Origin: a virus | Reading direction: 5' to 3' (one strand) | DNA length: 64,000 nt | IMG/VR virus record: IMGVR_UViG_3300047548_001271 | Coordinates: 93,443 to 157,442 of that record | In this document: positions 1-64,000 of the stretch, in pieces | Layout of the letters: each line of letters opens with the position of its first letter | Numbering within the stretch: position 1 is the first letter of the stretch | Program-made: the position numbers and the translations under genes | The notes under the pieces: model-generated | Seen by the model: only the letters and a program-made list of their open reading frames with translations | Told to the model about the DNA's origin: nothing | The model's database searches: none

Positions 1-611
1 TCAGCAAAAGCGAAACCCCTCGTCTGTAAGAAACAACAGACAAGGGGCTAAAATCAGCGTTTAATATTAGAGTTTTCATTTTGCATTCCTCGGTCTAGCC
101 CTTTGAATTGCCTCTGAAACTTGTTCCATTTCTATTGGCGTCAGTCCTGTTTTATAAATTGGGTCGCATGTTTGGTCAAGCATTGATTGCAAGAATCTTC
201 CTTTTTCGTAAAACCCAACAACCCTATTCATTGAATCGACAATTTTATTATTTTTTAAGTAAAACATTCTATTTCCTTTTTAATGAATTCTTTATATTTT
301 CTCTTAACTCTAATTTAAACCTTTGATTTCCAGACCGCTTATAATCAATCAAATTCTCTCTTTTAGAGAAAACAAGCAAAGGATCAACCTTTTTAAATAT
401 TTCTTGACTAATAATATAAATTAGTGAGTGGTTTAAATTTCTCATTTTTTAATATTTCTCTACTTATATTTCGTTTTATTGAATTTGTCGTAATAGAGTC
501 TGAATATATCACCCAAATATTATGATGTAATTTGAAGTCGCATAGATTAATGACTTCATCAAGCAATCGCTCTTTTATAAACTTATTCAATGTTTTCATT
601 CTCTTCCTTTA

Positions 612-685
612 ATAACTCTACTAGGATTCGAACCTAGACTGTCAGATTCAAAATCTGAAGTGCTGACCATTACACCATAGAGCTA
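612..685 (-). tRNA. tRNA-Gln(UUG)
   Basis: Minus-strand cloverleaf: TAGCTCT/AGAGTTA acceptor, anticodon arm TCAGA-TTTTGAA-TCTGA, GGTTCGAATCC T arm; no encoded CCA. Confidence 0.9.
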
Positions 686-687
686 GA

Positions 688-993
688 TTAACCAAAAACA
701 AACTCGCCTTGTTCATTAATGAAAAGCTCTTCGCCGTTTTTAACTCTTTGTTCAATATTTGAGTCTTCATTAGGTTCGACATGATCAACGCAGTAAGTGT
801 TAATTGGTACTTGAATTATTGATGCTTCCCAATTCCACCTCTTACCATCTTCTTCATATGGTCCAATATATTCATCAATTTCGTCGTAAGCAATTTTTGC
901 CGAGTTTCTATCTGTAAAAACTCCAAATATCCTACTTTGTTTTTCATTTCCATATATAACAACATAAACAGAGTTATTTGTATTTTCGTTCAT
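688..993 (-). CDS. hypothetical phage protein
   Basis: ORF track; start moved to MNENT, which follows AAGGG. Confidence 0.6.
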   Translation of the reverse strand: MNENTNNSVYVVIYGNEKQSRIFGVFTDRNSAKIAYDEIDEYIGPYEEDGKRWNWEASIIQVPINTYCVDHVEPNEDSNIEQRVKNGEELFINEQGEFVFG

Positions 994-1206
994 ATCTACC
1001 CTTAAAAAAAACATATGAAAAAGGCCACGGGAAAATCTCTTTTAGACATTTGAAATGCCAAAAATGATCATCAAAATCTATTATGAGATGCGGAACACTT
1101 CTGTTATCATCACGTCTAACCAATTTTAGCTTACCCTTGCCATAAGTCAAGCGAAAAATTAGACCATTTATAAAACAATTACCGTAAGATATTTTCCCGT
1201 GCCAGT

Positions 1207-1743
1207 TTACTTTTCCTCTTGCCATTTTCCTGGAATCCATTTATAGGTTTTAGAACGAACAGTTTCCACCCGCACAGGGGCTGGAGTTGTAATAACCGTA
1301 TCCGCCATAACTTCCGTAATTATAGGACTGTCCACCGTAGTAATTATAGGGCTGCGAACCGTAGTAACCGTAACTGGAGCAGTTGCCTGTTGCACAGTTT
1401 CCACTAGTGTAGGTTGGTGAACCGTAGTAACCGTAACCGGAGTAGTTACTTGTTGCATAGTTTCCACTAGAGTAATAGGCGGGCTGGTTATAATACTCCC
1501 TCTGAATACTTTTACGGGTGATCCTACTGTACGGGCGACCATTTGAGGATATGTAGATGTTGTTACTGTTGTAACTGGTAGTGTTTGGGTAACTGTTGTA
1601 ACTGGATAAACAGGCTGGACAGGAACAATTGGGTAAACTTGAGGATTCAGAGAAAAAAAAACTGGTCTTGACTGATAAAACTGTGCTTGACTAACAGACG
1701 CAAAGGCAACTAAACAAAAGAGAAACGCGAATAAGTTCTTCAT
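1207..1743 (-). CDS. secreted Pro/Thr/Val-rich repeat protein
   Basis: Signal peptide MKNLFAFLFCLVAFASVSQA; internal repeat LVETxQQxTxPVTVTTV; GGAG RBS. Confidence 0.7.
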   Translation of the reverse strand: MKNLFAFLFCLVAFASVSQAQFYQSRPVFFSLNPQVYPIVPVQPVYPVTTVTQTLPVTTVTTSTYPQMVARTVGSPVKVFRGSIITSPPITLVETMQQVTTPVTVTTVHQPTLVETVQQATAPVTVTTVRSPIITTVDSPIITEVMADTVITTPAPVRVETVRSKTYKWIPGKWQEEK

Positions 1744-1815
1744 TTAAAGATCTCCATTGAATTTTATTATGAAAGTGTCACACAATATGACACGCCCATT
1801 ATATTATACTCAATA

Positions 1816-2412
1816 TCAACCCCACTGATTAGCCATAGCTTCAGCAACGCCTAAAAATGTTTTCGATCTGACTTTTCCTCTTTCTGATCGTTTTACATTT
1901 GATGTTTTGTAAAACCAAGCGTCCATACGTTTTCCACTTTTAAAAACAACTGGTGGATCTGGTTGTACAATATTAGTTGGTACTAATTTTGGCAAACCCT
2001 TTAACCACAAACAAGTTTTCTTCGTTGCTGGAAATCCAAACATATACGGCTCAATGATTTGGTCTGGTTTTCGATAAACGTTTGACATAATACCGACTGG
2101 ATTTTCGATGCATATTTTTGGACATGGGTGATTTGCAAACAGCATGAAAAAATCAATACCTTGCTGTTGTCTTCCGTCGGCTCTTTTCTGGGCAAAGTGT
2201 GCAGCCCCAGAACTAGCTAAATGAGTGCATGGAGGAAAGGCAATAATCATATCCCAATCTTCATTTAAGACTGTATTGACATCGCACTGGAGATGGAATT
2301 CGGGAAGGCCGCCAGAACAAGGCTCAATGTCGCATGAAAAAGCCTTGTGACCTTTTTCCCGAAAAGCTTTACAAACAGCTTGACTTTCCTCACATGCAAT
2401 TAGTATTTTCAT
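1816..2412 (-). CDS. DNA cytosine methyltransferase (short phage type)
   Basis: ILIACEES SAM-binding region, catalytic FPPCTHL, IENP motif, C-terminal RSKTFxGxAEAMAxQWG. Confidence 0.8.
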   Translation of the reverse strand: MKILIACEESQAVCKAFREKGHKAFSCDIEPCSGGLPEFHLQCDVNTVLNEDWDMIIAFPPCTHLASSGAAHFAQKRADGRQQQGIDFFMLFANHPCPKICIENPVGIMSNVYRKPDQIIEPYMFGFPATKKTCLWLKGLPKLVPTNIVQPDPPVVFKSGKRMDAWFYKTSNVKRSERGKVRSKTFLGVAEAMANQWG

Positions 2413-3259
2413 ATGTTTCTATTTCTTGTTTAATGACATGTTTATAACTAATAAGAAAAGAGAATAATATTTGAAAAAGTTTATTATTTATATTTATCGG
2501 AATATTTTTATCACTTATTGACTTACCAATTGACATAATGGTTTTAGTATAGATTAAATTTAATGATTTTTTACTCATTTAATTAACTTTGTTGGATTTG
2601 ATTTTTTAGTTCTTCCATAATCATTTTACTTTTAAGTGCAAAAGAGACAGGTAATGGATCATTAGAAGAAAATCTTCTACGAAGTCTGTTATTATACCCA
2701 TGCGTTTTATAAACATCATGGTATAAATTATCCCAAATACAATAATAAACAATATACTCTAGGCCATAAAATTTTTTATTAGTCATTTTCGAACTCTTTG
2801 GTTTAACAATAAACAGACCATCCGATAAATTAATTTCTGGATAATTCATGATTTATTAGCGTTCTTAATTCCCAGCCAAACACACTCGAAAAAATATTCT
2901 GCTTAATCATATTGTTATAAATAATTCTCATTATAAAAATGTCAACTAGTTGCTGTGACAAATCATATCTTACTTTTATTTGAGCTTTCCATTCAATTGT
3001 ATTTATCATGATTATTTATCTTTTTTTTTAATTCGAATAAAAATTCATTGGTAATTAATCTTTTTATTTTTTTATCATGAAAAACAGATCTTCTGTTAGC
3101 ATATAGTTCATTTGATCGTAAAACTCCGTGCCAAACAAGTCGGCGTTTAGACATTGTAACTTCACATGTGCCAAAATATAAATCTATATTTAATAAATTA
3201 TATATAATCTGTCTTAAAGACATAAATATCCGCCTAAAACTTGGTATATGTAAGAGAAT

Positions 3260-3463
3260 TTAGATTAATGAATATCTCTTCGGATCAGCAAGTCCATTAT
3301 CAAGCCTGTCAACTGTCGTTATGTAGACGTGGGTGTCATCTTTGCACAAAACCTCATTCTCTTTTAGTTGTCTATCTCCAGGGTCTATAACCATAGATTT
3401 ATGACTTCCAAAACGAGACGGAGTTGTAATTGATACTGAATTATCATGTGGTTTTTTCGCCAT
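3260..3463 (-). CDS. hypothetical phage protein
   Basis: ORF with GAGG RBS, tightly coupled to the macrodomain gene. Confidence 0.55.
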   Translation of the reverse strand: MAKKPHDNSVSITTPSRFGSHKSMVIDPGDRQLKENEVLCKDDTHVYITTVDRLDNGLADPKRYSLI

Positions 3464-3464
3464 T

Positions 3465-3920
3465 TTATTTTCCTTCTAATGAGCAAACAACTACTGGTCT
3501 ATTCCAGTATTTATTTATAAGTGATACTATTGTATTCCAGTTTCCACCAGCAAGCCCAGATCCAAACTTTGGACACACAATTAATTCCGATGGATATTGT
3601 TTTTGTATTTTTTCTAAGCAAATCTCTAATGCGTGATAGTGTATTGGCGTCTTATTGACAACTGAAATCACTCCATTTTGAGCGCACATATTGATAACTT
3701 TGATATTTTCACTAACATCAACAGCTAAAATTTCTCCTAGCACTTGATACTCTTTAAGCATGTGGTATTCCTTTTTAACATTAGGCCACTTATTCATAAG
3801 AGCTTTAGCGAAGCCGGAACCAAATTTATCAATATTATTTACTATGTGAGGAATTATAACTTTTTGATCTCTGTATAATTCTGCAATCTTTAGGGCATCA
3901 CCATCTTGGTAGTATATCAT
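3465..3920 (-). CDS. macrodomain (ADP-ribose processing) protein
   Basis: GDA, HIVNN..FGSGFAKAL and PKFGSGLAGGNW macrodomain motifs. Confidence 0.85.
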   Translation of the reverse strand: MIYYQDGDALKIAELYRDQKVIIPHIVNNIDKFGSGFAKALMNKWPNVKKEYHMLKEYQVLGEILAVDVSENIKVINMCAQNGVISVVNKTPIHYHALEICLEKIQKQYPSELIVCPKFGSGLAGGNWNTIVSLINKYWNRPVVVCSLEGK

Positions 3921-4411
3921 TAGAACGGAACCCTGTCAAAAAGATTTGCTTGGACATCTGCGGGTTTGTAACTCGGACCTTTTACCCACTTGCCATCGGC
4001 GTTTCGATGTCCATCAATAAACTTGCTTGCGTTAGATGCATTAACCTCATTTAATACAGGTTCTAAACTACATCCAAAAATAATAGACGTTCCAGCAACT
4101 CCAACCCAAAATAGATCAGCGGCACCATCCATTGCTTCTACAATGTCTGGTTTTTCTTCGGCGACAAATTTAAAATCGTGAATATTTAAATCGTCATGTC
4201 TAAGAAACATTTTTCCACTATCGAAATAGTTTTCGCTTAGGTACAATCTAACTCCACACCCTCTAACAATTAGCTCAAGAGCTTCTTCGAGAATTAGTTT
4301 AGCCCTCAAAAGAAGTTCTGATTCGCTTGGTGTAGTTAGTGTGTCCGGAGTATTTTGTCCGGCATTTTTCATAAATTCCACAACTTTATTAACATGATGT
4401 ACTAAATCCAT
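3920..4411 (-). CDS. MazG-like / PRA-PH family nucleotide pyrophosphohydrolase
   Basis: LRAKLILEEALE..., EAMDGAADL, SNASK...DGKWVKGPSYKP. Confidence 0.8.
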   Translation of the reverse strand: MDLVHHVNKVVEFMKNAGQNTPDTLTTPSESELLLRAKLILEEALELIVRGCGVRLYLSENYFDSGKMFLRHDDLNIHDFKFVAEEKPDIVEAMDGAADLFWVGVAGTSIIFGCSLEPVLNEVNASNASKFIDGHRNADGKWVKGPSYKPADVQANLFDRVPF

Positions 4412-4717
4412 TTTTATCTCCTTTAATGTTTATGCGTGTTATTATTTAATAGTTCGATCATTGTCGCTATAAGCAGTCCAATACCACGGAACCAAACTAT
4501 ATCTAATATGAATGCGACAACTTTAATCATTTAATATGAACTCCAAAAACTCACCAACTTTATTGTCATCATAATAAGGGTCTATGTTTTCCGGAACAAC
4601 AGAGTTTGGATACAAATCTTTGTATGTGTTATAACATACTTGACCCCATCTTTTATCTTGAGTTTTATTTTTGAATACTTGAGAACAATAGGTTAAAAAT
4701 TTTACGGCGTCCATAAA

Positions 4718-5080
4718 TTACCTTTTAGGTTTCCATTCGTAGGTTTGAACTGGAACTTTTTCAACTTCTTCAAAGTCGTATGAGTCACCAGTTATCTCTG
4801 CTCCATAGTGACTAGCATAGTACCCATCAATTCTGAAAAATTTAGTCTGTCCTTCGTGTTCTACGGAAAAAACAGACCAGTATTCAGATCCTTGACCTTC
4901 TCCACCATAATGATCAACGAGATCAATTTTAAAACCACACTTTAAAAGCTCTTTATAACAAACGCTCCATGTGTTATTATCGTCACAAAAAAGTGATCTG
5001 TAATAATCAGTCCAATCAAAATCTTCCAATTCAGAAGTGCATTTTTTAATAGTTTCAATTAGTTCTTTTTTCATTTTCAA
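4718..5080 (-). CDS. conserved hypothetical phage protein
   Basis: HYGGEGQGSEYW..V and GYYASHYG motifs of a common small phage protein family. Confidence 0.6.
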   Translation of the reverse strand: MKMKKELIETIKKCTSELEDFDWTDYYRSLFCDDNNTWSVCYKELLKCGFKIDLVDHYGGEGQGSEYWSVFSVEHEGQTKFFRIDGYYASHYGAEITGDSYDFEEVEKVPVQTYEWKPKR

Positions 5081-5876
5081 GTTCCTTTTTTAAAACATTT
5101 GATTTGAATTTTTCATAAAATTCGTGGTTATGATTTAGTATTTCTTCCCAATTTTCAATTGCAAAATCTCTAAACCACCCACTACATAGTGTGGTACAAA
5201 TCTTTTCAACAGCATCAAGAAAAGCGAATTTTGGTGGGTATTTAGGGTCTTTTAATAAGAATCTTTCAATAGCAATCACAAAACCTTCTTCTCTAACGCA
5301 TTTTACTTTGTCTTCATGAGATAGTTCATCCCATTTTGATTTTTTACACCAAACCGTTTCACTGTTAGATTTTAATCTTTCAAAGATTGGTTTGTCATAA
5401 TAACAAGTCCAACGATGAAGATCGTCGTGGTCATAAATTCTTGTAACATAATTGTCAAAAAATTGTTTTTTATTCTGATTTAACTTTGAAGTTCTATCTC
5501 CATATTTTTCTTTAGTTTTAGCTGTTAAATCATTTAACAATTCATAGTATTGATCATCAACATCAACTTGTTTTTTAAGTGTGTGATAATCTCTGATATG
5601 TTTATAAAATTTAAGAGGTCTATGTAGATGACTTCTTTTTATCAACATTAGTCCGACTTGATTGACTATTGTAGCTTCCCCAACTGGTGTGTCAAGCGTT
5701 TTTCCAGAAGAATATCGTTCACATACAGTAAAAAGAGGAAGGTCTGTAGGTGAGACATCAACTTGTAAAGACGGGTCTGAATTTATATTTTCATCTGTGA
5801 CAATATCATAGTCATTTTTTGTGTTGTCTTTTTGCGTCCAAAAGTTGAGAGCTTTAGAGCCGATTAGGTATTTCAT
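5055..5876 (-). CDS. conserved phage protein, nucleotidyltransferase-like N-terminus
   Basis: LIGSKAL..DYD N-terminus, HDDLH and CTTLCSGWFRDFAIEN motifs. Confidence 0.6.
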   Translation of the reverse strand: MKYLIGSKALNFWTQKDNTKNDYDIVTDENINSDPSLQVDVSPTDLPLFTVCERYSSGKTLDTPVGEATIVNQVGLMLIKRSHLHRPLKFYKHIRDYHTLKKQVDVDDQYYELLNDLTAKTKEKYGDRTSKLNQNKKQFFDNYVTRIYDHDDLHRWTCYYDKPIFERLKSNSETVWCKKSKWDELSHEDKVKCVREEGFVIAIERFLLKDPKYPPKFAFLDAVEKICTTLCSGWFRDFAIENWEEILNHNHEFYEKFKSNVLKKELENEKRTN

Positions 5877-6408
5877 CTAAATCTCCATGCATCTACCCTA
5901 GTTTTTAATAAAATATTTTCTTTAATAACACCCATAATTCTTAGATTAAGAGTAATTTTATTAAAAATTTTAGATGAAAAAAAATCAAATCCATAAGCGA
6001 GAAATATATCATTATTAAAATTCTCATATAATGATATATAGTTTGGATATTTTTCATGTGCTATGTTGTAATCCATTTTTAATCTCCTGATCAATTATCA
6101 CTAAAACAGCAAAGATTTCAGAACAGACTAAACTATGAATACGAAGATTGATTTTATCAAGTATTTGATATTGTATATTACCTACAATTATATAATGCGA
6201 TCGCCGTAAACTTTGTAACTCAATAGTCATAATAAAAAACTTCTAACGTTTTAACTCAGTTTCAATTTCTCCGTAAATTATTAAAAAGTCTAAATTTTTA
6301 GATATTATTTTATAAACATCGTCTATAAAAAATTTATTTTTAGATTGGCTTTTAATTTTGAGAGATATTATAGTTTCTAATTTAATCATCTGTCGATATA
6401 CAGACCGT

Positions 6409-6738
6409 TCAAGATTGCTCATGAATATTTCCACAAATTAATATTGATTTAAAAAGCTGGACTCCATCACTACCGCCGGAATAACTAGCATGAATTGACG
6501 ATTTTATTTCCGCTTTGACAACTATTCTTGTTTTCTGTTTTGGTTTAGCTTGATGTCCATCAAACCAAGAATAGCATTCTACAATATCGGCCTCATATAT
6601 GTCAACCCCTTTTTCATCTTTTAGACCAGTAAAATATTCCATTTGGTAATCATCGCCAATGTCTTTTGGTATATCACCTATTTTTTCAATGTAGTAATAT
6701 TGCCATTTTTTATTGGACCAGATTCTAAATTTTTTCAT
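6409..6738 (-). CDS. YopX family protein
   Basis: KFRIW...FTGLKDEKGVDIYEADIV...GNIHE. Confidence 0.75.
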   Translation of the reverse strand: MKKFRIWSNKKWQYYYIEKIGDIPKDIGDDYQMEYFTGLKDEKGVDIYEADIVECYSWFDGHQAKPKQKTRIVVKAEIKSSIHASYSGGSDGVQLFKSILICGNIHEQS

Positions 6739-7292
6739 TTTACATCCAAGCTTATAGCACGTCGCATCAACGAACAAATAAAACCCATTTTATAATCAAG
6801 TATATTCCTTGGATACGGTTGAGATAAAAACATTGCAAAATTACTTGTAAACTTATTTAACATAATAAATGACTCATCACGAGCATGAACTTGATGAGCA
6901 ATTTTATTTTTTATATTGTTTGTGTTATATTTAATCATTTTATTTTATTCTACTGTTAGTGTGTAATATAAATAGTTGTAGGTGGATACCATTATCTAGT
7001 TTGTTAACTATAGTATTGGCGATTTTATCATTTAAATCAGTATCAATAAATTTACAAAAATTGTAGCCCAATGAGATTTCTGATTTAAGCACTGATCTTT
7101 GTAGTGCATTATCTATCGAGTCTATCATTATTTAATTCTCTCACTATACTTTTTTTAAGAAATCTTAGAAGATGGTCGCTTGGTATAATTTTATTTTCGA
7201 ACTTATATGTAGCTGAGCACTGGATATCCCAATCTAAATATAATATAAAATATGTTTGTATTATTTTTGTTTTTGATTTACTATGAACGTGT

Positions 7293-7589
7293 TTAATCAT
7301 TTATAGTAACACCTTTACGTCGATCATAAAATCTTTCAATATTTAATTCTTTCCATTCTCCATCGACAAGTTTCCACATAGTACATTCGTTTGGAATTAT
7401 ATGATAACGATACCTATTCGCATGATCCGGAAGCCTATTATCCTCCTTATCTGGATGATAAGCAACATAAGCTAAAGAACTCTTAGCGTGTCCAATATTT
7501 GAGTAGGTTTTCCACGCCGGTCTTCGAGTTGGAATGTATGTCCCGTAAACGTGTTGTTTTTCTTTTTTATTATTGTTTGGATTAAACAT
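7293..7589 (-). CDS. hypothetical phage protein
   Basis: ORF translationally coupled to its neighbours. Confidence 0.55.
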   Translation of the reverse strand: MFNPNNNKKEKQHVYGTYIPTRRPAWKTYSNIGHAKSSLAYVAYHPDKEDNRLPDHANRYRYHIIPNECTMWKLVDGEWKELNIERFYDRRKGVTIND

Positions 7590-7803
7590 TAGAATAAATC
7601 TCCATCATTGAGAAAATCACCCAAAATACTTCCAGCAACGTCGCCTCCAACTAAAAAGCCAAGTAATGCATTATCAGTGACCATTGATACGGCAGTGGAG
7701 ACCGCTAGATTAATAAGATCATCTGATTCATAGGTCTCTCCAGTTACTTTGCAGTAGTGAGATTGAATTACTGGCATTTTACAATGTTTGCATATGTAAT
7801 TAT

Positions 7804-8535
7804 TCATAGACCAAACGCCTCCAATGTGTATTTAAATGGGTTTTCTGGTATCTGCTTGACCAACTCAACCATTTTAGTCCCTATCTCTCGGATTTCAACT
7901 TGAGCCTCGTCTGAAACTCTCAGCTTTACAAAATTATGAAAACATGACATATTCATCATCACACTGAGCGTGATTTGAGAGTTGTACGTCTTGAAAAATC
8001 TAGCAGATTCTTTTGCTCGCTTGCGACCAAGAACTGGTGCTAAGTCTTTTAGACAATCGTGATATAGAGCATTACCAAGTTTAGTATACCACTCTAAAAC
8101 ATCCGTCCATGTATTTGGACAGTCTTTTACTGGTCCAGCACTAAAATCAATTGAGTGCTCATCAAAACCTTGTTTAATTAAGAAATTGAAGAATTCATTT
8201 GATGTCGGTATATCTTTCCAATCTTTCGGCAAGCAATATTTATCTTCCTTCAACTCTTGATACCTGGCACTTTCACCATTGATATTTGCTAGTCGATGTT
8301 TAAGTAGATGAATGTGACTAGCCGTGTCACAGGTGATTAGCCATTCTACAGTGCCACGCTCAAACGGCGTTTTGTGGGGTTTGCCAGTCCCGTTGTTCCA
8401 TAGCTTATTGACAATTAGGTTTCTGATTTGCTCGTCTGTGCGGCTGTCAACATCAATGCTCGTGGAGGTCCATGCGGCTCTCGCAATAGCTCTATCGCCA
8501 CCATACCATCCGATCAGTTCTACCTTATTTTCCAT
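7804..8535 (-). CDS. thyX: FAD-dependent thymidylate synthase ThyX
   Basis: IARAAWTS, HKTPFE, HLLKHR...NGESARY, LR..EAQVEIRE motifs. Confidence 0.9.
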   Translation of the reverse strand: MENKVELIGWYGGDRAIARAAWTSTSIDVDSRTDEQIRNLIVNKLWNNGTGKPHKTPFERGTVEWLITCDTASHIHLLKHRLANINGESARYQELKEDKYCLPKDWKDIPTSNEFFNFLIKQGFDEHSIDFSAGPVKDCPNTWTDVLEWYTKLGNALYHDCLKDLAPVLGRKRAKESARFFKTYNSQITLSVMMNMSCFHNFVKLRVSDEAQVEIREIGTKMVELVKQIPENPFKYTLEAFGL

Positions 8536-9730
8536 TGACTTTCCTTTTTAGTTGAAGTGTTTGTAATTGTTTTTGTTTTTTGGTGAGGTTGTTTATTACC
8601 ATATCATATGATTTAGACATAGTAGCCCTCAATTTTTGAAAAGCTTTTTCATCTGACATTGTTCTTGGATAATGATAGAATGCACACCCAAAGTCAAGTA
8701 TTACTGGGCGAGTTTTTGTCCTACATCTATCCACGCCATCTTCTTCAATCCAGCATTTCAATCGACCATCATCATTTTTAATACGCATACATTTGTAAAA
8801 CATTATTTAACCCTTACAAGTTTTTATTAATATTCTCAAGACCATTAGCTGACCAAGCAACTTGAAAAATAAACAAAAGGAAATAAATAACCCAAGCTGC
8901 ATAATAAGCAACCGCATGTCCAACAAATGTGGCCGTATCAAGATAATTGATAATCAGCGGCATACAAGCAAACAAAACGACAATTTGAAACGCATTAAAT
9001 AGAACCATTATAATCTCCTATAGCACGAGTAAAAGTATAATACGAGAACCAAGGGTAACTTTTTTCTAATTCAGATTCAAACTTTTCAATATCTAAAATG
9101 AGAAGTTCGTAAGAGTTAATTTTTCTTGATACTGTAAAATTAAGTTCTGTTTGTAATATATATATTATATTGTTTATTTTAAGCATCTCCACTATTCCTT
9201 ATCTCTTTATCTGTCATATCCTCGATATCTAGCAATGTTGCCATTGAATTTTCTCTGAAAAAAAAGCTATATATTTTTGTAGTCAATTTTCTTCTAGTAG
9301 CATATGAAGAAATTCGTAGTCTAATAAAATCTTGTATTCTTTGTGGTAATAGCTTCATTAATTGCCTTGCTGTGTTTTGTTTTTATTTCATTGAAAAGTG
9401 ATTCATTATCAAATAATGATATGCTGTTATTAGTTATTCGATGTATTTTACAATCTATCGCTCCAGTTTTAACTAGTATTCTATAGCATTTTGTAAATAT
9501 CAAATTTGTGAAGTAGCTCATTTGTCTCCAAAATAGCTTTTTTGAAACCACCTTTTTTTAGTTTATTGAATTCATCGCGTAGTGTTAGTTTATTGGATTC
9601 AGTGCGTAGTGGCAAATACAACTCATAAGTCTTTTCATGTGCGTTATAAGTTAATTTAGTGCAAGTTTCATAACACACATTACTATATATTTTACTAACT
9701 ATATTATTTATTTTAATCATTTATTAGTCC

Positions 9731-9764
9731 AAAAAAAACACGGAGCAGTTTCCCGCTCCGTGTT
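9731..9764 (-). terminator. rho-independent terminator
   Basis: AACACGGAGC-GGGAAACT-GCTCCGTGTT followed by a T run, downstream of 9785..10252. Confidence 0.85.
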
Positions 9765-9784
9765 AATCTTTCCGATTTATTTAA

Positions 9785-10252
9785 TCAGTCGCGAGCGCGG
9801 CGTTCGGCGGCTTGCTCGCTATCCCATTCTCGCTGATACACAATCTGAACACTCTTGAAACAAGCTGGAATAGTAACATCACCGTGTACGGGATGGGTAA
9901 TTGTCGCGCCATTTGTCAGCTTAAGAAATGGACCATTCAGACTTAGCTCATTCCATTCTGATGGAACATACATTTTCACGCCTTCAAGTGATGCAAGACA
10001 GTGCTTAGAGCCAATCGTGTTTTCGTTACCTGGCACCAAGTTAAACATCGCTTGGCGTTCTACATAACCTCGTGGAGGATCTTCATCATCAACCAAGACG
10101 ATTCCAAAATCACCTTGCCAAACCGCGTCTCCATCGACACACGCTTCGGAAAACGTGTAAGGTTGACCAGGTGTGATGGTATCATGACGACCATCAGCAA
10201 TCTGCTTGGCATAAGCAACAATATCAGCAACTTCAACTTCACAATTAACCAT
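9785..10252 (-). CDS. conserved hypothetical protein (usual partner of DUF6745 proteins)
   Basis: WQGD, H..H (HPVHGDVTIP) and QREW motifs; adjacent to a DUF6745-like gene. Confidence 0.6.
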   Translation of the reverse strand: MVNCEVEVADIVAYAKQIADGRHDTITPGQPYTFSEACVDGDAVWQGDFGIVLVDDEDPPRGYVERQAMFNLVPGNENTIGSKHCLASLEGVKMYVPSEWNELSLNGPFLKLTNGATITHPVHGDVTIPACFKSVQIVYQREWDSEQAAERRARD

Positions 10253-10266
10253 AATAAAACCTTTCT

Positions 10267-11136
10267 TTAAGTACGAGCAATAGTGCGAACTTTACGACGA
10301 CCAATAACAGAGTTTGAACCAACACCAGACAGCCACTTTTGAGCACCCTCACAAGTCCTTGTTTCTTCCAGGGTTTGAATACCCTTTACAAACACTCGAC
10401 CTGTTGGACAAACACAAACTAGTCTACGACCAAATCTATCTGTATCATATAGTGCTTCAAGAGTTCCTTCAACTTCATTTCTTCGAGAATCAAGTTTAAC
10501 TGATTTACTTTCAGCAATATATCGTTCCCAACCAAATCTATCAATCATGATCGATTGAATATCTGAATTTTGTTCATCATTGATTTGTTTGACTGTGAGC
10601 GTTTCGGGTCTCATGACAATTTGTTCAGTGACTTGATTACCACGAATACACCAGATCGAAAAACCGTCGGAATAACGGATAGCTGGGCCGCTTTCGTTGT
10701 GAAGAACGCCGTTCTCAATGTTGATTTGTTCAGGCTTTCGCACTAGATACAAAGTATCATCTTTTTGGTAATACATTGAAACGTTAAGTGCTAAAGTAAC
10801 CAAGTCCTCTAGTCGAGGATCTAGTTCTAGTTTTATTACATCACGAAAATATGTGTAATAAGCAAGCCACGAAGCTTCAAAAGAACCAAAACAAGACTGA
10901 TTAACAAAGTCTGGATCTTTGACTATATTATATATCGCTTTAGGCGAAGGAACTATCTCGTATTTAGTTGGAGCGTTTTGTTCATTTGCTCCTTCGTAGA
11001 TATTTTTTACAGCTCTCAAACAAGCTTCTTCGTCAACATTTTGATCCGTTGAACATCCAATCTTCAACCACTTTTCAATCCAAACCGGCATCATAGCTTC
11101 TTGTTCCGGCGTAAGTTCTGTTATTTTTTCCGTCAT
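10267..11136 (-). CDS. DUF6745-like domain protein
   Basis: LTPEQEA N-terminus, LHNESGPAIRYSDGF, IDRFGWERYI, CPTGRVF. Confidence 0.7.
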   Translation of the reverse strand: MTEKITELTPEQEAMMPVWIEKWLKIGCSTDQNVDEEACLRAVKNIYEGANEQNAPTKYEIVPSPKAIYNIVKDPDFVNQSCFGSFEASWLAYYTYFRDVIKLELDPRLEDLVTLALNVSMYYQKDDTLYLVRKPEQINIENGVLHNESGPAIRYSDGFSIWCIRGNQVTEQIVMRPETLTVKQINDEQNSDIQSIMIDRFGWERYIAESKSVKLDSRRNEVEGTLEALYDTDRFGRRLVCVCPTGRVFVKGIQTLEETRTCEGAQKWLSGVGSNSVIGRRKVRTIART

Positions 11137-11173
11137 AATTAATTCCTCTAAAAATACATTAAAATAGTAAAAG

Positions 11174-11446
11174 TCAACGCGACTTATCTAAAATTTCATA
11201 CCCATTATATTGCACGTAAAACGATTTTTCAATTCTGTTTGTTGGACAAACTCTTCCATCCTCAAACTTCTGAGACCAAACATTAATCCTGAAACTATTA
11301 TTCCATATAAAATGTTGATCGACTTTAAGAAAGTAGGGAGTATTTCCAATAAACTCTAAAAGCCTATCTTCTGGAATTGATGGGTCTGTAATTTCTTCTG
11401 GTTCTACTTTCACTATAGGTTTTGGTCGTTTTTTTGCTGTTAGCAT
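11174..11446 (-). CDS. hypothetical phage protein
   Basis: GAGG RBS and upstream TTGACA promoter. Confidence 0.6.
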   Translation of the reverse strand: MLTAKKRPKPIVKVEPEEITDPSIPEDRLLEFIGNTPYFLKVDQHFIWNNSFRINVWSQKFEDGRVCPTNRIEKSFYVQYNGYEILDKSR

Positions 11447-11504
11447 GTATTCCTCATATGTTATATGATGTAGAAAGAATATGTCAATAGAAATCTTATC
11501 AATA

Positions 11505-11843
11505 TCAAAGCCACATAAATCTAGTTTTAACTTGATAACGTGATTCGTCCGGCCAGCTAATAGTTAGTGCTCGATATCTATTTTTTAGTGTATTGTCTTG
11601 CTTAATATTGACAGTGTATCCAGCCTTCAAGAGTTCATCAAAAATAAATACCACAGCAGAAGAATGATAGTCATAAACATCAACAGCAAATGATCTTAGC
11701 TTCGCTTCTTCGCATAGTGGATTTTTTAAGATGAAAGAAAGCTTATCTTTAATTACTCCTGATAACTTGTTTACATCAGTCGAAACTCTTTCGCCGTTTG
11801 CTTTTTCGCAAACTTCATACAATTCTTTTGCTTTTATAAACAT
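11505..11843 (-). CDS. hypothetical phage protein
   Basis: AAGGA RBS; ORF track. Confidence 0.55.
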   Translation of the reverse strand: MFIKAKELYEVCEKANGERVSTDVNKLSGVIKDKLSFILKNPLCEEAKLRSFAVDVYDYHSSAVVFIFDELLKAGYTVNIKQDNTLKNRYRALTISWPDESRYQVKTRFMWL

Positions 11844-11854
11844 AAATCTTCCTT

Positions 11855-12460
11855 TTAATGATGTCCCTCGTGTTTGACTGGGAGATGCGACGCGATCTCC
11901 AAGATCTCAGTCAAATTATAGGGTTTGAAATTGTTTCCGTCAAGTCCAACATCCATACTTTTTCCGCCATTGAAAAACCTATCTTCTCTTGAAGAATGAC
12001 AATGACCGAACAAATGAATCGAACCATCAGCCATTTTATCCCAACTAGCGATTGGGAAGTGGAATAATACAATGAGTGGTAGACCTCTTTTTTTGAGAAC
12101 ATGGTATGGTGAATAAATATGAAAGCAATCAGACGCTCTTAAATTCGTTCCTTTGATTTGTGGATTAGATTCATATCCATGTCTATTGTCATGATTTCCT
12201 AGAATAAGATGAATTTTTTTACAATTCAGTCTTTTTCTAAAATTATAAATGTTTTCTGTTCCTCCAAAATTCCAATCTCCAAGACAGAATAGTTCATCAT
12301 TTTCTCCGACTACATTGTTAATATTGTTGACTATTGTATCATTCATCTGCTCAATAGAGTCAAAATTTCGCAAACACTTGTCGCCACTCCAAGATGAAAC
12401 ACCTCTTACAATGTTTTTGTGCCCATAATGCGGGTCCGACATAAACCAAATATCACTCAT
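11855..12460 (-). CDS. calcineurin-like metallophosphoesterase
   Basis: SDPHYGH, LGDW, GNHD, HFP, GHCH motifs. Confidence 0.9.
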   Translation of the reverse strand: MSDIWFMSDPHYGHKNIVRGVSSWSGDKCLRNFDSIEQMNDTIVNNINNVVGENDELFCLGDWNFGGTENIYNFRKRLNCKKIHLILGNHDNRHGYESNPQIKGTNLRASDCFHIYSPYHVLKKRGLPLIVLFHFPIASWDKMADGSIHLFGHCHSSREDRFFNGGKSMDVGLDGNNFKPYNLTEILEIASHLPVKHEGHH

Positions 12461-12879
12461 TTTAACCTCATGCTATTTCTAAGAGAATTTTCCATATTTA
12501 CCAGTTTTTCTTCTGGAACGTTGTGAATATTAGATCCTCCGTGCCAATTTTCAACTGTCAAAACATAAACTTTATATCCGTTCTCTTCTCCAAGATTTTT
12601 ATATCGCAGTACATCCTCTGATCTAGTTGAAGTATTTGAGATAATGATTATATGAGTTTTATCTTCTATCGCCCTTTTTACGCCTTCAAAACACCATTTG
12701 TGAGCCTCTCCAAGTTTAGTTGAATCAAATTTATATTCTCCATTTCTTTCAAAGAACATATCAGCTTCAATGTGTAGGCGAGTTGAGTATTGATCCTCAC
12801 AAAGTAGACCCATCAAAGATGTAGCAAGAGATGACTTTCCACACCCAGGAACACCTCGCAAAATAAACATTTTCGTCAT
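12457..12879 (-). CDS. P-loop kinase (AAA_33 / polynucleotide-kinase-like)
   Basis: Walker A GVPGCGKS, EADMFF, SNT, NIHNVP. Confidence 0.85.
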   Translation of the reverse strand: MTKMFILRGVPGCGKSSLATSLMGLLCEDQYSTRLHIEADMFFERNGEYKFDSTKLGEAHKWCFEGVKRAIEDKTHIIIISNTSTRSEDVLRYKNLGEENGYKVYVLTVENWHGGSNIHNVPEEKLVNMENSLRNSMRLK

Positions 12880-14823
12880 TTTTTATTTCTTTCATTCTCA
12901 AACTTTTTTAAAACATCAGCAAAGTCTTTAGAACTGACTTCGATATTATTTTTTCTTAGATAGTTTTCAACCATTGTGACATATCTATCACCGAACCCAA
13001 TATCGGGATTTACCCAATCATACTCACAAGCAAGGTGCATCATACCAGCTAATAGTTTTTTTTCTGTAGGTGTAAGACATATACATGTACTTTTTTTACA
13101 ATAATGGCAAAATGATCCGTCCATAATAAACCTTTTATTTTAAAAGTTGGATAGTATCTGCTGTTATAACTTTTATATTTTGAAGAGTTAAGATTTTTTT
13201 GTCTAGTTCATTTAAAAATTTAACCCTGGTCGAAACAAATCGCCTAATCCATGCCACTTCATAATATAAGTGCCAATCTAATTTAGTAATTTCTGTTTTC
13301 AAATTCATTTTTAATTCCATTGAATGTTCTTATAAACATCTGAGGTATTGTTCTTTTTATATAGAAAAGCGTATCGTCTTTTTTATTACCTTGAATATAT
13401 TTTAATAATGCATAGTATGTTTCATTTGATCCATATTTTGTCATTTTATCATACATTATTAAGTCTAAGCTAAGAATTATTTGAGATATATTCATTGTTA
13501 ATTTGGTTTTCTAAACTAGTTTCTATAAATATAGAGCTTTCTGTTTGAGCCATAGACGTAATTATTAATCTATCAATATTCAAAGGTGATAAATCAATAT
13601 CATCTCCTAGCGACCTTATATAGGTCTCTGCCTCTTCTAATGAATAAGCGACAATCAACACTTCTGTTTCTGAATTTTTAAACTTAAAAACTTTTGGTTT
13701 TACATGATCATAATATAACATAGCTCAGCCCTTTGTTGATGCTCGACTTTCACATTCATCATATAATGTATTATATACCTCAAACTGATACTCATCAATT
13801 GATGAGTAAGATTCAAGTAGATCAATGAATATTTTTTTTGCTGATTCGTTATTAATTTTTTTACAAATTTTTACCTTGTTATTAAAGGCGTTTTCAATTG
13901 AAAAATTTTTTATACCAAATATCTGAAAAATAACTTCGAGTTTACATTGAATAAAATACTTTTCAAGCTCTGAGTGTTTTTCAGTTTGTTCAAATATAAC
14001 ACCTCTATACATTCTAACTATTTCTTCCGCATTCATCATTAATCTCACAATAAAAACTTAAGATGAAACTTCCATGTCAATATCTCTATCAAAATGATAG
14101 AGACAAGCGAATTTAAATTGACCCGTATATTGATTTTTGTAATTAAGAAATTTTACTTGGTGTGCTCCTTCCCAGACACCACCAGATCTATCTACTATAG
14201 ATTTTAATTTCTCTACATCACTTTTAGAATATACAGTTTGTAGTCTTAGTGTAAATCTAGCTGACTTGTCCGAATCTCGATTATAACAAGCGAGAACATA
14301 TGTGTTGCCACAATCTTCGCACTCACTCAAATGTTTTTCTAAATCTAGTGGAAGTTCTGAATTTATAAATTTGAAAATTTCGCTTTTTGGTCTATCACAT
14401 TCTTGCATAAAACACCCTCAAATCTAGTTCAATTTTTCGTGATTGGTTGTTTTGGTATGGTTTCCACTGGCATCATTTCTACAAATATATGAATAAGCAA
14501 TGCAGTCGCTTCTCTTGTAGGTATATTAGTAAATAAATCATCTTTAAAAGATTCTATTTTTATATTTGAACTTGTCTCATGTGAAATTTGAGAATTAAAA
14601 CATTTCCTATGAAGCCTTTTTCTCAAATTTGTATTAATTTTTTCTAATCTTGATTTTTTGATAATTTGACACCAAATCATTTCACCTATATCAAAATAAT
14701 TTAATTGTTTAACAGAATTTACCATTAAATCTACGCCAAGCCTCAAATTATAAGAATTGCCGTAAGAAGCAAATAATGCTTTTTGTGCTTCATATTTTAA
14801 TTCATCGACAAAAAAGTGTAGTA

Positions 14824-15138
14824 TCATGTATTAATCTCTGCTAAGATACTTTCAGCTAGTTCTTTAAATCCATCTTCTCTCGTTATCTCATAATGACTGT
14901 CTCTACCAACAAATTTATAATATTTTCTTTGTATAATTTCTACCCCATTGAATAGAACAATTATGTCGTAGCCTTCTTCATTATGTTTCAATTTTTTTTC
15001 AAGACATCGTTTGAAAAGGTTTATCATTGTATCTCTTGATAGATCGTTTTCATAAACAAAATTTGATCCATAATTTTCCAAACAACAACCATAAGCATAA
15101 TCAGATGAGTCAGGTTTATAAGCTATAAATGTGTACAT
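14824..15138 (-). CDS. hypothetical protein, paralog of 15147..15440
   Basis: Shares YTFIAYK...GYDIxVLFNGVEII...EIT..D.FK.LAE.ILAEI with its neighbour. Confidence 0.65.
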   Translation of the reverse strand: MYTFIAYKPDSSDYAYGCCLENYGSNFVYENDLSRDTMINLFKRCLEKKLKHNEEGYDIIVLFNGVEIIQRKYYKFVGRDSHYEITREDGFKELAESILAEINT

Positions 15139-15146
15139 ATTAACTC

Positions 15147-15440
15147 CTATTTAATTTCCGCTAAAATAGTTTCTGCTAGTTGTTTAAATTCGTCGTCGTG
15201 CGTTATTTCAAAATCACTTCCAAAATCTTTTTTTATAATTTCTACGCCGTTAAATAGAACGAATATATCATAGCCGTTTTCGCCATAATTAAATTTCTTC
15301 CCACAATAATCCCTTAGCAAATGCACGATTTTATATTTTGATACCGGACTTTTATAGTAAAAATCTGACATAGAATAAGTTCCAGTATTATAATACTGAA
15401 ACCAACTAGACGAGCTTTTATAGGCTATGAATGTATACAC
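15147..15440 (-). CDS. hypothetical protein, paralog of 14824..15138
   Basis: GTG start after AGGAG; tandem paralog. Confidence 0.65.
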   Translation of the reverse strand: MYTFIAYKSSSSWFQYYNTGTYSMSDFYYKSPVSKYKIVHLLRDYCGKKFNYGENGYDIFVLFNGVEIIKKDFGSDFEITHDDEFKQLAETILAEIK

Positions 15441-15863
15441 GTTATCTCCTTTTTGCTTTAGCTTTTCTTTCTCTATACTTATCCGCATCACCACTAGGAT
15501 CAAAATTAAAGCAAGGCGGCTTTCGATACTTCTCTTGTCCTTCTTCCATTATTTCGTATTTCTGACGCTGAGATACTTCGAGCTGTCTTTTTCTAGCCAA
15601 TACTTTCTTATACACGTTGGTCATGTAAAGCTGACCAGTTTTACAGCAGTAAAGAGAAAAAAGTTTAGTCATGATTGAGCCCTTTGCTTTCAGCCTTTAG
15701 TTGAAAATACAAACGATAATCGATAGGACGAAAATTGTCGCTTTTAATCTTAATTAATTTAAATAAACGTGTTGAAATTCGTTTTTTACTGATCTTTTCC
15801 ATTATGTCAGAAATTAATAAAATAAAAAAAATCTTTAAATTATTTGAATGCATTGCTACTCTT

Positions 15864-16199
15864 TTAACCAAATACTAAACGTCCATAACATCTACCAGAA
15901 CAAACAACTCCCCATGATCCACTCTTATAAATCTGATCTTCTGATATTGTTTCGTCGCACATGCAGCAATCAACAACCCCAGAAAAGAGTTCATAAATTC
16001 CATTGCCTTTTGATGGAAATTGATCTTTTGTTGGATCGAAGATAGATCCGTCTGGTCTGACAGTCCACCAGTGCTGCATCTGTTTGTTCCAGATTGGACA
16101 ATAGTAGTAGCCTCTGCATAATACTAGAGAGCTATCATTTTGGCAAGCTAATTCCGAATATTCTTTGCATTTTCCTCGAAATTTTAGATAGTCACTCAT
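15864..16199 (-). CDS. conserved hypothetical Cys-rich phage protein
   Basis: RGKCKE, HWW..DG.IFDPT..QF and CxxC/CSxxC motifs. Confidence 0.6.
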   Translation of the reverse strand: MSDYLKFRGKCKEYSELACQNDSSLVLCRGYYYCPIWNKQMQHWWTVRPDGSIFDPTKDQFPSKGNGIYELFSGVVDCCMCDETISEDQIYKSGSWGVVCSGRCYGRLVFG

Positions 16200-17505
16200 T
16201 ATTAGATCTTTCTTGCATTTTTTCTATTTTAAAACCTTGTAAAAAAAACCATGTAATAATTTCCTTATTCTGTATTAATTGTTTGTTATTGAGAATTTGA
16301 ATGTGGACTTTATTCCTGTGTTCATTTTTAACAGAATAACAAATCGCAAGATTATTTTTACTAAATATTGAAAGGTGAAAGTCTCTAAGCATCATGAATT
16401 TTTTCTAGTGCTTCAGCACAATAATCAAATATGCAATAACGAGTAAGATCTGTAACAATAAAAAAAGTAATCATTTTATGAAATTTATTATCACCTTTTA
16501 AATAATGAGAATCTAAAATCTTACACAAGACTTTGTCAAAAAATATTGAATTAAAAGATTTTTTTAGATTATTCATTTTTAAGACCATTCACAATAAAAC
16601 CTTTAACAAAAAAAGAAGAAACAATATCAATTTTTCGTCCACCGTAATGACAAAATAAATTAAATACTTGGAGAGTCCTTTCTCCGCCAATACCTTTGTC
16701 AATTTTTGTAAATAAAATATAATAATAAATATTACGCATTTTAAGTTTCATTCACAAGTTTTTTATACATTAATGAACCAAGAAAAAATTTTAAACCAAA
16801 TATTTCTAGGCAATAGTTTTCTTTATCTTGATTAATCTCGATTTTTTTTACCAAAGCATTATTCCATAAACTAAACAAGTTTGCAGAATTAAGTAGCGAT
16901 TCATAAGTTAAATTATTGGAGTTTCTATACTCAATAAATTCTTTTGTCTCAAAGCACGACCATTCTAAAATGTAATTTTCGTATTCTACTGTAGCGCAAA
17001 TTTCTGTTGGAAAGTCCACATAGAGCATCGGGGTTATCTTGGTTTGTTCGTTTTGTCCTTTTTCAACAAAAAGTCTGTACTGTTTTTCAAGATCCCATTT
17101 TTCAGTTAGTGTGATGCTTTTAATTTCACCAAAATCGGATATACTATCTATCATTAATGCCTCCATAATTATTCCATGGACTACAGCCAAATCTTAGATT
17201 TAATCAAAGAGAGCTGATCTAATCTGTGAGTAACTTTCTCTTGTGACAAAATTTTCACCATCAATGAATTTAATGTCGCATCCAGTATTATTTCGTTCTC
17301 TAATCCACGCAATATTACCCACGTTAATTAGGATTTTTCTTTCTAACTGTCGATAGTCACGAGTAAATATAATTTCAGTAACTTCAATAAATTTCATTAT
17401 AATTTCTTTCTTAAAAAATTAACCGCAGGAGAGAGGTCACTCCAACCCGACCAAAACCGAACTCTAGGTCGCCCTCTGGCTTATGGTTTTCCTGATTACA
17501 TGCGG

Positions 17506-18789
17506 TTAAGAAACTTCTTCCATATCTTGATAGTCGTCAGCTTCCTTAGCAATCCCCTCCAGAACCTTAAAGAGGAACGATTTGTTCTTGAAAGTCTTCC
17601 ATTTACTAGAGTCTACGCGAACGCACACTCCTTCTCGCGGATGACGAGGATCAACCAAGTCAGGTCCGTCAGTAAATCCATCCACCACTTCAAGAAGTTT
17701 ATCGTAGTCTCCATCGAAAGTCAAGCGAGAAATCTCAGGAACGTATTTGACGCCCCAAGAATCACATTTCGACTTCACTTGATCCCATGTGAGATCGATA
17801 GCCTCGCCATTAGGAAGAACGTAAGCAATACGATAGACGTAGATATCAAAGTCAAGAACAGGGAAACCAGTTTCATCGCATTTGCGAGCATCACAGTTAT
17901 AGGTATAAGTAATCTTATCGCCATACAACTTCTTAACTTCCTTGTCCTTAGTTTTAGATGTATCTTGAACTGGCATGATAGGTTTACCATACTCAAAACC
18001 AACAACCTCAAAGAAAATTTCCATATGGTCTTCGAGATATGGATATAGCTTTTCAGCCACCTTTTCGCGGAAAGACTCAGAGTAATACCCAGTGTCATCT
18101 CCACGAAGTGTTACGTTACGAGTCCCATTGTAGAGACGCATAACTTTACGATCTCTCTTGATTTTGAAGAATTCGAGAACTCTGTCATACCATTTTTCCG
18201 GTTTCTCTTCGTAGTTCTTTGCAACTCGCTGAGAAGTTCCGTGCATTTTTAGAGTGATGACAAGGTTATCACCAGCTTTGATCGAAGCTAGAGAGTGACG
18301 TAGCTGCTCAGTATCCTTATGTTTCGGAAACCAAATGCTCTCACGACAAACCTTAGTAGAGTTATTGCTTCTAGCTCTAAGAGTCCGAGGAGAAAAGTAT
18401 TTCTTGCAGATTTCCTTGCCGTTAAATGTGGCGATTTTATCTCCTTCTTTCAGAGAAGAAGTATCACCAGCGTAATTCAGGTGCGACAGCGGACACCAAA
18501 ATCCATTAGATTTTAGGCCTCGAACTTTTTGTGCTCGAACCTTACGGTTTTCATCGAACATTCCTCCGGCATTAGTTCCGTCCGGATTCTTTCGACGAAC
18601 GAGATCATTTGCAGCGGCAAATTCTTCGCTAAGCTGTAGATCGCAAGGGAAATACAGACCTAGTTCACCATCAGCAGTCTTGTTCGAAACAACAATAGTT
18701 TCCCCAAGAACCCAACCAACAGCAAGCGAATGAACTTCTGGATCTGGGTGTGGTGTTACTTTAATTCGTGTTACAATGGCTTCGTGCAT
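17506..18789 (-). CDS. RNA ligase (DRB0094/Rnl2-like) with N-terminal OB domain
   Basis: Motif I TLKMHGTS, motif III IFFEVVG, FDIYVY, motif IV REGVCVR, motif V FKNKS. Confidence 0.8.
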   Translation of the reverse strand: MHEAIVTRIKVTPHPDPEVHSLAVGWVLGETIVVSNKTADGELGLYFPCDLQLSEEFAAANDLVRRKNPDGTNAGGMFDENRKVRAQKVRGLKSNGFWCPLSHLNYAGDTSSLKEGDKIATFNGKEICKKYFSPRTLRARSNNSTKVCRESIWFPKHKDTEQLRHSLASIKAGDNLVITLKMHGTSQRVAKNYEEKPEKWYDRVLEFFKIKRDRKVMRLYNGTRNVTLRGDDTGYYSESFREKVAEKLYPYLEDHMEIFFEVVGFEYGKPIMPVQDTSKTKDKEVKKLYGDKITYTYNCDARKCDETGFPVLDFDIYVYRIAYVLPNGEAIDLTWDQVKSKCDSWGVKYVPEISRLTFDGDYDKLLEVVDGFTDGPDLVDPRHPREGVCVRVDSSKWKTFKNKSFLFKVLEGIAKEADDYQDMEEVS

Positions 18790-18812
18790 GTTAGTACCTT
18801 TCTATGTGGACT

Positions 18813-18840
18813 ATTGTACTTGATTCTGATTCTCTGTCAA
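18813..18840 (-). promoter_or_regulatory. sigma70-type promoter of the RNA ligase gene
   Basis: TTGACA-N16-TACAAT. Confidence 0.75.
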
Positions 18841-20033
18841 GGCTTTTTTTATACGTGATTTTAAATGAATACTAGCATTAACTTGATTTATACGAGAAAA
18901 ATAAAGACAGTAATAATGGTAATATTTACGAAATAAAACATTGTGCGATTTTTTAAACACATCATTTGCAATGTATTTAATCATTTAATATGATTCTCCG
19001 TAAGGAAGGCATATAATATATGCGATTTTAACCCAATATGATGAATTATGTTTTTATAAAGAAACATATAAGGCGACTTCTTTTTATGTTTCTTCGAGAA
19101 AATTATAGTATTATGTATTTTTATATCAACATCATCTATATAATCTTTAATCATACAACTCATTCTTTATGTAAAATTCGAAGTGAATGATTGACAATTT
19201 TTTACCATTAATCAGTCGTGCAAATAAAGCTAGGCTTTTAGGTCTAACAGAGGATTTAATTAAATCAGTTATATATTTGAGTTGCATATTATAATCGCTC
19301 CACAGTCATCACATTTAAAACATGTAACAAAGAAGCTAATTTTGTGCGTGTTTTTATGAGGACATTCAGATTGAATTTTATCTGAAATCTCCCATATTTG
19401 ATGTTCAAGATCTGAAATCTTTATTCCAAGCTCTTGTCTTTCGTTTTCTAGTTGATGTAATTGGGTTTGTAATTGCTGTTTTTGCTTTATTAGATTACTC
19501 ATTTTATTTTTCCACAATTTTTACATTTAAGAACTGGAATTGTATCTAAAGATTGCCAATTTATTATGTCTGATTTAACATACTCTTTATGCTTACAATC
19601 TTTAGTTTCAGCTTTTAATACATCAGATAGTAAATTTACTTGCTTTTTCTCTGATTCTGCTAAATCCGCAAGTAATCTATCTCGCTCTCTAGCAAAATGC
19701 TGTCGAGTTTTTGCTAGTTCGGATTCAAACTTTTCAAATGGTGTCATCTTCACCTCCAATAAATCTGTGTGTTTATGAATGGGTCAAGCATTCGAACTAT
19801 GTTATCTGGTGTAATAAGCTTGCCAACAATTTGAGTGATTTGTTCATAATGAACAGAATAAACTCTTTCTTCATTTGGGCTATAAACTTTAACCCACCGA
19901 TCCTCATCAGGATTGTATTTTTCTACGACTAACATGACTTGAGGCTCAGCATCATCAAAAGAAACTTCAACCCAAGTGCTTGGTGTGATAACCAATTTAC
20001 TCATTTTATTCTCCTGATATTATAAAGGTCGAG

Positions 20034-20064
20034 AAAAAAACCGCCACCAGCGACGGTGACGGTT
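20034..20064 (-). terminator. rho-independent terminator
   Basis: AACCGTCACC-GTCGCT-GGTGGCGGTT plus T run, after the SPFH gene. Confidence 0.75.
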
Positions 20065-20092
20065 ATTATAATTACGGTTTTAGCTCTGTCAA
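20065..20092 (-). promoter_or_regulatory. sigma70-type promoter
   Basis: TTGACA-N16-TATAAT. Confidence 0.6.
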
Positions 20093-21349
20093 TTACTTTT
20101 CTGGAATTTGCAGCAGAAGATCCATATTTCCATTCCCCATGAAGTAGGTCGGGAAACTACCATTCCACTTTTCAACCTTCTTAGTTTCTAGTTCTAACCT
20201 CTTCAAGCCAAGATACAATTCAGTGTCTTTCTTTGCTTGTTCAGCTTCATACGTCTTCGCGTCTGCAACGAGTTTGATTGCGTCAGCCTCTCCTTGTTTC
20301 TCCGTAAGGATAGCTTTAGCCTTTGCCTCCGCTTCAAGCTGAATACGCTTGTTTTCTTCAAGCTGGGCTGTTGTTTTCGCAATCGCAATGAAAGATTCTT
20401 GTTCGGCGTTAAACACCTCAGCCATCTTTTCTTGAATTTTTGGGTTACGATATACAAATCCACCAGTAATTCCTAGATTTGTAATTGTAATACCTCGTAG
20501 AGCAAAAAAGTCTGTAATATTTTTTGTTACTTCTCGAATAATTGGAGTGGCTTTAGATTTTAGTTCATCCATTGGCTTATCAGTAACGGCGAGACTAAAT
20601 TCACTCTGTAGTTTTGCTCTAATTTCACTATCAAGAACTGATGCAAGGCTTCCGTTTTTATATGTTGACAAGAATAGTGCGGCGTCTTCTCGTGATTTGA
20701 TATATGCAGTACAAGTCCAACCAGTAGAAAATTCAACTTGATCGCTAGTCATTACCCAAATAGCTTGATCAAACTGCGACGTACCAGACTTTGTATCCGC
20801 TGTCCATTCTCGCGTGACCGGTTCAGTTGCAACTCGGATCAATTTAGCAGCATCAATCCATTCTCCATTCCACCCTTTAAACCAAGCGAATGTATTATAT
20901 CCTCTGTCAACCCACATTTGAGGAATTTTTACTTGCTGAGAAAGAACCACCTTTTTTTCGTACTCTTCTGCAGAAATTGCGGCTTGATTTTGAACATCTG
21001 CATTGTTGATAATGAACGCCACCTCATTTGGTTCAACCATCTCATATTTGTTCGGCTCGAAAGGTTTTCGACACCCGCTTATGAAGAACAAGACAACTAA
21101 AGGAAAAAGGCTCTTCAGATACTTCAGCTTAGAACGATACGCAGTAATCCACATCAAAACAACTCCTACAACAGATAGTGACCAACAAGCAGACCTCACT
21201 TGAGAATCAACCATTAACTCGTTGGTTATTGGCTTATTAAACTGATTAATATGTGCTTCCCTTTTTAGTTGAAGATTAGCACTATCATAAATCGACAACC
21301 CCGCAAAAACAAGACTCGTCACGACAACCAGCAAAATAAATTTGTACAT
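20093..21349 (-). CDS. SPFH/band-7 membrane protein
   Basis: N-terminal TM helices, RGITITNLG, Ala/Glu-rich coiled coil, C-terminal EKWNGSFPT. Confidence 0.75.
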   Translation of the reverse strand: MYKFILLVVVTSLVFAGLSIYDSANLQLKREAHINQFNKPITNELMVDSQVRSACWSLSVVGVVLMWITAYRSKLKYLKSLFPLVVLFFISGCRKPFEPNKYEMVEPNEVAFIINNADVQNQAAISAEEYEKKVVLSQQVKIPQMWVDRGYNTFAWFKGWNGEWIDAAKLIRVATEPVTREWTADTKSGTSQFDQAIWVMTSDQVEFSTGWTCTAYIKSREDAALFLSTYKNGSLASVLDSEIRAKLQSEFSLAVTDKPMDELKSKATPIIREVTKNITDFFALRGITITNLGITGGFVYRNPKIQEKMAEVFNAEQESFIAIAKTTAQLEENKRIQLEAEAKAKAILTEKQGEADAIKLVADAKTYEAEQAKKDTELYLGLKRLELETKKVEKWNGSFPTYFMGNGNMDLLLQIPEK

Positions 21350-21471
21350 AAACTTTTCCTTTTTAAATAATTTGAATGAATGTACAGTCTTTGCATCCCC
21401 AAGAAGTATTATCATCCCATGTATTATTGCTTCCGCATTTTGGACACTTCATTTATAAGATCCTTTTTATA

Positions 21472-21873
21472 TTAGTCAACTTTAATCCCACTTTTTTCAA
21501 GAACTTTCTTAGCTCTTTCAATTTGTTTTTTCTCTGCTAAGGCTTTTCTTTTTTGTTGAGCCTCTTCTTGTTTTTTAATTTCTTCTTTTTCTTTTTCTTG
21601 TTCATCTTGAATGAATTTCTTAATATTCTCAATAAAACCATCAATCGTTTTTTTGCTTGTAATGTCTTCTAAAATAACTATTTCAGTATTATACTTTGAT
21701 AAACGTTTTTTACCTTGTGGGCTTTGTAACCATTTAAGTTCCTCTTCCGTTACATCTTCCCATTCAGATTGTTCATTTGTCTCAAAAAGTTTAGCATTTT
21801 GACAAAATGTATAATTACAAGTATCACAGTGTATAATATTGTTATGAACTCTAATCAATTTAATTCTTGGCAT
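21472..21873 (-). CDS. hypothetical coiled-coil protein
   Basis: GAGGTG RBS before MPRIKL; Lys/Glu-rich C-terminus. Confidence 0.55.
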   Translation of the reverse strand: MPRIKLIRVHNNIIHCDTCNYTFCQNAKLFETNEQSEWEDVTEEELKWLQSPQGKKRLSKYNTEIVILEDITSKKTIDGFIENIKKFIQDEQEKEKEEIKKQEEAQQKRKALAEKKQIERAKKVLEKSGIKVD

Positions 21874-22318
21874 GGCACACCTCATTTGACATCGTTAAAG
21901 CCCAGATCATTAATCCGCGTTTATGGTTGCCGCCACTAACACGAATATAATGACTTGATATTTCATTATGTGGATATTCATCTGCATCGCAGAATATTTT
22001 TTTACTTGGAACCCACATCATTCCTGAGTCAGTAATATTCAAGAATATACCACTAGTATGCTTGTATACTAGCGTGTCTTTATCTTGAGTCCATCCAATA
22101 CCTGGTTTTAGTTTATTTTTCTTCATTCAATTCACCAGTCATCCATTTTCTCAAATCAACAATTAAAAACCAATCTTGGTTAATTTTTTTAGCAATTTCT
22201 AAAGCTTGTTCTTCTGTTTCAAAGCATCCTCTCCAATCTTCTGTTCCTGCGGAGTAACACTCGTTATCTGCAGCGATTAGCAGAAATGGTTTATTCATTA
22301 TAAATTTGCTTTCTCAAG

Positions 22319-22576
22319 TGGACCTGGCCGGATTCGAACCGGCGTCTCAAACTAACTATATAACAATTCATTCACACGTTTAGTTGCTGAGCAACGTCCT
22401 TAGTTTATACGATAACAATCCACTCTTGGTTGATAGGGTTTGTGGAGACCCCACGCTTATGCAGCGAGAGAAACGATGTTTGCTCTTATTTTTTGATTGG
22501 CTTTTTACGAGGCCAGCCGATCAACCTCGACGTGCATCATTATACCGCTTCATCTGATCGATACCATTACAGGCCC
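22319..22576 (-). ncRNA. ssrA: tmRNA (compact, about 258 nt), tag ANIVSLAA
   Basis: Acceptor GGGCCTG/CAGGTCC-A with G3:U70; GACGCCGGTTCGAATCCGG T arm; ATAAGA-GCA resume context; tag reading frame 22483..22457 ends LAA-TAA. Confidence 0.92.
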
Positions 22577-22578
22577 AA

Positions 22579-22665
22579 TGCGAGAAGGTGGGATTCGAAC
22601 CCACATGTTTAGCCAGTGGCACTTGATTTACAGTCAAGCTCCTTCACCAATTTGGATACTCTCGC
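22579..22665 (-). tRNA. tRNA-Tyr(GUA)
   Basis: CTTGA-CTGTAAA-TCAAG anticodon arm, long variable arm, T arm. Confidence 0.9.
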
Positions 22666-22918
22666 TAATAAAATCTTCACAAACTATGTACATACAATTA
22701 GTTCCTACTTCAATAGAATGCTTTGGAAAATACGGATCTCCATATTTTTTAGATATTTCATTATTTTTGATAAGACCGGGTGTTTTGCCGTTTTCATCAA
22801 AATAAAGTGGAAATGATTCTCTACCAAAACAATCTCTTTGTTTCCAGAAACATTTTTCATTTTTACATTCGAATGTTGATGGGCATTGATATGTTGTTTG
22901 CATGTTAAATCATTCTAT

Positions 22919-22991
22919 TCTAGGTGGCAAGACTCGAACTTGCAACTTCTTGGCCCCAAACCAAGCACTCTACCAATTGAGCTACACCCAG
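22919..22991 (-). tRNA. tRNA-Pro(UGG)
   Basis: CTTGG-TTTGGGG-CCAAG anticodon arm; canonical D and T arms. Confidence 0.9.
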
Positions 22992-23193
22992 TTATATATA
23001 TAGTTTATCACATAAGTGGCGAATGTCAAGTCATTTTTGATCGATTTGTTTAGTTATACAGTTAACAATAAAATTAAACACTCTTGATTGATCTTTTATT
23101 GGATATTCAAATGTATCGCAAAAAAATATCCGATGCTCACGTTTTAAATCAAAGCGGCGGCATATATTTTCATATTCAATAAAATTTATTATG

Positions 23194-23655
23194 TTAGATA
23201 TCATTTGATGTAAACTTTTCATATTCACTTTCCATCATTAAATAACAAAAAACATTTCTTCCGTGAGTTAAATATGTATATATCTTTGTTTTTGGATTAA
23301 ACTCCAACCAAATATCATTCCACGGCCCACGAAATGTTAAAGCCCATGTGTCTGAATGAGACACCACTCGATGTATATTATTTCTCGGAGTGAATTTTGG
23401 CAAGAACGACGCTTTAAAATTTTTATTTTCTCCGGTCAATTTTTCTTCTGTGACTTCTCCGCTCAAAAACCAAGTAATAGCATTAAATGCGTGTGAGTGG
23501 TAATTTTCGCGAGAGCCATTCTTAAAATGAAGAAGTCCAATTGAAAAGAGCTTCTTCCATTCTACTAGAAAATATCCAGTAACACCAGACTCAGCACCGC
23601 CGTCAAATTTTTTATAAAAGAATCGTGGAAGCCATTTGTGAAGAAATACATTCAT
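23194..23655 (-). CDS. cupin-like phage protein
   Basis: HSHAF...G..E...HRV...WALTFRGP cupin metal motif. Confidence 0.6.
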   Translation of the reverse strand: MNVFLHKWLPRFFYKKFDGGAESGVTGYFLVEWKKLFSIGLLHFKNGSRENYHSHAFNAITWFLSGEVTEEKLTGENKNFKASFLPKFTPRNNIHRVVSHSDTWALTFRGPWNDIWLEFNPKTKIYTYLTHGRNVFCYLMMESEYEKFTSNDI

Positions 23656-23936
23656 CTACGACCATCCTCTTGCAGTAAAAAGTGTGCTCTATATACTGGC
23701 TTTGTAAAACCTAAATATATTTCCCAGTCAGAATATCCATGCTCGACAAATCTATCTTTTTCTCTTATGTATTCTACTACACGTTTCTCTTTTAGTTGTT
23801 CAGAATAAACAACTCTAAATTTTTCAACGTCTGTATGGATTGTTTTTATTTCGTATCTATCAAGTTCTTTACGAACGTCATTTCTTATTTGATCTATACA
23901 ATGTTTATTATTTGGGTGCGTTATTATGTATTGCAT
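23652..23936 (-). CDS. hypothetical protein preceded by an ACAGCA leader motif
   Basis: ORF track; ATG follows the leader hairpin directly. Confidence 0.5.
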   Translation of the reverse strand: MQYIITHPNNKHCIDQIRNDVRKELDRYEIKTIHTDVEKFRVVYSEQLKEKRVVEYIREKDRFVEHGYSDWEIYLGFTKPVYRAHFLLQEDGRR

Positions 23937-23941
23937 AAAAA

Positions 23942-23995
23942 GGTCACTTTCTTAGTATCGAAACTAAATAATCCATATTAATGCTGTGAGTGACC
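23942..23995 (-). promoter_or_regulatory. ACAGCA leader motif with T-loop-like hairpin
   Basis: GGTCAC-TCACAGCA-linker-TTAGT(TTCGAT)ACTAA-GAAA-GTGACC, just before an ATG. Confidence 0.65.
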
Positions 23996-24194
23996 ACATT
24001 ACTCGCCGTGACGAGTAAAGATCTCTTTCCACACATGGTGGACGAGGCTATCGCTTTAACATCTCCATTATGAGAGCCCAATCAAGAAGCATACTAAAAA
24101 TATGTATAAATCCATAAATATACAAATTATAGTAAGGTTGTTTTCTTAAAATAAAACTAGAAAAAACATTTATTAGTGTAAACATTATTAGTTC

Positions 24195-24590
24195 CTATTT
24201 AAACAACCCAGAAAAAAGACCTTTAACAACCTCTTTAGATTTTTCTCCAACCCATTCACCAGCCACGCGAGATTTATTTATATCAGTTTTTTCAACTATT
24301 ATATCATCTTTTGTAAATTTAATTCCATCTGGACCAGCAGATCTAATCGTCGCCTTGTCAAAATTGTCAGATTTTTCAAGCTTGTGGTCAACCACATTTC
24401 CCCATGGGTCCATTGCTGGTTTATATTCACTATCAGATTTTAGTAGTTTTGCGACCTCGTTTTCTAGCACTTTCTTTTCTTGTATGCTACTAAAACTAAA
24501 ACCCCCAATAAATGCAATGATAAGAAAACCAGCCAATACAAAAGTAAAAAACTCGTCTATTTGAAGAACACCATCTATAATCTTTTTCAT
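24195..24590 (-). CDS. membrane protein with GspG-like (T2SS pseudopilin C-terminal) motif
   Basis: TM helix plus DPWGN...IRSAGPDGIKFTKDDI. Confidence 0.7.
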   Translation of the reverse strand: MKKIIDGVLQIDEFFTFVLAGFLIIAFIGGFSFSSIQEKKVLENEVAKLLKSDSEYKPAMDPWGNVVDHKLEKSDNFDKATIRSAGPDGIKFTKDDIIVEKTDINKSRVAGEWVGEKSKEVVKGLFSGLFK

Positions 24591-24609
24591 AGAAACCTTT
24601 CAAAAAAAA

Positions 24610-24718
24610 TCCGGCAGCTAGGATTCGAACCTAGATCACGATCTTAGAAGTGATAATTTTAATGCTGTTAGAGATAAAATATCTCGTTTTACGTGTTTTA
24701 CCGTTAAACTACCGCCGA
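24610..24718 (-). ncRNA. tRNA-bodied RNA with ACAGCA module in the anticodon arm (copy 1)
   Basis: Acceptor TCGGCGG/CTGCCGG, D arm GTTT-AACGGTA-AAAC, T arm CTAGG-TTCGAAT-CCTAG; arm insert TAAAAC-GAGAT(ATTTT)ATCTC-TAACAGCA. Confidence 0.8.
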
Positions 24719-24719
24719 T

Positions 24720-24823
24720 ATGTGTTGCCGGGACTCGAACCCGGATGCTAAAATTTTATGCTGTTAGAGATCTTTTCTGTATCTCGTTTTCATATTTTTG
24801 CTTTACCATTAAGCTACAACACA
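24720..24823 (-). ncRNA. tRNA-bodied RNA with ACAGCA module in the anticodon arm (copy 2)
   Basis: Acceptor TGTGTTG/CAACACA, D arm GCTT/AAGC, stem AAAAT/ATTTT enclosing GAAAAC-GAGAT(ACAGAAAAG)ATCTC-TAACAGCA, T arm CCGGG-TTCGAGT-CCCGG. Confidence 0.82.
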
Positions 24824-24828
24824 TTTTT

Positions 24829-26205
24829 TTAAACAATATATCGATCTTTCATGATCGTCTCTAACATTACTCCTTCTGGTGACAGATCACCAAAAAGTGA
24901 AGGAATAATACTTGGAGAATAACCACTAACCAAAGCAACTCCTTTATCAGAAATTTTAGCTTGGAAGTTTTTATCTCTGCCGTTAACATTCCAGAAAACA
25001 ACTTGAGGAAGTTTATATCCATGAGACTCGAATTGAGATGTCATAGTTTGATAATTTGTCCCACGACAAGCAGAATTAAATTCCATGTCAGAGATGATTA
25101 GAATTTTACTTGGCATGTCATGGTTTGTCAAGTTGTTTTGTACGGCTTTGTTGAGAATCAACTCAAATACTTTTTGTAAGTCAGTGCTCATTCCCCATTC
25201 AGCTTGAGAAAGCTGTCTAAGTCGTTGACCAAAGTCACCAGAAAGCTGTTGAAGTTTTGGATTACTAGAGAAGGTAATAAAACAATCCTTAAAGATTCCA
25301 GTATTACGCTGCGAACAGTACATTGCTAATGAAATTGATGCATGAATTGGTCTAAATTGAGGATCTGAATAACAACCCATGCTACCACTAACATCAGAAA
25401 CAACCAATACATTTTCATCTGTATAATAATTCGGTAGTGCGTTCCACTGAGCAACAGCAACTACTGGATTTTTATTATACGATAGCAAAACATCATGAGG
25501 GAACAAAACACTAGCATTTATTTTTGCTTCACCAGAAGCTACTTTCGTCATGTATTGACCAAATCTTTTTGGATCTCGCTTATTAAAAGACCGAGAATAA
25601 ATAGACATAGCTTTTGATGGAACAGCAGAATATTTAATTTCTGACCATTGACGAGCACTCATCTGTTGTTCAACGACTTTAGTATTTTTTACAATTCTTT
25701 GCTTGAGACTAATAATCGAAACATCTAGTTTGGCAGCGACAAGGCCAAGCAAATTTCCTTCATTGTGTCTTGGTAGCCACTTACAAAGAAGATTATTGTC
25801 AATGTTGTCTGCGATAAACTGTGCTGTGTCATCGCATACTGGCATTACCATCCTTTTAGTAGTTGAGGTGCCCCATAGATCGTCCCATCGACCAATATCT
25901 GGAACCCTCTTCATAACTCTGATCTTATCTGCTTTAGGAAGAGATCTGTAAATCAACCGGAAAAGTCTTCGTTCTCCAGCTCCTCCACGAGGATCTCTCA
26001 ACCACAGCAAAATTCTGAGTGCGAGATCTGGATTACTGATGTAGGCTTTTTCCCACAAAAGCAAAACTTCCTTGTCTGGACGGCTTCTCATAGAAGCAAT
26101 AGTAGAAAACAAATCAACTAAAGGAGAACCAGTAGTTGAATGGGATTCTGCCCCATTAGCAGTCAGAGAATCATTCGTTTGAAGAGCATTAATCAATTTA
26201 GACAT
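24829..26205 (-). CDS. DUF2828-family protein (TROVE/Ro60-like helical domain + vWA)
   Basis: TANGA..STT, RDPRGGAGERRLFR, GRWDDL, KWLPR, MIDAS DVSGSM, WGMSTDL, ISDMEFN, VFWNV, VSGYS. Confidence 0.85.
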   Translation of the reverse strand: MSKLINALQTNDSLTANGAESHSTTGSPLVDLFSTIASMRSRPDKEVLLLWEKAYISNPDLALRILLWLRDPRGGAGERRLFRLIYRSLPKADKIRVMKRVPDIGRWDDLWGTSTTKRMVMPVCDDTAQFIADNIDNNLLCKWLPRHNEGNLLGLVAAKLDVSIISLKQRIVKNTKVVEQQMSARQWSEIKYSAVPSKAMSIYSRSFNKRDPKRFGQYMTKVASGEAKINASVLFPHDVLLSYNKNPVVAVAQWNALPNYYTDENVLVVSDVSGSMGCYSDPQFRPIHASISLAMYCSQRNTGIFKDCFITFSSNPKLQQLSGDFGQRLRQLSQAEWGMSTDLQKVFELILNKAVQNNLTNHDMPSKILIISDMEFNSACRGTNYQTMTSQFESHGYKLPQVVFWNVNGRDKNFQAKISDKGVALVSGYSPSIIPSLFGDLSPEGVMLETIMKDRYIV

Positions 26206-26223
26206 GGTTTAAATCCTTAAAAA

Positions 26224-26275
26224 TGTCGCATTTCATTCAGGAAAAGTGAATTTTTTTTATGTGCTGTTAGCGACA
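26224..26275 (-). promoter_or_regulatory. ACAGCA leader motif with anticodon-loop-like hairpin (DUF2828 5'UTR)
   Basis: TGTCGC-TAACAGCA-A-rich-ATTCA(CTTTTCC)TGAAT-GAAAT-GCGACA, just upstream of the AAGGA RBS. Confidence 0.8.
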
Positions 26276-26284
26276 ATATGACTA

Positions 26285-27283
26285 CTATTTCATCACCAAA
26301 ACTCGCTGTTTTGGTATTACATTCCTATTAACGCTTGTACTTTGAATAAACACAATCCATTCGCCATGATCTTCCGGTGTAATCTTTACTTCTGAATTCG
26401 GAAGATTTAGCAATGTTCTTGCATTATCACCAGTATAAACTTTACCATTCTTTTTGTTCTGTACGGCAATTTCTTTTTGCGGTTGAACATGTTCATTTTT
26501 TACTAGTTCATAAAAAGAATTTCCAAGAACATATTTAGTCCCAAGTTTCTTTTCAACGAGCGGTTTTATTTGAACCGCTTTTACATCCTCGTTGATGATC
26601 ACATCATAGCTTCCGTCTTTTACTATGTCAAGCACTTTCGAAACATTTTTTGAAGTCACTTCGGAAAGATTAGAGAAAATGCTTCTGGTAGACTTAACTC
26701 CGGATTTTCTTGCTGTGAAGAAATTATCCATCGTCTGCTTGAATTTATTACCGACCTCAACAACGCCTTCTTTTGTTGCATTCCAGATTTCAATATTTCC
26801 TTCTGGAATACCAAGATTTTTTAAGGCCATGACGCCCGCTTGATTAGGAACAAAAGCGGCAACTGTAAAATTATCTGGAAGAGTTTTTAATTGATTGATT
26901 AATTCTATCGGTTTTGTTTTTGAGTGGTTTTCTTCTCCATCCGTTATTAGATAAATAATGAAAGAGTGATCGCCGTATTTTTGAGGAAGCTCTTTCGCAT
27001 CATTAATAGCTAGACAAAAAGCATCTCTTAAGGCCGTATTTCCATAAGCTGTGATTTCTTCAAGTTTTACTGGTCTTGCCACATCAACATCACTAATTAC
27101 ACATTTAACATCAGAAGCAAAAGTATAGAAACTAATTCTAGTCTCTTGTTCTTGTTCAATGCTAGACTGCCTCAGATTATCTATTTGTAAATTAAATATA
27201 TCAGAAGCTGTTTTGATGATTGGAGCCATTGAGCTTGATACGTCCAAGCAAACAAATACATGGTTTTTATAAGTATTTTTCAT
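26285..27283 (-). CDS. von Willebrand factor A domain protein
   Basis: MIDAS LDVSSSM, GNTALRDA, LITDGEEN; C-terminal FYELVK...QSTSVNR domain. Confidence 0.85.
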   Translation of the reverse strand: MKNTYKNHVFVCLDVSSSMAPIIKTASDIFNLQIDNLRQSSIEQEQETRISFYTFASDVKCVISDVDVARPVKLEEITAYGNTALRDAFCLAINDAKELPQKYGDHSFIIYLITDGEENHSKTKPIELINQLKTLPDNFTVAAFVPNQAGVMALKNLGIPEGNIEIWNATKEGVVEVGNKFKQTMDNFFTARKSGVKSTRSIFSNLSEVTSKNVSKVLDIVKDGSYDVIINEDVKAVQIKPLVEKKLGTKYVLGNSFYELVKNEHVQPQKEIAVQNKKNGKVYTGDNARTLLNLPNSEVKITPEDHGEWIVFIQSTSVNRNVIPKQRVLVMK

Positions 27284-27304
27284 AAGAGATCCTTAAAAGT
27301 TACA

Positions 27305-27358
27305 TGTCGCGTTTTAATCTTTTACCAAAAAAAAGTTATTTTTATGCTGTTAGCGACA
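27305..27358 (-). promoter_or_regulatory. ACAGCA leader motif with anticodon-loop-like hairpin (vWA 5'UTR)
   Basis: TGTCGC-TAACAGCA-TAAAAATAA-CTTTT(TTTTGGT)AAAAG-ATTAAAAC-GCGACA, upstream of the AAGGA RBS. Confidence 0.8.
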
Positions 27359-27359
27359 A

Positions 27360-27442
27360 TGGACCGAGTAGGAATCGAACCTACCAACACAAGAATTTAA
27401 AATCCGGATTAAAATTCTTATAGACACCAGCTCTGTCGGCCC
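27360..27442 (-). ncRNA. tRNA-like RNA with Ala identity (G3:U70) and extended anticodon-less arm
   Basis: GGGCCGA/TCGGTCC-A acceptor, T arm GTAGG-TTCGATT-CCTAC, reduced D region, 10-bp stem ATAAGAATTT/AAATTCTTGT. Confidence 0.7.
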
Positions 27443-27449
27443 TTTTTAA

Positions 27450-27523
27450 TGGACAGAATAGGAATTGAACCCACCACAGATGCATTGCAAATGCTTCTCG
27501 CCACCCTTGGAACATGTCCGCCC
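27450..27523 (-). tRNA. tRNA-Ala(UGC), atypical
   Basis: G3:U70 and A73; loop TTTGCAA; one mismatch in the anticodon stem; C8. Confidence 0.75.
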
Positions 27524-27530
27524 GTATTAT

Positions 27531-27558
27531 ATTGTATAGTCTATTTGGCGATTGTCAA
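27531..27558 (-). promoter_or_regulatory. promoter of the tRNA-Ala / vWA / DUF2828 cluster
   Basis: TTGACA-N16-TACAAT ending 7 nt before the tRNA-Ala 5' end. Confidence 0.75.
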
Positions 27559-28165
27559 GTGTTTTTTCTTTATTTTCTTCTTCTACTGAATAAACAAGCT
27601 TTATTCCGCCACGTCTTTCATTATAATGTCCGTACTCATCATGATATCCTGCTATTCTCGCAGTGAATTCGTAATTAATTATATTATTTTTCTTTATGAA
27701 ATCATCAACAGCTTGTTGTAAATCGTTGAATGTTTTATATTTAAACACTTCAATATCATTATAATATTCCCAAAACAACCACTTAATAAGAGCCCGTTTA
27801 GTTATTTTTTGATCATAAGCCCAATACATTTGGCGAACTTTCATTTTTCATCGCTCCAATCAAATTTTGTTTGTCATATTTAGAATAAATAAAATGCTTT
27901 ATCGATTTAAACTACCTCACATTTAATCTTGTTTTAATTGCTGTTTGTACATAATTTAAATCAATCCGCACTGCGTAGTCAAAAAGCATTTTATCACAAA
28001 CTTCTTTACTGACTTGTTTTCGCAAACTATCGAAATTTTTTGCGCATATAAGAGAGCGAATATAATGTATTGTTAATTGAGTGTCATATATATGTTTATC
28101 ACAGACATATAAATATAGGCTTAATGGAATGTCTTGTGCTGTTTGTATTATTTCAGACATAATTA

Positions 28166-28408
28166 TTAAATAGCCTTACTACTTTTAGTAGAAAATTTAC
28201 TTGACAAATATTGATAAACATTTTCTTCTTCTACTTCTTCAAGTATTTCATCAGGATAAATTATTTCAGTTTCAAAATCTTCTGTGATAACAGTAATGTT
28301 GTCAACACTATCTGAATTGTTAAATGAAGATCTAACTCTAATATCTACTATTTTTCCAAAAGATCTGTTATCACTAACAGTAAAAAGTACCCAAGATCCT
28401 ATTTTCAT
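28166..28408 (-). CDS. hypothetical protein
   Basis: Start MKIGSW after AAAGG; the longer ORF call runs through a tRNA. Confidence 0.55.
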   Translation of the reverse strand: MKIGSWVLFTVSDNRSFGKIVDIRVRSSFNNSDSVDNITVITEDFETEIIYPDEILEEVEEENVYQYLSSKFSTKSSKAI

Positions 28409-28429
28409 ATAATAACCTTTCTTAAAAAA

Positions 28430-28503
28430 TGGCTCCACTCGGAGTCGAACCGAGAACATCATGTTCCTAAGACATGCGCCTCTGCCAATTGGGCTATGGA
28501 GCC
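28430..28503 (-). tRNA. tRNA-Leu(UAG) with short variable loop
   Basis: CATGT-CTTAGGA-ACATG anticodon arm; GGCTCCA/TGGAGCC acceptor. Confidence 0.85.
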
Positions 28504-28824
28504 GACTGCTGTAATTCATTCATGATTATATAGAAATCATATTCAAAAGGATCAAATATTTTTGATGTTTCTATATTATGCCATCCATCTTCTCGTCCCA
28601 AGAAAACGCCAATTTCACAAGTGATTTTGTTGGCGTTCATAAATAGAATATAATAAAGACCACAACCGCGACCATTTTTATTTCTCTCTATTTGTAGAGA
28701 TTCTAATTTTAAAATATTTTCAGTTGTAACTTCTTTCAAGCTTTCGTTAAACATACTCAACTACAACCTCTCGTGTTTAGTTTTAGGTATTATACTAGAA
28801 GTCTAAAGATATGTCAACTGTTAT

Positions 28825-28895
28825 TGCAGTATATCAGAATCGAACTGATGCCCGCTGTTTGGAAGACAGCCGTGCTACCATTACACCAATACTGC
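28825..28895 (-). tRNA. tRNA-Gly(UCC)
   Basis: GCTGT-CTTCCAA-ACAGC anticodon arm. Confidence 0.88.
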
Positions 28896-28898
28896 TTG

Positions 28899-29118
28899 TG
28901 CGAGTTTCTGAGCATGACCGCGTTCGCTATGCTCCCGTTCTGGCTAGTGCTATCTCGCATTGCACTAGATCATCCTAGACGCTTTCTTTGCGGGAAAATC
29001 TAGGAATCTATTCATCTAATTTCCGGAGTGTCGATATTCTTTATTCTGGTAAAAAGCTGTTGTGATCATCAAAAACTTTTGTTGGTCCAGAATCAGAGGA
29101 ACAGAGAGACATTAGATG
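28899..29118 (-). ncRNA. candidate structured RNA(s) between tRNAs
   Basis: Several perfect stems (GAGCAT/ATGCTC, CTAGTGC/GCACTAG, TCCTAGA/TCTAGGA, CATCTAAT/ATTAGATG) and a possible TGCGAG/CTCGCA pseudoknot. Confidence 0.5.
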
Positions 29119-29134
29119 TTTAATAAATCAAAAA

Positions 29135-29205
29135 CGGCTTGTACGAGAATTGAACTCGTTCCTCCTGTTCGACAGACGGGTGTGCTACCATTGCACCAAC
29201 AAGCC
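29135..29205 (-). tRNA. tRNA-Asp(GUC)
   Basis: Loop CTGTCGA; GGCTTGT/ACAAGCC-G acceptor. Confidence 0.85.
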
Positions 29206-29208
29206 AAG

Positions 29209-29281
29209 GCTACCTGACGAGAATTGAACTCGCGTAAATCCGCGTCACAAGCAGATCCTGAAACCAACGTCAGACAGGTAG
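29209..29281 (-). tRNA. tRNA-His(GUG)
   Basis: TCTGC-TTGTGAC-GCGGA anticodon arm; C73; no encoded G-1. Confidence 0.78.
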
Positions 29282-29283
29282 AG

Positions 29284-29368
29284 CGGAAGGAAGGGGACTC
29301 GAACCCCTAAGACGTTTTACCGCCCAACCGATTTCAAGTCGGTCTCCTCGTCCAGCCGGACTCCTTCC
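29284..29368 (-). tRNA. tRNA-Ser(UGA)
   Basis: ACCGA-CTTGAAA-TCGGT anticodon arm, long variable arm, G73. Confidence 0.92.
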
Positions 29369-29389
29369 ATTAATCTTCCAGAATTTCAT

Positions 29390-29773
29390 TCAATTTCGCA
29401 TAATGACTCCTTTATGCATAAGCTTTTCTTTTTGAGCATCTTGCATTCGCCATACATCTCTTTCTATTAATCGAACTTTTTCTTTGATAGTTTCTAGGTC
29501 AATTCGAGTAAATTCTGAATATTCGCGATTACTATCCACATAATTTTTTAATGAATCTAATTGTGTATAAATGCACTTTCTAAGAGTCCAATCAAATGTT
29601 AAATTATTCCATGTACTTTCCATATATCTTGACAATTCATAAAAATCATGAGCATGTCTTCTGTGAGATTCTTTCAATTCTGAAATCAAAAAATAAACAT
29701 GAATAAACATAGCACATATCGCAGTTAATACCAAACAAATAAAAACTATTAGAGCGTTCATAAATTTATCCAA
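29390..29773 (-). CDS. hypothetical membrane-anchored coiled-coil protein
   Basis: N-terminal hydrophobic helix. Confidence 0.5.
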   Translation of the reverse strand: MDKFMNALIVFICLVLTAICAMFIHVYFLISELKESHRRHAHDFYELSRYMESTWNNLTFDWTLRKCIYTQLDSLKNYVDSNREYSEFTRIDLETIKEKVRLIERDVWRMQDAQKEKLMHKGVIMRN

Positions 29774-30399
29774 GAATTAGTTTTCCAAGAAGTGATTAAC
29801 CATTCTACATAATCAGCATTGTTTACACCATACCATCCACAAGCAAATGGCGGATGAGATTCTACTAAAAGTAGACGACCATCATCTGTTAAACCAAAAT
29901 CAACAGCACCACAAAATTTATCTGGCCAATTTATATTTAGTTTTGGACCATCAGAATCTATATAAACTTCATCATCATCGCCGCCTAAATACCAGCCAGA
30001 TGTTATTTGTTTTCCATTAGCAATGTAGTACCTCCACTCGTTTACGAAGTTCACAACTTCTGAGCACCAGTATACATCATCTTTTAGCACTGTCAAGTCA
30101 GAAACCACAAAAGGTTCAAATTTTTTGAAAGATGTAGCTGACTTAACAAATAATCCTGGTTTTATTTCATTTTTTGTTCTTAATGTTATATCTCTTCCTA
30201 AGAAGTCTTTGAGAAAAGATGGATAAAAATTAATTATTTCTCGTGGTTTTGGTAGAACCTGTAGGCAGTAGTCAACAGAACCGACAGCTATTGTATTTGG
30301 CTTCGGCTCCTTGCGAAACTCGGCGAGAAAACCATTTTTCAATGATTGAGAATACACCGCATTAGCTTCTCTACTACCTACAGGCTCTATTGAAAACAT
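29758..30399 (-). CDS. ATP-grasp domain protein (DUF4343/R2K-like)
   Basis: LFVKS, SEVVNFVNEWRYYI, AVDFG, LLVES motifs. Confidence 0.7.
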   Translation of the reverse strand: MFSIEPVGSREANAVYSQSLKNGFLAEFRKEPKPNTIAVGSVDYCLQVLPKPREIINFYPSFLKDFLGRDITLRTKNEIKPGLFVKSATSFKKFEPFVVSDLTVLKDDVYWCSEVVNFVNEWRYYIANGKQITSGWYLGGDDDEVYIDSDGPKLNINWPDKFCGAVDFGLTDDGRLLLVESHPPFACGWYGVNNADYVEWLITSWKTNSWINL

Positions 30400-30410
30400 A
30401 TAAATCCTTA

Positions 30411-31322
30411 TTAATGATTGAGTTTGCTACGAACTTCTTGTAATGAATACTCCTTCAGAATATTAGAATCTCTAAAGATTTCAACAAGTTCGCCTTGAGA
30501 CTCTTGTTCTGGAGTGCAGTTGTTCACTAGAGATAGTTTACCATCATTCCTTACTACTGACAATAGTCCTTTTGCAGATTTTTTAGTTCCGTTATCAGTT
30601 TTTGGGTCTTTCCAGATTGGTTTTGCTTCGCCATTGATCTGCACCCAAGTCGCCTTACACGCAATACTGAATGTATCACGAGTATTGTACTGGTAAGTAT
30701 AGCTTCCAACGCCGAATACAACATTAGTTGATGCAAAACCTTTAGCTTCCAATCGCTCGCAAATTCTCTTACAACGATCAAGAGTTATACTGTCTCCGTA
30801 AATCAGACCAATATGAGAATCTAGTTCAATATAACCCTTAGAATTCTGTGTACCACCAAAAACATCATAAAGTCTTTCTACAGCACCTTCAACTTCTGAT
30901 TGTGAGACGATTTTACCTTCTGGTGTTACATAGTCACCGTCTATTGTGAGCAAGCACTCAACACCATCAAATGCCTTCATAACATACGATGCACTATCCA
31001 ACTTCTTTAAGAGCTTTTTAGTTGTCAACCCACAACTATCAAATGTGTAACCAGTCAAGATTTTAACTGGGTCTCCGCTGTCAGGTCGGATAACAACCTT
31101 CCCATTTCGATTCATGATTTGATCTTTAATCGAAGGAAGAAGATTGTCAATTACAGACCAAAAATCCCATGTATCACTTACAATTGATACAATTCCTTCT
31201 GGATAAACATCTTGAATTAAACGTAGAAACATGCCTCTTTCATTATAAGACAGAATTTGTGATTGATATTTTTCAATATCTTGTTTAGTTACTGATCTAG
31301 TTCTTGTGATTGGTGTATTCAT
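30411..31322 (-). CDS. nadV: nicotinamide phosphoribosyltransferase-like, C-terminal half
   Basis: VSIVSDTWD, VIRPDSGDP, GLIYGDSIT, VFGVGS, RDTF, KDPKTD..KKSAKG; start at MNTP is uncertain. Confidence 0.85.
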   Translation of the reverse strand: MNTPITRTRSVTKQDIEKYQSQILSYNERGMFLRLIQDVYPEGIVSIVSDTWDFWSVIDNLLPSIKDQIMNRNGKVVIRPDSGDPVKILTGYTFDSCGLTTKKLLKKLDSASYVMKAFDGVECLLTIDGDYVTPEGKIVSQSEVEGAVERLYDVFGGTQNSKGYIELDSHIGLIYGDSITLDRCKRICERLEAKGFASTNVVFGVGSYTYQYNTRDTFSIACKATWVQINGEAKPIWKDPKTDNGTKKSAKGLLSVVRNDGKLSLVNNCTPEQESQGELVEIFRDSNILKEYSLQEVRSKLNH

Positions 31323-31356
31323 ATATAACAGCACTTTCGGAACAATGGAGAATAAA

Positions 31357-31950
31357 ATGAAGAAATGTGGACATTGCAAAGAATTAAAACCATTAGAATC
31401 GTTTTGTAAAAATAAACGATGTAAAGATGGATATCATTATACTTGCAAACAATGCGTTAATAAATCGTGCTCAACAGAAGAGTACAAAACAAAACGTAAA
31501 TTGTATTATCATACTTGTGAAAAATATAAACTTAGAAAAATATCACAATCTACTAAAGTTAGAAAAGTGGAGTATGATAAAATTTATAGAAAAAAGAACG
31601 CGGATAAGATAAAAATACAAAAACGTGATTGGGAAAAATTGCATAAAAATGATCCTATATTTAAAATTAAAAGAAACCTAAGAAGAAGAATCAACCATTT
31701 AGTTAGGGGTCAAAAATCAGATAAAACTTTTAACTTAATAGGTTGCAACGCCGAAGAATTCAAAAAACATATAGAATCTCAGTTTTTAGAAGGAATGTCT
31801 TGGGATAACTATGGAGAATGGCACATTGATCATATAGTTGAATGCTTTAGATTTGATTTAACAGATTTTGAAAATCAAAAAAAATGTTTTCATTATACCA
31901 ATCAAAGGCCACTATGGAAGAAAGATAATCTTACTAGAAAACGAATTTAG
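31357..31950 (+). CDS. HNH/endonuclease VII-like homing endonuclease, antisense insertion in the NAMPT-like gene
   Basis: GGAG RBS; N-terminal CxxC..CKQC; GMSWDNYGEWHIDHI...HYTNQRPLW..DN. Confidence 0.85.
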   Translation: MKKCGHCKELKPLESFCKNKRCKDGYHYTCKQCVNKSCSTEEYKTKRKLYYHTCEKYKLRKISQSTKVRKVEYDKIYRKKNADKIKIQKRDWEKLHKNDPIFKIKRNLRRRINHLVRGQKSDKTFNLIGCNAEEFKKHIESQFLEGMSWDNYGEWHIDHIVECFRFDLTDFENQKKCFHYTNQRPLWKKDNLTRKRI

Positions 31951-32761
31951 AAAACTCCCATTCATTAGTTTTTTCATTATAAACTTCTACTATTTCTTTT
32001 GGGTTATGCAAAGATCCATGGGCACAACAGACTGCGTGTTCTGTGGCTGGGACGCTCGCCCCAACAAGCTCATTCTCAACATCAGCTTTATAATATTCTT
32101 CAAGAAATTCAATTGCTGTGATAGTGTCAGTCCCAGAAAATGAGAGCAAATGACCAGCACCAGAGACAGAACCACTTTCTACAGAAGACATGCCCCTCAT
32201 TGAGAAATCATGACCTTGCCAATCCACAAACGCCGGATTATCAGAAGTCTTATTCGCGTAGGAGTCAAGAACCTTTCTGTACTCATGAGCAATAGTTGCA
32301 GATGTAATTGCCTGCCAAATTACAGTTTGAGTTAGTGTTTCAACAAAATTTGTCAACCAGTAAAACTCTGGTTTTGTGTTGACAATTGTCATGAATGGAA
32401 CACCTACTGGGCAGAGAGTTCCTTCTGGCAAAGCCTTGATTGACAACGGCAAATACTGGAGATCGTGCAGTGCGGCAATCCTTTCAGCATTCACTGATCC
32501 TTTACCAAGAGTATTGTCCATCATCCGCAAAAACTTGTTTACAACAACTTCTTTTGGTTGACTGAAAAACTCTTTGTCAAATCTATCTACGAGGTATTCT
32601 TTCACTAGATATTGAAGACCGAAAACAACAACCTCGTTAACGCCGCTCAACCTCGAAGATCGTGGCGTGGTATTTGAGTATACAAACTCAGTTCCTGGTG
32701 GATATTGATCTGGGTGGGATTGCTTGTAAAAGTCAGAGATAAACAATGGGAAGTTTTTCAT
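31934..32761 (-). CDS. nadV: nicotinamide phosphoribosyltransferase-like, N-terminal half
   Basis: DFYKQSH..QYP, FGLQY, ALPEG, HDFSMRG, GTDT, SVPATEH. Confidence 0.88.
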   Translation of the reverse strand: MKNFPLFISDFYKQSHPDQYPPGTEFVYSNTTPRSSRLSGVNEVVVFGLQYLVKEYLVDRFDKEFFSQPKEVVVNKFLRMMDNTLGKGSVNAERIAALHDLQYLPLSIKALPEGTLCPVGVPFMTIVNTKPEFYWLTNFVETLTQTVIWQAITSATIAHEYRKVLDSYANKTSDNPAFVDWQGHDFSMRGMSSVESGSVSGAGHLLSFSGTDTITAIEFLEEYYKADVENELVGASVPATEHAVCCAHGSLHNPKEIVEVYNEKTNEWEFSKFVF

Positions 32762-33636
32762 TTTGAAATCCTTGAAAGAAAACAGAATTGTTTGGTACGC
32801 AAATTGTTCCAGCAGTAGATTGAATTATACCCGGAGTCTAAGACTATGTCAACACCTTTCGAGAAAATTCCATGGGAAACATAGAGATGAAGAGATTTAA
32901 AATTATCAAGTTTTTTAGCCACTTCGATGAATGTACGTCCACCATCGCAAATGTCATCAACTACAAGAATGTTTTTCCCTTTAGTTGAAACTTCATCAAC
33001 CGGCTCTATCCCTAGAATATTACCAGTAGATTGATCTCTAACTTTTGAGAAGTGCAAGCTTTCAACTTGTTTAGCGAACTGCTCGTTTCTTATTTTTAAA
33101 AGAGTTTTGTATCTATCCATTGCTCCTTTATCTGGATAAATAACAATATCAATCTTTTCTTGTTCAATGATATGGTTAATTGTTCCTAGCGGTAGTTCAT
33201 CTTTAAGTGTTACTCTTGATGTATCAATAAGACCCGAAAGAGCTTTAAAGTTATGCACATCAAAAGTTTTTAAAGAGGAAATTTTATTATTTAAAACATC
33301 GCACAATGTTTTTAAAGCAAAGCAACTATCATTTGAAACGCTCTTATCTTGTCTAGCATATGGAAAATAGGGAACAGATAAATGTATCTCTGATTTTTCA
33401 ATTGATTGAATAAGATCTATTAGCTGAAAAAGTTGAAAAACTTCAGCTTCAGATTCAAACAACCAATCAACATTAACTTTTGAAGCCTCAATTGTTTGAT
33501 AAGTATTATAAAACCCTCCGTTTAATATTACTTTTCTTTGCGTTGACTTGAGGATATCATCGCTCAAATGCCAAATTTGAGATGTTCCATCTGGAAAAAC
33601 TGTTGGAGTTACTACATAACCATTAACTAAAAACAT
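32758..33636 (-). CDS. prs: ribose-phosphate pyrophosphokinase-like protein (Prs/Adps-type)
   Basis: FPDGT, PYFPYARQDK, PDKGA, VVDDICDGGRTF, VSHGIFS. Confidence 0.88.
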   Translation of the reverse strand: MFLVNGYVVTPTVFPDGTSQIWHLSDDILKSTQRKVILNGGFYNTYQTIEASKVNVDWLFESEAEVFQLFQLIDLIQSIEKSEIHLSVPYFPYARQDKSVSNDSCFALKTLCDVLNNKISSLKTFDVHNFKALSGLIDTSRVTLKDELPLGTINHIIEQEKIDIVIYPDKGAMDRYKTLLKIRNEQFAKQVESLHFSKVRDQSTGNILGIEPVDEVSTKGKNILVVDDICDGGRTFIEVAKKLDNFKSLHLYVSHGIFSKGVDIVLDSGYNSIYCWNNLRTKQFCFLSRISK

Positions 33637-33894
33637 TTATTTTTTCCTTAAAAAATTCTTTATCGATGAAAACATTAATCCAAAAAACCAAACAAACGAG
33701 GAAAACACTAACACAAAAAACACAACAAATAAGTAAGCTATTAATAAAAATAAGAGCAAGGCGAAATCAAAATACAGAGGCAAAAATACAATCCAATAAG
33801 AAATATCTGTAAACCCAAATATTTTAGCAGTAAACATAATCAAAAAACATGCTATTGGTATTGAATACGGCATTGATTCTGACTTATTTTTCAT
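33637..33894 (-). CDS. small membrane protein
   Basis: Multiple hydrophobic helices (SYWIVFLPL). Confidence 0.55.
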   Translation of the reverse strand: MKNKSESMPYSIPIACFLIMFTAKIFGFTDISYWIVFLPLYFDFALLLFLLIAYLFVVFFVLVFSSFVWFFGLMFSSIKNFLRKK

Positions 33895-34919
33895 AATATT
33901 TTTCCATCAAGATCGTTTTTAGGTTGGCCATTTTTTGACCGAAGATTTCCATTAGCATCAACCCAAAGATATCTATCCTTTAATCTTAATCTTCCTCCTC
34001 GCCAGTTGCCAGAGAGAAGTATATCATCGTTTGGCCCTAATGCAAGTGTATTTTGTGAATTTCTCGAAAGCGTCACGTCATCGAAAGACAATACTTGACA
34101 ACTTAGATCATTAATATGAGATCTTTGCATCCAATTATTATAGTTGTTTTTTGACGACCTTTCGTATTCAGCCGCAGCTATCATATAATTGTCGCCGTTA
34201 GATCCTAGACTTGGTCCATCAATCCTTTTTTTACTGAATAATCTAGTGTTAAGTATACTAGTATTAATACATGATTCACCCAAAAATATATCACATTTAT
34301 TCGACTCAAAATATCCACTATTTAACATAGTCGCGGTGCATTGTTTAATTTCAAAACCATTTAATTCGTTTTTTTCAGCTCCACATGAAATAAAATTACA
34401 TGCGACTGAGCCGTTAACATAAAATCCAGTCTGATTAAAATTAGCAATACACTGCTCAAAGGTGTTATTATTTATACGTGGTGGCTCTTTGTCAATATCA
34501 ACTGTTATGAAAAAAAATCCATATTTTGAGAATGAGCACTTAACATTTTTAAATATAGAATAATACGTTGATTGATTTACTTTTGCTAAAATCGAAAGTC
34601 CGCAATCAAAACCGTCTAAAACTAAATTAGATAATGTGCTATGCCAAATACCATTAATTAAAATACCAATACTCTGAGTATTAATATCTTTTTTTAATGT
34701 CAAATCCGAAATCTCAATATTTTTAAGAACTGAGTTAGTTGGTGTTGATATAGCAGCTCCAACTCGTGATTCAATTACAGAGTTAGAACCTAAAAACTTT
34801 TGACCATTAGATACTAGTTTTAGTTCTTCTGTGAGTACATAATTCCCTTTACTGAGTGTGACAGATTCTCCATCACCCAATAAGTCAGCAGCTTCTTCAA
34901 TATTTGAAGTATATCTCAT
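33891..34919 (-). CDS. pectin-lyase-like parallel beta-helix protein
   Basis: GNYVL, repeated Asn-ladder strands (NNNTF..C.ANFNQTGFYV, YFESN). Confidence 0.65.
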   Translation of the reverse strand: MRYTSNIEEAADLLGDGESVTLSKGNYVLTEELKLVSNGQKFLGSNSVIESRVGAAISTPTNSVLKNIEISDLTLKKDINTQSIGILINGIWHSTLSNLVLDGFDCGLSILAKVNQSTYYSIFKNVKCSFSKYGFFFITVDIDKEPPRINNNTFEQCIANFNQTGFYVNGSVACNFISCGAEKNELNGFEIKQCTATMLNSGYFESNKCDIFLGESCINTSILNTRLFSKKRIDGPSLGSNGDNYMIAAAEYERSSKNNYNNWMQRSHINDLSCQVLSFDDVTLSRNSQNTLALGPNDDILLSGNWRGGRLRLKDRYLWVDANGNLRSKNGQPKNDLDGKIL

Positions 34920-35374
34920 TTAAAATCATCCAAACAAACATATTCTGAGAAGCAAACTCCGCCACGCCCTGATCGATCAGAAGTGGAATCAACCCACCCA
35001 ACAAAAACAAGAGGGAATTTCATTAGAGGCTTGTCATAAGAGTTAATTTTTAACAATTCTCTACTGCTTAATTCATCATCTAAATCTTCAACGAAAAAGA
35101 AATCATACAAATGATTTGTTCCAATATTAGCTAAAGCATTTTTAATCTCTATCTTTTGATCTGCATAATCATCTCTACATTTCATATAGTGATCAAAAGA
35201 TGACTTAACCTCTTCAGTCCATTCAATGTTTTTATGTCCATTTTTTGCTGCGTTAAAAAATGGCTCTAGTAATGGAAGATCTTCCTTGTTCCAAATATTA
35301 CAGTCAAAACTGATCCAAGACCAAGCAAAATCTAGGAATTCTTGTTCAGTTTTAAATAATTTTTTGATAATCAC
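34916..35374 (-). CDS. hypothetical phage protein
   Basis: ORF coupled to its neighbours. Confidence 0.55.
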   Translation of the reverse strand: MIIKKLFKTEQEFLDFAWSWISFDCNIWNKEDLPLLEPFFNAAKNGHKNIEWTEEVKSSFDHYMKCRDDYADQKIEIKNALANIGTNHLYDFFFVEDLDDELSSRELLKINSYDKPLMKFPLVFVGWVDSTSDRSGRGGVCFSEYVCLDDFK

Positions 35375-35830
35375 TTATAACTCCATTAATATGTATAGTG
35401 AACTAGCTAAAATAATAACATTTTGAATTTCTGCAAAATAACCACAAAACTCAATGTATTTATGCTTATCATATTTTTTGATTATTTGTTCGCATTGAAC
35501 AAATTCTTCATCTTGATAATGTAATTGATTTTTATTTTGTAGTATTGATTTGATTAATTCGGCATCGTTCTTACTCATTGGTGGAAGAACTTGAACATTT
35601 CCATCAGTTCTGCCAAATGTGCCACCATCAGAAAATATTACGGCTACAAAATATGGATTGTCTATGTTTGTTTCATAACTACTTGTTAAATTAAGCAAGT
35701 TCTTATTTTTATTTGAAATAGAAAACTCATGATCAGTATATGCGTCATGGTTAAAACCAGACCAGTCTTCTGAATTAAAGTCTTGTTGATAGATTTTGTA
35801 ATTACTTTTACAGTAAATGTAATAAACCAT
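35375..35830 (-). CDS. hypothetical phage protein
   Basis: SDGGTFGRT-type motif seen in small phage proteins. Confidence 0.55.
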   Translation of the reverse strand: MVYYIYCKSNYKIYQQDFNSEDWSGFNHDAYTDHEFSISNKNKNLLNLTSSYETNIDNPYFVAVIFSDGGTFGRTDGNVQVLPPMSKNDAELIKSILQNKNQLHYQDEEFVQCEQIIKKYDKHKYIEFCGYFAEIQNVIILASSLYILMEL

Positions 35831-36552
35831 ATATTTTTTCTATTTATAGCTGTCAATATTCTAAACTAGCTTCATTAATTCATCACAGATTTGTTTTGCG
35901 TTTTTCATACAAACATAAGCAGATCCAGTTGGACCAGCATTGAAAATAAATTTTATACACTGAGTACCTTTTTTGATGTTTGGTGATCTATCATCTTCAT
36001 CACAACAGCAATAATGACATTTTACATTATCTGTTGTTGTAACTAAAGCTGGAGAATCTTTCCTACCAAAAGAACTAAAAACTTTCATTTTTCTATTCCT
36101 ATACTTGGCAATTTTGCCCAGCCAATTCCTTCAAAGTTTACCCAGTTTCCACGCCAATCTTTCTTGTGTTTTTTCCATATTCCTAACGCACAATTAGGAG
36201 GCTCATTAAGTATTCTCAACTCTTTTTGTTTGTTTACACAAATAAAGAATTTGCCATCTCTTGGTCTAGTCTCCCAAGGTAGAATACTTATTTTACACAT
36301 AGTTATCAATCTCTTCTAGCAATGCATGATTTTTGTGATATTGAGAATTTAGTGAATCCCAAACTTTTCTAGCATGAGTTCTTAATGCTAAAATTTCTGA
36401 TTCGCTTAGTTCTCTATCTATATAGAAATTCTGACAAAACAACTCTATATCAAAAGTATAGAAATCAAAATTTGGCCCACGATTTTCAGGGTCTTTCATA
36501 ATATTATGAAAAGATGTTGCTAGTCGTTCAGTGTATTCAATGTATCCCATAA

Positions 36553-36882
36553 TCACCACCAAATATCAATTAGATATTTACCTTCTTTGATTATCCCCTT
36601 AAAGCAAAGATGATTCAGCATATCCTCTGTGAAACAGATTGGCCATTCTCCATTTTCAATTTCATCAAGTTTAGACTTACAATAACTTGAAAAATCTTCT
36701 GGTTTTACCGTCAACTCCCAAGAGTCCCCATTATCTTTATCCTCAGAAGATGGAATTTCGTATCCATCTTCATGTCTTTCGTTTTTAAAATATTTATCAA
36801 TTAAGTCTTGAACTGATTCAAAATCAACGGTAATGAATGTTTTTGACTCACATTTATCTTGAAATTCAACATCTAATGACAT
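36553..36882 (-). CDS. hypothetical phage protein
   Basis: AGGA RBS; C-terminal LC..G.I.EGKYLIDIWW. Confidence 0.6.
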   Translation of the reverse strand: MSLDVEFQDKCESKTFITVDFESVQDLIDKYFKNERHEDGYEIPSSEDKDNGDSWELTVKPEDFSSYCKSKLDEIENGEWPICFTEDMLNHLCFKGIIKEGKYLIDIWW

Positions 36883-36921
36883 AATCTTATCCTAATAAGA
36901 AGTAAAAAAAAAAAAAAAAAC

Positions 36922-36994
36922 AGCCACCAGCAGGACTCGAACCTGCAACCCCCTGTTTACAAGACAGGTTCTCTACCAATTGAGATATGGTGGC
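36922..36994 (-). tRNA. tRNA-Thr(UGU)
   Basis: CCTGT-CTTGTAA-ACAGG anticodon arm; canonical cloverleaf. Confidence 0.92.
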
Positions 36995-37399
36995 AAAAAT
37001 CAAATCTCTCTATCTCTTATAGAGAGCCCACGACGAGCCCTCCTAACCAAGTCAAATCGTGGGCTTTGGTTGAATCTTACATTCAGTTCATACCAAATGC
37101 AAGAGTGAAGTCCAAAAAATTTCCAATCAACTAAAGCCAAAAGTAAAAATGAAAGAAAAATGTAGTAGATCATCTAAAAAGACTCCCATTCTTCTAGTTC
37201 AAACAAGTTATAAATAGCATCATACAACGCTTTGTTTCTTTTTTCTCTTTCTTCTTGTGTATTTACATACGGATTAATTTTATCGCGTTGAATTCCGTGT
37301 ACATTTGCTAAATAATCATGCACTCGCTTATAAGCGGAATTAACCACGTCTTTATCGGGTAAATCTGGACCTGCAACTGGCATATAAAATCCTTTAAAA

Positions 37400-38101
37400 T
37401 TAAGTAATAGCTAAGTTAGGAAAAGCATAATTCCAATGAATAATAACACTAGGATCAGAAATCTTGCTTCGCATAAGTTCTTCATCTCCAATATCAATAG
37501 CCCAGCAATAAGCCCAGTAGTTAGTAACTCGATCTCGCATAATTTCTCGATCTCCGATATAACAAGCCCATTTATAAGCCGATTCCTCATCGACTTTATC
37601 AATTACAATATGTCTATCATATGGATGACGCCAAGCCCATAAAGTGGCAGAGTTTCCAGTAAATTTATGAACCATAATTTCTTTATCGCCAATATTAACA
37701 GACCACATATAAGCATCATAGTCATTCACTCGATCTCGCATTATTTCCTTGTCTCCAATGTTAATAGCCCAATCATAAGCCGAACTTGAGTCAGTAGCCA
37801 TTACATTTGCAAATTTATGCAAGCCATCAGAGCTGCCACGGTAAATAATTTTGCCTGTACGGAATTTGCATTTACGATCATCAATATCAACTAAATCCGC
37901 CTCATCGACATCAATAACCAACCAATCATCCCCATCGAGCAGGTCCCAATTACCATTACCGTTTTTAAGACCATGAAGTCCTCCACCGCATACCGCTTCA
38001 GGATCCCAGTCTGGACAAGTGACAGTGTCGCCGGCTTGACCATAAAAAAAATCATTACGAGAGGAACCATCAGATTTACATTTGCGAAGAACAAGAGCCA
38101 T
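37400..38101 (-). CDS. protein with N-terminal CGGGLHG domain and about 22-aa tandem repeats
   Basis: GGAGG RBS; repeats AYxWAxxIGDxEIMRxxV. Confidence 0.75.
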   Translation of the reverse strand: MALVLRKCKSDGSSRNDFFYGQAGDTVTCPDWDPEAVCGGGLHGLKNGNGNWDLLDGDDWLVIDVDEADLVDIDDRKCKFRTGKIIYRGSSDGLHKFANVMATDSSSAYDWAINIGDKEIMRDRVNDYDAYMWSVNIGDKEIMVHKFTGNSATLWAWRHPYDRHIVIDKVDEESAYKWACYIGDREIMRDRVTNYWAYCWAIDIGDEELMRSKISDPSVIIHWNYAFPNLAIT

Positions 38102-38102
38102 A

Positions 38103-38456
38103 TTAACCTCCATTAATAAGATTGATAAATTCTGTAAAAGGAGTTATTGTTTCTTTAGAATTACATTGAGTCGGAGTTGAATAAGTGAGATAAAAAAATA
38201 AACCAATTTGAAAAACCATTACAGCATAAACACAAATCTTGTACTTAGTGTTTAGTAGATAACAGCAAAAAAGACATGTCATTAATGTTGAAATGGATTT
38301 TGTAAAGATAAACACATTCACATCAAATCGTGAAATGATGTATCTACTAATTAAGCTCTGTTCAAGATAGTGTATATATTCGGCAAAAATTATTGTTAAG
38401 TATATATCATAGATTGATACTAAACCAATAATTAATACCGAGATATATTTTAGCAT
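38103..38456 (-). CDS. membrane protein
   Basis: Several TM helices. Confidence 0.55.
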   Translation of the reverse strand: MLKYISVLIIGLVSIYDIYLTIIFAEYIHYLEQSLISRYIISRFDVNVFIFTKSISTLMTCLFCCYLLNTKYKICVYAVMVFQIGLFFYLTYSTPTQCNSKETITPFTEFINLINGG

Positions 38457-38935
38457 GACTGTCTTTCTTCGTTTATCTTTTTGATGGCTCTGTCTTTGAT
38501 AGAGTGAACGTTTTGCTTAGCACATCCAAGCTTCGCAATTATACCATTCACATCCTCTCCGTCAAGCATCATTTGAATAATTTCCCTCTGTTTTTTGGTT
38601 ATTAATGAGAGTCTAGCATTTAATTCTTCAGCGTCTTCCATGCTGAGAAAGTCTTTGTTTGAGTAGGAAATATTATCAACTAAAGGAGAAAAACTCTTTC
38701 CAGAATTTCGTTTTTTCCTCATCAAACTTTCAATCAATCTTTTATATGTCCATCTTGTTGCCTTAACAATGATGGTTGTATCTTTAACGTTTGATCCTGT
38801 GTATGGATGCTTCAGCAAATACAAGGCTACTTCTTGCTGAAAATCTTCAAAAGGGATTGGCAGTCTCATATTAAATCTTTTTACTGCATACCTTACGAGT
38901 TTTCCAAATCTTTCACTACTAATTAGTTCTTGCAT
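38450..38935 (-). CDS. sigma70-family (ECF-like) sigma factor or region-4 HTH regulator
   Basis: EDFQQEVALYLL region 2-like; ITKKQREII...G....I..KLG..KQNV...KDRAIKKI region 4 HTH. Confidence 0.7.
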   Translation of the reverse strand: MQELISSERFGKLVRYAVKRFNMRLPIPFEDFQQEVALYLLKHPYTGSNVKDTTIIVKATRWTYKRLIESLMRKKRNSGKSFSPLVDNISYSNKDFLSMEDAEELNARLSLITKKQREIIQMMLDGEDVNGIIAKLGCAKQNVHSIKDRAIKKINEERQSC

Positions 38936-39465
38936 TTGTTTTCCTTGGAATGAGAATTTGAAGAGTGCTAGCAAAATACATCATGTTTCCCCAGCCTTTC
39001 TTTGAGTAGGCTGACGGGTATTGGATTGGTGTACCACCTTTTGTTCTCCAGCCACCAATTCTACCAGTTAACGTAGGTTTGTCAACATCAGCTTCTACTA
39101 CTGGAACATGATTTCCAACACCGAACATTTGTCTGTATTTAACTCTTTCTTTTCTTTTTACTTCTTCGTCAAGTCTTTCACCGAGTTTAATCCAGCTCAT
39201 TGTTTTTCCTTTAGTTGTAAAAAACGTAAAAATAGTTACGACAATCACAAACAAAATTTTCTCTATCTTCTGGAACTAAAAATCTCTCATAATCATTAAC
39301 TCCAGAAACTGGTTGTTTTCCAATCGGAAGTTCTTCAAGCTTATATAGCAAAGCTTTTTCTCCACCCGCAATTACTTTTGTACCAGCTTCAAAAGCCTCC
39401 TCATAAGTAGGGAAAAATAGTTGTCTTGGACAAGGTTCAGATTCACAAAACAAAACGTACATGAT

Positions 39466-39969
39466 TTATCCTTCTAGCCAAAGAGGTTTGGTTCTACCTT
39501 TTTTCCATTCACACTTAATATTTTTCATCTTATCAAAGATGTAGTAATTACGATAGGCAGTAACAGCATCTTGATTACGATATTCATCCGGCATTGCTTG
39601 AGCAAAATCTGTTAATTTTCCAATAGGAATATAGTTTAGCATATTTGACATTTGCAAAATTCCGGACTCACAAAAATGTTTTTTATTGTATCTGAAAGTG
39701 TATTCTTCTGCAAGAGCGATTGCATGAATGCAAGCCCATTCAAAATTTGCTCTACTATCGCCGCACCACCGAGTACATGGGTGGTTGTGATAACCGCCAA
39801 GAAGTGGCGAGCCAGACTTTGTAAAAGGCATTTGACTGTCTCTAGCACCATGACGACGAAGAGCAGACCCTAATTGCTGATATAGTTCTGTGACCATTTT
39901 AACGCAATGCTTGTCACAATGATTTTGAGCAGCGGTGACTGGGTCGCTATCAAGCACAAAAATATTCAT
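39466..39969 (-). CDS. pyrimidine-dimer DNA glycosylase / endonuclease V-like protein
   Basis: MNIFVLD.DP..AAQ.HCDKH.VKM, HHPCT.W, EYT.RY.K.H, QAMPD.Y, AYR.YY. Confidence 0.8.
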   Translation of the reverse strand: MNIFVLDSDPVTAAQNHCDKHCVKMVTELYQQLGSALRRHGARDSQMPFTKSGSPLLGGYHNHPCTRWCGDSRANFEWACIHAIALAEEYTFRYNKKHFCESGILQMSNMLNYIPIGKLTDFAQAMPDEYRNQDAVTAYRNYYIFDKMKNIKCEWKKGRTKPLWLEG

Positions 39970-39980
39970 GGCTAACTCCT

Positions 39981-40010
39981 AAAAAAGCGGGTAACAAACG
40001 CTACCCGCTT
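39981..40010 (-). terminator. rho-independent terminator
   Basis: AAGCGGGTAGCG-TTTG-TTACCCGCTT plus T run. Confidence 0.7.
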
Positions 40011-40189
40011 AGTTCATCTTCGTATAACGGGCGAGTCAATTGTACAACAACAAACTCGCTTAGTCAAATCTATTCTTGAAGAAATTCCCACTGAAAATCT
40101 GATCGACCTCGAAAAGGAATATATTCGTCATGAATTTCCCACCAAAGAGGCTCAACGAAATAATCTGAAGTGCTGTACATAATCATCTC

Positions 40190-40948
40190 CTAAGAATTGA
40201 CAACATCGGAATCAAACTTTTCAAGAGTTTCAACAACTACATATCGGCAAGTTCGTAGTTTTTCATGTTCGCAGTTTGGTACGGCAACAGCGTCTGCCGG
40301 ATCAACTTTCACCGTAATAACATGATCAGCCCAATTGGTAGCATATGAGTGAGTCCCGACGTGCAAACCAAACGAACAAGCATTATCATTATTATCATCG
40401 ACTTGGTTTCTAGGGAAGATATTTTCATCCCCAACGTTATTGCGAATTGTTCGACTGTATTTGTCAACATAGTCTCCTACAACAACTTGTCTACCAAAAA
40501 TATCAGTAAAGTTTTTATCTGATTTTACTACTCCTTTATGAGCAATAAAATATCCATCGGGTGTTAGTGGAAGACCTTTATTAGCCAAGAAGTTATACAG
40601 AGCTTTAACAGATTTTGCGGATGGATTTTTGTACAATCTTTCAATGAATGCTAGCATTGGGGCAACATTGAACCCATTACTAATCATTGATTCAACTCGC
40701 TGATAAAGCTCATCATCAAGAGTGATATTTCCATATTTCAATACGCCATTACTGATTTGGAAATTACCACTACTCCATTCAAGAAGAACAGATACTTTCT
40801 TGTCAAACACTTCAAGAAATCGATCAACATCTTCGGCTTGTAGAGCAGAAATAAGATCAGTATATTTTTCGTGTGTATTGTCAAATACACAATATCGAGG
40901 TCCTACATAAACAGTGTAAGAATTTTTTGACTTGATATAAGTTAGCAT
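40190..40948 (-). CDS. rIIB: rIIB-like lysis inhibition protein
   Basis: NPS..SV..LY.FL...LPLTPDGYFIAHK, R..VDD....CSFGLHVG, VKVDPAD.V.VP, K.RTCRY.V. Confidence 0.85.
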   Translation of the reverse strand: MLTYIKSKNSYTVYVGPRYCVFDNTHEKYTDLISALQAEDVDRFLEVFDKKVSVLLEWSSGNFQISNGVLKYGNITLDDELYQRVESMISNGFNVAPMLAFIERLYKNPSAKSVKALYNFLANKGLPLTPDGYFIAHKGVVKSDKNFTDIFGRQVVVGDYVDKYSRTIRNNVGDENIFPRNQVDDNNDNACSFGLHVGTHSYATNWADHVITVKVDPADAVAVPNCEHEKLRTCRYVVVETLEKFDSDVVNS

Positions 40949-41009
40949 TTTAGTTCCTTTCGTTGGGTGTTTGAGTATTATACCAATTGAGCGAGCATTG
41001 TCAACTAAT

Positions 41010-42851
41010 TTATTTGAGAATTGACTCAATCAATTCTGGTTCTGGATCTGTAGAAAAATGAATATGATTAAGAATTGGATATTGTCTTTTCAAGACTTTG
41101 AAATCGTATGACAAATCAACAATTTGACCAATTTTAAGCTGTCTAGCGATTTGTATCGCGTCATAATTACTTTCTAACAATTTAGACCTCATTTCAGACA
41201 ATTTTGATGTTTTATGACCAAATTGTTCTAACCATTTTCTGAAAGAATACTCTAAACCAGAGTAACAATATAAACCAGTAAGCTTCAAATTATTTTTAAC
41301 CCAATCTTCTATAGTAATCCAATTTCCTTTTGTGAATTTGTTAGAATCAACAAATGAATTGTTAATACCGTATATACGAATATCAAAACCATTAGATTTA
41401 GCATATTGTAATACGTTAAAACAAAAATCATCTGTATAGTCTACCACTTTCATTCGGTTTATTTTTACATAAATTTTTTGTTCTCCATTATTTTCTATTG
41501 TTGTTTTGATCCACTCGCCACTATCACTTAAAAAGTAACCATCGAATTTTTCTCCAGTTGTGCTTGTAGAATAAACTTTTTGTGGCAAAATAATTATCAT
41601 TGGATCGTTAACCAAGTCAGCGTCAATATTGATTTCTTTGACTTGATCATCGGTGAGAACAACAATATTTTTCTGAGAAACTTTACGAGCGAATTTAATT
41701 CGACTTGTGCAGCCTTTTTTGTCTATATAAAAGGTTGAGTTGGCATCCACGTAGTGAACAAAATTTTGTTGTACACTCTTCCTAGAAAGAGAAAACACCT
41801 TCATTGGATTTTTAGTATTTGGGATCTTATATTCTTTCTCAAGATGCTCCTTCTGATCACTAGTAAAAAGTGATTTTACGTCGGCATAAGTATTATGAAA
41901 CTCACAATATTTTTTCCATTTAGTTGGATTGGATTCAATTTTCTGAATATAAGCGTCATAAACGCAAATTAAAATACTTGCAATTTTTTCACTTAGAGCT
42001 TTTTTTGTCTTTTCATCAAGCGAGAGAGTTTCTATACCGGGATTTACAGACAAATCGCCAATGTTGAATTTTACTGCAATGCAAGTATTGTGAGGCCAAT
42101 AATCATAAGGAATTTCATATGCAACATTCCCCATAACGGCAAGAGCCTTTCTTGAATAAGAATCCTTATTCATTTTCATAGAAAGCTCGTCATTAATTTT
42201 AGTCCACAATTCTTTTTGTTTGATAATAGAATCATGCACTCTCTGAATATTAAACTCGGGAAGTGAATCAAAAAATGTAAAAACATTAGTGCATTCAGCT
42301 TCAAGTTCATATTTGCTGCATTTTAAGTTATTATTATCGATGATGACTTCAAGACCTGTTTCATCAGAAGGGTTTTGTGAAACAAGCGAAATTTTTGGAA
42401 TGCGAGAATCATCAATAAAACAGGCATAAGTGGACTTCATTCCTCCGTGATAACTGATAACAGTGAAATTATCAGAGATTGAAAACGGAGATTTGCAACC
42501 AAGACCAAAAGCACCAACAAAACTGTTGCTACTTCCTTTAGTTGACTTGAAAAACGTAGTATAAATAGCCTCCATATCTTCTTGAGATAGACCTTTGCCG
42601 TAATCTCTAATCGAAAACCAGTTCTCAAACTGAGTTGGCAAATGAACGAAGAATGGTTTTGATACGCCTGCATCAACATGCGCATCATATGCGTTGCAAG
42701 AAAGCTCTCGAACTACAGCACGAGCTTTATTTTGATAAATCTTAGATGTCAATGTTAAGAATGCATGAGCATTCAACTCCAGAGAGAACGGTTTTTGTTC
42801 GGCACTACCAACTACCTCAACACCATTTTCAAGATCTGTACGCATTTCCAA
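41010..42851 (-). CDS. rIIA: rIIA-like protein (GHKL ATPase N-terminus)
   Basis: IYQNK.RAVVRELSCNAYDAH, IRDYGKGL, STK..SN..VGAFGLGCKSPF; adjacent to rIIB. Confidence 0.88.
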   Translation of the reverse strand: MEMRTDLENGVEVVGSAEQKPFSLELNAHAFLTLTSKIYQNKARAVVRELSCNAYDAHVDAGVSKPFFVHLPTQFENWFSIRDYGKGLSQEDMEAIYTTFFKSTKGSSNSFVGAFGLGCKSPFSISDNFTVISYHGGMKSTYACFIDDSRIPKISLVSQNPSDETGLEVIIDNNNLKCSKYELEAECTNVFTFFDSLPEFNIQRVHDSIIKQKELWTKINDELSMKMNKDSYSRKALAVMGNVAYEIPYDYWPHNTCIAVKFNIGDLSVNPGIETLSLDEKTKKALSEKIASILICVYDAYIQKIESNPTKWKKYCEFHNTYADVKSLFTSDQKEHLEKEYKIPNTKNPMKVFSLSRKSVQQNFVHYVDANSTFYIDKKGCTSRIKFARKVSQKNIVVLTDDQVKEINIDADLVNDPMIIILPQKVYSTSTTGEKFDGYFLSDSGEWIKTTIENNGEQKIYVKINRMKVVDYTDDFCFNVLQYAKSNGFDIRIYGINNSFVDSNKFTKGNWITIEDWVKNNLKLTGLYCYSGLEYSFRKWLEQFGHKTSKLSEMRSKLLESNYDAIQIARQLKIGQIVDLSYDFKVLKRQYPILNHIHFSTDPEPELIESILK

Positions 42852-42882
42852 TCTCCTAGTGAAGTGAAAAACTGATAGGCGT

Positions 42883-42910
42883 ATTGTATATACTATCTGT
42901 CTTCTGTCAA
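42883..42910 (-). promoter_or_regulatory. promoter of rIIA
   Basis: TTGACA-N16-TACAAT. Confidence 0.7.
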
Positions 42911-43676
42911 GCGGATTTTTCGGATTTCAAGGTTTATTAAATGTATAGCCAATAAAATAGCCAAAAATAAAATAAAAACATGCAATAAATATGAAATTCA
43001 TTTTACTTCCTTAATAAATTGGAGGAGCAAAAGATTTATGCTTAACAAATTTTACGGGTTTGCAGACAAAGACTTTATCTGGCCAAGGATAATCTCTACC
43101 ATCAGAATGAGATGAAATAATAGTAATTTCCCGCTTAGTACCTTGCTCATCTTCATAGATGAAAACCGGACAACCATCAGATTCAGCCATTCTTGAATAA
43201 AAACCATAACTAGTCTTCATATTTAACACCTTTAGAAAGAGTGAACATTCTTCCTTTTAGTTGAAAGAACTCTTCGTCTTCCACTTTGGTAGACGGAAGT
43301 TTTAAAATCTTTAAGCACAACAATTTGTGATCTAGCAATAACTAGACCTTTTTCTTGGATTGATATACAATTCTTATGAAGATTACGATAACATTTTACC
43401 ATAAAATATTCATTTCAAATTGTTTTTCAAGCCTCCAATCCCACCCATTGCAGTCTCGTTCGTGATGATAATTAGCAAACTCTTCATACCATCTATTTTT
43501 TAGAATACTATAAATTTTTTTTCTGTCAGACATTCCTTCATGACTTTCTGACGTTGTATAGTATATTCGAAACTCATCTGCGTCAATAATAAAAACCGCA
43601 TTTTCTCTTGCGGTAGATCCAACAAGAGCATCATCACGAAAATACCATTGCCCTTTTTCGGGATAAAAAATATTCA

Positions 43677-44141
43677 TTAAAACAATTCTCCGACTGTGTT
43701 TTCAAGAATTCTAACAAGTTGTGAAGACAATCCAAATCTTTTTGTGTTTATTTCAATAGACTTTCTAATATTACCGTCGTTCTGACGTTCGCTACTAGCC
43801 TTCCAGTCTACCAGCATCTCCAATAAGTCCAATAGAGTCATATCATCGACTCCGTCCTTATGGAACTCTGGGTGGTGCCTATTTCGAGAATAGTGATGTT
43901 CTAGTGCTGGTCCGAGGTTTTGTCTACATTCTTCATATTCTTTTGATCCATATTTCAAAGTCTTAAGTTTTGGAGACCATTCTGTAAATAGTTCCACTTC
44001 CGGAGATTCTAGTTTGCTAGCGTCGTGGTCTCTTCCACGTTCTAAGAGTTTTACTACAACATTATCAAGTAAATTTTTGACTCGACTAATATGTAGCATG
44101 GTTTGATAGTTGCAAGCTTGTTGTTCAGTTGTAAGTGTCAT
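43677..44141 (-). CDS. DUF5662-like HD-type phosphohydrolase
   Basis: HDASKL, HHY..NRHHPE, DLLEMLVDWKA. Confidence 0.75.
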   Translation of the reverse strand: MTLTTEQQACNYQTMLHISRVKNLLDNVVVKLLERGRDHDASKLESPEVELFTEWSPKLKTLKYGSKEYEECRQNLGPALEHHYSRNRHHPEFHKDGVDDMTLLDLLEMLVDWKASSERQNDGNIRKSIEINTKRFGLSSQLVRILENTVGELF

Positions 44142-44716
44142 ACATTAAATACTTCTAGTTCGTTTAAACAAACAAAACGGCATCCATTAACATTTTGATC
44201 AAAACTCACATGGTAATGACCGAAAACCCATAAATCTGGAACATGAACTTCTAGCATTCTACTAAAAAGTTGAGATGTTCTTGACTGCAATGAATTACCA
44301 TTAGTTAATATGTCTTTGACTTCATTTGGGCATCCGTGGGTTATCATAACTCGTGGACGACTCTCTTTGTAGCTTTTTAAAGCTCGTTCGCAAAGATGAT
44401 ACGAAAGCTCTTCGCATCTCCACCAATTTACACCTTCTGTTCTTCGCGGCCAATCGATTGAATGCTCTCCAGCAACATAAAAAAAGTTAAAATTATTTAA
44501 GTTGTACTGGCCATAAGGATGCAAAAAATGCCCCCAATTATTTAGTTCATCATAATTGTCATGATTACCTGGGATAATTTTGTGCTTGGATTTGTCAACA
44601 GAATTTAAGCATGAATAGTTAAATCCAAAATCACCGACTTGAATTGAGTAATCGGCGTCTTTAATAATTGACAAGTAATCAGAATGTTTTCCGTGTACAT
44701 CGCCAATGATTATCAT
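44138..44716 (-). CDS. metallophosphoesterase
   Basis: IGDVHG, QVGDFG, GNHD, THGCP, FGHYH. Confidence 0.88.
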   Translation of the reverse strand: MIIIGDVHGKHSDYLSIIKDADYSIQVGDFGFNYSCLNSVDKSKHKIIPGNHDNYDELNNWGHFLHPYGQYNLNNFNFFYVAGEHSIDWPRRTEGVNWWRCEELSYHLCERALKSYKESRPRVMITHGCPNEVKDILTNGNSLQSRTSQLFSRMLEVHVPDLWVFGHYHVSFDQNVNGCRFVCLNELEVFNV

Positions 44717-44786
44717 TTTTTTTTATCCTTTAAAGTACCACTGGTGGGACTCGAACCCACACACACCTTTCGGTATAGGAGATTTT

Positions 44787-45485
44787 CTTACCACTACAAT
44801 TTTAATTGCTAGGTGTATATAATATAGCAAACCTATTTGTGGTCTGGACTTTGTCTTTGCCATGTTAGTATTATACTAATTTAGGCACCCCCTGTCAAGT
44901 CTCTACACCTTTTATTTGGATTTTTTATGAAATTTAGAAAATACACAAAAGAACAACTAATTGAAGCCGTTCAATCATCTATTTCTATTAGAGAAGTTTT
45001 AATTAAACTTAATGTTTCCGCACATGGTGGAAACTATAGTGTAATAAAAAGCTATATCAAAAATTTGAATATAGACACTTCTCATTTTAAAGGAATGGGT
45101 CATAGTAAAGGTAAAAATTTCGGCCCAAAAAGACCAATTGAAGAATACCTTTCCAATAAACATAAAATAACTTCTCATAAACTTCGTCAACGACTCATTA
45201 GAGAAGAATATTTTGAGCATAAATGCTCTTGTTGCCAAAATGTTTTATGGAACAATAAACCAATTCCTTTAGAGCTTGAGCATAAAGATGGAAATCACTA
45301 TAATAATAATTTAGATAATTTAACATTATTATGCCCAAACTGCCATGCTCAAACATCTACTTATAGAGGTAAGAACATATCCAAATAACTTGGCTCGGCA
45401 TTAGCATCAGCACTACCTGTTAAGCCTTCACCGAGTTTAAGGGGTTCTACATAAAAAGTTTCCTTTTTAGCACTCAAATTAAATT
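44787..45485 (-). mobile_element. group I intron (trnL-UAA type) containing a homing endonuclease gene
   Basis: Inserted after U34 and ends in G; P AAACTCGGTGAA, Q AATGCCGAGC, R GTAGAGACTTGA, S AAGACAAAGTCC. Confidence 0.9.
44927..45388 (+). CDS. HNH homing endonuclease, antisense within the intron
   Basis: CSCC...LELEHKDGNHYNN.LDNL.LLCPNCHAQT; N-terminal YTKEQL..AV.SS.S..EVL.KL. Confidence 0.9.
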   Translation: MKFRKYTKEQLIEAVQSSISIREVLIKLNVSAHGGNYSVIKSYIKNLNIDTSHFKGMGHSKGKNFGPKRPIEEYLSNKHKITSHKLRQRLIREEYFEHKCSCCQNVLWNNKPIPLELEHKDGNHYNNNLDNLTLLCPNCHAQTSTYRGKNISK

Positions 45486-45529
45486 AAGTCTCCTGCGTCT
45501 GCCAATTCCGCCACAGTGGCATATCATCT

Positions 45530-45557
45530 ATTATATCTACTTCTCAAACTCTGTCAA
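45530..45557 (-). promoter_or_regulatory. promoter of tRNA-Leu(UAA)
   Basis: TTGACA-N16-TATAAT immediately upstream of the tRNA. Confidence 0.8.
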
Positions 45558-47085
45558 TATCATTTTTCTAGTGTCGCGAAAAATTAAATATAAAGAATTG
45601 TTAATAATTTTAAGAACGTTTACGCTTGGTGGAATTATAAATTCAAGATTAGATTTTGTTTTGTCATATATAATATTATCAGATATTGCATATATTTCAT
45701 CTTCTAATCCTCGCATAAACTATACAACCCTTCTACAAAGTTCAGGTTCTCCATAATATTCTTTATTAGCTAGAACAACTATTCTTCCATCATCAAGCTG
45801 CTGAATTATTTTTCCAACTTCTTGCCAATCTTGTGAAGTCCATATTACTACCCAATCCCCAACTTCTAATGGTTTACCGTCTTTGTCGCGCATATTATTT
45901 CTGCCTTGTGTTCTTAACTATCTTGCTAAACCATTCATCATCCGGTCCAACATTTGAAACAATGACGTATCGCACTTCCAAACGATTATTTAGTTTTTCT
46001 AAAACTCGTTTGGCTTCCTCTAGTGATTCGTAAGATGCATATAAAGTCAATCCTACTGGAGTTCCAGGTGGAAAATTGTTATTTATTGGTATTGATCTCA
46101 TTATGTGATGCATTTTAAACCCCTCTCGACTGAGTTCCGGTGTCGATTTTAAGTGTTGTTTTTTTATCGCTTCAAATCTTCGTCTATGACAACTATGACA
46201 AGCATCTTTTTGTGTTTTCAAATCAGTGTTTTTGTCGAATAAAACCCATATTCCGCACACTTGAGTCCAGTAGACACTAATGCTTTTACACACCCTGCAT
46301 TGAACTGGTTTTTGTGTGTAACCACTCCAACCGTCTTCTCCCGGTATATAGGCATCGTTATATAGGTCTGGTTCATATCCATCGCCATTTAATCCACCAA
46401 AGAATGGAAACATCACGGTTTTACCTTTCAGTAATTGGCGTAATTACTTTTTTTAGTCTTGTTCATCATGGACAAGCTTAATTTCTAAGAAATATATTCA
46501 TCAGCTTGATTCTTCTCCCAATTATCCAATGCCGCTCGCAATGTAGCAGTTTTTGGGTTCTGAAGTTCGTTTTTTATCCAAATAAACACTAAAGTAAACA
46601 CCACCACATCAAATAACATAAGAAACATCGCCATTAACCCTAACGCTGGTCGCCGAGTCGTAAAGTCAAACGCCCCAAGCCAAAGAAAAAACCAAAGTAA
46701 AAAATTTTGTATAACGACTAAAAGTAATGCCGTTCGGAACGAAATCTTACTTATGAATTTCTCCAATTTGAGCTGTTTGTCGGTATATTCTTTCATATTC
46801 ATGATCTCCTCCTTTTTTGGATTATACATAGCATTCTACCATACTTATCGCCTCTGTCAAGTAGAGTTTGTGCGAGAACGTCGCCGAGAGGATGAGTAAT
46901 AAACAGTATAAGTCACACCGCTATCATTAAAAACTTCTTTTTCCATCACTCCCATATCAACCAACATGTTCATAAACTTTTTTTCTGAAAAGTTAAGGTC
47001 TTCAGCATCAATTCCGCAATAAATTTTTGCAAGTCTTTGAACGAATTCTTCGTTTGTCATAAATCACCTTTTTACAAATTGTTAT

Positions 47086-47568
47086 TTACGAATTCCGAAT
47101 AAATGTAATACAATCTACATATGGGATTAGAGCCAAAAAAGCCTCTGTTTTTTCTTTTTCTTTTTCGTGTATATTTTCTTCTGGGACTTTAAAAGCCCTA
47201 GATTTATTTCTTTGTAGGCAAATATCTATCGGTGTATCAAGATACACTAATTCTATTTCGTATCCATTTTCTTTGATACGTTTAAAAATATTTCGAGAAT
47301 ACTTTGTATTAATCGAGCCCGAATCAAAAATTACATATGGATATTTACGTTCAACATGTTCAAAAAGTACATCTCTTGCTATTCGAACACTTTCTTGATG
47401 AGATTTAGATGGATCTTTTTCATCCCACGAAGGCAAAGTTTTTTTTATATCATCAGCAGAGATAATTATTACCCCTGTATCTTCATTAGTGAGTAAATCA
47501 CCATATCTATTATTTAGGTAGGTTGTTTTTCCGGCACTAGGAAGCCCAAATGTAATTACAGCTTTCAT
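47086..47568 (-). CDS. P-loop kinase (AAA_33 / zeta-toxin-like fold)
   Basis: GLPSAGKTT, ISADDIK, FDS, DTP...CL.RN..R. Confidence 0.8.
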   Translation of the reverse strand: MKAVITFGLPSAGKTTYLNNRYGDLLTNEDTGVIIISADDIKKTLPSWDEKDPSKSHQESVRIARDVLFEHVERKYPYVIFDSGSINTKYSRNIFKRIKENGYEIELVYLDTPIDICLQRNKSRAFKVPEENIHEKEKEKTEAFLALIPYVDCITFIRNS

Positions 47569-47572
47569 TAAA

Positions 47573-48037
47573 TTAATCTTTTACAAAAAAAACTTTGTTG
47601 CAATCAATTGTTGATCCACAAATTGTAGAAAAACACCAAGAATTACTAACCTCTGAAAAAAACACACCATTTATAATGGCGGTAATCTTTCCAGATTTGA
47701 AAGCGGCTCCGCTTCGTCTTTTTATCACGCGGTTATTAAACAGTAAAGAGAAGTGATAGATTGATGAAAGAAATTTGGGGTTTATTTTTCCGCCCTCTTC
47801 TTTGTTACATTTATCACACAATGGGCGAACATTTTCTTTTACATATAAACCACCCATACATGACGGAATTATATGTCCAAGCTGAAGATCTTCATTTGGA
47901 AAATGATTATCGCAGTTCCTACATCTTCCATCAAGAACTTCTTCTCTCATTTTGTCAACAAATTCAATAAATTTTTTTTCAGAAGAAAAACCATTAAGTT
48001 TTACATTGCCGCGAGAGCGACTAGTATTTTTCTTCAT
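47573..48037 (-). CDS. HNH endonuclease
   Basis: CRNC...LGHIIP..GG....NVRPLCDKCN. Confidence 0.75.
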   Translation of the reverse strand: MKKNTSRSRGNVKLNGFSSEKKFIEFVDKMREEVLDGRCRNCDNHFPNEDLQLGHIIPSCMGGLYVKENVRPLCDKCNKEEGGKINPKFLSSIYHFSLLFNNRVIKRRSGAAFKSGKITAIINGVFFSEVSNSWCFSTICGSTIDCNKVFFVKD

Positions 48038-48425
48038 GATTTTTACCTAAGACTGAAATACAAGACAATTAGAAAAAAACGCATAACACTCTTCATCATC
48101 TTTGTCAAAAAACAATTCACCAAACCCGTGATAAGTATTTACAAGCGGCTCTTGATTGTCACCATAATAACTATCAATAATGTTTGTTTTGTAATTAAAA
48201 TATGGATAAAAGAAATTTAAGCAAATCATAAAAACTCCTAAAGATTAAAAACCTACAACCCTCACGTATTGTACAATAGACAAAGCCAATGTCAATAGCT
48301 ATTTTTTCTGAGTTTCCTCTTTTATCTGCTTTTCAGCCTCTCTCTTCAAAATATTACGAACGGATGTTCCATCCTTTTTGTGATAAGTGCTACTGCTTTG
48401 TGTCCGATCATTATGCTTGCGGTAG

Positions 48426-49043
48426 TCAGCGTTTTTCATTAATCACCTCGTTATATAATTCAAATAGAGTATTGCGATCACCTAATTCAAATCCGTAAGA
48501 ATCCTTTTTAAGGTTGTAATCATAATGTGACAATAACCTAAGATTATAAGTTTTTATCCAGCAGTCACCACATGAATATACCCAATACTCAATAGTTTTA
48601 GCTCCATGTAAACTACTGTATGTAAATGACCAAATATCAGCACCATATTCTGTTTTTGCTTGTTGTTTTACAACTCCGTCATTTACAATTCTATCTTTAA
48701 TATCATAAAACATTTTTTCTGTTTGTGCAAAAAGCTGATCATCGATTAGTTTATGATATCGCGAAAGAACTTGCTTTGAGCGTTCTAATTCAGCACTCCA
48801 TGCTAAATCTGTTACAGGCTCTAAAATTAGTTTTGTGCTTCTTTTACAATCACTATCAGAAGCAATATGCTTTACTGCAATAACAACAAAAGATTGTGGC
48901 ATTAGGTAAATTTTACTACCACAAATATCTTCTGCATCAGAACCGCTCAATTCCAAAAATTCTCCAACTCGTGGAATATGGTCAAGCCACAAAACTTTTG
49001 CAATATCGCCAATATAGACTGTAACACAACAACCCTTACTCAT
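48426..49043 (-). CDS. hypothetical phage protein
   Basis: 205-aa ORF with AAGGA RBS. Confidence 0.6.
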   Translation of the reverse strand: MSKGCCVTVYIGDIAKVLWLDHIPRVGEFLELSGSDAEDICGSKIYLMPQSFVVIAVKHIASDSDCKRSTKLILEPVTDLAWSAELERSKQVLSRYHKLIDDQLFAQTEKMFYDIKDRIVNDGVVKQQAKTEYGADIWSFTYSSLHGAKTIEYWVYSCGDCWIKTYNLRLLSHYDYNLKKDSYGFELGDRNTLFELYNEVINEKR

Positions 49044-49315
49044 TTTTTATCCTTTTCCTTAAACACTTGTGATAGCAGATGCTTCACTTGGGCGAATTCT
49101 CTGGAGTTTTTGATGGTGAAAACGGCGTGCAGTTCGTGAGCCATCTCGATGCGAGCGATGAGCCCGGAGATTTCGACGATGATATCGGCGACATCTTCCC
49201 ACCATACGAATCTGCCGTTTGTGTCGTAACAAATGTCTTGTTCGCCCAAAGAATACACACTGACCCTGTGCAGAGGTGTTGGGATTGGATTTGGTTTTGT
49301 TGGATCTTTTGACAT
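49040..49315 (-). CDS. hypothetical protein (GC-richer segment)
   Basis: AGGGGA RBS; GC-ending codons. Confidence 0.55.
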   Translation of the reverse strand: MSKDPTKPNPIPTPLHRVSVYSLGEQDICYDTNGRFVWWEDVADIIVEISGLIARIEMAHELHAVFTIKNSREFAQVKHLLSQVFKEKDKK

Positions 49316-50285
49316 CGATTCCCTCTACATTCTTTTCTTTATTGAAAATCAAATCAGATAGCCAATTATACACAAAGATCTGTGAAAGTCAAGTAGAATT
49401 TTTCAGACTTACTTCGCCGTCAAAATCTTCAAAGCAAAGAGTCATCCAAGTAGTTGACTGATGTCCAACTGGGTAATCAGGATAATTGCCCGAATAAACA
49501 ACAACGCCAACGTTTTCAGCGGTAAATAAAACAATTAATCTATCACTATCAGATTCGTCTAATAGCTTTCTGCTAATCATTAATTTTGGAAAGTTTTGAT
49601 ATTTTGTGTTTGGTATCAATTTAAAGCTTGATTTCATTTTTAATCCCTACCAAAAATCAAACGATTATCATGCCAAATATATACATGTGAACCAACACCC
49701 CACTTGTCATCGTGCAAAAGAGTAAGTGTCGGACCAATATTTTGTTCATCTATTTTGTATGCGGCAAATAGTCCATGGAATGGTCTTAAATCAATTTTGC
49801 TTACTCTACACAGTTGACCACACATTTCATCATCAAAATCAAAAGAATCCACTAGTATTAGTAGATTTTGATTCGGATGAAGACGATCAAGATAAACCTT
49901 AATACAATCTTCTATTTGAATTCCCATATCCATAATAATATCCATTCTTAATAAACATAAGACCCAATACGATCAATCGCCTCTGGAAGCTCTTTGCAAT
50001 TACATTCCCAATAATAGAAGGAATCATAATACCCAGTGTACTTTATTGCAACCATTGATTGGCTACAATACGGACATTCTGGTATTTTTCTCAGTTCTTG
50101 CGGAATTTGACGTACAACACCATCATCCCATTTGAAAATATATGGTCCTCCATGACATTTGCAAATATCATCATGGACAAGCTTATTTTCTCCGCCATAT
50201 TTTTGGCAATGATTACAATATTTAAGTTTATCCATTTTATCACCTATCAGTTGATATCTGTATCGCACACGCCACACCTTAAAAA

Positions 50286-50726
50286 TCAAAGCCTTTTGCC
50301 GTATCCAATACGGTCTCGTTCGTTTACGCTCTCGGCATGGCTAGCGACAGCGTAAACCCATGAATCCCTGTTCAATTCATCGAGTGAACCCTTTTCGGGG
50401 TTTGGCCACACCGTTTCGCTGGCCAATTTAGCGGCCTCTTCGACACTGATCTTCAGATCACCATCGCGAATCGCACAGGCGAGAGCACACCCGACGTCTC
50501 CCTGAAATCTTTCCAGCGAAAAGCCGTGAATCAGTCGGATTACACGCATGATGCGATGAATGATCGCTCGCGGGCTCCCGTCAGTTCCCTCAGCCCTGAA
50601 GGCGATGCGGCATTTTCGTTCGCTTATTCTTTCGTGATCTTCCCTCAGGATCTTCAGAGCCTGTTCAATAGCACGCCCGGAAACTTCTTCATCCAGCAGG
50701 GTCTTTATCACTGACTTACCGTCCAT
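50286..50726 (-). CDS. hypothetical protein (GC-richer segment)
   Basis: AAGGGG RBS; visibly higher GC than flanks. Confidence 0.6.
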   Translation of the reverse strand: MDGKSVIKTLLDEEVSGRAIEQALKILREDHERISERKCRIAFRAEGTDGSPRAIIHRIMRVIRLIHGFSLERFQGDVGCALACAIRDGDLKISVEEAAKLASETVWPNPEKGSLDELNRDSWVYAVASHAESVNERDRIGYGKRL

Positions 50727-52768
50727 CGCAATCCCCTTTGACAAAAAAGAAAAGACATGATTCCTTTTATCGAGCTTGAGTAATTAGCCACGCCAAACGA
50801 AGTATACAAGATCTGAGTGTTATGTCAAGCGATTTACCAAGCTGTGGGCACAAAATCATCGCCAGATTTTTCCCAGTAAACTCTGCGGTTTCCACAACAA
50901 CAGCGTTTACTAAAACCATTCCACCCATTGCAAGATTCCCCTGCGTCATCACAATTATTTCCATCAAAGTCTAAATAATCGAACCCCAAACCATATACAA
51001 TTGGGAGTATTTTTGAGCGGATTAATTGAATATCACTAATATCGCAAACGCCGGAAAATGCTGTTTTAATTTCATCGTTGGAAAAAGATTCAATTGGAAC
51101 GAGAGAATCAATAATATTTTCTATAATTTCATCTCGGTTGATTTTAGATTTCATTGTTCATTTTTCCATTGTTAAAAGATAATTTTCTAACACAGAAGTG
51201 TGTTTTATTAACCGGTCAATATAAGCCCTATACTCTTCTACTTTTTTTAGTAGAAATGTTTTTAGCAATTCTTTGTCTTCTGGATTTGCTAATACATCTG
51301 GGTCGTCAATTAAGTAGTTATTATGCTCATCAAGAAAAAAACACATGGTTTGAGGGTCAACAAAAGGATAGTGCATTTGATCACCTACCAAAAATTCTTG
51401 TGATTATATTATACAATTAGTTTGTATACTGTCAAGAAATTTCACCAATCATTTTTTCAGCTTCTAACAATTTTTCGTTGGCTTGACAGAGTGGTATTTC
51501 ATCTTGTAGAGACTCTATAGCAGCTCGTCTTACTGACATCCAACAACTTTCAACTTTTTGTAGTTTTTCTTTATTAGTTAGTAAATACCAGCTACAAGCT
51601 TGTGTGGATTCCCAAAACTTACACAATAATTTTATTTGAGATTTTCTTGCTGGAAGTATTTTATTATGAATTTTTTCCTTTTCTTCCCAACCAAGAGGGC
51701 AGCAATGAAACATGTACGCAAGCTCTATTGCAGCTTGAAATCTGAGATAGCATTGTTCATTAAATGAACACTCTCGTTCGTATATATTCCAACATGCTGT
51801 TATGTTTTTACAAATTCCAGAAAAATATGCATCTGCAATAAAATTTTCAACTTTTGTCATTGTTCAGCTCCAATCATTTTTTGCTGGTGAAATTGGTGTC
51901 GCTTGGCCATTTTCTATATTGGTAATATCAAAAGCATCAACCCATTGAGCAGACATTCTTTCTCGCGGAAGTTCAAACTTTTCACAATAATGATCTAAAA
52001 TTTGATTAGCACTCCAAAATTCAAATTCATGAACTGGTATTACATATCGTGGTATTTTATTAATCGAGATCAGTAGGGCGTTTTGCATTATAATTCTCCA
52101 AGAATTGTGATTTGGCGTAAGACTCGCTACTATTGTAGACTATCATACGCCTATACGGGTTTTTACAAAAAACGCTGTACCGTCTATCATTATCTATGAT
52201 AATTCCAGAAGCGTAATCATCACGCAGAAAGAAGTGCTCATTTTCACAAATAATAACACAAGCCATATCACATTCTCCAAACTTCGTGCTTTTGACTCGT
52301 CATGTGACGATTATACAATTGGAACGGCTATTGTCAAGCCCTTTTTTCGCGATTCTGGATGTATTTTTTTACGAGCGAGTCTTTTCGTTCTTGATCAATC
52401 ATTGTGCTGATTTTATAAACTAATCTGTAATAAGCATGGTCAATAGGATTCCATTTATCATTTTTATCAATCCATATCGGCGTTTTATTTTCAAGCTTAT
52501 TTTCGTTTTTCCGCCACCATTCCAAATCCACAAGCCTAGAAACCAAAATTTCGCATTCAATTAAGTCTGTATCAAGAAAAACTAATTTAACAGTTGCCGT
52601 TTCCACATTTTTAATAAATGAAAGATGACAAGCATCACGAATGCTTACCATCTCAAGATCAGTTGTCATTTTGATTCCTTTTCTAATCCATTACAATCAA
52701 CTCAGATAAGTTAGCAGCCAATCGAAGATTACGCTCTTCAGCTTCTGTATTTTTTATAATTTGCATAT

Positions 52769-53137
52769 TTACACCTTTTTTGGAAGATTTTCTACTGAAA
52801 GACCATGTTGATGAGCAAGATCTATCAATAGATCACGCCAGTCCTCAACTGCACAATCTTCGTCATCATGAATTAATTGCAATCTATATATGAATCCTAC
52901 ATGTCTTTCTGGCACAAGCTTGTCCTCACAAAGTTTCCTCCAGTTCTTATTTTCCATTAGTTCATTATAATATTCGTCTGGAATAAGACAGCCAGCCGCA
53001 CAAGACATTCCATTAAATCTATATTTACACTGAAATACACCATCATCTTCTTTTGTCCCGCAACGTTCATTTTGCGAGAGCAAATGCATGGCGACCTTAT
53101 CGAAAACCTCTTGTTCAGTTTCTGGTAGTTCAAACAT
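52769..53137 (-). CDS. hypothetical protein, paralog of 53130..53501
   Basis: MFxLPE..QEVFDKVA.HLL.QN.RC...CKYR.NGMSCAAGCLIPD...LQ..HD. Confidence 0.7.
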   Translation of the reverse strand: MFELPETEQEVFDKVAMHLLSQNERCGTKEDDGVFQCKYRFNGMSCAAGCLIPDEYYNELMENKNWRKLCEDKLVPERHVGFIYRLQLIHDDEDCAVEDWRDLLIDLAHQHGLSVENLPKKV

Positions 53138-53501
53138 TTTTGATTCTTTCTTTTATTGAAGCCGTTGACAAACCAAAATTATTAGCAATCTCTATTAATC
53201 CAGTATTCCAATCTTCAACATCGTCTCTGTCATGTAAATTTTGCAAAGCTATTATTAAATCGCTATGTCTTGCTTCAACAAAACCCGCATCTATAAGACC
53301 CTCCCAAGTATCGCCTTCCATGTCAATATGATAACAATCATCTGGGATTAGGCATCCAGCAGCACAAGACATTCCGTTAAGTCTATATTTACATGTTAGC
53401 CCACTGCTATAGTTTATTATAGCACAACGCTGGTTTTGTGTCAACAAATGATTTGCAACCTTATCGAAGACTTCTTGAGCGGATTCTGGCAAAGTAAACA
53501 T
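53130..53501 (-). CDS. hypothetical protein, paralog of 52769..53137
   Basis: Same motifs; tandem duplication. Confidence 0.7.
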   Translation of the reverse strand: MFTLPESAQEVFDKVANHLLTQNQRCAIINYSSGLTCKYRLNGMSCAAGCLIPDDCYHIDMEGDTWEGLIDAGFVEARHSDLIIALQNLHDRDDVEDWNTGLIEIANNFGLSTASIKERIKNV

Positions 53502-55202
53502 ATTAATTACCTTTTATCTTTTAATGATTTTTTGATATGATCATTCAGAAATAAAAACATTCTTTGGTAAGAAGAAAATCTATTATCTACATAAAAATCA
53601 CATTCTATTGAAATTGATTTAGTAATACATTGAAATCGCAGTGGTGTCGGTTGTTCGAATGGACTAACATAAATTCCATAAGTCAATCCTTCGTAAACTG
53701 AATTGCGTAGATAATTTAAATTAATAGTCATTTTTTACTCTTTTAATTCTTTTTATGGATCTTCTTCTATTGGAATAATATATACATCGATTTCATCTGA
53801 ATTAATTGTGTATATTACTTCAGTTACCATCCATCTATCAAGCAATGTTTCGCCAATTTGTGGAACCGCATCCAAATGATAAAACCCAAGAACAATTACT
53901 TCCAATTTATTGGATTCATAGATATGAATATTGTATTTCTTGTCAATCATTTTATTTCTCCAAGAGATGGTAATAATCTTGCAATCCATTCTCTGCATAT
54001 AACAAAGTCATAATTTTACCAGCTTTTATGTTGGCTTTTGGGATTTCTTCAATTAGTCTAGTATTAATTAAAGATATTTGTGCGTCTTCAGGGTGTGTCG
54101 GGTGTGGATAATATTCCCTAACCATCCTATATAGTACCACTGTTTCACCTTTGTCCATCGAGTAATAGCAAATGTGCTCGACTTTGGTAGGCTCTTGTGT
54201 TGTGTTCACCCATGCAACAACCATGTTTTCATTACTGATAATCATTTTATTTCTCCAAGATAATTTACTTGACTTAAATTAAAGACAAGTTTCTGTTAAA
54301 TACAACTTGTCTCTCTTCATCAGACATAGTCATTAATTCATCGAGAAAATTACGACACTGAATGGAAAGATCTTGATAGTCAGAATCAGTTACGATGCCT
54401 TCTGAAAAACCTTTTGGTTCAAATGATCTTGTAATAATATCAGAAATTGGTTTTAATGCACTTGTTTGCCAGATGGTACGATTGTCTTTGTATAATCGCA
54501 CCATGCCGATATAACCTACAGAAATGAAAATGTTTTGATCGCGGATAAAATTCTGCTGATCTGAAGAAAGATTCATTGCAATCGCAGGTGTTTTTATCCA
54601 TGTATTAATAAATTCTTCTGACGACATTAATTATTCCTTTGTTAGTTATTAACGAGTCATTTTTCAGATTGTACTAGAAAACGCTGTTTATTCAAGTAGA
54701 ATTTTCTGGTTTTCTAGTTTTTTCTGTCAAAAAAGCCCGAGCTTTCTCTTTTAGTAGTATTCATTTACGGAGAAAAATAGAGGAAAAAGCCAACTAAAAA
54801 GGAAAGAAAAATAGGGGGAAAACAGATAAAAAATAAACCCCCTAAAATATGAATAAAACCAATAAAAACCCTATATATAAATATAGAGAGGAAAGAGAAT
54901 AAGAATAATGGAGGTTTTGGTTGGTTGTTTTTGTTTTTTATACCAGGCCAGGCCGCGAGCCACTTTTTAAAAAACAAGTAAAAACACTAGTCTTTTTGCA
55001 CTTTTTAAATCTTATGACTCATAAAAACACATAGCCAAGCGATCAAAATAGTGAGTGAAGAGCTAAAAAAGAACATTACAAATTTGTGAAGTTTTAGATC
55101 ACTTTCTTCTGAATATTCATTTAATAGTTCCCAAAATACGATATTCATAGCCAAAATTATATAAATTGAGAGCATTTTTAATCCTTTTTTAGTAAAAACC
55201 CC

Positions 55203-55335
55203 ACCACAACATATAGTGGTTGACGGCAATCGTCAAATTTTGTGTTTCCCTCTGGTGTTTTTGATATAAAACACGGCGTTTTTTGATGTTTTTGGTTTTT
55301 GATGCTGTTTTGACTAGACCACAATATATAGTGGT
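55203..55335. promoter_or_regulatory. two NrdR-box-like palindromes
   Basis: ACCACAACATATAGTGGT (55203-55220) and ACCACAATATATAGTGGT (55318-55335). Confidence 0.5.
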
Positions 55336-58300
55336 TTGGTCTTAAAATGAACACAATTTATCGAATTTTTTTGTTGAGCGAGGTACGGTTCGATTCATCA
55401 CAGCCATAGTTGCTTTTCTCAGAGCTTCAACGTTCGGCCCTTTTAAATCTAAAAGAAAACAAGTGAGTGATAGATCTGAATATAATTTATACACACTATA
55501 AGATGTATATTGAGATATATGATAGTCACTAGTTTGACCCGGAATTTCGTTTTTAAACGATCTTATAAGTTTCAACTCGGCTTCTGAATAGTCCATCATT
55601 TGTTTACTTTCTTGTAAATACCAAGCATGCCTTGTTTTTCAAGTTCTTCGGAAGTGTAGCTATGTGTTGGTCTTGGTCTTGAGATTATGTATTTACTACT
55701 TTGAAAGTCTTTTCGTTCCGGATGTGAAATATTTGTTATCCATTCCATTATGGTAACTTCAAAATCGCTTGATGACTCTTCAGCAAAATACTGAAAAGGG
55801 TCTTCTCCATATCTTTCAATATAATTCCATTTAGAGAATAAGAGTGCGGCTTTTGCTGTTCTGAAAAATTTAAAACCTTGCTCGGTCTTTACTTGCCATG
55901 TACTTCCATTATCGGAAATTGCGAATGGAATATCTAGTTGCCCACTAATATATGCCACTTTCATTTTGCACCTCATAATAAAAAGAGATCTCTGTTACAT
56001 CCGCAATTCGAGTATGATAGTATACAAGTCTGCTATTGTCAAGACTAAACTAGTCGAAAATAGCTCAAATCAACTAAAAGGGAAGAAGACGACATTCTTA
56101 ATATTGTTAAACAAACCACTAATATTACGAGAGTTCATCATAAATCCGTCCATAACTCCGTAAAATCTATTTTCAATAGCATTTGACTTGTTTGTTACAA
56201 GACTAGAAAATATTTTTGCTTCAGTGTTTGATATTAGTCTTTTAAATTGTTTTTTCATTCTTCCTCTCTCATATTATCAAATATAAACCAAGCCACAAAA
56301 TATACTGCTATTAATATAACTATCAATTAAACCTCACAATCATTTAATTCTTTATCTGAAATTAAAAGAATGATATAGTCTTAAGATTGGTACAAAAGAT
56401 GCCAATCTTAAAAAAGGTCTTGTTTCTCGTCTTATTAATTTTAAAGAATTATTGTCATACACAGGATCAGATATATCTAGTTTGGCTTTAGAAGTAAGAT
56501 GCTTTAATTTATTCATTTTTAAACTCTTTAAAAAACTGCTTAATAAAAACAACAAAAAATAAACAAAGACATAAACTACCTAGAAGCCCGGCTAATAGTA
56601 GAAAAAAAATAAATAAACAAAAGATAAATTCCATCATTCCATACCTTTGAAAGTAAGTGGATTAACCCTTGCAACAAAATCAATTTGATCTCGCAAGAAA
56701 TTACATTCTGCTTTTTTCACTGTGTTTCCGACGCACCCAATTAGATCTCCATTCTGGTTTAATTGAACCATGTCGAAGAACCATCCATCAATACATCTAA
56801 TTGCGACGAGAACTTCCTCGCCGACTCTCCATGTGTGATCTTGTATCGGCGTCCAGTTTTGTGTTGGAGGTGTCATAATTTTCCTTAAAAATTTTATCAT
56901 TCAAACTCTCCCTTATTTTAAAGGAAGAGAAAACCAATACAAAGAGAGTAAAAAAACATAGACAAGCTAAAAAGAAAGCTATTACTATTTCAGTAAAAAG
57001 ATGTAGAATCGTCATCATTTCCCCCAATTAATATGATAATAACAACCGCGAGTATTATCAATCCAGTCATGCCTTTTCCCTTTAGTTGATTATACAAGCG
57101 AATCAAGTATTGTCAAGCGAATTCATGGTTATTGTTTTCGAAATAGAATTTCTAAGTCTTTGTGAATCAATAATCAAGTCATCAAAATTAAACGCTCTTA
57201 ATTCATCAAAAATTAATCCTAAAATATTTCCTCTATTTGCTGGTTTAATATCAGTATTGATTTTATAATAAGAGCGATTATAAATTATATTATTAATACT
57301 TTGTATTTTTTTAGGCATAATCATTTCTCGCTAAAGGAAATACACGAAGAAAAGTCTCCATAAAGTCTTCATCTTCTAAGGAGTCTAAATAAGATAGATA
57401 CTTCTTTCTCAATATTGTTGGAGGGGCGTGCTTATCTCTTCCCTTTAGAGAATTGAAGAAAACATCGTCAAAAGCATATCCATTTGCATTATGTAATTGA
57501 GAGCGAAGGTTTTGTCTTGCGAGCATGGTTAATTTTCAACTAAAAAGGAATGTTTGATGAATTTTTGCATTCTTAATGGTCCGCTATCTGCTCCAACCAA
57601 AAGGGGAAGAGTTTTATTAAAAATCTTAGTTAATCCTAGCGTATTAAATTGCAAGTTTTTCATTAGCTGTGTGTGGTTGTTTTAACTTATTCATTAAAAA
57701 GCCCGTCTTTGAAAAGAACCCATTTAATATTAAAATTAAACTCTTTATTAAAGTAATTAGTAATATATAATCTTAAACGAATCTCTTTGGAATAATAATA
57801 CACATTATCATAAACACTATCATCAATATTTCCTATACAATCATACATAATTGATGTTATTTTTTTCATTTTTTTTCTTTCGGAGGTTTTGTGTAATTTC
57901 GTGTTTAGCATTAAAATCAATATCTGTCATTTTAATGAAAATAATTTACGAGCTTTCTTTACTGAAATTAGCTCTATTGCAAGAAATAATTTTATTGAAT
58001 ACCTTACGAATAACAGACTCTTTTAAGCTGTCGAGCTGCATAGGCTTTCTTGGCATAATATACCTTAGTCTATATTTATAAAGGCGTCTAAAAGGTCATT
58101 TCTTATCGCCTGTTTAAAATATTCAAACATAAAAAGTCCTTCCCTGGTACTAGCATAAGGCCCACCAAAACCATCAAGTGAATTACTAATATTTAACTCA
58201 ACATGCCTATCAACTAATTCATAGATTGATATTATAGTTTTATGCTCAATACCTCTACATATCTTATATAAAGGATCATACCACATATTATTCTCCTTAA

Positions 58301-58458
58301 CCACCCGGAAATCTAACTATTATACAGTAGATCGGTCTAAAGTCAAGACCAAACAATCTACAAAAACCCCCTTTCTCCTTTAGTTGTTATAGGGAGAAAA
58401 TGATCAAAAGTCAATGCAAAAAAAATGTCGGGCTTAATTTTCTCAATAAAACTTCACC

Positions 58459-58595
58459 GGCAACGAGCCGCAGCGGCGAGCATCTAAATAGGGGCGAGTC
58501 AACCAACTGTGAAATTATTATCTCCCGTCTTAGAGGGAAGCGGCCCTGTCGGGCCGCTCTGCCGCGTCCATATACGGCAGAGGGCTCGACATGCC
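58459..58595 (-). ncRNA. candidate GC-rich multibranch RNA
   Basis: Closing stem GGCA..CGAGCC/GGCTCG.TGCC enclosing CTCTGCCG/CGGCAGAG and GCGGCCC/GGGCCGC hairpins. Confidence 0.5.
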
Positions 58596-59129
58596 AATCT
58601 TTTAGTCTTTTAGACAAGAAATCGCGTCTTTTGTTCTATCAATTGCGGTTTTTAAGCTTGCAAGTAAATTTTGTAAGTTCTGTTTCAAATCAGCGACGCT
58701 TTCACAATCTTCCAAACAAGACAAGTCAGCTCGAACATCATCGATGGAGCTTTCAATCTCACTTATTTCGTCTTCAATCAACTCTTGAACAGACATTTGT
58801 TGAATCCTTAAAGAGAATAAAAAAGGCCGCAGATAACCCGCTGCGGCACCCGGGAATCATTCATTCTTCGTCATCAAACCTTCGTCGTTTCTTCCTTGGT
58901 CTTTCAGCCTCAAGCTGAAGCTGTTCACATTCAAGCTCCAAGTCTCGAATGTATTTTCGGACAACATCCGCATCTTCTGGTGACAACTTTTGAAGAATTT
59001 TTTCAACCACGACCAAACAACCCCTTAAAAAAACCAACGAAAATGATGAACATAATAAAGTGCATGTGGAAACCCTAGCAAGAGAAGAGATGGCGGGTTG
59101 GAACGCCCAACCCGCACATCCACATTATA

Positions 59130-60020
59130 TCAGACAGAAAGACCAAGTGCAAGACGCTCTGCAGTATTTACTTCGGCGACACTGAAAGCTCTCACAGCCT
59201 TTCCAAACAGATCTTGAACTCGACCAGAAGCTTCGTGCTGGTGATAACCTTGCACGGCATTGTAAGCCTCCCATCCGCTCACAGGTGCGGCTGGATCAAC
59301 CCCAAGACGATTCCGCTCGTCAACCAGTCGTTGAGCAATTGCCTCTGCTCGCTTCTTATATACAGTAAGACCTCTCTTTTGTTCTTGTGATGGTACATCA
59401 CCATACACGCCACGGATGAAATCACCAAGTTTAACCTTCTGATTTCTCATCTGCTTAACAGTTGCATCAATTTGATCCCACTGACCAAGCAGTCCGCTGA
59501 ACTTCTCAATAAGCTTTTTGATATTGCCGTTGAACTTTCCGGCGGAGTGCCGAATTGCAAAACTGCATTCACCAACAGTCTTGAAAACGGCAATGTTCGA
59601 ACAAGCCACTCGATAAAATCCGAGAGTGGCGTGGAATGCTCGACCATCGTAACCGGCACGGACAATCACTCGCGGGAAAATCGCGTCGTTCTCATAAGAG
59701 ATCTTGAGCTGGTCTCGACTCGGAGAAACTGAGACATAATGCCCGTCGTTAAAATAACACTGAGTATTGTCCAGTCCTTGATATGCGTCGGATGCAGCAC
59801 TAAGAACCTCAAGCACGTCACTAACAACGTGTGGGTGGTAATTTTTCTTTACGGCACGACCAACACACTCTCCACTGTCACTACGGAAAAGTCCGTAGTG
59901 TCCAGTTGGCTGGCCATTAGGCCCAAGCATTTCATGCTTTTCAACCTCGAACTGGAACTTTTCGCGAACGGAATCAACAAACGAAGGAGTCGCACTTGAA
60001 GCAAGAATCAAACTAGTCAT
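59130..60020 (-). CDS. DUF932-family protein
   Basis: GLFRSD....G..V...Y.P, YDG...., RVACSN, IRHS, SGWEAYNAV..Y.QH. Confidence 0.75.
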   Translation of the reverse strand: MTSLILASSATPSFVDSVREKFQFEVEKHEMLGPNGQPTGHYGLFRSDSGECVGRAVKKNYHPHVVSDVLEVLSAASDAYQGLDNTQCYFNDGHYVSVSPSRDQLKISYENDAIFPRVIVRAGYDGRAFHATLGFYRVACSNIAVFKTVGECSFAIRHSAGKFNGNIKKLIEKFSGLLGQWDQIDATVKQMRNQKVKLGDFIRGVYGDVPSQEQKRGLTVYKKRAEAIAQRLVDERNRLGVDPAAPVSGWEAYNAVQGYHQHEASGRVQDLFGKAVRAFSVAEVNTAERLALGLSV

Positions 60021-60256
60021 CTTAAACACTCCAAAAGGAAACAATGGAAACCACTAAGAACATTCTATCAGAAGAACAAACAAAGTCAAGTGATTTCTTT
60101 CGTGTTGGTCTTGTCTTCGTTTGTCTGATGGATGAATTATATATATCACGTGGTTATTGTCAAACACTTTTTGTCGTTTTTTTGATCTGCGTTGATTAGT
60201 CGGCGATGGATATAATTGAGCCGCCTATGGCGGCGGCTCTGCCGCACTTATTTAAG

Positions 60257-60328
60257 TGGCCGCTACGGGAATCGAACCCGTTTCTTTCGGCTTATGAGAC
60301 CGATAAGATACCTCACCTTCCAGCGGCG
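60257..60328 (-). tRNA. tRNA-Met(CAU), probably initiator-like
   Basis: TCGGT-CTCATAA-GCCGA anticodon arm; C1:C72 mismatch. Confidence 0.82.
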
Positions 60329-61380
60329 TCAGATTATAAAGTTTTCGCATAATCAAGAATGTCAGAATGAATTCTGTGCGGACCTAAAAATTCACCGTTA
60401 TTCCACCAAGTGGTCCACCATTCAGGGAACGGGTTTTGATTAAGGAGGTCAAAGTCATCTGCAATAAGACCAAATCCAATATCAAGAATGTAATCTTCTA
60501 CGAGTCTTTCTTTAATTATATCTCCATCCACCACTTTGTCAACTGAATTTGCCAAGATTTCTTTTAGGGCGGATTCATCAACTAAAGAAAGAATCTGGGC
60601 GGGGATCATTTTGATTCCTTTTTTACATAAACATCCACGTATTCACTGTAAGAGTATGTTCTTACTTCTTCAATTCTTGGGAGGAAATCGCTTAGCGATT
60701 CTTTTTTGTACGGCATTAAATTTCGATTTGAATCATGAACATCCCCATTTTTGCGAACAGATAAAATAATCTCTTTAGAATAAGCCTCCCACAAAGTAAA
60801 TGGGATGCCTTTTTCCAAAATATGTAAGTATAGTTGTTTCGCGAGTGACATGTTATTCCTCTTGAGTGCTTGAGATGTCATTTACGCATTATATGATGCG
60901 TTTTCGCTTTGTCAAGATCTTATTTCACCTCAGTAAGTTCGTACTCAGTCGCACTGTAATTTTGCATACTTGCATAACCATTATCAATTAAAGATTTTGC
61001 GGCTTCTTCGGATTCTTCATGAGAAAAATACTGAAAGAGAAAATCGTAAATCTCATCATACGACGGCTTTGATTCAAATTTCTCAAGAACTGGAATGTGG
61101 CCATCAACATTAGATCTACTAAGAATGAACATTGTTAGTCTTTCTCTAAACTTCTTCCATTTGTTTTTCAGTCAACCACAACCCGGTCATTCTATTTGGA
61201 ACCCAGAATTCCAAATAGTATTTTGTTGGCGAATCATTTTTTATTTTAGTAATTCTGCCGGTCTTACCCCACATACTTTTTGTGATGGTATTAAGCTTTC
61301 TGACTTTTCTTTTTGTTCCTAGTAATGTTTGCATTTTTTTATTCTAACATAGAGACAGACAATGTCAAGAGAAAATTGCG

Positions 61381-61509
61381 TTCAGCGTGTTCACAGTCTT
61401 TCGACCCGAGGATACTTTCTTTTGGTAAAGATCTTCTCGTGACACATTAAGGCTTCGCCACTGGCGGTTCTAACTTCCTGCTGTGGTTGGAGGACGCGAA
61501 CCTGCTGAA
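61381..61509 (-). ncRNA. candidate structured RNA
   Basis: Terminal stem TTCAGC-GTTCGC/GTGAAC-GCTGAA with internal GTC-GAAA-GAC and CGAG/CTCG hairpins. Confidence 0.45.
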
Positions 61510-61641
61510 TCAAACCATTCTACCGGACAAACTTTATTTTTTAACGTCTTTTAGTTTCCGACATAGGGACGGGACTTTCTGTTGTTGTTTAAGGTACAAC
61601 CTGACAGCTTCCGAAACAGCATCATAAACCTTCTTGCAAGA

Positions 61642-61713
61642 TGACCCATGAGGGATTCGAACCCTCGTCCTCGGATTGAAAATCCGAGTGTCCTTCCAGT
61701 AGACGAATGGGCC
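61642..61713 (-). tRNA. tRNA-Glu(UUC)
   Basis: TCGGA-TTTTCAA-TCCGA anticodon arm. Confidence 0.9.
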
Positions 61714-62270
61714 TTTACTCTTATCGAGTAAGTAGAATATTTCCAAGTTCCGGAGAACTTACAAGCGAGTGTTCAATTATTTCCCATTTGGAAATAATGT
61801 GATACGTAGGACTGACAATCTCTTTGATCGTAAAATCATCAATCCTTTCCAAGTCATCTTGTCCTTCGCATAGTGCGTCAACACTACGCTTGAGTAGTTC
61901 TTTTATTTCATCTTCAGGTTGAGAAAGCATTGTGTGAGTCAATTCAGAACCTTCTTCTTGAAGAACATCATTTTCGTATGCCTTTGCAGTTTGACGAATG
62001 CTAAACACGGACTTGATCATTTCCTTCTCCTTTTAGTAGATTATACAACCAAAAACACGTCTGTCAAGCTTTTTTTCTGTCAATCTGTTCAATGATTTTT
62101 AAGAGTGCAAATTTTATTCTTGCGGCCTCTCCGTTTTTCATCTCTAATTTCGATACAGAGGATATTCCATATTGACAAGCTCTTTTCAGAATGTCAAGAT
62201 CAGAATCACGTATTGAAATGCTGAACTTTCGCATTTTATCTCCAAAAACGGGTTTGTCAAGTAAAAAAGA

Positions 62271-62386
62271 AACAGTCCGACCATCCGTTTTGTCCGCCAC
62301 TTACTAGATGGCTTCGTACACAATTAACACACAGGTTTTCCAAGTTTTACCAGTGTGAATAATTACGGTTTTCGCCCCGGACTGTT
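62271..62386 (-). ncRNA. three-way-junction RNA, copy A
   Basis: AACAGTCCG/CGGACTGTT, AAAAC-stem-TACGAA-GCCATCT...GGATGGT. Confidence 0.7.
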
Positions 62387-62419
62387 ATTTAGACTTGTTT
62401 GAAAAAAAATAAAAAAAGA

Positions 62420-62523
62420 AACAGTCTGACCATCCGTTAGAGAGTTCTAAAGGTTCCCTATATCTACTAGATGGCTTCGTACATAACCTATGATTATGGT
62501 TATGGTTTTTTAACCAGACTGTT
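62420..62523 (-). ncRNA. three-way-junction RNA, copy B
   Basis: AACAGTCTG/CAGACTGTT (compensatory change relative to copy A), same junction sequences. Confidence 0.7.
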
Positions 62524-62529
62524 CTTTAG

Positions 62530-62634
62530 CACGCAGGAGTTAATTACGCTCCTTTTCGAAGGCCCACCCGGTTTAGTGCCGTTTTAACCGTTTATCGAAT
62601 TACGGTAGTGTTGCTGTTAGCTTGGCCTCGCGTG
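62530..62634 (-). ncRNA. structured RNA containing the TAACAGCA...TAAAAC module
   Basis: CACGC/GCGTG and AGGCC/GGCCT stems; TAACAGCA-ACCGT(AATTCGATAA)ACGGT-TAAAAC. Confidence 0.6.
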
Positions 62635-62642
62635 TTTTTCAT

Positions 62643-62671
62643 ATTGTATCAAGTGTTTTCGGTACTGTCAA
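62643..62671 (-). promoter_or_regulatory. promoter of the ncRNA cluster
   Basis: TTGACA-N17-TACAAT with extended TG. Confidence 0.75.
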
Positions 62672-63286
62672 GAAAATTCTGCATTTTTTCTCTTTGTTCG
62701 ACATCTTCAAAAGTTCCCGTTTTTATCAAATCAGCCAAGATGCCACGAATTTCTTTCAATACTTGAGAATTTACAGAGATTTTGACTTCTTTTCCTAGAG
62801 GGACGCGACGCCAGTCAACAGGTTTCCAGCAAATATTTCCATCACCATTAATATATGGTCGATCTTCTTCACTGTTGTTGTTTGATCGCGATGTAAATAA
62901 GTCAATATGAAATTCTTTTTGCCCTTTTGATCGTTTTTTCTTCCAGTTCTTTTTTGCTTCTTCAAGAGTGGTTCCACCACCCCAAGCAAATCCACCAGAA
63001 ACGATATACCACTTAAACATTGTCATCTCCAGTAAGTAGCACAGTTGCTAGAGCGATCAAAATTGATGAGACAAACGCGAAGATCATTATAGCATTTGCT
63101 TCTGCCATGTCAAGACCTCGAAAAAAGGCCAATCAGAAAACCAACGCAAATCACAAAGATGAAAAATATCATATCGCCACCTTGTTCTTACTTCACAAAC
63201 CCCAGGGTGGACTACTCTACCCCCAGGAATACGTCATGCTCGTATCATTCAGCAGCGTTCTAAGGAGTCCACCCTTAGAATAACAG

Positions 63287-63359
63287 TGCATCCGCTGGGG
63301 CTCGAACCCAGGACCTATCGGTTAAAAGCCGATTGCTCTACCAACTGAGCTACGAATGC
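63287..63359 (-). tRNA. tRNA-Lys(UUU)
   Basis: ATCGG-CTTTTAA-CCGAT anticodon arm; canonical. Confidence 0.93.
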
Positions 63360-63362
63360 ATA

Positions 63363-63435
63363 TGCGGGAGGGCGGATTCGAACCGCCGACCACCGCTTTA
63401 TAAGAACGACGCTCTAACCTCTGAGCTACTCCCGC
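63363..63435 (-). tRNA. tRNA-Ile(UAU)
   Basis: TCGTT-CTTATAA-AGCGG anticodon arm; canonical D and T arms. Confidence 0.88.
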
Positions 63436-63518
63436 TTGTGGGATCGTCCTAAAATTCCAGCCTCTACGCCTAACGTAGCGAACTCTTAGTGGAACAGCAG
63501 TGATTCTACCATAGAAAT

Positions 63519-63812
63519 CTACTTTGTCAAGTAGATTGTTCCGTCAATTCGAGCAGAAACCAGTCCTTCAGTTGCAATCGAGCGATAGCCTTTATCGCTG
63601 ATAGAGTAGACGTTTGTCAGTGTTGGATCAGAGTTTGGTCTTGGATTCTCAGTTTTGAGATCCTTGCGAACACCAGTCCGACAAACCAGTGTTCGATACC
63701 GATAGTCGGAACGAGCACGAACAAACTGGACGGACATAAACTTTCCGCCTTGATTTCGAATCATCTGTGCGAGCTGCTCTTTTGAAACCTTAACAGCGTT
63801 TAACGTCTTCAT
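63519..63812 (-). CDS. conserved small phage protein (possible SH3-like fold)
   Basis: AGGAG RBS; F.SV.F.......R...CR.GV.K...V......GYRSI. Confidence 0.65.
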   Translation of the reverse strand: MKTLNAVKVSKEQLAQMIRNQGGKFMSVQFVRARSDYRYRTLVCRTGVRKDLKTENPRPNSDPTLTNVYSISDKGYRSIATEGLVSARIDGTIYLTK

Positions 63813-63845
63813 CAAACTCTCCTAAAAGGTGAAATCGACTTCCAT

Positions 63846-63950
63846 ATTATACAGAAGTCAGTTGGATTGTCAAGTGTTTTCTTTTCTCTTTTCTCTTTTG
63901 TTCTCGCGTGTCTGATGAGTGAATTATATATATGGCGTGGCTATTGTCAA
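63846..63950 (-). promoter_or_regulatory. tandem strong promoters
   Basis: Two TTGACA-N16-TATAAT sites (63846-63873, 63923-63950). Confidence 0.75.
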
Positions 63951-63961
63951 ATGATTTTGTT

Positions 63962-63998
<37 letters not shown>

Positions 63999-64000
63999 TT

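What the first reader, a model, noticed from the sequence alone, without database searches (positions are those of the whole stretch)
24610..24823. Tandem tRNA-bodied RNAs whose anticodon arm is replaced by a probable protein-binding module
Seen: both RNAs have 7-bp acceptor stems and canonical D and T arms, so they should be processed like tRNA. Their tRNA bodies differ, yet both carry AAAAC-GAGAT-(variable loop)-ATCTC-TAACAGCAT. Copy 1 also retains a CTTCTAA heptamer resembling an Arg(UCU) loop. The same insert on different bodies argues against simple pseudogenes, and no group I core or bulge-helix-bulge is visible. Inference: the topology is a circular permutation of YrlA, with RNA ends at the acceptor stem instead of the Ro-binding stem.
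Basis: partly seen in the sequence, partly recalled or inferred. Interest (0 to 1): 0.85.

Follow-up and report, generated by a model that had tools for sequence, protein, structure and literature searches.

The report
tRNA-shaped RNAs carrying Ro-like docking arm
Two tRNA-shaped genes just after a phage gene for a Ro60-shaped ring protein each carry a conserved extra arm (a short hairpin followed by UAACAGCAU), and because this arm travels with that protein gene in many phages, they are most likely its partner RNAs rather than broken or intron-bearing tRNAs.

Summary
On the minus strand, 24823-24720 (A) and 24718-24610 (B) are complete tRNA bodies (Rfam tRNA 52 and 40 bits). Each holds the same 33/30-nt arm: [U/G]AAAAC, a 5-6 bp hairpin, then UAACAGCAU.

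A starts 5 nt after the stop codon of a 458-aa DUF2828/DUF7788 protein. Its predicted structure matches Ro60 over its full length. The same "handle" also lies in the 5' leaders of this gene, of the upstream vWA gene and of a 94-aa ORF.

In 31 loci from other phages that encode this protein, 32 handles lie on the gene strand and none on the opposite strand. Their helix covaries. Relatives mostly use the handle to clamp the ends of re-ordered, YrlA-like tRNA mimics or bare anticodon-arm mimics. Here and in two other phages the helix is capped and sits inside a normally ordered tRNA.

Best reading (about 0.6): A and B are Y-RNA-like partners of the Ro60-like protein, and the leader copies give feedback control. 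They are not YrlA members: the Rfam model and the GNCGAA motif both fail. Splicing cannot be excluded, because no RNA data exist.

This scan has met the same family on other DNA several times. I found no published description.

The parts
24720..24823 (-). RNA A: a tRNA body in normal order whose anticodon loop is replaced by the handle arm. The 3' CCA is not encoded and the discriminator is U.
   Evidence: Rfam tRNA 52.4 bits. Sequence read. Fold. ARAGORN with introns allowed.
24758..24791 (-). Handle arm of A: GAAAAC, helix GAGAU/AUCUC with a 9-nt loop, then UAACAGCAU.
24610..24718 (-). RNA B: a tRNA body in normal order with the handle arm inserted in the 5' strand of the anticodon stem. Its 3' half resembles phage tRNA-Arg. 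The 3' CCA is not encoded and a run of U follows.
   Evidence: Rfam tRNA 39.9 bits. Sequence. Weak similarity to annotated phage tRNA-Arg.
24662..24691 (-). Handle arm of B: UAAAAC, helix GAGAUA/UAUCUC with a 3-nt loop, then UAACAGCAU.
24639..24654 (-). Anticodon-arm remnant of B: AUC-A-CUUCUAA-GAU-CG. It is Arg UCU-like, but the loop has 8 nt.
   Evidence: It lies at the same junction as in the open-form relatives.
24829..26205 (-). Gene of the Ro60-fold protein (458 aa; DUF2828 + DUF7788; vWA domain with an intact MIDAS site). This is the candidate partner of the handle.
   Evidence: Pfam and PHROG matches. AlphaFold model with pLDDT 84. The Foldseek top 13 hits are all Ro60/TROVE over the full length, E 1e-9 to 1e-4. 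DxSGS is invariant in the alignment.
26223..26276 (-). Handle in the 5' leader of the Ro60-like gene: UGUCGC-UAACAGCAC, then a hairpin with loop CUUUUCC, then GAAAU-GCGACA. It ends about 18 nt before the start codon.
   Evidence: It is the top hit in the window of model R1, which was built only from other phages (26.8 bits, E 5e-4).
26285..27283 (-). vWA-domain protein gene (332 aa, phrog_26613). It carries the same handle in its leader but is not conserved beside the Ro60-like gene in other phages.
27304..27359 (-). Handle in the 5' leader of the vWA gene: UGUCGC-UAACAGCAU, then a hairpin, then UAAAAC-GCGACA. It ends about 20 nt before the start codon.
   Evidence: It is the second-best hit of model R1 (25.0 bits, E 1e-3).
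27361..27519 (-). Two degenerate tRNA-like elements at the head of the operon. One has an Ala UGC-type loop (27450-27519). The other has a long AU-rich hairpin in place of the anticodon arm (27361-27442). Neither carries a handle.
   Evidence: Rfam tRNA 17.4 bits and tRNA-Sec 20.6 bits, both below threshold.
27531..27558 (-). Promoter-like site TTGACA-16-TACAAT upstream of the whole set. This is a consensus match only.
23941..23996 (-). Third leader handle: GGUCAC-UCACAGCAU, then a hairpin with a T-loop-like UUCGAUA loop, then AAGAAA-GUGACC. It ends 4 nt before the start codon of a 94-aa ORF (23652-23936).
   Evidence: Model R1 did not report it at E <= 10.

Best explanation
A and B are stable, tRNA-shaped non-coding RNAs. 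They act as the Y-RNA-like partners of the Ro60-fold protein encoded immediately upstream.

Inferred pathway:
1. A and B are transcribed with the vWA and Ro60-like genes, because A starts 5 nt after the stop codon.
2. They are cut out by the host's tRNA-processing enzymes (RNase P, 3' trimming, CCA addition), because the acceptor, D and T arms are canonical.
3. The extra arm is the docking site for the ring protein. The arm is a 5-6 bp helix flanked by single-stranded [U/G]AAAAC and UAACAGCAU.
4. The tRNA body is the end that engages a tRNA-recognising partner. In B this includes an Arg-type anticodon hairpin. The partner could be a nuclease, a repair or modification enzyme, or a host anticodon nuclease that is decoyed.
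5. The same handle lies 4-20 nt upstream of the start codons of the vWA gene, the Ro60-like gene and a 94-aa ORF. Free protein could therefore repress its own operon, with A and B titrating it.

What is shown: the anatomy, the Ro60 fold, the conserved and covarying handle, and its linkage to this gene family.

What is inferred: expression, processing, binding, feedback control and the downstream partner.
For: Anatomy: two full tRNA bodies with an identical arm.

Protein: the neighbouring gene matches DUF2828/DUF7788 and phrog_850 'RNA-binding protein'. Its model (pLDDT 84) matches Ro60 from phage phiLo, Deinococcus, Xenopus and human over about 500 aligned columns as the top 13 PDB hits.

Family linkage:
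- In 31 non-redundant phage loci that hold a homologue, the core NNAC[AC]GCA occurs 126 times on the gene strand and 62 times on the other strand.
- With an adjoining helix of 6 bp or more whose partner strand follows AAA, the counts are 32 against 0.
- Swapping the strand for a random 10-mer gives a mean of 5.1.
- The helix covaries: 95.8% of cells are paired, 7 of 8 pairs show double changes, and 57 cells show double changes against 18 +/- 3.4 in shuffles (0 of 500). Slid controls give 13-41% paired.
- A covariance model built only from other phages picks the window's two leader handles as its two best hits in 64 kb.

Search starting from the RNA motif: the four contigs with the clearest handles (L145, L071, L137, L150) all encode the protein at E <= 1e-94 on the same strand. 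One of five large control phage genomes does.

Topology: relatives use the handle to close cargo in the order T arm, capped acceptor, D arm, with the same junction as B (D arm-A-CG-UAAAxx-helix ... helix-CUACAGCAU-linker-anticodon hairpin-CG).

Against a decoding role:
- B would have an 8-nt loop even if the arm were removed.
- The arm-bearing tRNA in L145 has no canonical anticodon loop.
- The arm-bearing Thr UGU-like RNA of L018 sits in the same locus as an ordinary tRNA-Thr UGU.
- Handles in mRNA leaders carry bare anticodon-arm mimics: 11 of 24 against 0.06 expected. The anticodon hairpin therefore belongs to the module itself.

Precedent: Ro60 orthologues are encoded next to tRNA-like Y RNAs in bacteria and phages, and M. 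smegmatis YrlA is cut by RNase P and receives CCA (PMC4201824). Phage phiLo Ro60 binds two Y-like RNAs encoded beside it (PMC12135203).
Against: - There is no expression, processing or binding evidence of any kind. No RNA run holds this DNA.
- The linkage is by co-occurrence, so the handle could bind something else.
- The instances used for the covariation count were chosen partly because they can pair.
- Removing the insert from A can give a 7-nt loop AUGAAAA (Phe GAA). Removing it from B restores a perfect 5-bp stem CGAUC/GAUCG.
- Neither Phe GAA nor Arg UCU is among the 13 ordinary tRNAs of this 64-kb window. A decoding role after arm removal is therefore not excluded.
- The handle differs from the known Ro60-binding site (GNCGAA / bulged helix).
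- The protein is not a Pfam TROVE member.
Confidence: 0.6

Rival explanations
1. The arms are a new kind of short, protein-dependent tRNA intron. An endonuclease recognises the handle, the arm is cut out and the halves are ligated, perhaps by the phage's own RNA ligase. This would give working tRNA-Phe(GAA) and tRNA-Arg(UCU). In the re-ordered relatives it would give circular intermediates, as with permuted tRNA genes of some algae.
For: - Removing the insert restores a perfect anticodon stem in B and a 7-nt loop with U33 in A.
- Phe GAA and Arg UCU are missing from the window's ordinary tRNA set.
- An ATP-dependent RNA ligase of the DRB0094 type is encoded at 17506-18789.
- In L016 and L009, joining the flanks of the handle would give a perfect Thr UGU anticodon arm.
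Against: - B would have an 8-nt anticodon loop, and L145 has no anticodon loop at all.
- A has discriminator U, which by general knowledge of tRNA identity is unusual for tRNA-Phe.
- L018 already has an ordinary tRNA-Thr UGU.
- The same handle sits in mRNA leaders, where excision has no obvious product.
- Rfam finds no intron family, and inserts of about 32-40 nt are far too short for group I. No bulge-helix-bulge is visible, and the insertion sites differ (loop in A, 28/29 in B, 26/27 in L018).
- No endonuclease was identified.
Confidence: 0.1
2. The handle is the target of some other factor, such as a host RNA-binding protein, a nuclease or the ribosome. It is primarily a cis-regulatory leader element of DUF2828 genes. 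A and B would then be sponges or decoys for that factor rather than partners of the Ro60-like protein.
For: - Most homologous loci have a handle 10-25 nt upstream of the gene's start codon.
- Handles can also lie several kb from the gene.
- The vWA gene and the 94-aa ORF carry handles too.
Against: - Autogenous control, where a protein binds a copy of its own RNA target in its leader, explains the same facts more simply.
- The partner gene has the fold of a protein family whose known role is binding such RNAs.
- Contigs found through the handle encode the protein in 4 of 4 cases, against 1 of 5 controls.
Confidence: 0.15
3. A and B keep the arm and still work as tRNAs. They would be aminoacylated and used in translation, or used as amino-acid donors, with the arm serving as protection against host anticodon nucleases or as a regulatory tag.
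For: - The acceptor, D and T arms and the tertiary-pair nucleotides are complete.
- B keeps a UCU loop and an A73 discriminator, and its 3' half resembles tRNA-Arg.
Against: - By general knowledge of ribosome-tRNA contacts, a 30-40-nt arm on the anticodon stem should clash with the decoding site, all the more with a bound 50-kDa protein.
- A has no anticodon loop at all unless the arm is removed.
- B's loop has 8 nt.
Confidence: 0.07
4. A and B are decaying tRNA pseudogenes disrupted by a small repeated insertion and have no function.
For: ARAGORN in its default mode does not call them. B has wobble pairs in its acceptor stem.
Against: - Identical arms sit in two different bodies, and the stems are otherwise intact.
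- The same arm is conserved, with a covarying helix, across phages whose protein is only 33-44% identical.
- Strains 96-97% identical from other freshwater samples keep both genes, with 4 substitutions and one 1-nt indel in 231 nt.
Confidence: 0.03

Closest known systems
YrlA-type Y RNAs with Ro60/Rsr in bacteria and phages (Rfam RF02553; Chen et al. 2014, PMC4201824; phage phiLo Ro60 with Yrl1/Yrl2, PMC12135203)
   Same: - Small RNAs are encoded beside, and on the same strand as, a ring-shaped Ro60-fold protein with a vWA domain.
- One end is a protein-binding helix with a conserved single-stranded motif.
- The other end mimics tRNA (T arm, D arm, acceptor).
- Several RNAs occur per locus.
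- Processing by tRNA enzymes has precedent.
   Different: - The protein belongs to DUF2828/DUF7788, not Pfam TROVE.
- The motif is UAACAGCA(U/A) plus AAAAY, not GNCGAA.
- The Rfam YrlA model does not match.
- In this window the order is that of a normal tRNA, with the binding helix capped and placed in the anticodon arm. This is the circular permutation of YrlA.
- The handle also occurs in mRNA leaders.
Class I RNAs of dictyostelid amoebae (Kjellin et al. 2021, PMC7919456)
   Same: The open-form handles of the phage family share the Class I outline. This applies to the phage family as a whole, not to A and B.
- A short covarying stem joins the 5' and 3' ends.
- An approximately 11-nt single-stranded motif lies directly 3' of the 5' strand. 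The positions reported as near-invariant in the paper (U3, C6, C9, A10, A11) fit nnUAACAGCAA.
- The conserved ends are AAG... and ...CUGU, compared with UAG... and ...CUG(U) in the phage consensus.
- The middle part is variable.
   Different: - Class I RNAs are eukaryotic, 42-65 nt long and reported as unique to Dictyostelia. Their known binder is an RRM protein.
- A and B have the stem capped and embedded in a tRNA, so their ends are not at the stem.
- The resemblance was compared only with the paper's description, not tested with a model.
Intron-containing and permuted tRNA genes (group I introns in bacterial and phage tRNAs; bulge-helix-bulge introns and permuted tRNAs of archaea and red algae)
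   Same: An insert lies in or next to the anticodon arm of an otherwise complete tRNA gene. Relatives have tRNA parts in permuted order.
   Different: - There is no group I core, and the insert is only about 32-40 nt.
- No bulge-helix-bulge is visible.
- Insertion sites are variable and non-canonical.
- The same element sits in mRNA leaders.
- The exons are often non-canonical.
Autogenous translational operators that mimic the protein's RNA target (for example the thrS leader mimicking the tRNA-Thr anticodon arm, and ribosomal-protein operators; general knowledge)
   Same: A copy of the presumed RNA target, with an anticodon-arm-like hairpin, lies a few nucleotides upstream of the ribosome-binding site of the gene for the presumed binder.
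   Different: Regulation here is wholly inferred. Three different genes carry the operator-like copy.

Membership tests
YrlA (Rfam RF02553) | Match to the family covariance model at or above its gathering score (69 bits) | tested here: not met
   The only match scores 17.8 bits (E 0.46). It spans the T arm of A to the D arm of B (24695-24745), which is the dimeric-tRNA artefact that Chen et al. warn about. There is no match at the gathering threshold anywhere in the window.
YrlA (Rfam RF02553) | GNCGAAN0-1G motif near the 5' end, the presumed Ro60 contact | tested here: not met
   The motif is absent from A, B and the leader handles. The conserved single-stranded motif is UAACAGCA(U/A) instead.
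YrlA (Rfam RF02553) | tRNA-like domain with T and D arms and tertiary-pair nucleotides | tested here: met
   Rfam tRNA scores 52.4 and 39.9 bits. U8, A14, G18G19 and the UUCGA T loop are present.
YrlA (Rfam RF02553) | Order: protein-binding stem formed by the two ends, then T arm, loop-closed acceptor stem, D arm | tested here: not met
   A and B have normal tRNA order with open acceptor stems and a capped binding helix. The YrlA order with the same handle is found in relatives L001, L009, L015, L016, L071, L089, L137 and L150.
YrlA (Rfam RF02553) | Encoded within about 4 kb of a Ro60 orthologue and on the same strand | tested here: inconclusive
   A begins 5 nt after the stop codon of a Ro60-fold protein on the same strand. 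That protein matches DUF2828/DUF7788, not Pfam TROVE, at E <= 0.01.
YrlA (Rfam RF02553) | Bound by Ro60 in cells | not testable with these tools
   This needs pull-down or gel-shift experiments.
tRNA (Rfam RF00005) | Cloverleaf body above the gathering score | tested here: met
   52.4 and 39.9 bits against a gathering score of 29.
tRNA (Rfam RF00005) | 5-bp anticodon stem closing a 7-nt loop with U33 | tested here: not met
   A's loop is 39 nt. B has the arm in the stem and an 8-nt loop ACUUCUAA.
tRNA (Rfam RF00005) | Aminoacylation and use in decoding | not testable with these tools
   No RNA data are available.
ACAGCA-handle RNAs of DUF2828 loci (uncatalogued; defined) | Helix of 5-10 bp with NNAC(A/C)GCA(A/U) directly 3' of one strand and an A-rich AAAAY directly 5' of the other | tested here: met
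   A: GAAAAC-GAGAU...AUCUC-UAACAGCAU. B: UAAAAC-GAGAUA...UAUCUC-UAACAGCAU.
ACAGCA-handle RNAs of DUF2828 loci (uncatalogued; defined) | Same strand as, and near, a DUF2828/DUF7788 gene | tested here: met
   A lies 5 nt and B 111 nt downstream of the gene, on the same strand.
ACAGCA-handle RNAs of DUF2828 loci (uncatalogued; defined) | Match to covariance model R1, which is the open form built from other phages | tested here: inconclusive
   R1 finds the window's two main leader handles (E 5e-4 and 1e-3). It cannot score A and B because their strands are in permuted order. A model of the closed form was not built because the four examples aligned out of register.
Group I or bulge-helix-bulge tRNA introns | Group I catalytic core, or a 3-nt bulge / 4-bp helix / 3-nt bulge at the exon-intron junctions | tested here: not met
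   No intron family appears in Rfam scans at E <= 10. The inserts are 32-37 nt. No bulge-helix-bulge was seen on inspection, and the insertion sites differ between copies.
Ro60 / TROVE proteins (for the neighbouring gene) | HEAT-repeat ring plus a vWA domain with a MIDAS site | tested here: met
   The Foldseek top 13 hits are all Ro60 (9kop, 9l5y, 2nvo, 1yvr, 2i91, 9nep and others) over about 500 columns with TM 0.35-0.59. D271-x-S273-G-S275, T341 and D373 are invariant in 24 homologues.
Ro60 / TROVE proteins (for the neighbouring gene) | Sequence match to Pfam TROVE or to solved Ro60 chains | tested here: not met
   Pfam lists only DUF7788 and DUF2828. phmmer against PDB sequences gives nothing at E <= 1. 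NCBIfam gives nothing.
Dictyostelid Class I RNAs | Ends joined by a short stem, an 11-nt motif 3' of the 5' strand, and a length of about 60 nt | tested here: not met
   In A and B the stem is a capped hairpin inside a 104-109-nt tRNA body. The open-form leader handles of the family do fit the published description (PMC7919456), but no model comparison was run.

The most novel reading that the evidence does not exclude
The ACAGCA handle is the recognition element of a phage-encoded RNA cutting-and-joining system. Together with the Ro60-like ring and an RNA ligase, it would remove the arm from arm-bearing tRNAs and circularise or re-open the permuted ones. The phage's tRNA-Arg and tRNA-Phe would then become functional only once phage proteins are made. 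This would be a bacterial-virus counterpart of archaeal bulge-helix-bulge tRNA splicing.
Probability: 0.08. Interest if true: 0.95.

Novelty: new variant of a known kind. Interest (0 to 1): 0.7.

Why it matters
Ro60 and its Y RNAs are a long-studied but still poorly understood RNA-surveillance particle. The tRNA-like end of bacterial Y RNAs has no known partner.

This locus belongs to a second, apparently undescribed branch. The ring protein is from a different family (DUF2828/DUF7788) and the RNA handle is different (helix plus UAACAGCA). The cargo is a tRNA, a re-ordered tRNA or a bare anticodon arm.

The window shows the handle in both circular permutations and in three mRNA leaders within 3.6 kb. 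That makes it a compact system for testing three things:
- what the handle binds;
- whether the protein regulates itself;
- what the displayed anticodon arms are for, for example as decoys for host anticodon nucleases or as tethers to tRNA enzymes.

It also explains a class of odd "tRNAs with inserts" that gene finders skip or mis-call. It may connect to the unexplained Class I RNAs of social amoebae.

Tried and rejected
- **RNA evidence:** no RNA holder was listed for window 22000-28000. The four runs laid were DNA contigs only. They show that 96-97% identical strains keep A and B, and they say nothing on splicing.
- **Exact-motif scan of viral contigs:** the full motif AAAACGAGAT..ATCTCTAACAGCAT has no match.
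- **TAACAGCAT + GGTTCRA scan:** the 118 stretches returned gave nine candidates after filtering. By inspection none looks like a real handle, and most appear to lie in protein-coding sequence.
- **Other insert-bearing tRNAs from the first motif scan (L052, L092, L109, L039):** these lack a clear handle, and their contigs lack the protein. I set them aside as unrelated or undecidable. L060 has the protein 54 kb away and an unclear arm.
- **Covariance model of the closed form:** abandoned, because MAFFT put the four examples out of register by one column.
- **vWA gene as a conserved second partner:** rejected. No homologue was found in any fetched locus.
- **RNA ligase as a regular neighbour:** only L001 has one within 3 kb.
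- **The protein by sequence:** no PDB match and no NCBIfam match.
- **Whole genome:** none is held for this window, so the full tRNA complement is unknown.
- **Literature:** searches for DUF2828, for the motif strings and for phage YrlA gave no description of this RNA family.
- **Complex prediction:** not used, because it cannot take RNA.
Full report
**What is there.** The window is AT-rich (34% GC), phage-like DNA from a freshwater metagenome. Nearly all genes are on the minus strand, with 13 ordinary tRNAs and a tmRNA. The two elements of the finding lie on the minus strand: A at 24823-24720 and B at 24718-24610. Both are complete tRNA bodies. Each has a 7-bp acceptor stem, U8, a D arm with G18G19 and a T arm with UUCGA. 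Rfam's tRNA model scores them at 52.4 and 39.9 bits against a gathering score of 29, with large inserts in the anticodon region. ARAGORN sees them only when introns are allowed.

Both carry the same arm: [U/G]AAAAC, a helix (GAGAU/AUCUC in A, GAGAUA/UAUCUC in B) with an unrelated loop, then UAACAGCAU. In A the arm sits on top of a 5-bp anticodon stem and replaces the loop. In B it enters the 5' strand of the anticodon stem between C27G28 and AUC. It leaves an anticodon-type hairpin AUC-A-CUUCUAA-GAU closed by C42G43. The one refinement is that B keeps an Arg(UCU)-like hairpin, with an 8-nt loop.

**The neighbourhood changes the picture.** A begins 5 nt after the stop codon of a 458-aa ORF (24829-26205). 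This ORF matches Pfam DUF2828 and DUF7788 and PHROG 850, 'RNA-binding protein'. It has no sequence match to solved structures. An AlphaFold model built on 24 homologues has pLDDT 84. Ro60 proteins are its top 13 PDB matches over the full length: Thermus phage phiLo, Deinococcus Rsr, and Xenopus and human Ro60, at E 1e-9 to 1e-4. The MIDAS residues of its vWA domain are invariant. So the gene next to the two RNAs encodes a Ro60-shaped ring protein from a family other than Pfam TROVE.

**More copies in the window.** The same helix-plus-UAACAGCA element occurs three more times on the same strand within 3.6 kb, each time in a 5' leader:
- before the vWA gene (27304-27359);
- before the Ro60-like gene (26223-26276);
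- before a 94-aa ORF (23941-23996).

In these copies the two helix strands are far apart and enclose a small hairpin: strand, UAACAGCAU, hairpin, AAAAC, strand. In A and B the same two strands are joined by a loop, and what lies "outside" them is the tRNA. These are the two circular permutations of one module. Earlier first-stage notes on this genome pointed me to the leader copies, and I checked them in the sequence.

**The module is a conserved family linked to this protein.** I fetched 34 viral contigs encoding homologues of the protein at 33-44% identity. In the 31 non-redundant loci:
- The core NNAC[AC]GCA occurs 126 times on the gene strand and 62 times on the other.
- Thirty-two gene-strand cores have an adjoining helix of 6 bp or more whose partner strand follows AAA, against 0 on the opposite strand.
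- Replacing the strand with a random 10-mer gives a mean of 5.1.

Most loci have a copy 10-25 nt upstream of the protein's start codon. I aligned 24 short members from other phages. The helix is 95.8% paired, with compensatory changes at 7 of 8 pairs and 57 double-change cells against 18 +/- 3.4 in shuffles (0 of 500). Slid registers are only 13-41% paired. These instances were chosen partly for their ability to pair, so the variety of pair types is the informative figure. A covariance model built from these 24 contains nothing from the window. Its two best hits in the 64 kb are the leaders of the Ro60-like gene (E 5e-4) and the vWA gene (E 1e-3).

I also ran the search the other way, scanning viral contigs for ACAGCAT followed by a T loop. 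The four contigs with the clearest handles all encode the protein at E <= 1e-94 on the same strand, 2-8 kb away. Only one of five large control phage genomes that matched the pattern through ordinary tRNAs does.

**What the handle carries elsewhere.** In L001, L009, L015, L016, L071, L089, L137 and L150 the cargo between the two strands is a re-ordered tRNA. The order is anticodon hairpin, variable region, T arm, acceptor 3' strand, small loop (for example GCAA), acceptor 5' strand, D arm. This is the order of YrlA, the tRNA-like Y RNA that accompanies Ro60 in bacteria and mycobacteriophages (PMC4201824).

The junction is the same as in B. After the D arm come A-CG-UAAAxx-strand. After the other strand come CUACAGCAU, a linker, three pairs of an anticodon stem, a CUNNNAA loop, and CG.

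Short members, mostly in leaders, carry only an anticodon-arm mimic. Eleven of 24 have a stem of 4 bp or more closing a CU-NNN-RA loop, against 0.06 expected from shuffled cargo.

The capped form inside a normally ordered tRNA is rarer in my sample. Besides A and B, I found two:
- L018:5299-5413, a Thr UGU-like body with the arm at 26/27. It lies 0.9 kb downstream of the protein gene.
- L145 c2003-2120, which has no canonical anticodon loop. It lies 2.3 kb upstream of the gene on the same strand.

**Spliced tRNAs or stable RNAs?** No RNA data exist for this DNA, so this rests on indirect evidence.

For splicing:
- Removing the arm restores a perfect stem in B and can give a 7-nt GAA loop in A.
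- Arg UCU and Phe GAA are not among the window's ordinary tRNAs.
- The phage has an ATP-dependent RNA ligase at 17506-18789.

Against splicing:
- B's loop would have 8 nt.
- L145 has no anticodon loop.
- L018 already has an ordinary tRNA-Thr UGU in the same array.
- The insertion site differs among copies.
- No group I or bulge-helix-bulge features are present.
- The very same element sits in mRNA leaders with bare anticodon-arm mimics, where excision yields nothing useful.

B's 3' half resembles annotated phage tRNA-Arg, though weakly (E 0.6-8). This fits a tRNA-Arg that was recruited as cargo and has since drifted by one extra loop nucleotide.

**Most likely mechanism (confidence about 0.6).** A and B are made from the 3' end of the operon transcript. 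A promoter-like site lies at 27558-27531 (a consensus match only). They are released by tRNA-processing enzymes and accumulate as ~105-110-nt RNAs. Their arm docks the Ro60-like ring, as the conserved helix of Y RNAs docks Ro60. The tRNA body or anticodon hairpin is the effector end. The leader copies would let free protein shut down its own operon, with A and B acting as titrating partners. What the tRNA end engages is unknown. Tethering to tRNA-handling enzymes, as in the Ro60-Y RNA-PNPase machine, and decoying of host anticodon nucleases are both open.

**Comparison with known families.**
- *Function:* the closest known system is Ro60 with YrlA-type Y RNAs, including the phage phiLo Ro60 that binds two Y-like RNAs encoded beside it (PMC12135203).
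- *Membership:* this fails. Rfam YrlA gives only 17.8 bits, at the A/B junction (a dimeric-tRNA artefact). The GNCGAA motif is absent, the order of parts is inverted, and the protein is not a TROVE member by sequence.
- *Class I RNAs:* the open-form handles also fit the published outline of dictyostelid Class I RNAs. That outline is a short covarying terminal stem, an 11-nt motif with U3, C6, C9, A10 and A11, and ends AAG... and ...CUGU (PMC7919456). I checked it only against the paper's text.
- *Prior description:* Rfam 15 has no family for the handle. Literature searches for DUF2828 and for the motif found nothing relevant.

**Earlier notes of this scan.** The scan has met this family repeatedly on other DNA, including capped arms inside tRNAs. 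Those agents reached the same reading. These are unchecked AI notes on other loci and I do not count them as evidence.

This window adds both permutations of the handle, three leader copies and the protein gene, all in one small operon. It also adds a case (A) where the arm fully replaces the anticodon loop.

**Verdict.** The finding is real. It is not a pseudogene pair, and most probably not an intron pair. It is a new variant of the Ro60/Y-RNA theme.

Noticed in passing
L001:3001-4365, L027:3001-4422, L028:3001-4422: The Ro60-like genes of these three viral contigs have no open frame of 300 aa or more under table 11 (six in-frame stops in L001), although tblastn aligns them end to end. These phages may read a stop codon as an amino acid.
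   Followed up: no
window 62540-62640 (-): There is another CUAACAGCAA element followed by a hairpin with a T-loop-like UUCGAUA loop and UAAAAC, upstream of a Shine-Dalgarno-like AAAGGAG. The closing helix is less clear than in the other copies. It may be a sixth handle.
   Followed up: partly
window 13108-13174 (-): This is the third-best hit of the handle model R1 (18.5 bits, E 0.06): UAUAACAGCAG with a weak closing helix, in a stretch without an ORF of 90 aa or more. It may be a further diverged handle or a chance match.
   Followed up: no
window 17506-18789 (-): A 427-aa ATP-dependent RNA ligase (Pfam RNA_ligase; weak match to the Deinococcus DRB0094-type model) lies 6 kb downstream of the Ro60-like operon. 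L001 also has a ligase homologue 1.2 kb downstream of its Ro60-like gene.
   Followed up: partly
window 22316-22576 (-): A compact 260-nt tmRNA with tag ANIVSLAA lies 2 nt from tRNA-Tyr. tmRNA genes also occur near the Ro60-like gene in L005, L006, L017 and L018.
   Followed up: no
window 27361-27519 (-): Two sub-threshold tRNA-like elements open the operon. One has an Ala UGC-type loop but a poor D arm. The other has a long AU-rich hairpin around UCCGGA in place of the anticodon arm. Neither carries the handle, and the second ends 1 nt before the first leader handle.
   Followed up: partly
window 20093-21415 (-): A 440-aa protein with an SPFH/Band-7 domain lies between the tRNA/tmRNA cluster and the RNA ligase.
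   Followed up: no
L021:536-627 (the same in L022 and L023): A 92-nt tRNA with a UAU anticodon loop and a long extra arm, called by ARAGORN only as an 'intron' tRNA. It is an unusual type II-like tRNA-Ile(UAU) candidate near the Ro60-like gene.
   Followed up: no

What the first reader, a model, noticed from the sequence alone, without database searches (positions are those of the whole stretch)
26224..27358. 5'UTR modules display anticodon stem-loop mimics, possibly sensing anticodon nucleases
Seen: both leaders share the closing helix TGTCGC/GCGACA next to the RBS and contain a 5-bp stem with a 7-nt loop and U at the position-33 equivalent: ATTCA(CT-TTT-CC)TGAAT (Lys UUU-like) and CTTTT(TT-TTG-GT)AAAAG (Gln UUG-like). 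The copies at 23942 and 62.6 kb show TTCGAT T-loop-like loops instead. Established: tRNA-Lys, -Gln and -Glu with U34 are targets of anticodon nucleases such as PrrC and RloC. Inference: cleavage or binding of the mimic could switch translation of the downstream gene, or the loops act as decoys.
Basis: partly seen in the sequence, partly recalled or inferred. Interest (0 to 1): 0.78.

Follow-up and report, generated by a model that had tools for sequence, protein, structure and literature searches.

The report
Handle RNAs beside a Ro60-like gene
The two "leaders" are copies of a small structured RNA that accompanies a Ro60-shaped RNA-binding protein gene in many phages and resembles RNAs thought unique to social amoebae; their anticodon-like loops fit a family habit of displaying tRNA look-alike parts, but nothing yet shows they sense tRNA nucleases.

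Summary
The sequences are there as described, on the minus strand. Both modules (27358-27305, 26275-26224) have the 6-bp closing helix UGUCGC/GCGACA, an invariant single strand UAACAGCA, and a weak 5-bp hairpin with a 7-nt loop.

They are not private leaders. A covariance model built only from other phages ranks them first and second in the whole window. The family lies beside DUF2828 genes: 82 hits in 552 kb of such loci, 81 on the gene's strand, against 2 weak hits in 966 kb of control DNA.

The window's DUF2828 protein folds like Ro60. The family consensus has the same design as the dictyostelid Class I RNAs (Rfam RF01414), although it scores below that family's threshold.

The inner hairpin is the variable part. 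Loops run from 3 to 17 nt, but strict CU-NNN-A loops are enriched (9 of 67 against 0.19 expected), as are D-loop-like UUGGU strings. Four further copies in this window carry UUCGAUA loops or whole tRNA bodies.

So tRNA-part mimicry is a real family trait. These two loops are imperfect examples, and sensing of anticodon nucleases is untested.

This scan has already noted the same handle-plus-DUF2828 system on other DNA (155 notes, at least 129 genomes).

The parts
27531..27558 (-). Sigma-70-like promoter (TTGACA-16-TACAAT) that could start the unit: tRNA-like pair, handle RNA, vWA gene, handle RNA, DUF2828 gene, two tRNA bodies with handles
   Evidence: 11 of 12 consensus matches. This is a consensus match only, not evidence of function.
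27359..27516 (-). Two tRNA-like RNAs directly upstream of leader 2. 27441-27359 has an acceptor stem, a T arm and an extended 11-bp anticodon-like arm. 27516-27442 is a weak Ala(UGC)/Cys-like body.
   Evidence: Sequence reading. ARAGORN calls only one of them, and only at a relaxed threshold. Folds.
27305..27358 (-). Handle RNA 'leader 2': P1 27358-27353 with 27310-27305; conserved strand UAACAGCAU 27352-27344; variable hairpin 27335-27319 (loop UUUUGGU 27330-27324); A-rich joiner ending AAAAC
   Evidence: Top hit of the independent model R2 in the window (30.5 bits, E 5e-4).
26285..27283 (-). vWA-domain protein gene (332 aa), preceded by leader 2
   Evidence: Pfam VWA/VWA_2 just below the cut-offs, phrog_26613 E 8e-78. 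Not syntenic with DUF2828 genes in other loci.
26224..26275 (-). Handle RNA 'leader 1': P1 26275-26270 with 26229-26224; conserved strand UAACAGCAC 26269-26261; variable hairpin 26251-26235 (loop CUUUUCC 26246-26240)
   Evidence: Second-best hit of R2 in the window (27.0 bits, E 3e-3).
24829..26205 (-). DUF2828 + DUF7788 protein (458 aa), predicted to fold as a Ro60-like TROVE ring plus vWA domain; the proposed protein partner of the RNAs
   Evidence: Pfam PF11443 and PF25043, phrog_850 'RNA-binding protein'. Model pLDDT 88. The 13 best Foldseek PDB matches are all Ro60/TROVE, E 1e-8 to 2e-4, TM-scores about 0.36-0.63.
24719..24824 (-). tRNA body (Phe-GAA-like) with a 32-nt insert in the anticodon loop that is a circularly permuted, loop-capped handle: AAAAC-GAGAU-loop-AUCUC-UAACAGCAU-AAA
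   Evidence: Rfam tRNA 52.4 bits. ARAGORN with intron search. Sequence. Fold.
24610..24718 (-). Second tRNA body (read as CUA by ARAGORN, ambiguous) with the same capped handle inserted 5' of or within the anticodon stem
   Evidence: Rfam tRNA 39.9 bits. ARAGORN with intron search. Fold.
23942..23995 (-). Third stem-closed copy: P1 GGUCAC/GUGACC (two compensatory double changes relative to the leaders), strand UCACAGCAU, hairpin with the T-loop-like loop UUCGAU; 5 nt before the ATG of a 94-aa ORF
   Evidence: Weak with the independent model (12.8 bits). Strong only with R1, which it helped to train.
62552..62671 (-). Possible divergent copy at the 5' end of a separate non-coding RNA with its own promoter (62671-62643): GAGGCC..UAACAGCAA..ACCGU-AAUUCGAUAA-ACGGU..UAAAAC..GGCCUU
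   Evidence: Neither covariance model finds it, so membership is uncertain.
17506..18789 (-). RNA ligase gene, giving RNA-repair context about 6 kb downstream in the same orientation
   Evidence: Pfam PF09414, E 1.8e-10.

Best explanation
The two modules belong to a widespread phage family of about 55-65 nt 'handle' RNAs. Each has a terminal 6-8 bp stem followed at once by a conserved unpaired strand (consensus UUACAGCAA; here UAACAGCAU/C). An A-rich joiner, a variable hairpin and a second A-rich joiner complete it.

The family travels with genes for DUF2828, a protein predicted to fold like Ro60. I infer that the stem plus ACAGCA strand is the docking site for that protein, as the conserved stem of a Y RNA is for Ro60. 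I also infer that the variable hairpin is a displayed cargo, which in many members copies part of a tRNA.

In this window the particle's RNAs are interleaved with its genes in what looks like one unit: promoter, two tRNA-like RNAs, handle RNA, vWA gene, handle RNA, DUF2828 gene, then two tRNA bodies carrying a permuted handle.

The two stem-closed copies end 6 and 12 nt before the Shine-Dalgarno sequences. A bound 50-kDa protein would probably also hinder ribosome entry, giving feedback control of the vWA and DUF2828 genes. That step is inference only.

Shown here: family membership, linkage to the gene, the Ro60-like fold, and covariation of the stem. Inferred: protein binding, cargo display and feedback control.
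For: The modules belong to a family:
- Model R2 was built only from copies in other phages. It ranks the two leaders first and second in the 64-kb window, both strands, filters off (30.5 and 27.0 bits).

The family is linked to DUF2828 genes:
- Model R1 gives 82 hits at E<=1 in 552 kb of 81 DUF2828 loci. Of these, 81 are on the gene's strand, and 51 of 81 loci have 1-4 copies.
- 966 kb of unrelated viral contigs give 2 hits, at E 0.15 and 0.35.
- A contig found only through the 14-mer (L025) has a perfect copy about 230 nt upstream of another DUF2828 gene.

The stem is real:
- In the 82-sequence alignment 91% of cells pair and 137 cells carry changes on both sides, with no shuffle reaching this. 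Sliding the partner drops pairing to 35-42%.

The protein is Ro60-shaped:
- The model has pLDDT 88. The 13 best PDB matches are all Ro60/TROVE structures, aligned over about the full length.

There is precedent for the arrangement:
- Bacterial and phage Y RNAs lie within 4 kb of the Ro60 gene on the same strand (PMC4201824).
- Thermus phage phiLo Ro60 binds two Y-like RNAs encoded just upstream of its gene (PMC12135203).

The cargo idea has support:
- CU-NNN-A loops, UUGGU strings and tRNA-like bodies are enriched in or present among family members.
- All six copies in this window carry tRNA-related cargo.
Against: No binding has been shown. The link between RNA and protein rests on gene neighbourhood and analogy.

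Thirty of 81 DUF2828 loci gave no hit within the 3-kb flanks.

The window's copies are divergent. Their stem lacks the usual GGAU/AUCC, their strand ends AU or AC rather than AA, and they lack the CUGU tail.

The Y-RNA motif that contacts Ro60 (GNCGAA) is absent, so the mode of recognition would have to differ.

The vWA gene that also carries a handle leader is not a regular neighbour of DUF2828 elsewhere.

Feedback control is unsupported beyond geometry. Most family copies do not abut a start codon.
Confidence: 0.6

Rival explanations
1. The inner hairpins imitate the anticodon arms of tRNA-Lys and tRNA-Gln and are cut or bound by host anticodon nucleases. This would switch translation of the downstream gene, or would decoy the nuclease away from real tRNAs.
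For: - Both have 5-bp stems and 7-nt loops, with 5 of 7 loop positions identical to the phage's own tRNA-Lys and tRNA-Gln loops.
- Strict CU-NNN-A loops are enriched in the family (9 of 67 against 0.19). UUU/CUU is the commonest middle triplet, and tRNA-Lys is the natural PrrC target (established knowledge).
- An RNA ligase gene lies 6 kb away.
- A decoy role is compatible with the main explanation, as one kind of cargo.
Against: - The hairpins are marginal (-0.8 and -1.3 kcal/mol) and are not the minimum-energy fold of the module.
- Leader 1 has C at the purine-37 position.
- Leader 2's loop equally fits the D-loop-like UUGGU type, and its U8 run slips between registers.
- Family loops range from 3 to 17 nt.
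- By my reading, copies that abut start codons mostly have 9-10 nt non-anticodon loops.
- Modified bases that nucleases such as PrrC or gamma-toxin rely on cannot be inferred here.
- No nuclease was tested.
Confidence: 0.1
2. The modules are purely cis-acting leader elements, independent of the DUF2828 protein. They could be a small-ligand or temperature switch, or a 5' stem that stabilises the mRNA after the upstream tRNA-like RNA is trimmed off.
For: - They sit 6-12 nt from the Shine-Dalgarno sequences.
- 19 family hits abut a start codon.
- Leader 2 begins 1-2 nt after a tRNA-like 3' end, so processing would leave the stem at the 5' end of the mRNA.
Against: - Most family copies lie downstream of the gene, between tRNAs, or in tandem arrays with no ORF to control.
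- A permuted copy sits inside tRNA bodies.
- The Shine-Dalgarno sequence is not part of any conserved pairing.
- The element is tied to one gene family rather than to genes in general.
Confidence: 0.12
3. The modules are processing punctuation of the tRNA-island transcript: recognition sites for a host or phage endoribonuclease that separates tRNAs from mRNAs. The same site inside the two tRNA bodies would then act as a removable insert, a protein-dependent mini-intron rejoined by the phage RNA ligase.
For: - Copies lie at RNA-gene and mRNA junctions in tRNA islands.
- Inserts of 32 and about 37-40 nt interrupt otherwise good tRNA bodies.
- An RNA ligase gene is present.
Against: - The two inserts sit at different positions in the anticodon arm.
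- No bulge-helix-bulge or ribozyme core was recognisable by eye or by Rfam.
- In dictyostelids the look-alike RNAs accumulate as stable 42-65 nt species (PMC7919456), which suggests a product rather than a discarded spacer.
Confidence: 0.1
4. The repeats act at the DNA level, as promoters, operators or a miniature mobile element, and the apparent RNA structure is incidental.
For: - They are repeated intergenic sequences with inverted repeats.
- An A/T-rich stretch follows the conserved strand.
Against: - The strand bias is 81 to 1 relative to the gene.
- The stem sequences differ between copies but stay complementary, which neither an operator nor terminal inverted repeats would show.
- Copies occur inside tRNA genes.
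Confidence: 0.03

Closest known systems
Ro60 (Rsr, TROVE + vWA) with Y RNAs, especially bacterial and phage YrlA/YrlB and the Thermus phage phiLo Ro60-Yrl1/Yrl2 pair (PMC4201824; PMC12135203; Rfam RF02553)
   Same: A ring-shaped TROVE + vWA protein by predicted fold. Small RNAs are encoded next to the gene on the same strand, often in several copies. A stem formed by the RNA's two ends serves as the proposed docking site, with a variable module that imitates tRNA. One family member (L180:2103-2218) encloses a tRNA-like domain and gives a weak YrlA match (26.4 bits).
   Different: The protein is DUF2828, not Pfam TROVE, with no sequence-level match to any solved Ro60. The RNA lacks the GNCGAA/GGUCCGA Ro-binding motif and has an unpaired ACAGCA strand instead. 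Most members are half the size of Y RNAs. No window copy matches YrlA in Rfam. In two window copies the RNA ends lie in a tRNA acceptor stem and the handle is loop-capped, the reverse of YrlA topology.
Class I RNAs of dictyostelid social amoebae (Rfam RF01414; Kjellin et al. 2021, PMC7919456)
   Same: Size of 42-65 nt. A 6-bp stem joins the ends. A conserved 11-nt motif CCUUACAGCAA lies directly 3' of the 5' stem strand. The interior is variable and A/U-rich. Conserved ends are AAG...CUGU. The phage consensus is auAAAGGAUgCUUACAGCAA...AAAAAAAAuGcAUCCUGUaA. Typical phage copies hit RF01414 at 32.5, 27.6 and 24.8 bits.
   Different: All phage hits are below the gathering score of 41.5. The window's own copies are not detected at all, even at E<=10 on an 81-nt stretch. 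Class I RNAs have a eukaryotic DUSE promoter and were reported as absent outside Dictyostelia. Their known direct binder is the RRM protein Rnp1A. Whether dictyostelids have a DUF2828 protein was not testable here. Common descent versus convergence is open.
Autogenous translational operators in phage and bacterial mRNAs (T4 gp32, RegA and gp43 operators; ribosomal-protein leaders that mimic rRNA). This comparison is from general knowledge.
   Same: A structured site for an RNA-binding protein placed a few nucleotides from the Shine-Dalgarno sequence of that protein's own gene. The site copies the protein's normal RNA ligand.
   Different: No binding or repression has been shown here. The same element also occurs free-standing, in arrays and inside tRNA bodies, so leader placement is optional.

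Membership tests
Phage DUF2828-associated ACAGCA-handle RNAs (uncatalogued family defined here by models R1 and R2) | Scores with a covariance model built without the window's own sequences | tested here: met
   R2 gives leader 2 30.5 bits (E 5e-4) and leader 1 27.0 bits (E 3e-3). These are the two best hits in 64 kb, both strands, filters off. Copy 3 scores only 12.8 bits.
Phage DUF2828-associated ACAGCA-handle RNAs (uncatalogued family defined here by models R1 and R2) | Terminal stem followed directly by an unpaired ..ACAGCA.. strand; A-rich joiners; total length 50-70 nt | tested here: met
   6-bp stem, UAACAGCA, 52 and 54 nt. The stem is present in both the minimum-energy and the centroid folds.
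Phage DUF2828-associated ACAGCA-handle RNAs (uncatalogued family defined here by models R1 and R2) | Lies within a few kb of a DUF2828 gene, on the same strand | tested here: met
   Leader 1 is the 79-nt spacer before the DUF2828 start codon. Leader 2 lies 1.1 kb upstream on the same strand.
Dictyostelid Class I RNA (RF01414) | Reaches the Rfam gathering score (41.5 bits) | tested here: not met
   No RF01414 match in the window at E<=1, nor on leader 2 at E<=10. Typical phage relatives reach 32.5 bits at most.
Dictyostelid Class I RNA (RF01414) | 11-nt motif CCUUACAGCAA next to the 5' stem, with near-invariant U3, C6, C9, A10 and A11 | tested here: inconclusive
   The window has GCUAACAGCAU and GCUAACAGCAC, so 4 of the 5 near-invariant positions are kept and position 11 differs. 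The phage consensus CUUACAGCAA keeps all five.
Dictyostelid Class I RNA (RF01414) | DUSE promoter about 60 nt upstream; dictyostelid host | tested here: not met
   This is a bacteriophage tRNA island with sigma-70-like promoters, tmRNA and bacterial-type tRNAs.
Y RNA / YrlA (RF02553) | Ro60-binding motif GNCGAAN0-1G in the terminal stem | tested here: not met
   The motif is absent from all window copies by inspection. The motif definition comes from PMC4201824.
Y RNA / YrlA (RF02553) | Encoded beside, and on the same strand as, a Ro60 orthologue | tested here: inconclusive
   The neighbour is Ro60-like by predicted fold only. It is Pfam DUF2828, not TROVE, and has no sequence match to solved Ro60 structures.
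Y RNA / YrlA (RF02553) | Reaches the Rfam gathering score (69 bits) | tested here: not met
   No YrlA match in the window. The best relative elsewhere scores 26.4 bits.
   Leader 2 loop UUUUGGU meets the pattern. Leader 1 loop CUUUUCC fails at position 37. Neither hairpin is the minimum-energy pairing of its module. At family level CU-NNN-A loops are enriched, 9 of 67 against 0.19.
   This needs biochemical or in vivo assays.

The most novel reading that the evidence does not exclude
The handle RNAs and the Ro60-shaped DUF2828 protein form a phage particle that presents baits shaped like tRNA parts. In the two leader copies, cutting or capture of the anticodon-like hairpin by a host tRNA nuclease would break the bound particle off the mRNA and switch on the vWA and DUF2828 genes. 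That would make it an RNA-damage sensor wired directly to the repair or counter-defence response. A corollary is that the unexplained Class I RNAs of social amoebae are the same kind of protein-docking handle RNA.
Probability: 0.08. Interest if true: 0.9.

Novelty: new variant of a known kind. Interest (0 to 1): 0.72.

Why it matters
DUF2828 is a large protein family in phages, bacteria and eukaryotes with no known function or RNA partner. My literature searches found no paper that links it to an RNA.

A partner RNA family defined by a simple handle gives a direct experimental entry: pull-downs, gel shifts and structures. It would also extend the Ro60/Y-RNA principle to a second protein family.

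The handle has the same design as the dictyostelid Class I RNAs. Those RNAs are abundant, developmentally regulated and unexplained, and were reported as unique to social amoebae (PMC7919456). The phage data suggest a testable hypothesis for what their conserved motif is for.

For this window specifically, handle copies abut the ribosome-binding sites of two genes and a permuted handle sits inside two tRNA bodies. This gives natural constructs for testing both feedback control and cargo display.

Tried and rejected
- Rfam at gathering and E-value thresholds found no family over either leader.
- I compared the module by eye, from memory, with known small ribozymes, preQ1-type riboswitches and boxA/nut sites. 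Nothing fitted. These comparisons remain untested leads.
- Megablast of the region against 50,697 phage records gave no match.
- The exact 14-mer scan of IMG/VR was mostly chance hits. Only L025 was a true copy, and a five-contig family shares the 14-mer in a different structured leader.
- Relatives of the vWA protein are high-GC phage contigs without the motif and without DUF2828.
- The KVP40-like Vibrio phage leaders contain ..ACAGCAAA.. after an early promoter but have no closing stem, so I did not count them.
- A search for further loop-capped, tRNA-embedded handles in the 80 loci was too noisy to interpret.
- A profile search of DUF2828 against PDB sequences found nothing. Only fold comparison shows the Ro60 likeness.
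- Whole-genome search was not possible because no genome is held for this window.
- Avesson et al. 2011, which lists four Class I RNA-binding proteins, is not held.
- The protein atlas gave only phage and bacterial DUF2828 clusters, so the question of a dictyostelid DUF2828 stays open.
- No protein-complex job was sent, because I do not claim that the vWA protein binds DUF2828.
Full report
**Setting**

All genes in this part of the window run on the minus strand. The window is a phage tRNA island. It holds 13 standard tRNAs, a tmRNA, and two tRNA bodies of 104 and 109 nt by Rfam, 106 and 109 nt by ARAGORN.

The two "leaders" are short intergenic stretches. One (27358-27284) precedes a vWA-domain gene (26285-27283). 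The other (26284-26206) precedes a 458-aa gene (24829-26205). That gene is Pfam DUF2828 + DUF7788 and matches PHROG 850, "RNA-binding protein".

**The observation**

The quoted sequences are present. Read 5' to 3':

| Part | Leader 2 | Leader 1 |
|---|---|---|
| Stem, 5' strand | UGUCGC | UGUCGC |
| Conserved strand | UAACAGCAU | UAACAGCAC |
| Joiner | AAAAAUAA | AUAAAAAAA |
| Inner hairpin | CUUUU-UUUUGGU-AAAAG | AUUCA-CUUUUCC-UGAAU |
| Joiner | AUUAAAAC | GAAAU |
| Stem, 3' strand | GCGACA | GCGACA |
| Distance to AAGGA | 12 nt | 6 nt |

The 14-mer TGTCGCTAACAGCA occurs exactly only at these two places in the window.

A third stem-closed copy lies at 23995-23942. Its stem GGUCAC/GUGACC differs from the leaders by two compensatory double changes, and its loop is UUCGAU. 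A looser copy lies at about 62630-62555, with loop AAUUCGAUAA.

The finding did not mention two further copies. The same strand, AUCUC-UAACAGCAU-(U)AAA, preceded by AAAAC-GAGAU, sits as an insert of 32 nt and about 37-40 nt in the anticodon arms of the two long tRNA bodies at 24824-24719 and 24718-24610. There the helix is capped by a loop and the tRNA body takes the place of the variable hairpin. This is a circular permutation of the leader form.

**What the modules are**

A scan of IMG/VR for the 14-mer gave mostly chance hits. One contig, L025, has a perfect stem-closed copy (GCAGACGC / UAACAGCAU ... GCGUCUGC) about 230 nt upstream of another DUF2828 gene.

I then fetched 80 DUF2828 loci. 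Many have the same architecture directly before the gene, for example GAAUGU-UAACAGCAA...ACAUUC-UGUAAAGG..AUG. The stems differ between loci but stay complementary.

Model R1, built from 18 copies with only the stem annotated, gave these results:
- 82 hits at E<=1 in 552 kb of DUF2828 loci, 81 of them on the gene's strand.
- 2 hits, at E 0.15 and 0.35, in 966 kb of unrelated viral contigs.
- 51 of 81 loci have one to four copies.
- 19 hits end within 40 nt of the start codon. The others lie 50-700 nt upstream or 200-300 nt downstream, commonly among tRNA genes.

In the 82-sequence alignment, 91% of stem cells pair and 137 cells carry changes on both sides. No shuffle reached this, and sliding the partner drops pairing to 35-42%. 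That alignment was fitted to the model, which favours the structure. The MAFFT alignment shows the same pattern.

Model R2 was rebuilt only from these other-phage copies. It ranks leader 2 (30.5 bits) and leader 1 (27.0 bits) as the two best hits in the entire window. Membership of the two leaders therefore does not depend on their own sequences. Copy 3 is weak with R2 (12.8 bits), and the 62.6-kb copy is not found.

**The protein**

A 39-sequence alignment gave a confident model (pLDDT 88, pTM 0.89). The 13 best PDB matches are all Ro60/TROVE structures: Thermus phage phiLo Ro60, Xenopus and human Ro60, and Deinococcus Rsr. E-values run from 1e-8 to 2e-4, with TM-scores about 0.36-0.63, over about the whole length, ring plus vWA domain.

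Sequence profiles do not see this relation.

Ro60 proteins are known to work with Y RNAs encoded beside the gene on the same strand, in bacteria and phages (PMC4201824). The phiLo Ro60 binds two Y-like RNAs encoded just upstream of its gene (PMC12135203). By analogy, the stem-plus-ACAGCA "handle" is the likely docking site for the DUF2828 protein. This is inference; no binding has been shown.

**Relation to known RNA families**

Rfam has no family over the window copies.

Typical phage copies give sub-threshold matches to RF01414, the Class I RNAs of Dictyostelium: 32.5, 27.6 and 24.8 bits against a gathering score of 41.5. The alignment shows the same design: GaUcuC-CUUACAGCAA-(A/U-rich)-GagAuC-UG.

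Kjellin et al. describe Class I RNAs as follows (PMC7919456):
- They are 42-65 nt long.
- A 6-bp stem joins the ends.
- An 11-nt conserved motif lies next to the 5' stem strand.
- The ends are conserved as AAG...CUGU.
- None was found outside Dictyostelia.

The phage consensus (auAAAGGAUgCUUACAGCAA...GcAUCCUGUaA) shares every one of these sequence features.

One phage member (L180:2103-2218) has the same handle but encloses a tRNA-like domain. It gives a weak YrlA match of 26.4 bits. In L150, handles ending ACAGCAUAA, the variant seen in this window, enclose T-arm and D-arm look-alikes.

**The anticodon-mimic claim**

I tabulated the inner hairpins of 67 distinct members:
- Loop length ranges from 3 to 17 nt. 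Seven is the mode, with 21 by the scanner against 6.1 in shuffles.
- Nine loops have the strict anticodon-loop signature CU-NNN-A on 4-7 bp stems, against 0.19 in shuffles (maximum 2). The triplets are UUU, UGA, GUU, CUU and GAU.
- Three more 9-nt loops embed CU-NNN-AA closed by an A-A mismatch.
- UUGGU, as in tRNA D-loops, occurs in 9 interiors against 0.3 expected.
- Interiors fold better than shuffles (mean -1.47 against -0.86 +/- 0.13 kcal/mol).

Imitation of tRNA parts is therefore a real property of the family's variable module. All six copies in this window fit the theme. They carry two anticodon-like loops, two UUCGAUA loops that resemble T-loops, and two whole tRNA bodies.

The two leader loops are imperfect examples, for these reasons:
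- They match the phage's own tRNA-Lys (CUUUUAA) and tRNA-Gln (UUUUGAA) loops at 5 of 7 positions.
- Leader 1 has C at the purine-37 position.
- Leader 2's loop equally matches the UUGGU type, and its U8 run allows other registers.
- Neither hairpin is the minimum-energy pairing of its module. The whole-module z-scores are -0.8 and -1.9.
- By my reading of the rows, homologous copies that abut start codons mostly have 9-10 nt loops of other sequence.

A decoy or bait role for anticodon-like cargo in general is not excluded.

**Likely working in this window**

A promoter-like site (27558-27531) precedes two tRNA-like RNAs (27516-27359). These run straight into leader 2. The order then continues:
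1. vWA gene
2. Leader 1
3. DUF2828 gene
4. Two tRNA bodies carrying handles
5. A small ORF
6. Copy 3

The RNAs and genes of the presumed particle are thus interleaved in what looks like one unit. An RNA ligase gene lies 6 kb further on.

The stems end 6 and 12 nt from the Shine-Dalgarno sequences. A bound protein would plausibly block ribosome entry, giving feedback control. This is geometry plus analogy with phage and ribosomal-protein operators, not a result.

The vWA gene is not a regular neighbour of DUF2828 elsewhere. Its handle leader may be what ties it to the system here.

**Prior notes and literature**

Earlier notes of this scan describe the same ACAGCAA-handle plus DUF2828 pairing on other DNA: 155 notes in at least 129 genomes. 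Other first-stage notes cover this same stretch. I reached the same reading independently before opening the word search. Those notes are not independent evidence.

My literature searches found no paper linking DUF2828 to an RNA.

**Limits**

- There are no expression data or RNA-end data.
- No genome is held beyond the window.
- No binding evidence exists.
- Whether dictyostelids have a DUF2828 protein was not tested.

Noticed in passing
L150:3001-4365 and L150:2430-2980: This DUF2828 homologue has six in-frame TGA codons, two of them at the invariant RGGAGER glycines, so the contig probably reads TGA as glycine (code 25 type). The same contig has four handle RNAs, three ending ACAGCAUAA, that enclose tRNA-like T- and D-arm cargo.
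   Followed up: partly
window 27359-27516 (-): Two tRNA-like RNAs that standard ARAGORN and Rfam do not call. One has a good acceptor stem and T arm but an 11-bp extended anticodon-like arm. The other is a poor Ala/Cys-like body. They run directly into handle RNA leader 2.
   Followed up: partly
window 62300-62671 (-): An apparent non-coding transcript with its own strong promoter (TTGACA-17-TACAAT with a TG extension). It starts with the loose handle copy. The string GUACGAAGCCAUCUAGUA occurs twice, near 62482 and 62318, and a U-rich terminator-like end lies near 62420.
   Followed up: no
window 44735-45520 (-): ARAGORN with intron search calls a tRNA-Leu(UAA) interrupted by 699 nt. Rfam gave no group I intron match at its gathering score, so this may be a false call or an unusual insert.
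   Followed up: no
L029:10976-10989 (-), L048:94-107, L057:8370-8383, L063:6218-6231 (-), L080:6049-6062 (14-mer match coordinates): Five IMG/VR contigs share a conserved structured leader of about 75 nt (a covarying hairpin, then ..CUAACAGCAUAAAAAA..) just before the ribosome-binding site of a gene starting MAKKELGSK. It has no closing stem like the handle RNAs and no Rfam match.
   Followed up: partly
L125:3960-4000 and L126:3960-4000: In KVP40-like Vibrio phages the DUF2828 leader has an early-type promoter followed by AACGACAUUA(A/U)ACAGCAAA, but no closing stem. This may be a remnant handle or may be chance.
   Followed up: no
window 51578-51664 (-): A weak R2 hit (15.7 bits, E 0.7) with stem AAAUAC/GUAUUU and strand UUCCAGCAA enclosing a longer hairpin. 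I did not check whether it lies in coding sequence.
   Followed up: no
L133:841-902: A freshwater-1 RNA (Rfam RF02979, 72.9 bits) lies in the tRNA island of a phage contig that carries DUF2828.
   Followed up: no

Follow-up and report, generated by a model that had tools for sequence, protein, structure and literature searches.

A Namat gene on a virus contig is divided by a 767-bp insert (31245-32011), which we read, at a probability of about 0.8, as a mobile homing-endonuclease cassette that would leave a working two-chain Namat for NARP1 anti-defence. Namat is the nicotinamide ADP-ribose transferase of NARP1; it forms NAD+ from ADPR-PP and nicotinamide and so counters bacterial defence that depletes NAD+. 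Its operon partner, Adps, is a Prs-like ADP-ribose pyrophosphokinase. The window, the whole stretch of DNA that was analyzed, is 64,000 nt long (positions 93,443-157,442 of IMG/VR virus record IMGVR_UViG_3300047548_001271). It represents 64 kb of a contig of ~157 kb, and a second intact Namat copy may lie elsewhere on that contig.

The Namat gene is on the minus strand and breaks precisely at the 253/254 residue boundary of the SpbetaL1 Namat structure 9W5X, 8 residues past the catalytic ATEH histidine. The N-half ORF (31934..32761, minus strand) codes for 275 aa; over residues 7-250 it has an ungapped alignment with 9W5X residues 10-253. The C-half starts with the ATG at 31322, also on the minus strand but in another frame, and aligns from its residue 27 onward to 9W5X residue 254 onward. 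In these alignments not one native residue is lost or duplicated at the split. Together the two halves cover the whole of Namat, with the endonuclease ORF between them; on the phrog_448 profile the N-half corresponds to positions 14-263 and the C-half to 254-494. Tail codons, a plus-strand HNH/EndoVII-type gene, a spacer and head codons make up the insert (Table 1).

The original prediction placed the end of the N-half about 33 aa past SVPATEH, with its stop overlapping the 3' end of an antisense endonuclease gene, and had the C-half restart in another frame after about 27 extra residues. The ORF calls agree: the first 8 of the 33 residues are native and 25 are extra, the overlap is 17 nt (31934-31950), the C-half has 26-27 extra residues, and the endonuclease is a plus-strand ORF inside a minus-strand gene. 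That the halves are otherwise intact also holds, as the alignments are gapless at the junction and all catalytic residues are kept.

Table 1. Features of the split Namat locus (window positions).
Feature	Position	Strand	Basis or remark
Namat C-half, native part	30411..31244	-	9W5X residue 254 onward, E = 5.4e-75
Head, 26 extra N-terminal codons, basic, TRTR motif	31245..31322	-	absent from intact relatives
Divergent spacer, 34 nt, HNH start to C-half start	31323..31356	.	holds GGAG (HNH) and weak GAAAG (C-half)
Free-standing HNH/EndoVII-type homing endonuclease gene, 197 aa	31357..31950	+	phrog_1035 4.9e-16
Tail, 25 extra codons and stop, acidic	31934..32011	-	absent from intact relatives
Namat N-half, native residues 1-250	32012..32761	-	ungapped to 9W5X residues 10-253, E = 3.7e-94
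Prs-like gene, probable Adps (first NARP1 enzyme)	32758..33636	-	Pfam Pribosyltran and Pribosyltran_N; phrog_619 3.6e-54
Promoter-like site TTGACA-17-TATAAT	32824..32852	-	sigma-70 consensus match only, 12/12

The earlier call of a NAMPT-like gene was right as to fold and catalytic residues, but its label of classical NAMPT salvage fits less well than Namat of NARP1. Judged by its sequence, the split enzyme is better called a Namat. The best Foldseek match of the N-half is Namat 9W5X. The N-half carries D10, Y12, R37, F186, R189, D212, A239 and the catalytic H242, while R79, D81, G176 and D177 are in the C-half. In SpbetaL1 numbering, the nicotinamide/ribose-phosphate residues reported for Namat are D13, Y15, F189, R192, D215, A242, R306, D308, G360 and D361 (PMC12774641). 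All the catalytic and clamp residues named in that paper are present here, divided between the two halves. The same paper gives a selectivity-clamp helix signature, GSXphiXphiXphiTRD with aromatic X, and a clamp-loop arginine, R40 (PMC12774641). The window codes for GSYTYQYNTRD at C-half residues 206-216, and R37 of the N-half is at the R40 position. Immediately upstream, the Prs-like gene has a stop that overlaps the N-half start. Its matches to Prs proteins in the PDB are weak, only 1e-13, and we assign it as the probable Adps from its adjacency to Namat.

The start of the endonuclease is most likely the ATG at 31357, preceded by GGAG, or that at 31345, and not the GTG at 31306. The protein matches phrog_1035 ('endonuclease VII'), with no match to any Pfam HNH model at E <= 0.01. 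Four zinc-finger cysteines (CxxC...CxxC) and the HIDH...N...N residues are invariant in three homologues. It is 76% identical to the copy in contig L085, and six of its seven IMG/VR relatives are found within or beside Namat. We found no relatives in 185,579 species genomes; the best relatives in cultured phages are ~40% identical and in unrelated contexts. The region has no DNA-level relatives among GenBank phages.

Both junctions of the split carry peptides not present in intact relatives. The tail comprises N-half residues 251-275 (31937-32011 without the stop) and has a pI of 5.0. Its motif is common to 16 N-half protein clusters, with E259 and W268 invariant. In the AF2 model it forms strands at 256-262 and 267-274 (pLDDT 57-71), a predicted beta-hairpin. 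The head has a pI of 9.5; in the model its residues 1-11 are disordered and 13-25 are helical. All 23 tails have a pI of 4.1-5.1, and six of seven heads have one of 9.4-11.2, the seventh being at 6.5. Heads of the KTRxR type go with T1 tails in L085, L200, L321 and P0121, and P0056 and P0059 have a third tail type. A role for tail and head as assembly aids fits their conservation, their opposite charges and the Aeh1 precedent (PMC3045599). Because tblastn matches of the N-half extended into intact genes, we considered whether the tail had arisen by duplication of the sequence downstream and then diverged. This was dropped, as profile-profile comparison of tails (16) against intact segments (88) revealed no relationship (P = 0.19, 4 columns).

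At least six further diverged contigs have the layout (L085, L200/L322, L321, L323, L319 and L320). The order N-half, antisense HNH, C-half is found in L085, L200 (the same as L322), L321, L319 and L320, while L323 encodes the N-half and antisense HNH and stops before the C-half. L085 and L200 share the identical tail-to-tail overlap of 17 nt. Given the identical colinear order in these independent contigs, the layout is neither chance nor an assembly artefact. The contigs of P0002, P0008 and P0059 are absent from IMG/VR, and most tail clusters, like the third tail type, are known as protein only. Across cassette-bearing phages the halves are only 47-66% identical. The closest relatives of the window, L087-L090, have a Namat that is intact at the junction, and in L324 the antisense HNH adjoins an intact Namat. 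Cassette presence and absence thus occur at the same site, with intact and cassette-bearing alleles interleaved on the Namat tree. At least 6-9 changes are needed on that tree, and a single clade of cassette-bearing alleles was rejected (AU test, p-AU 2.9e-5). As little as 12-21% separates split from intact alleles (79-88% identity). At five loci the HNH family is linked to the types of tail and head.

A different reading, which we consider unlikely, is that the split is old and stable and that the gap is a safe harbour for changing endonuclease genes; tail and head would then belong to the host gene and the HNH would not be the cause of the split. In keeping with this, L086 and CB7 hold another, sense-strand HNH_3-type gene in the same loop with its own conserved tail and head, and the third tail type adds to the variety at the site. 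L319 and L320 pair the HNH family of the window with another tail and head; one HNH family is therefore found with two tail/head pairs, and the element is not bound to one set of peptides. HNH and Namat identities also roughly co-vary (r = 0.65). With dS saturated as well, many precise losses could explain the scatter of the cassette as well as many gains. Against an old, stable split, cassette alleles are nested among intact ones and do not form one clade, so the split state either moves or is erased repeatedly. The linkage of tail, head and HNH types in five loci also argues against it, as does the lack of any genuine split allele without an endonuclease among the loci examined. L052 and L054 had appeared to be such splits. 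In both, the reading frame is lost at a stretch of eight G and regained if one G is removed; the frameshift is probably a sequencing error or slippage. The idea that the cassette is younger than its host gene was also dropped. The higher DNA identity of the insert reflects stronger constraint on the HNH, and synonymous sites are saturated in both.

Selection and expression bear on whether the halves of the cassette-bearing gene work. We obtained dN/dS values of 0.12 for the N-half core, 0.06 for the HNH, 0.17 for the tail (versus L085) and 0.45 for the weakly constrained head; by this measure purifying selection acts on both the tail and the endonuclease. A sigma-70 consensus site, the sole perfect one in the region, lies ~63 nt upstream of the N-half start, and an AAGGA Shine-Dalgarno sequence precedes the N-half. 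The GAAAG before the ATG of the C-half is weak and distant. Between the C-half and N-half there is no clear promoter, so the C-half message either crosses the 600 nt of antisense HNH or begins inside the HNH gene. We counted the weak ribosome-binding site and the lack of a clear promoter against the two-chain reading. The C-half keeps its own ATG in L085. With the HNH starting at 31357, the spacer (31323..31356) is noncoding both ways, yet it is nearly identical in L085.

The weak ribosome-binding site would suit a Namat inactivated by the insertion, its halves being decaying pseudogene fragments, but we give this very little credence: both ORFs are intact with all catalytic residues in at least six further contigs at 47-66% identity (the C-half lying beyond the contig end in L323), the N-half core is constrained, and the Adps partner is retained upstream here, in L200 and in L086. 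The original prediction that the halves are kept functional, as a gene in pieces without intron or intein, is supported by the intact catalytic residues, by the persistence of the layout at such divergence and by dN/dS values of 0.12-0.17. We infer from the sequence that the C-half is translated and that the complex would be active.

An intein is marked by an N-terminal Cys or Ser, a C-terminal His-Asn followed by Cys, Ser or Thr, and a Hint fold of at least about 130 aa. Tail and head have none of these features. Together they are only 51 aa, the tail begins with Leu, the head ends in Tyr followed by Asn, neither junction has a Cys, Ser or Thr, and the endonuclease is on the opposite strand. 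We rejected an intein or split intein on this size and the missing nucleophiles, in line with the prediction. Outside the HNH ORF the flanks are only 61 nt and 112 nt, and they fold worse than shuffled sequence (z = +1.0 and +1.2). The region has no Rfam intron at E <= 10, and the evolution of the flanks is that of coding sequence in the Namat frames. Flanks too short and unstructured for a group I or II intron had likewise been claimed, and such an intron was rejected here. Phage endonuclease genes are often in group I introns at catalytic sites, and Crona et al. considered that such tails might descend from a degenerate intein, but an unrecognised self-splicing intron with an antisense endonuclease gene, or a degenerate split intein, yielding one continuous protein, is highly improbable given these results and the HNH of CB7, which is not spliced out at this site.

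Our best reading is a mobile cassette in a two-chain Namat. The cassette sits in a surface loop of Namat, 8 codons past the catalytic histidine. Its endonuclease would cut Namat alleles that lack the cassette in co-infecting relatives, and the cassette would be copied in during repair (homing). The halves would be translated separately and reassemble as a Namat dimer of heterodimers, with an active site built from residues of both. With the upstream Adps, this enzyme would rebuild NAD+ from ADP-ribose and nicotinamide and thereby defeat defences that deplete NAD+. The acidic beta-hairpin tail and the basic head are predicted to emerge at one surface point and are probably a clasp or assembly aid, comparable to that of Aeh1 NrdA-a/NrdA-b. 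It is possible, and we suggest it tentatively, that the cassette carries a co-evolved antidote, the tail/head clasp being required to reassemble Namat. It would then be a self-contained, splicing-free counterpart of an intein that invades the catalytic loop of an anti-defence enzyme in distant phages without cost, with the antisense orientation separating its expression from the host operon.

Many diverged phages have one cassette type, recognisable by its tail and head, and a second type (CB7, L086) is found at the same site. With these natural replicates it can be asked whether selection maintains such tails as assembly domains. They also mark the NARP1 counter-defence enzyme as a hot spot for selfish elements. 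At such loci, annotation pipelines will report two partial 'nicotinamide phosphoribosyltransferases', and surveys of NARP1 may therefore miss or miscount these phages.

A gene in pieces of this kind, nrdA-a/mobE/nrdA-b of Aeromonas phage Aeh1, was reportedly described by Friedrich et al. in 2007. Like Aeh1, the window has a free-standing HNH gene that splits an enzyme gene inside an alpha/beta barrel next to catalytic residues. RNA and protein splicing are absent in Aeh1, and no splicing element was found here. In both, the new C- and N-terminal tails are oppositely charged. Unlike in Aeh1, the target is Namat and not RNR, the endonuclease is antisense and of another subfamily, and the charge polarity is reversed, the N-half tail being acidic and the C-half head basic. 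The Aeh1 NrdA tails are essential for activity, and a possible origin from a degenerate intein was raised for them (Crona et al. 2011, PMC3045599). In that one phage, insertion-borne peptides rescue a fragmented enzyme, and the generality of this was a guess (PMC3045599). Whereas Aeh1 is a single case, the tail and head described here are conserved across many diverged phages.

Dassa et al. (2009, PMC2677866) described fractured genes that have split inteins and an endonuclease gene between the halves, and proposed electrostatic attraction between the short terminal peptides. As in those systems, the DNA is of environmental phage origin and a free-standing endonuclease gene parts the two halves. 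Unlike them, the window locus is without intein blocks or nucleophiles and its 51 aa are far under intein size; therefore no trans-splicing is expected.

NARP1 (Adps and Namat) is known from phages Bas63 and SpbetaL1 (Osterman et al., bioRxiv 10.1101/2024.02.11.579819; Lan et al. 2026, PMC12774641; PDB 9W5X, 9W5W). The window shares with it the Prs-like gene followed by the Nampt-like gene, the catalytic core and the clamp motif, and the halves are ~55% identical to SpbetaL1 Namat, which lacks a 53-aa insertion that the window clade has in the C-half. The Namat proteins described in the available text of these two reports are single-chain, and that text makes no mention of split forms.

In Pectobacterium phage vB_PatM_CB7 an HNH gene (CB7_245) lies between two parts of a nicotinamide phosphoribosyl transferase, CB7_244 and CB7_246 (Buttimer et al. 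2020, PMC7344957). RT-PCR showed the HNH to remain in the transcript; by analogy with Aeh1, the authors suggested that two peptides are made (PMC7344957). Phage phiTE is annotated like CB7. The enzyme family, the loop, the position a few residues past the catalytic histidine and the location downstream of a Prs-like gene are shared with the window. In CB7, however, the HNH is sense-oriented, of the HNH_3 type and related to the HNH of L086, with no BLASTP match to the window HNH at E <= 1e-3. CB7 also has another type of tail and head, which it shares with L086, and its halves are only 41-44% identical to those of the window. Thus the Aeh1 NrdA/mobE precedent and the split of a Nampt-like gene at this same site in CB7 (PMC7344957) are already published, while the antisense orientation, the different endonuclease family and the conserved tail/head pair are new here.

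The window, part of a large phage genome, has 13 tRNAs and a tmRNA, and its minus strand holds 44 of the 48 long ORFs. A Nampt-like gene on that strand (Namat) is divided into two parts, the N-half and the C-half. All coordinates in the original prediction hold: the N-half ends 33 residues past SVPATEH, there is a 17-nt overlap between its stop and the 3' end of the plus-strand ORF, and the C-half starts in a different frame. N-half residues 7-250 align without gaps to residues 10-253 of PDB 9W5X, identified in PMC12774641 as the SpbetaL1 Namat structure, and residue 254 onward aligns with C-half residue 27 onward. On the PHROG profile of the enzyme, positions 14-263 are covered by the N-half and 254-494 by the C-half. 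Hence the break is clean. It falls in the loop that leads from the short stretch following the catalytic His to the next helix, a point at which the nearest metagenome relatives (contigs L087-L090, N part 65-69% identical) are unbroken. These intact relatives also share the 53-aa insertion of the C-half, which is predicted with pLDDT ~97 and looks like a clade-specific extra subdomain.

Features of the window and of related contigs (L numbers)
Feature	Sequence	Position	Strand	Remark
Prs-like gene	window	32758-33636	-	first in order at 30411-33636
Namat N-half, 275 aa	window	31934-32761	-	Nampt-like N-terminal part
Namat C-half, 303 aa	window	30411-31322	-	Nampt-like C-terminal part
Endonuclease ORF, ~197 aa	window	31357-31950	+	between N-half and C-half
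Insert, 767 bp	window	31245-32011		gives tail (25 extra codons, N-half) and head (26 extra codons, C-half)
Sigma-70 consensus	window	32824-32852	-	TTGACA, 17 nt, TATAAT
53-aa insertion	window	30891-31049	-	C-half residues 92-144, versus SpbetaL1 Namat
Two Rfam tRNA matches, 104-109 nt	window	24610-24823	-	uncalled by ARAGORN
Second HNH gene	window	44927-45388	+	phrog_10822, E = 1.3e-45; intergenic among minus-strand genes
Stretch without long ORF, ~500 nt	window	45389-45894		follows second HNH gene
HNH homologue by intact Namat	L324	933-3133		antisense
HNH gene CB7_243	L334 (phage CB7)	9971-10528		between Prs-like gene and Namat N-half
phrog_4645 endonuclease gene	L086	414-1181	-	between Adps and Namat
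HNH_3-type gene	L086	2097-2693	+	splits Namat
In-frame Namat insertion	L003	1620-2368
In-frame Namat insertion	L027	4436-5286
In-frame Namat insertion	L102	4960-5789
Namat interruption, ~1.1 kb	L228 / L277	5194-6308		past C-half residue 182
Insert-less Namat break	L052 and L054	4238-4250		eight-G run

According to Lan et al. (PMC12774641), Namat is told from Nampt by an adenine 'selectivity clamp', and the Namat clamp helix has the motif GSXphiXphiXphiTRD, with X aromatic. Residues 206-216 of the C-half, GSYTYQYNTRD, match it. The clamp-loop arginine and every listed catalytic residue are present, shared out over the two halves (D10, Y12, R37, F186, R189, D212, A239 and H242 in the N-half; R79, D81, G176 and D177 in the C-half). 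Because these residues and the clamp motif occur with a Prs-like gene directly upstream, the two genes are, on sequence grounds, a NARP1-type Adps-Namat pair, the Prs-like gene being a putative Adps assigned by context.

The insert likewise shows no sign of an intron or intein. An Rfam intron search at E <= 10 found none, and outside the endonuclease ORF the insert consists only of two flanks, of 61 nt and 112 nt, which fold less well than shuffled controls do (z = +1.0 and +1.2). Tail and head together make 51 aa and lack intein nucleophiles. In PHROG the plus-strand ORF has a match to phrog_1035 ('endonuclease VII', E = 4.9e-16), and in Pfam it matches no HNH model. Its protein combines a four-cysteine finger at the N-terminus with a HIDH...N...N His-Me core.

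The cassette, meaning the whole insert, recurs in other phages. In a protein search with the N-half, many proteins of ~270-290 aa cover it end to end, alongside full-length proteins of ~480 aa. The window's tail type, T1, has a motif common to 16 protein clusters, an acidic stretch and then F/W-D/N-E-x-T-x-x-W, in which E259 and W268 are invariant. The whole insert of L085 is colinear with the window's, gap-free (N-half 66%, HNH 76% and C-half 59% identical); in L321 and L200 (also numbered L322 and L276) identities are ~52%, 50% and 47%, with one additional small ORF, and L323, a contig end, carries an N-half and an antisense HNH. In the window, L085, L200, L321 and the cluster pair P0003/P0121, T1 tails come with heads that start in a KTRxR-type basic motif. 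L319 and L320 also have an antisense HNH of the window's family (53% identity), but another tail and head. In L324 a homologue (50% identical) lies immediately upstream of an intact Namat, recalling the usual intergenic position of mobE. By the layouts of the fetched contigs, six of the seven IMG/VR relatives of the window HNH are in or adjoin Namat.

The AF2 prediction for the tail is a beta-hairpin (strands 256-262 and 267-274, pLDDT 57-71). The head alone is predicted to be disordered at residues 1-11, followed by a helix at 13-25, a two-residue break and the native helix at 28-39. All 23 tails, whatever their type, are acidic (pI 4.1-5.1), and six of seven heads have a pI of 9.4-11.2, the L085 head having 6.5. 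The family fits the idea that tails aid assembly (Crona et al., PMC3045599), to which it adds conservation.

Between the window and L085, dN/dS is 0.12 for the N-half core, 0.17 for the tail, 0.06 for the HNH and 0.45 for the head, synonymous sites being saturated so that relative ages are unreadable. Selection clearly keeps the two halves, the tail and the endonuclease as proteins. Since the tail has almost no overlap with the HNH ORF, it is the Namat frame that is conserved in it. On a tree of the N-half core, built from 121 rows without the tail columns, the T1 alleles require nine changes, of which at least six are forced by well-supported branches. An AU test rejects a single T1 clade (delta lnL 244, p = 2.9e-5), somewhat weakened by the group having been named after a first view of the alignment. 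One tight clade mixes T1-split alleles, T2-split alleles (another tail type) and intact alleles no more than 12-21% apart. This scatter could come from gains by homing or from precise losses alike. Namat and HNH identities co-vary broadly (r = 0.65), though some pairs depart from the trend, for example L200 versus L323 (78% Namat, 59% HNH).

The N-half has an upstream Shine-Dalgarno AAGGA, and a perfect sigma-70 consensus precedes its start by ~63 nt. As this promoter-like site falls within the 3' part of the Adps-like gene, Namat may be transcribed apart from Adps. The C-half ATG is kept in L085, inside a nearly invariant 34-nt divergent spacer, and its Shine-Dalgarno candidate is just a distant, weak GAAAG. 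Its message must come from read-through of the 600 nt antisense HNH or start within the HNH gene, and expression of the C-half is the weakest link in the two-chain argument.

The Namat split loop is a hot spot for endonuclease genes. In the freshwater contig L086 the loop holds an unlike, sense-strand HNH_3-type gene. The nicotinamide phosphoribosyl transferase of Pectobacterium phage CB7 carries two annotations, CB7_244 and CB7_246, on either side of HNH CB7_245. By RT-PCR this HNH stays in the transcript, unspliced, and two peptides, Aeh1-like, were proposed (Buttimer et al. 2020, PMC7344957). The fetched CB7 locus is broken in the same loop as the window, and with the published data an unspliced Nampt-like split at this site was therefore already known. 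The CB7 HNH is akin to that of L086 and had no BLASTP match to the window HNH at E <= 1e-3; the tail and head of the CB7 Namat halves are also similar to those in L086. The window cassette is a second cassette type at the site. With CB7_243 as well as CB7_245, the NARP1-like operon of CB7 has two endonuclease genes. Elsewhere, L003, L027 and L102 have in-frame insertions of ~250-280 aa in otherwise continuous Namat ORFs of ~795 aa, further downstream than the window's split, which are probable inteins, and the Namat gene of L228 / L277 is interrupted at yet another site. The insert-less break of L052 and L054, at the same loop as the window's, probably reflects slippage or a homopolymer error rather than a true split.

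The original observation is confirmed and its reading as a naturally split enzyme supported: judged from sequence, the region most likely encodes a working two-chain Namat made by an antisense HNH homing cassette. The mechanism has a known parallel in Aeh1 NrdA/mobE, and the gene and site have one in CB7. New are the antisense orientation, an endonuclease from another family, and the conservation of a tail/head pair over many diverged phages.

What the first reader, a model, noticed from the sequence alone, without database searches (positions are those of the whole stretch)
62271..62671. Dedicated non-coding transcription unit: one ACAGCA-module RNA plus two covarying three-way-junction RNAs
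Seen: a promoter (62643-62671) reads into about 365 nt with no credible ORF. First is an RNA with TAACAGCA-hairpin(TTCGAT)-TAAAAC. Two elements follow that share P1 (with a C-G to T-A compensatory change), AAAAC, a P2 of different sequence and length, TACGAA, and P3 GCCATCT-AGTA...AAC-GGATGGT; each ends in a T run. The AAAAC-stem-TACGAAGC junction echoes AAAAC-stem-TAACAGCA. Inference: a new ncRNA family, perhaps additional ligands or decoys for DUF2828-type or host RNA-binding defence proteins.
Basis: partly seen in the sequence, partly recalled or inferred. Interest (0 to 1): 0.75.

Follow-up and report, generated by a model that had tools for sequence, protein, structure and literature searches.

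The report
Paired three-way-junction RNAs in a phage
An uncultivated phage makes, from one strong promoter, two sister small RNAs folded as three-armed junctions; a near-identical phage keeps the fold through compensating mutations, so they are real and match no known RNA family, but their job is unknown and nothing links them to the phage's Ro60-like protein.

Summary
On the minus strand a near-consensus promoter (62671-62643) leads into about 375 nt with no conserved ORF. It holds a multi-branch RNA (62634-62530) and two paralogous three-way-junction (3WJ) RNAs: A at 62523-62420 and B at 62386-62271. In each, the closing helix P1 runs straight into a U tract.

A sibling phage found through the flanking gene (L139/L140, RNA region 96% identical) carries both copies. 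All 7 substitutions at paired positions keep pairing, including one C-G to U-A swap (simulation P about 0.01). Across the four copies 92 of 92 pair cells are standard pairs. G-U pairs show the unit acts as minus-strand RNA.

There is no Rfam match, no tRNA call and no homolog in any collection I could search. That includes 34 phage records that carry DUF2828.

The first RNA's UAACAGCA box lacks the flanking helix of the DUF2828 "handle" and is gone in the sibling phage. The DUF2828 link is therefore unsupported.

Best reading (about 0.45): stand-alone structured RNAs whose invariant P1-P3 core binds an unknown partner. Main rival (about 0.3): a cis-acting leader that gates read-through into the next gene.

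This is a real, lineage-restricted orphan RNA family of moderate interest.

The parts
62643..62671 (-). Sigma-70-type promoter: TTGACA, 17-nt spacer, TG-extended TACAAT. The inferred start is near 62636.
   Evidence: 11 of 12 matches. Identical in L139/L140.
62530..62634 (-). RNA1, a multi-branch domain closed by CACGCGAGGCC/GGCCUUC...GCGUG. It has a CCGU/ACGG hairpin and a GGAG/CUCC hairpin. The UAACAGCA box (62619-62612) sits in an unpaired linker.
   Evidence: The same architecture folds in the window and in L139 (z -1.4 and -1.8). Stem differences are pair-compatible, but the UAACAGCA box is not conserved.
62420..62523 (-). 3WJ RNA copy A. P1 is 62523-62515 with 62428-62420. J1/2 ends in AAAAC. 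P2 is 62504-62498 with 62488-62482. J2/3 UACGAA is 62481-62476. P3 is 62475-62469 with 62435-62429.
   Evidence: In L139, P2 pair C-G becomes U-A, P1 takes two wobble changes, and the P3 closing pair G-U becomes G-C.
62402..62419 (-). U tract directly after P1 of copy A (UUCUUUUUUUAUUUUUUUU). P1 plus this tract has the form of an intrinsic terminator.
   Evidence: Read from the sequence. The simple terminator scan misses it because its loop limit is 8 nt.
62271..62386 (-). 3WJ RNA copy B. P1 is 62386-62378 with 62279-62271. P2 (long and bulged) has its base at 62367-62361 with 62325-62319. J2/3 is 62318-62313. P3 is 62312-62306 with 62286-62280.
   Evidence: In L139, P2 U-G becomes C-G and P3 G-U becomes G-C, and the loop changes are unconstrained.
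62262..62270 (-). U tract directly after P1 of copy B (UCUUUUUUA).
   Evidence: Read from the sequence.
62233..62260 (-). Next promoter-like site, TTGACA-16-TAAAAT. Its -10 hexamer overlaps the ATG of the following 56-aa ORF.
   Evidence: (11 of 12 matches) and the sequence.
62064..62234 (-). A 56-aa ORF (P0003) with a GGAG Shine-Dalgarno box 5 nt upstream. It can be translated only from transcripts that start upstream, that is, from read-through of the RNA unit.
   Evidence: 98% identical in L139. The AlphaFold model is a two-helix hairpin, pLDDT 90. No Pfam, PHROG or PDB relative was found.

Best explanation
The unit encodes a new, lineage-restricted family of small structured RNAs that act as RNA on the minus strand.

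Shown:
- Two paralogous RNAs of about 105-117 nt each fold into a three-way junction.
- A 9-10-bp P1 is stacked end to end on a 7-bp P3, with no nucleotide between them.
- J1/2 ends in AAAAC, J2/3 is UACGAA, and the P3 loop is framed by AGUA...AAC.
- This core is almost identical in all four known copies.
- P2 and the distal part of P3 differ freely in sequence and length.
- The 3' arm of P1 runs directly into a U tract.

Inferred mechanism:
- P2 and P3 fold first during transcription.
- When the 3' arm of P1 emerges, it closes the junction. The closing helix with its U tract then works as an intrinsic terminator. The released RNA has both ends locked in a helix.
- The invariant P1-P3 stack and the junction serve as a docking platform for a protein partner, from the phage or the host, not yet identified.
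- P2 and distal P3 are tolerated or displayed appendages.
- Partial read-through at copy A yields copy B.

Confidence:
- That this is a real structured RNA under selection: about 0.85.
- For the whole statement, including stand-alone RNA and protein docking: about 0.45.
For: - Repeat and fold.
- Four-copy alignment A5: 92 of 92 pair cells are standard pairs, 4 pairs change on both sides, and slid controls give 25-40% pairing.
- Window versus sibling phage: 7 substitutions fall at paired columns and none breaks a pair. Random placement of the same substitutions leaves all pairs intact in 1.3% of trials, and in 0.2% of trials that have at least 7 stem hits.
- Strand: several kept pairs are G-U, which would be C-A on the other strand. 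Selection therefore acts on minus-strand RNA.
- Non-coding: 4-nt and 5-nt indels between the two phages.
- Promoter: near-consensus, in a region with 11 promoters on that strand matching the consensus at 11 or 12 of 12 positions.
- Other RNA genes of this phage also end with a closing stem followed directly by a T run: tRNA-Leu at 28430, tRNA-Thr at 36922 and the tRNA-like RNA at 24610.
- The core sequence is held constant while P2 is not alignable between the paralogs. This fits recognition of the core by a partner.
Against: - No expression data exist, and no partner has been identified.
- Only two phage lineages carry the RNA, so the covariation rests on few events.
- The two copies in the sibling phage show the same U-to-C change in P3. 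Gene conversion between copies could therefore inflate the apparent conservation of the core.
- Copy B lacks a promoter, so the U tract of copy A cannot be a full stop.
- The next ORF seems to need read-through, which fits a leader as well as it fits free-standing RNAs.
Confidence: 0.45

Rival explanations
1. Cis-acting leader. RNA1 and the two 3WJs form a long 5' leader in which two successive terminator-embedded sensor domains set how much transcription reaches the 56-aa gene and what lies beyond it. This would resemble tandem riboswitches or protein-dependent attenuators. A ligand or protein that pre-organises the junction would speed P1 closure and so termination.
For: - The ORF has a good GGAG Shine-Dalgarno box, but its ATG lies inside the -10 hexamer of the only nearby promoter. 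A translatable mRNA must therefore start upstream and pass both U tracts.
- Copy B has no promoter, so read-through at copy A must occur.
- The arrangement is identical in the sibling phage.
- Two complete units in tandem recall tandem riboswitch layouts (general knowledge).
Against: - P1 is long and stable (9-10 bp), so it should form without help.
- I saw no conserved alternative (antiterminator) pairing.
- The downstream protein has no known function that would suggest a ligand.
- No riboswitch or leader family matches.
- Leaky terminators between densely packed promoters would give the same read-through with no regulation.
Confidence: 0.3
2. One reading: the RNAs are extra ligands or decoys for the phage's DUF2828 (Ro60-like) protein, related to the UAACAGCA/AAAAC handle RNAs beside that gene.
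For: - The phage encodes a DUF2828/DUF7788 protein at 24829-26205.
- Genuine handle modules lie next to that gene.
- RNA1 carries UAACAGCA and UAAAAC, and the 3WJs carry AAAAC before P2.
Against: - RNA1 lacks the helix that brackets box and AAAAC in the genuine modules. Its box is destroyed in the sibling phage while the rest of RNA1 is kept.
- The 3WJs have no ACAGCA.
- Model R2 finds nothing at E below 0.9 in 34 DUF2828-carrying phage records, six of them at least 90% complete.
- GTACGAAG is absent from all 34 DUF2828 loci.
- The unit lies 36 kb from the gene.
- AAAAC is a weak signal in a genome of about 33% G+C.
Confidence: 0.08
3. No function beyond ending transcription. On this view the elements are elaborate duplicated terminators or insulators between strong promoters, or neutral duplicated DNA.
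For: - Each element ends in a stem plus U tract.
- The region is packed with strong promoters.
- The family is very narrow in distribution.
Against: - A terminator needs only a short hairpin.
- Here P2, P3 and the junction letters are also preserved. They are kept through compensatory change in P2 and identical junctions in four copies, although the paralogs are old enough for P2 to be unalignable.
Confidence: 0.1
4. DNA-level element: the P1 arms are inverted-repeat operator sites for a DNA-binding protein.
For: Four similar 9-10-bp arms lie in inverted pairs just upstream of a promoter-like site.
Against: - In the sibling phage the two arms of copy A differ at two positions that still pair as G-U in RNA, so they are no longer a DNA palindrome.
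- P2 and P3 also covary.
- The adjacent small protein models as a plain helical hairpin with no match to DNA-binding folds.
Confidence: 0.03

Closest known systems
Phage T4 rnaC and rnaD (species 1 and 2 RNAs)
   Same: Both are two tandem small RNA genes of about 120-140 nt of unknown function, lying in the tRNA-rich part of a large phage genome (annotation of NC_000866).
   Different: There is no sequence or structure homology. Model R2 finds nothing in the T4 region. T4 rnaC carries a tRNA-type T arm (GGUUCGAAUCC), which the 3WJs lack. The T4 RNAs follow a tRNA directly and are not each closed by a helix plus U tract.
Y RNAs with Ro60/Rsr (bacterial and phage YrlA/YrlB) and this phage's DUF2828 handle RNAs
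   Same: These are small RNAs whose paired ends form a long stem with variable inner modules, and which act or are thought to act as protein-docking scaffolds. The phage itself encodes a Ro60-like DUF2828 protein.
   Different: There is no Rfam Y-RNA hit. The 3WJs have no UAACAGCA box, are not adjacent to the DUF2828 gene and do not co-occur with it in 34 phage records.
Tandem transcriptional riboswitches (complete aptamer-plus-terminator units in series)
   Same: Two similar structured domains lie in series upstream of a gene, each ending in a terminator-like stem and U tract. The conserved junction letters are flanked by variable peripheral helices.
   Different: No match to any riboswitch family. 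P1 itself is the terminator stem and is long. No antiterminator or ligand clue was found. The unit has its own promoter and sits in an RNA-gene-rich region.
Hammerhead and other three-way-junction ribozymes
   Same: Three helices meet at a junction, with a GAA just before the third helix.
   Different: The catalytic CUGAUGA strand is absent (J1/2 is GUUAAAAAAC or GGGCGAAAAC). No nucleotide lies between P3 and P1 where the cleavage site would be. There is no Rfam hit.

Membership tests
DUF2828-associated handle RNA (UAACAGCA / AAAAC internal-loop module; provisional family from this scan's earlier notes) | UAACAGCA(U) box | tested here: not met
   The 3WJs have UACGAAGC instead. RNA1 has UAACAGCAA in the window, but the sibling phage has CUAAACAA there.
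DUF2828-associated handle RNA (UAACAGCA / AAAAC internal-loop module; provisional family from this scan's earlier notes) | A 5-6-bp helix directly bracketing the box and the AAAAC strand | tested here: not met
   The genuine copies have GUCGC...GCGAC or GAGAU...AUCUC. RNA1 has CAAGC...GGCAC, which cannot pair.
DUF2828-associated handle RNA (UAACAGCA / AAAAC internal-loop module; provisional family from this scan's earlier notes) | Lies beside, and travels with, a DUF2828 gene | tested here: not met
   The unit is 36 kb from the gene. R2 finds no 3WJ in 34 DUF2828 phage records.
Y RNA / YrlA (Rfam) | Match to the Rfam covariance models | tested here: not met
   cmscan found no hit at gathering score over the whole window, and none at E up to 10 over 62150-62750.
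tRNA or tRNA-like RNA | Cloverleaf with T arm and D arm | tested here: not met
   ARAGORN and Rfam tRNA other genes but nothing at 62263-62641. No GGUUCGAAUCC-type T arm is present.
Hammerhead ribozyme | CUGAUGA and GAAA core strands with a cleavage nucleotide between stems III and I | tested here: not met
   Read from the sequence. No Rfam hit.
Any Rfam 15 family (riboswitches, ribozymes, sRNAs) | Score at or above the gathering threshold | tested here: not met
   The best hit overlapping the RNAs reaches 18 bits against a gathering score of 59, at E 1.8.
T4 rnaC/rnaD | Sequence and structure similarity to the T4 RNAs | tested here: not met
   R2 with filters off on the T4 tRNA region: best E 0.55, and that hit is elsewhere in the region.
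Intrinsic (Rho-independent) terminator | G+C-containing stem followed at once by a U tract | tested here: met
   P1 (CAGUCYG/CRGACUG core) is followed by UUUCUUUUUU in both copies and both phages. It is atypical in enclosing a 90-110-nt junction. Actual termination is not testable here.

The most novel reading that the evidence does not exclude
The two 3WJs are a new class of sensor in which the aptamer's own closing helix is the terminator. A phage or host factor (a protein or a small molecule) that binds the invariant junction decides, twice in series, whether RNA polymerase stops and releases a stable RNA-factor particle, or reads on into the downstream early genes. One element would then serve both as a trans-acting RNP and as a cis-acting switch.
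Probability: 0.12. Interest if true: 0.7.

Novelty: new member of a known kind. Interest (0 to 1): 0.4.

Why it matters
Large tRNA-rich phages carry small stable RNAs whose roles are still unknown; T4 rnaC and rnaD are annotated only as small stable RNAs. This unit adds a cleanly defined case. It has a fold supported by compensatory change, an invariant core that suggests a specific partner, and a built-in terminator. If a partner were found, it could reveal a new RNA-based step in the control of phage early genes or in countering host defences.

The result also narrows the DUF2828/handle story in this genome. These RNAs should not be counted as further handle copies. As it stands the family is known from two closely related uncultivated phages only, and nothing is known of its function.

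Tried and rejected
**Searches for homologs**
- Exact 17-mer of J2/3 plus P3 in IMG/VR: 3 hits, all inside coding sequence and unrelated.
- Degenerate pattern AAAAC...TACGAAGC.....AGTA in IMG/VR: at least 119 hits. None scored with model R1, and none had the P1/P3 architecture.
- Two-part P3 pattern in metagenome contigs and in genome contigs: 0 hits in each. Even the window's own JGI contig was not found, so those collections do not hold these samples.
- Flanking proteins P0001, P0002 and P0003 against 5.8 billion proteins: only the sibling phage, plus one truncated contig that lacks the RNA region. P0001 has no relative in IMG/VR.
- Sixteen loci around DUF932 homologs (35-46% identity) and five of their whole contigs: no match to R1 or R2. 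These phages also lack DUF2828, so they say nothing about co-occurrence.
- A sequence-light descriptor (CGAA, a 7-bp P3 abutting a 9-bp P1) over 1.4 Mb of fetched loci found only the known copies and two chance hits without U tracts.
- The rest of the window's own 157-kb genome could not be searched; the record is not held.

**Other checks**
- No 12-mer or longer complementarity points to a target within the window.
- I first read the 56-aa ORF as a ribbon-helix-helix protein from its sequence pattern. The AlphaFold model is a two-helix hairpin, and Foldseek against PDB gave no match at E of 0.001 or better, so I dropped that reading.
- Literature: 'DUF2828' returns only incidental mentions, and a search for T4 species 1 RNA returned nothing in the held library.

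Full report
**What is there.**
All features lie on the minus strand. A near-consensus promoter (TTGACA, 17 nt, TG-TACAAT; 62671-62643) sits at the stop codon of a 125-aa gene. About 375 nt follow before the next start codon at 62234. No ORF of 30 aa or more lies wholly inside this stretch on the transcribed strand. The short ATG-initiated frames are broken by a 4-nt and a 5-nt indel in a 96%-identical relative. The stretch is therefore non-coding.

It has three parts.
- RNA1 (62634-62530) is a multi-branch domain closed by an 11-bp composite stem.
- Copy A is at 62523-62420.
- Copy B is at 62386-62271.

Each of the two copies consists of, in order:
- a 9-10-bp P1;
- a purine-rich J1/2 ending in AAAAC;
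- a hairpin P2;
- J2/3 UACGAA;
- a 7-bp P3 (GCCAUCU/GGAUGGU) whose loop opens with AGUA and closes with AAC;
- the 3' arm of P1 with no intervening nucleotide, followed by a U tract.

**Is it more than chance, and is it RNA?**
The shared 17-mer occurs twice, against 0.06 expected. A covariance model finds only these two copies in the 64-kb window: 154 and 162 bits, with the next hit at 18 bits. Each copy folds into the junction without guidance.

The key evidence is a sibling phage. I found it because the upstream 125-aa protein has exactly one relative among 5.8 billion proteins. That relative lies on a JGI contig and on a Logan contig (L139 and L140). The loci are syntenic and the RNA region is 96% identical.

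Between the two phages, seven substitutions fall on paired positions of the two junctions, and none breaks a pair:
- A-U to G-U and U-A to U-G in P1 of copy A;
- C-G to U-A (both sides changed) in P2 of copy A;
- U-G to C-G in P2 of copy B;
- G-U to G-C in the closing pair of P3, in both copies.

Placing the same substitutions at random leaves all pairs intact in 1.3% of trials. Among trials with at least seven stem hits the figure is 0.2%. Over the four copies, 92 of 92 pair cells are standard pairs and four pairs change on both sides. Sliding the partners by 1-3 columns gives 25-40% pairing.

The remaining differences lie in loops, including a 5-nt loop deletion. Several retained pairs are G-U, which would be C-A mismatches on the other strand or in a DNA palindrome. 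The selected object is therefore minus-strand RNA.

The paralogs are old. P2 is a 7-bp hairpin in A and a 49-nt bulged hairpin in B, and both forms are present in both phages. Even so, P1, P3 and the junction letters are nearly identical in all four copies.

**RNA1 and the ACAGCA module.**
The genuine modules near the DUF2828 gene are at 24670, 24766, 26269 and 27352. In each, a 5-6-bp helix directly brackets UAACAGCA on one strand and AAAAC or GAAAU on the other, in two permuted topologies.

In RNA1 the letters beside the two motifs (CAAGC and GGCAC) cannot pair. In the predicted fold the box lies in an unpaired linker. In the sibling phage the box reads CUAAACAA after a 4-nt deletion, while the rest of RNA1 keeps its stems through pair-compatible changes. 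About 2.4 chance copies of the 8-mer are expected in the window. I conclude that RNA1 is not a handle.

The 'echo' between AAAAC-P2-UACGAAGC and AAAAC-stem-UAACAGCA rests on AAAAC and a few scattered letters, in a genome of about 33% G+C.

**Link to DUF2828.**
The phage does encode a DUF2828/DUF7788 protein at 24829-26205. It is followed by two tRNA-shaped RNAs that carry the module. Earlier notes of this scan treat those RNAs.

I fetched 34 phage records that carry a homolog of this protein. I searched each whole record with the four-copy model R2. The only hit had E 0.95. The string GTACGAAG is absent from all 34 loci, whereas ACAGCA[AU] is 2.3-fold enriched on the gene strand there. The 3WJ therefore does not travel with DUF2828.

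**Known families.**
- Rfam 15 gives nothing at gathering score in the window apart from tRNAs and a tmRNA. The region itself gives nothing better than E 0.13, and that hit lies in the upstream coding sequence.
- ARAGORN calls no tRNA here.
- The hammerhead core is absent.
- T4 rnaC and rnaD are the closest analog by context: tandem RNA genes of 119 and 139 nt of unknown function in a phage tRNA cluster. They are not homologous.

**Distribution.**
Pattern scans of IMG/VR, of JGI metagenome contigs and of 185,579 species genomes found no homolog. Neither did model searches of related phages or a structure descriptor. The flanking genes are also confined to this lineage. For now the family is known from two closely related uncultivated phages.

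**How it probably works.**
Shown:
- the fold;
- the invariant core;
- the U tract abutting P1;
- the promoter;
- the absence of a promoter for copy B and of a terminator for RNA1.

Inferred: P1 plus the U tract acts as an intrinsic terminator that releases an RNA with its ends locked in a helix. The same design ends other RNA genes of this phage, where a closing stem is followed directly by a T run. Examples are tRNA-Leu at 28430, tRNA-Thr at 36922 and the tRNA-like RNA at 24610.

A sequence-invariant P1-P3 stack and junction, beside freely varying arms, is what a protein-docking scaffold would look like. I therefore favour stand-alone RNP-forming RNAs (about 0.45).

The main rival is a cis-acting leader (about 0.3). 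The next ORF (56 aa, good GGAG box, 98% conserved) has its ATG inside the -10 hexamer of the only nearby promoter. It can therefore be translated only from transcripts that read through both U tracts. The two readings are not exclusive.

The remaining rivals are less likely:
- plain terminators, about 0.1;
- DUF2828 ligands, about 0.08;
- DNA operators, about 0.03.

**Verdict.**
It is a solid but narrow orphan RNA family.

Noticed in passing
window 63185-63285 (-): Directly after tRNA-Lys lies an element of about 85 nt closed by a 9-10-bp helix (GGGUGGACU / AGUCCACCC), with inner hairpins. Its 3' half is identical in the sibling phage L139. It could be another small structured RNA or a processing signal.
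   Followed up: partly
window 60000-64000 (-): Promoter density is very high. There are seven perfect TTGACA-16-TATAAT sites and four that match 11 of 12 positions on the minus strand, roughly one per small gene or RNA cluster. In all, 20 sites were found against 8 expected.
   Followed up: no
window 62233-62260 and 62064-62234 (-): The -10 hexamer (TAAAAT) of a promoter-like site overlaps the ATG of a conserved 56-aa ORF that has its own GGAG box. The ORF models confidently (pLDDT 90) as a two-helix hairpin with no known relatives.
   Followed up: partly
window 28430, 36922 and 24610 (-): Several RNA genes end with their closing (acceptor) stem followed at once by a T run and no separate terminator hairpin. 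After tRNA-Thr the run is 17 T. This suggests that closing stems serve as terminators for RNA genes in this phage.
   Followed up: no
A5 column 128 (window 62429 and 62280; L139 copies A and B): The closing pair of P3 is G-U in both copies of the window phage and G-C in both copies of the sibling phage. This parallel change points to gene conversion between the paralogs or to co-selection.
   Followed up: no
window 62391-62401 (-), spacer between copies A and B: The spacer CAAACAAGUCU can pair with the 3' arm of copy A's P1 (AGACUGUUU) across the U tract. This gives an alternative hairpin after read-through, and it is conserved in L139. Its significance is unknown.
   Followed up: no
L144-L177 (DUF2828 loci from IMG/VR): ACAGCA[AU] is 2.3-fold enriched on the gene strand around DUF2828 homologs (32 of 34 loci), whereas the exact 8-mer UAACAGCA is not. 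The handle consensus in other phages therefore differs at its first letters.
   Followed up: partly
window 63963-64000 (-): A run of about 35 A (T on the plus strand), interrupted by one T, lies at the edge of the window just upstream of two tandem consensus promoters.
   Followed up: no
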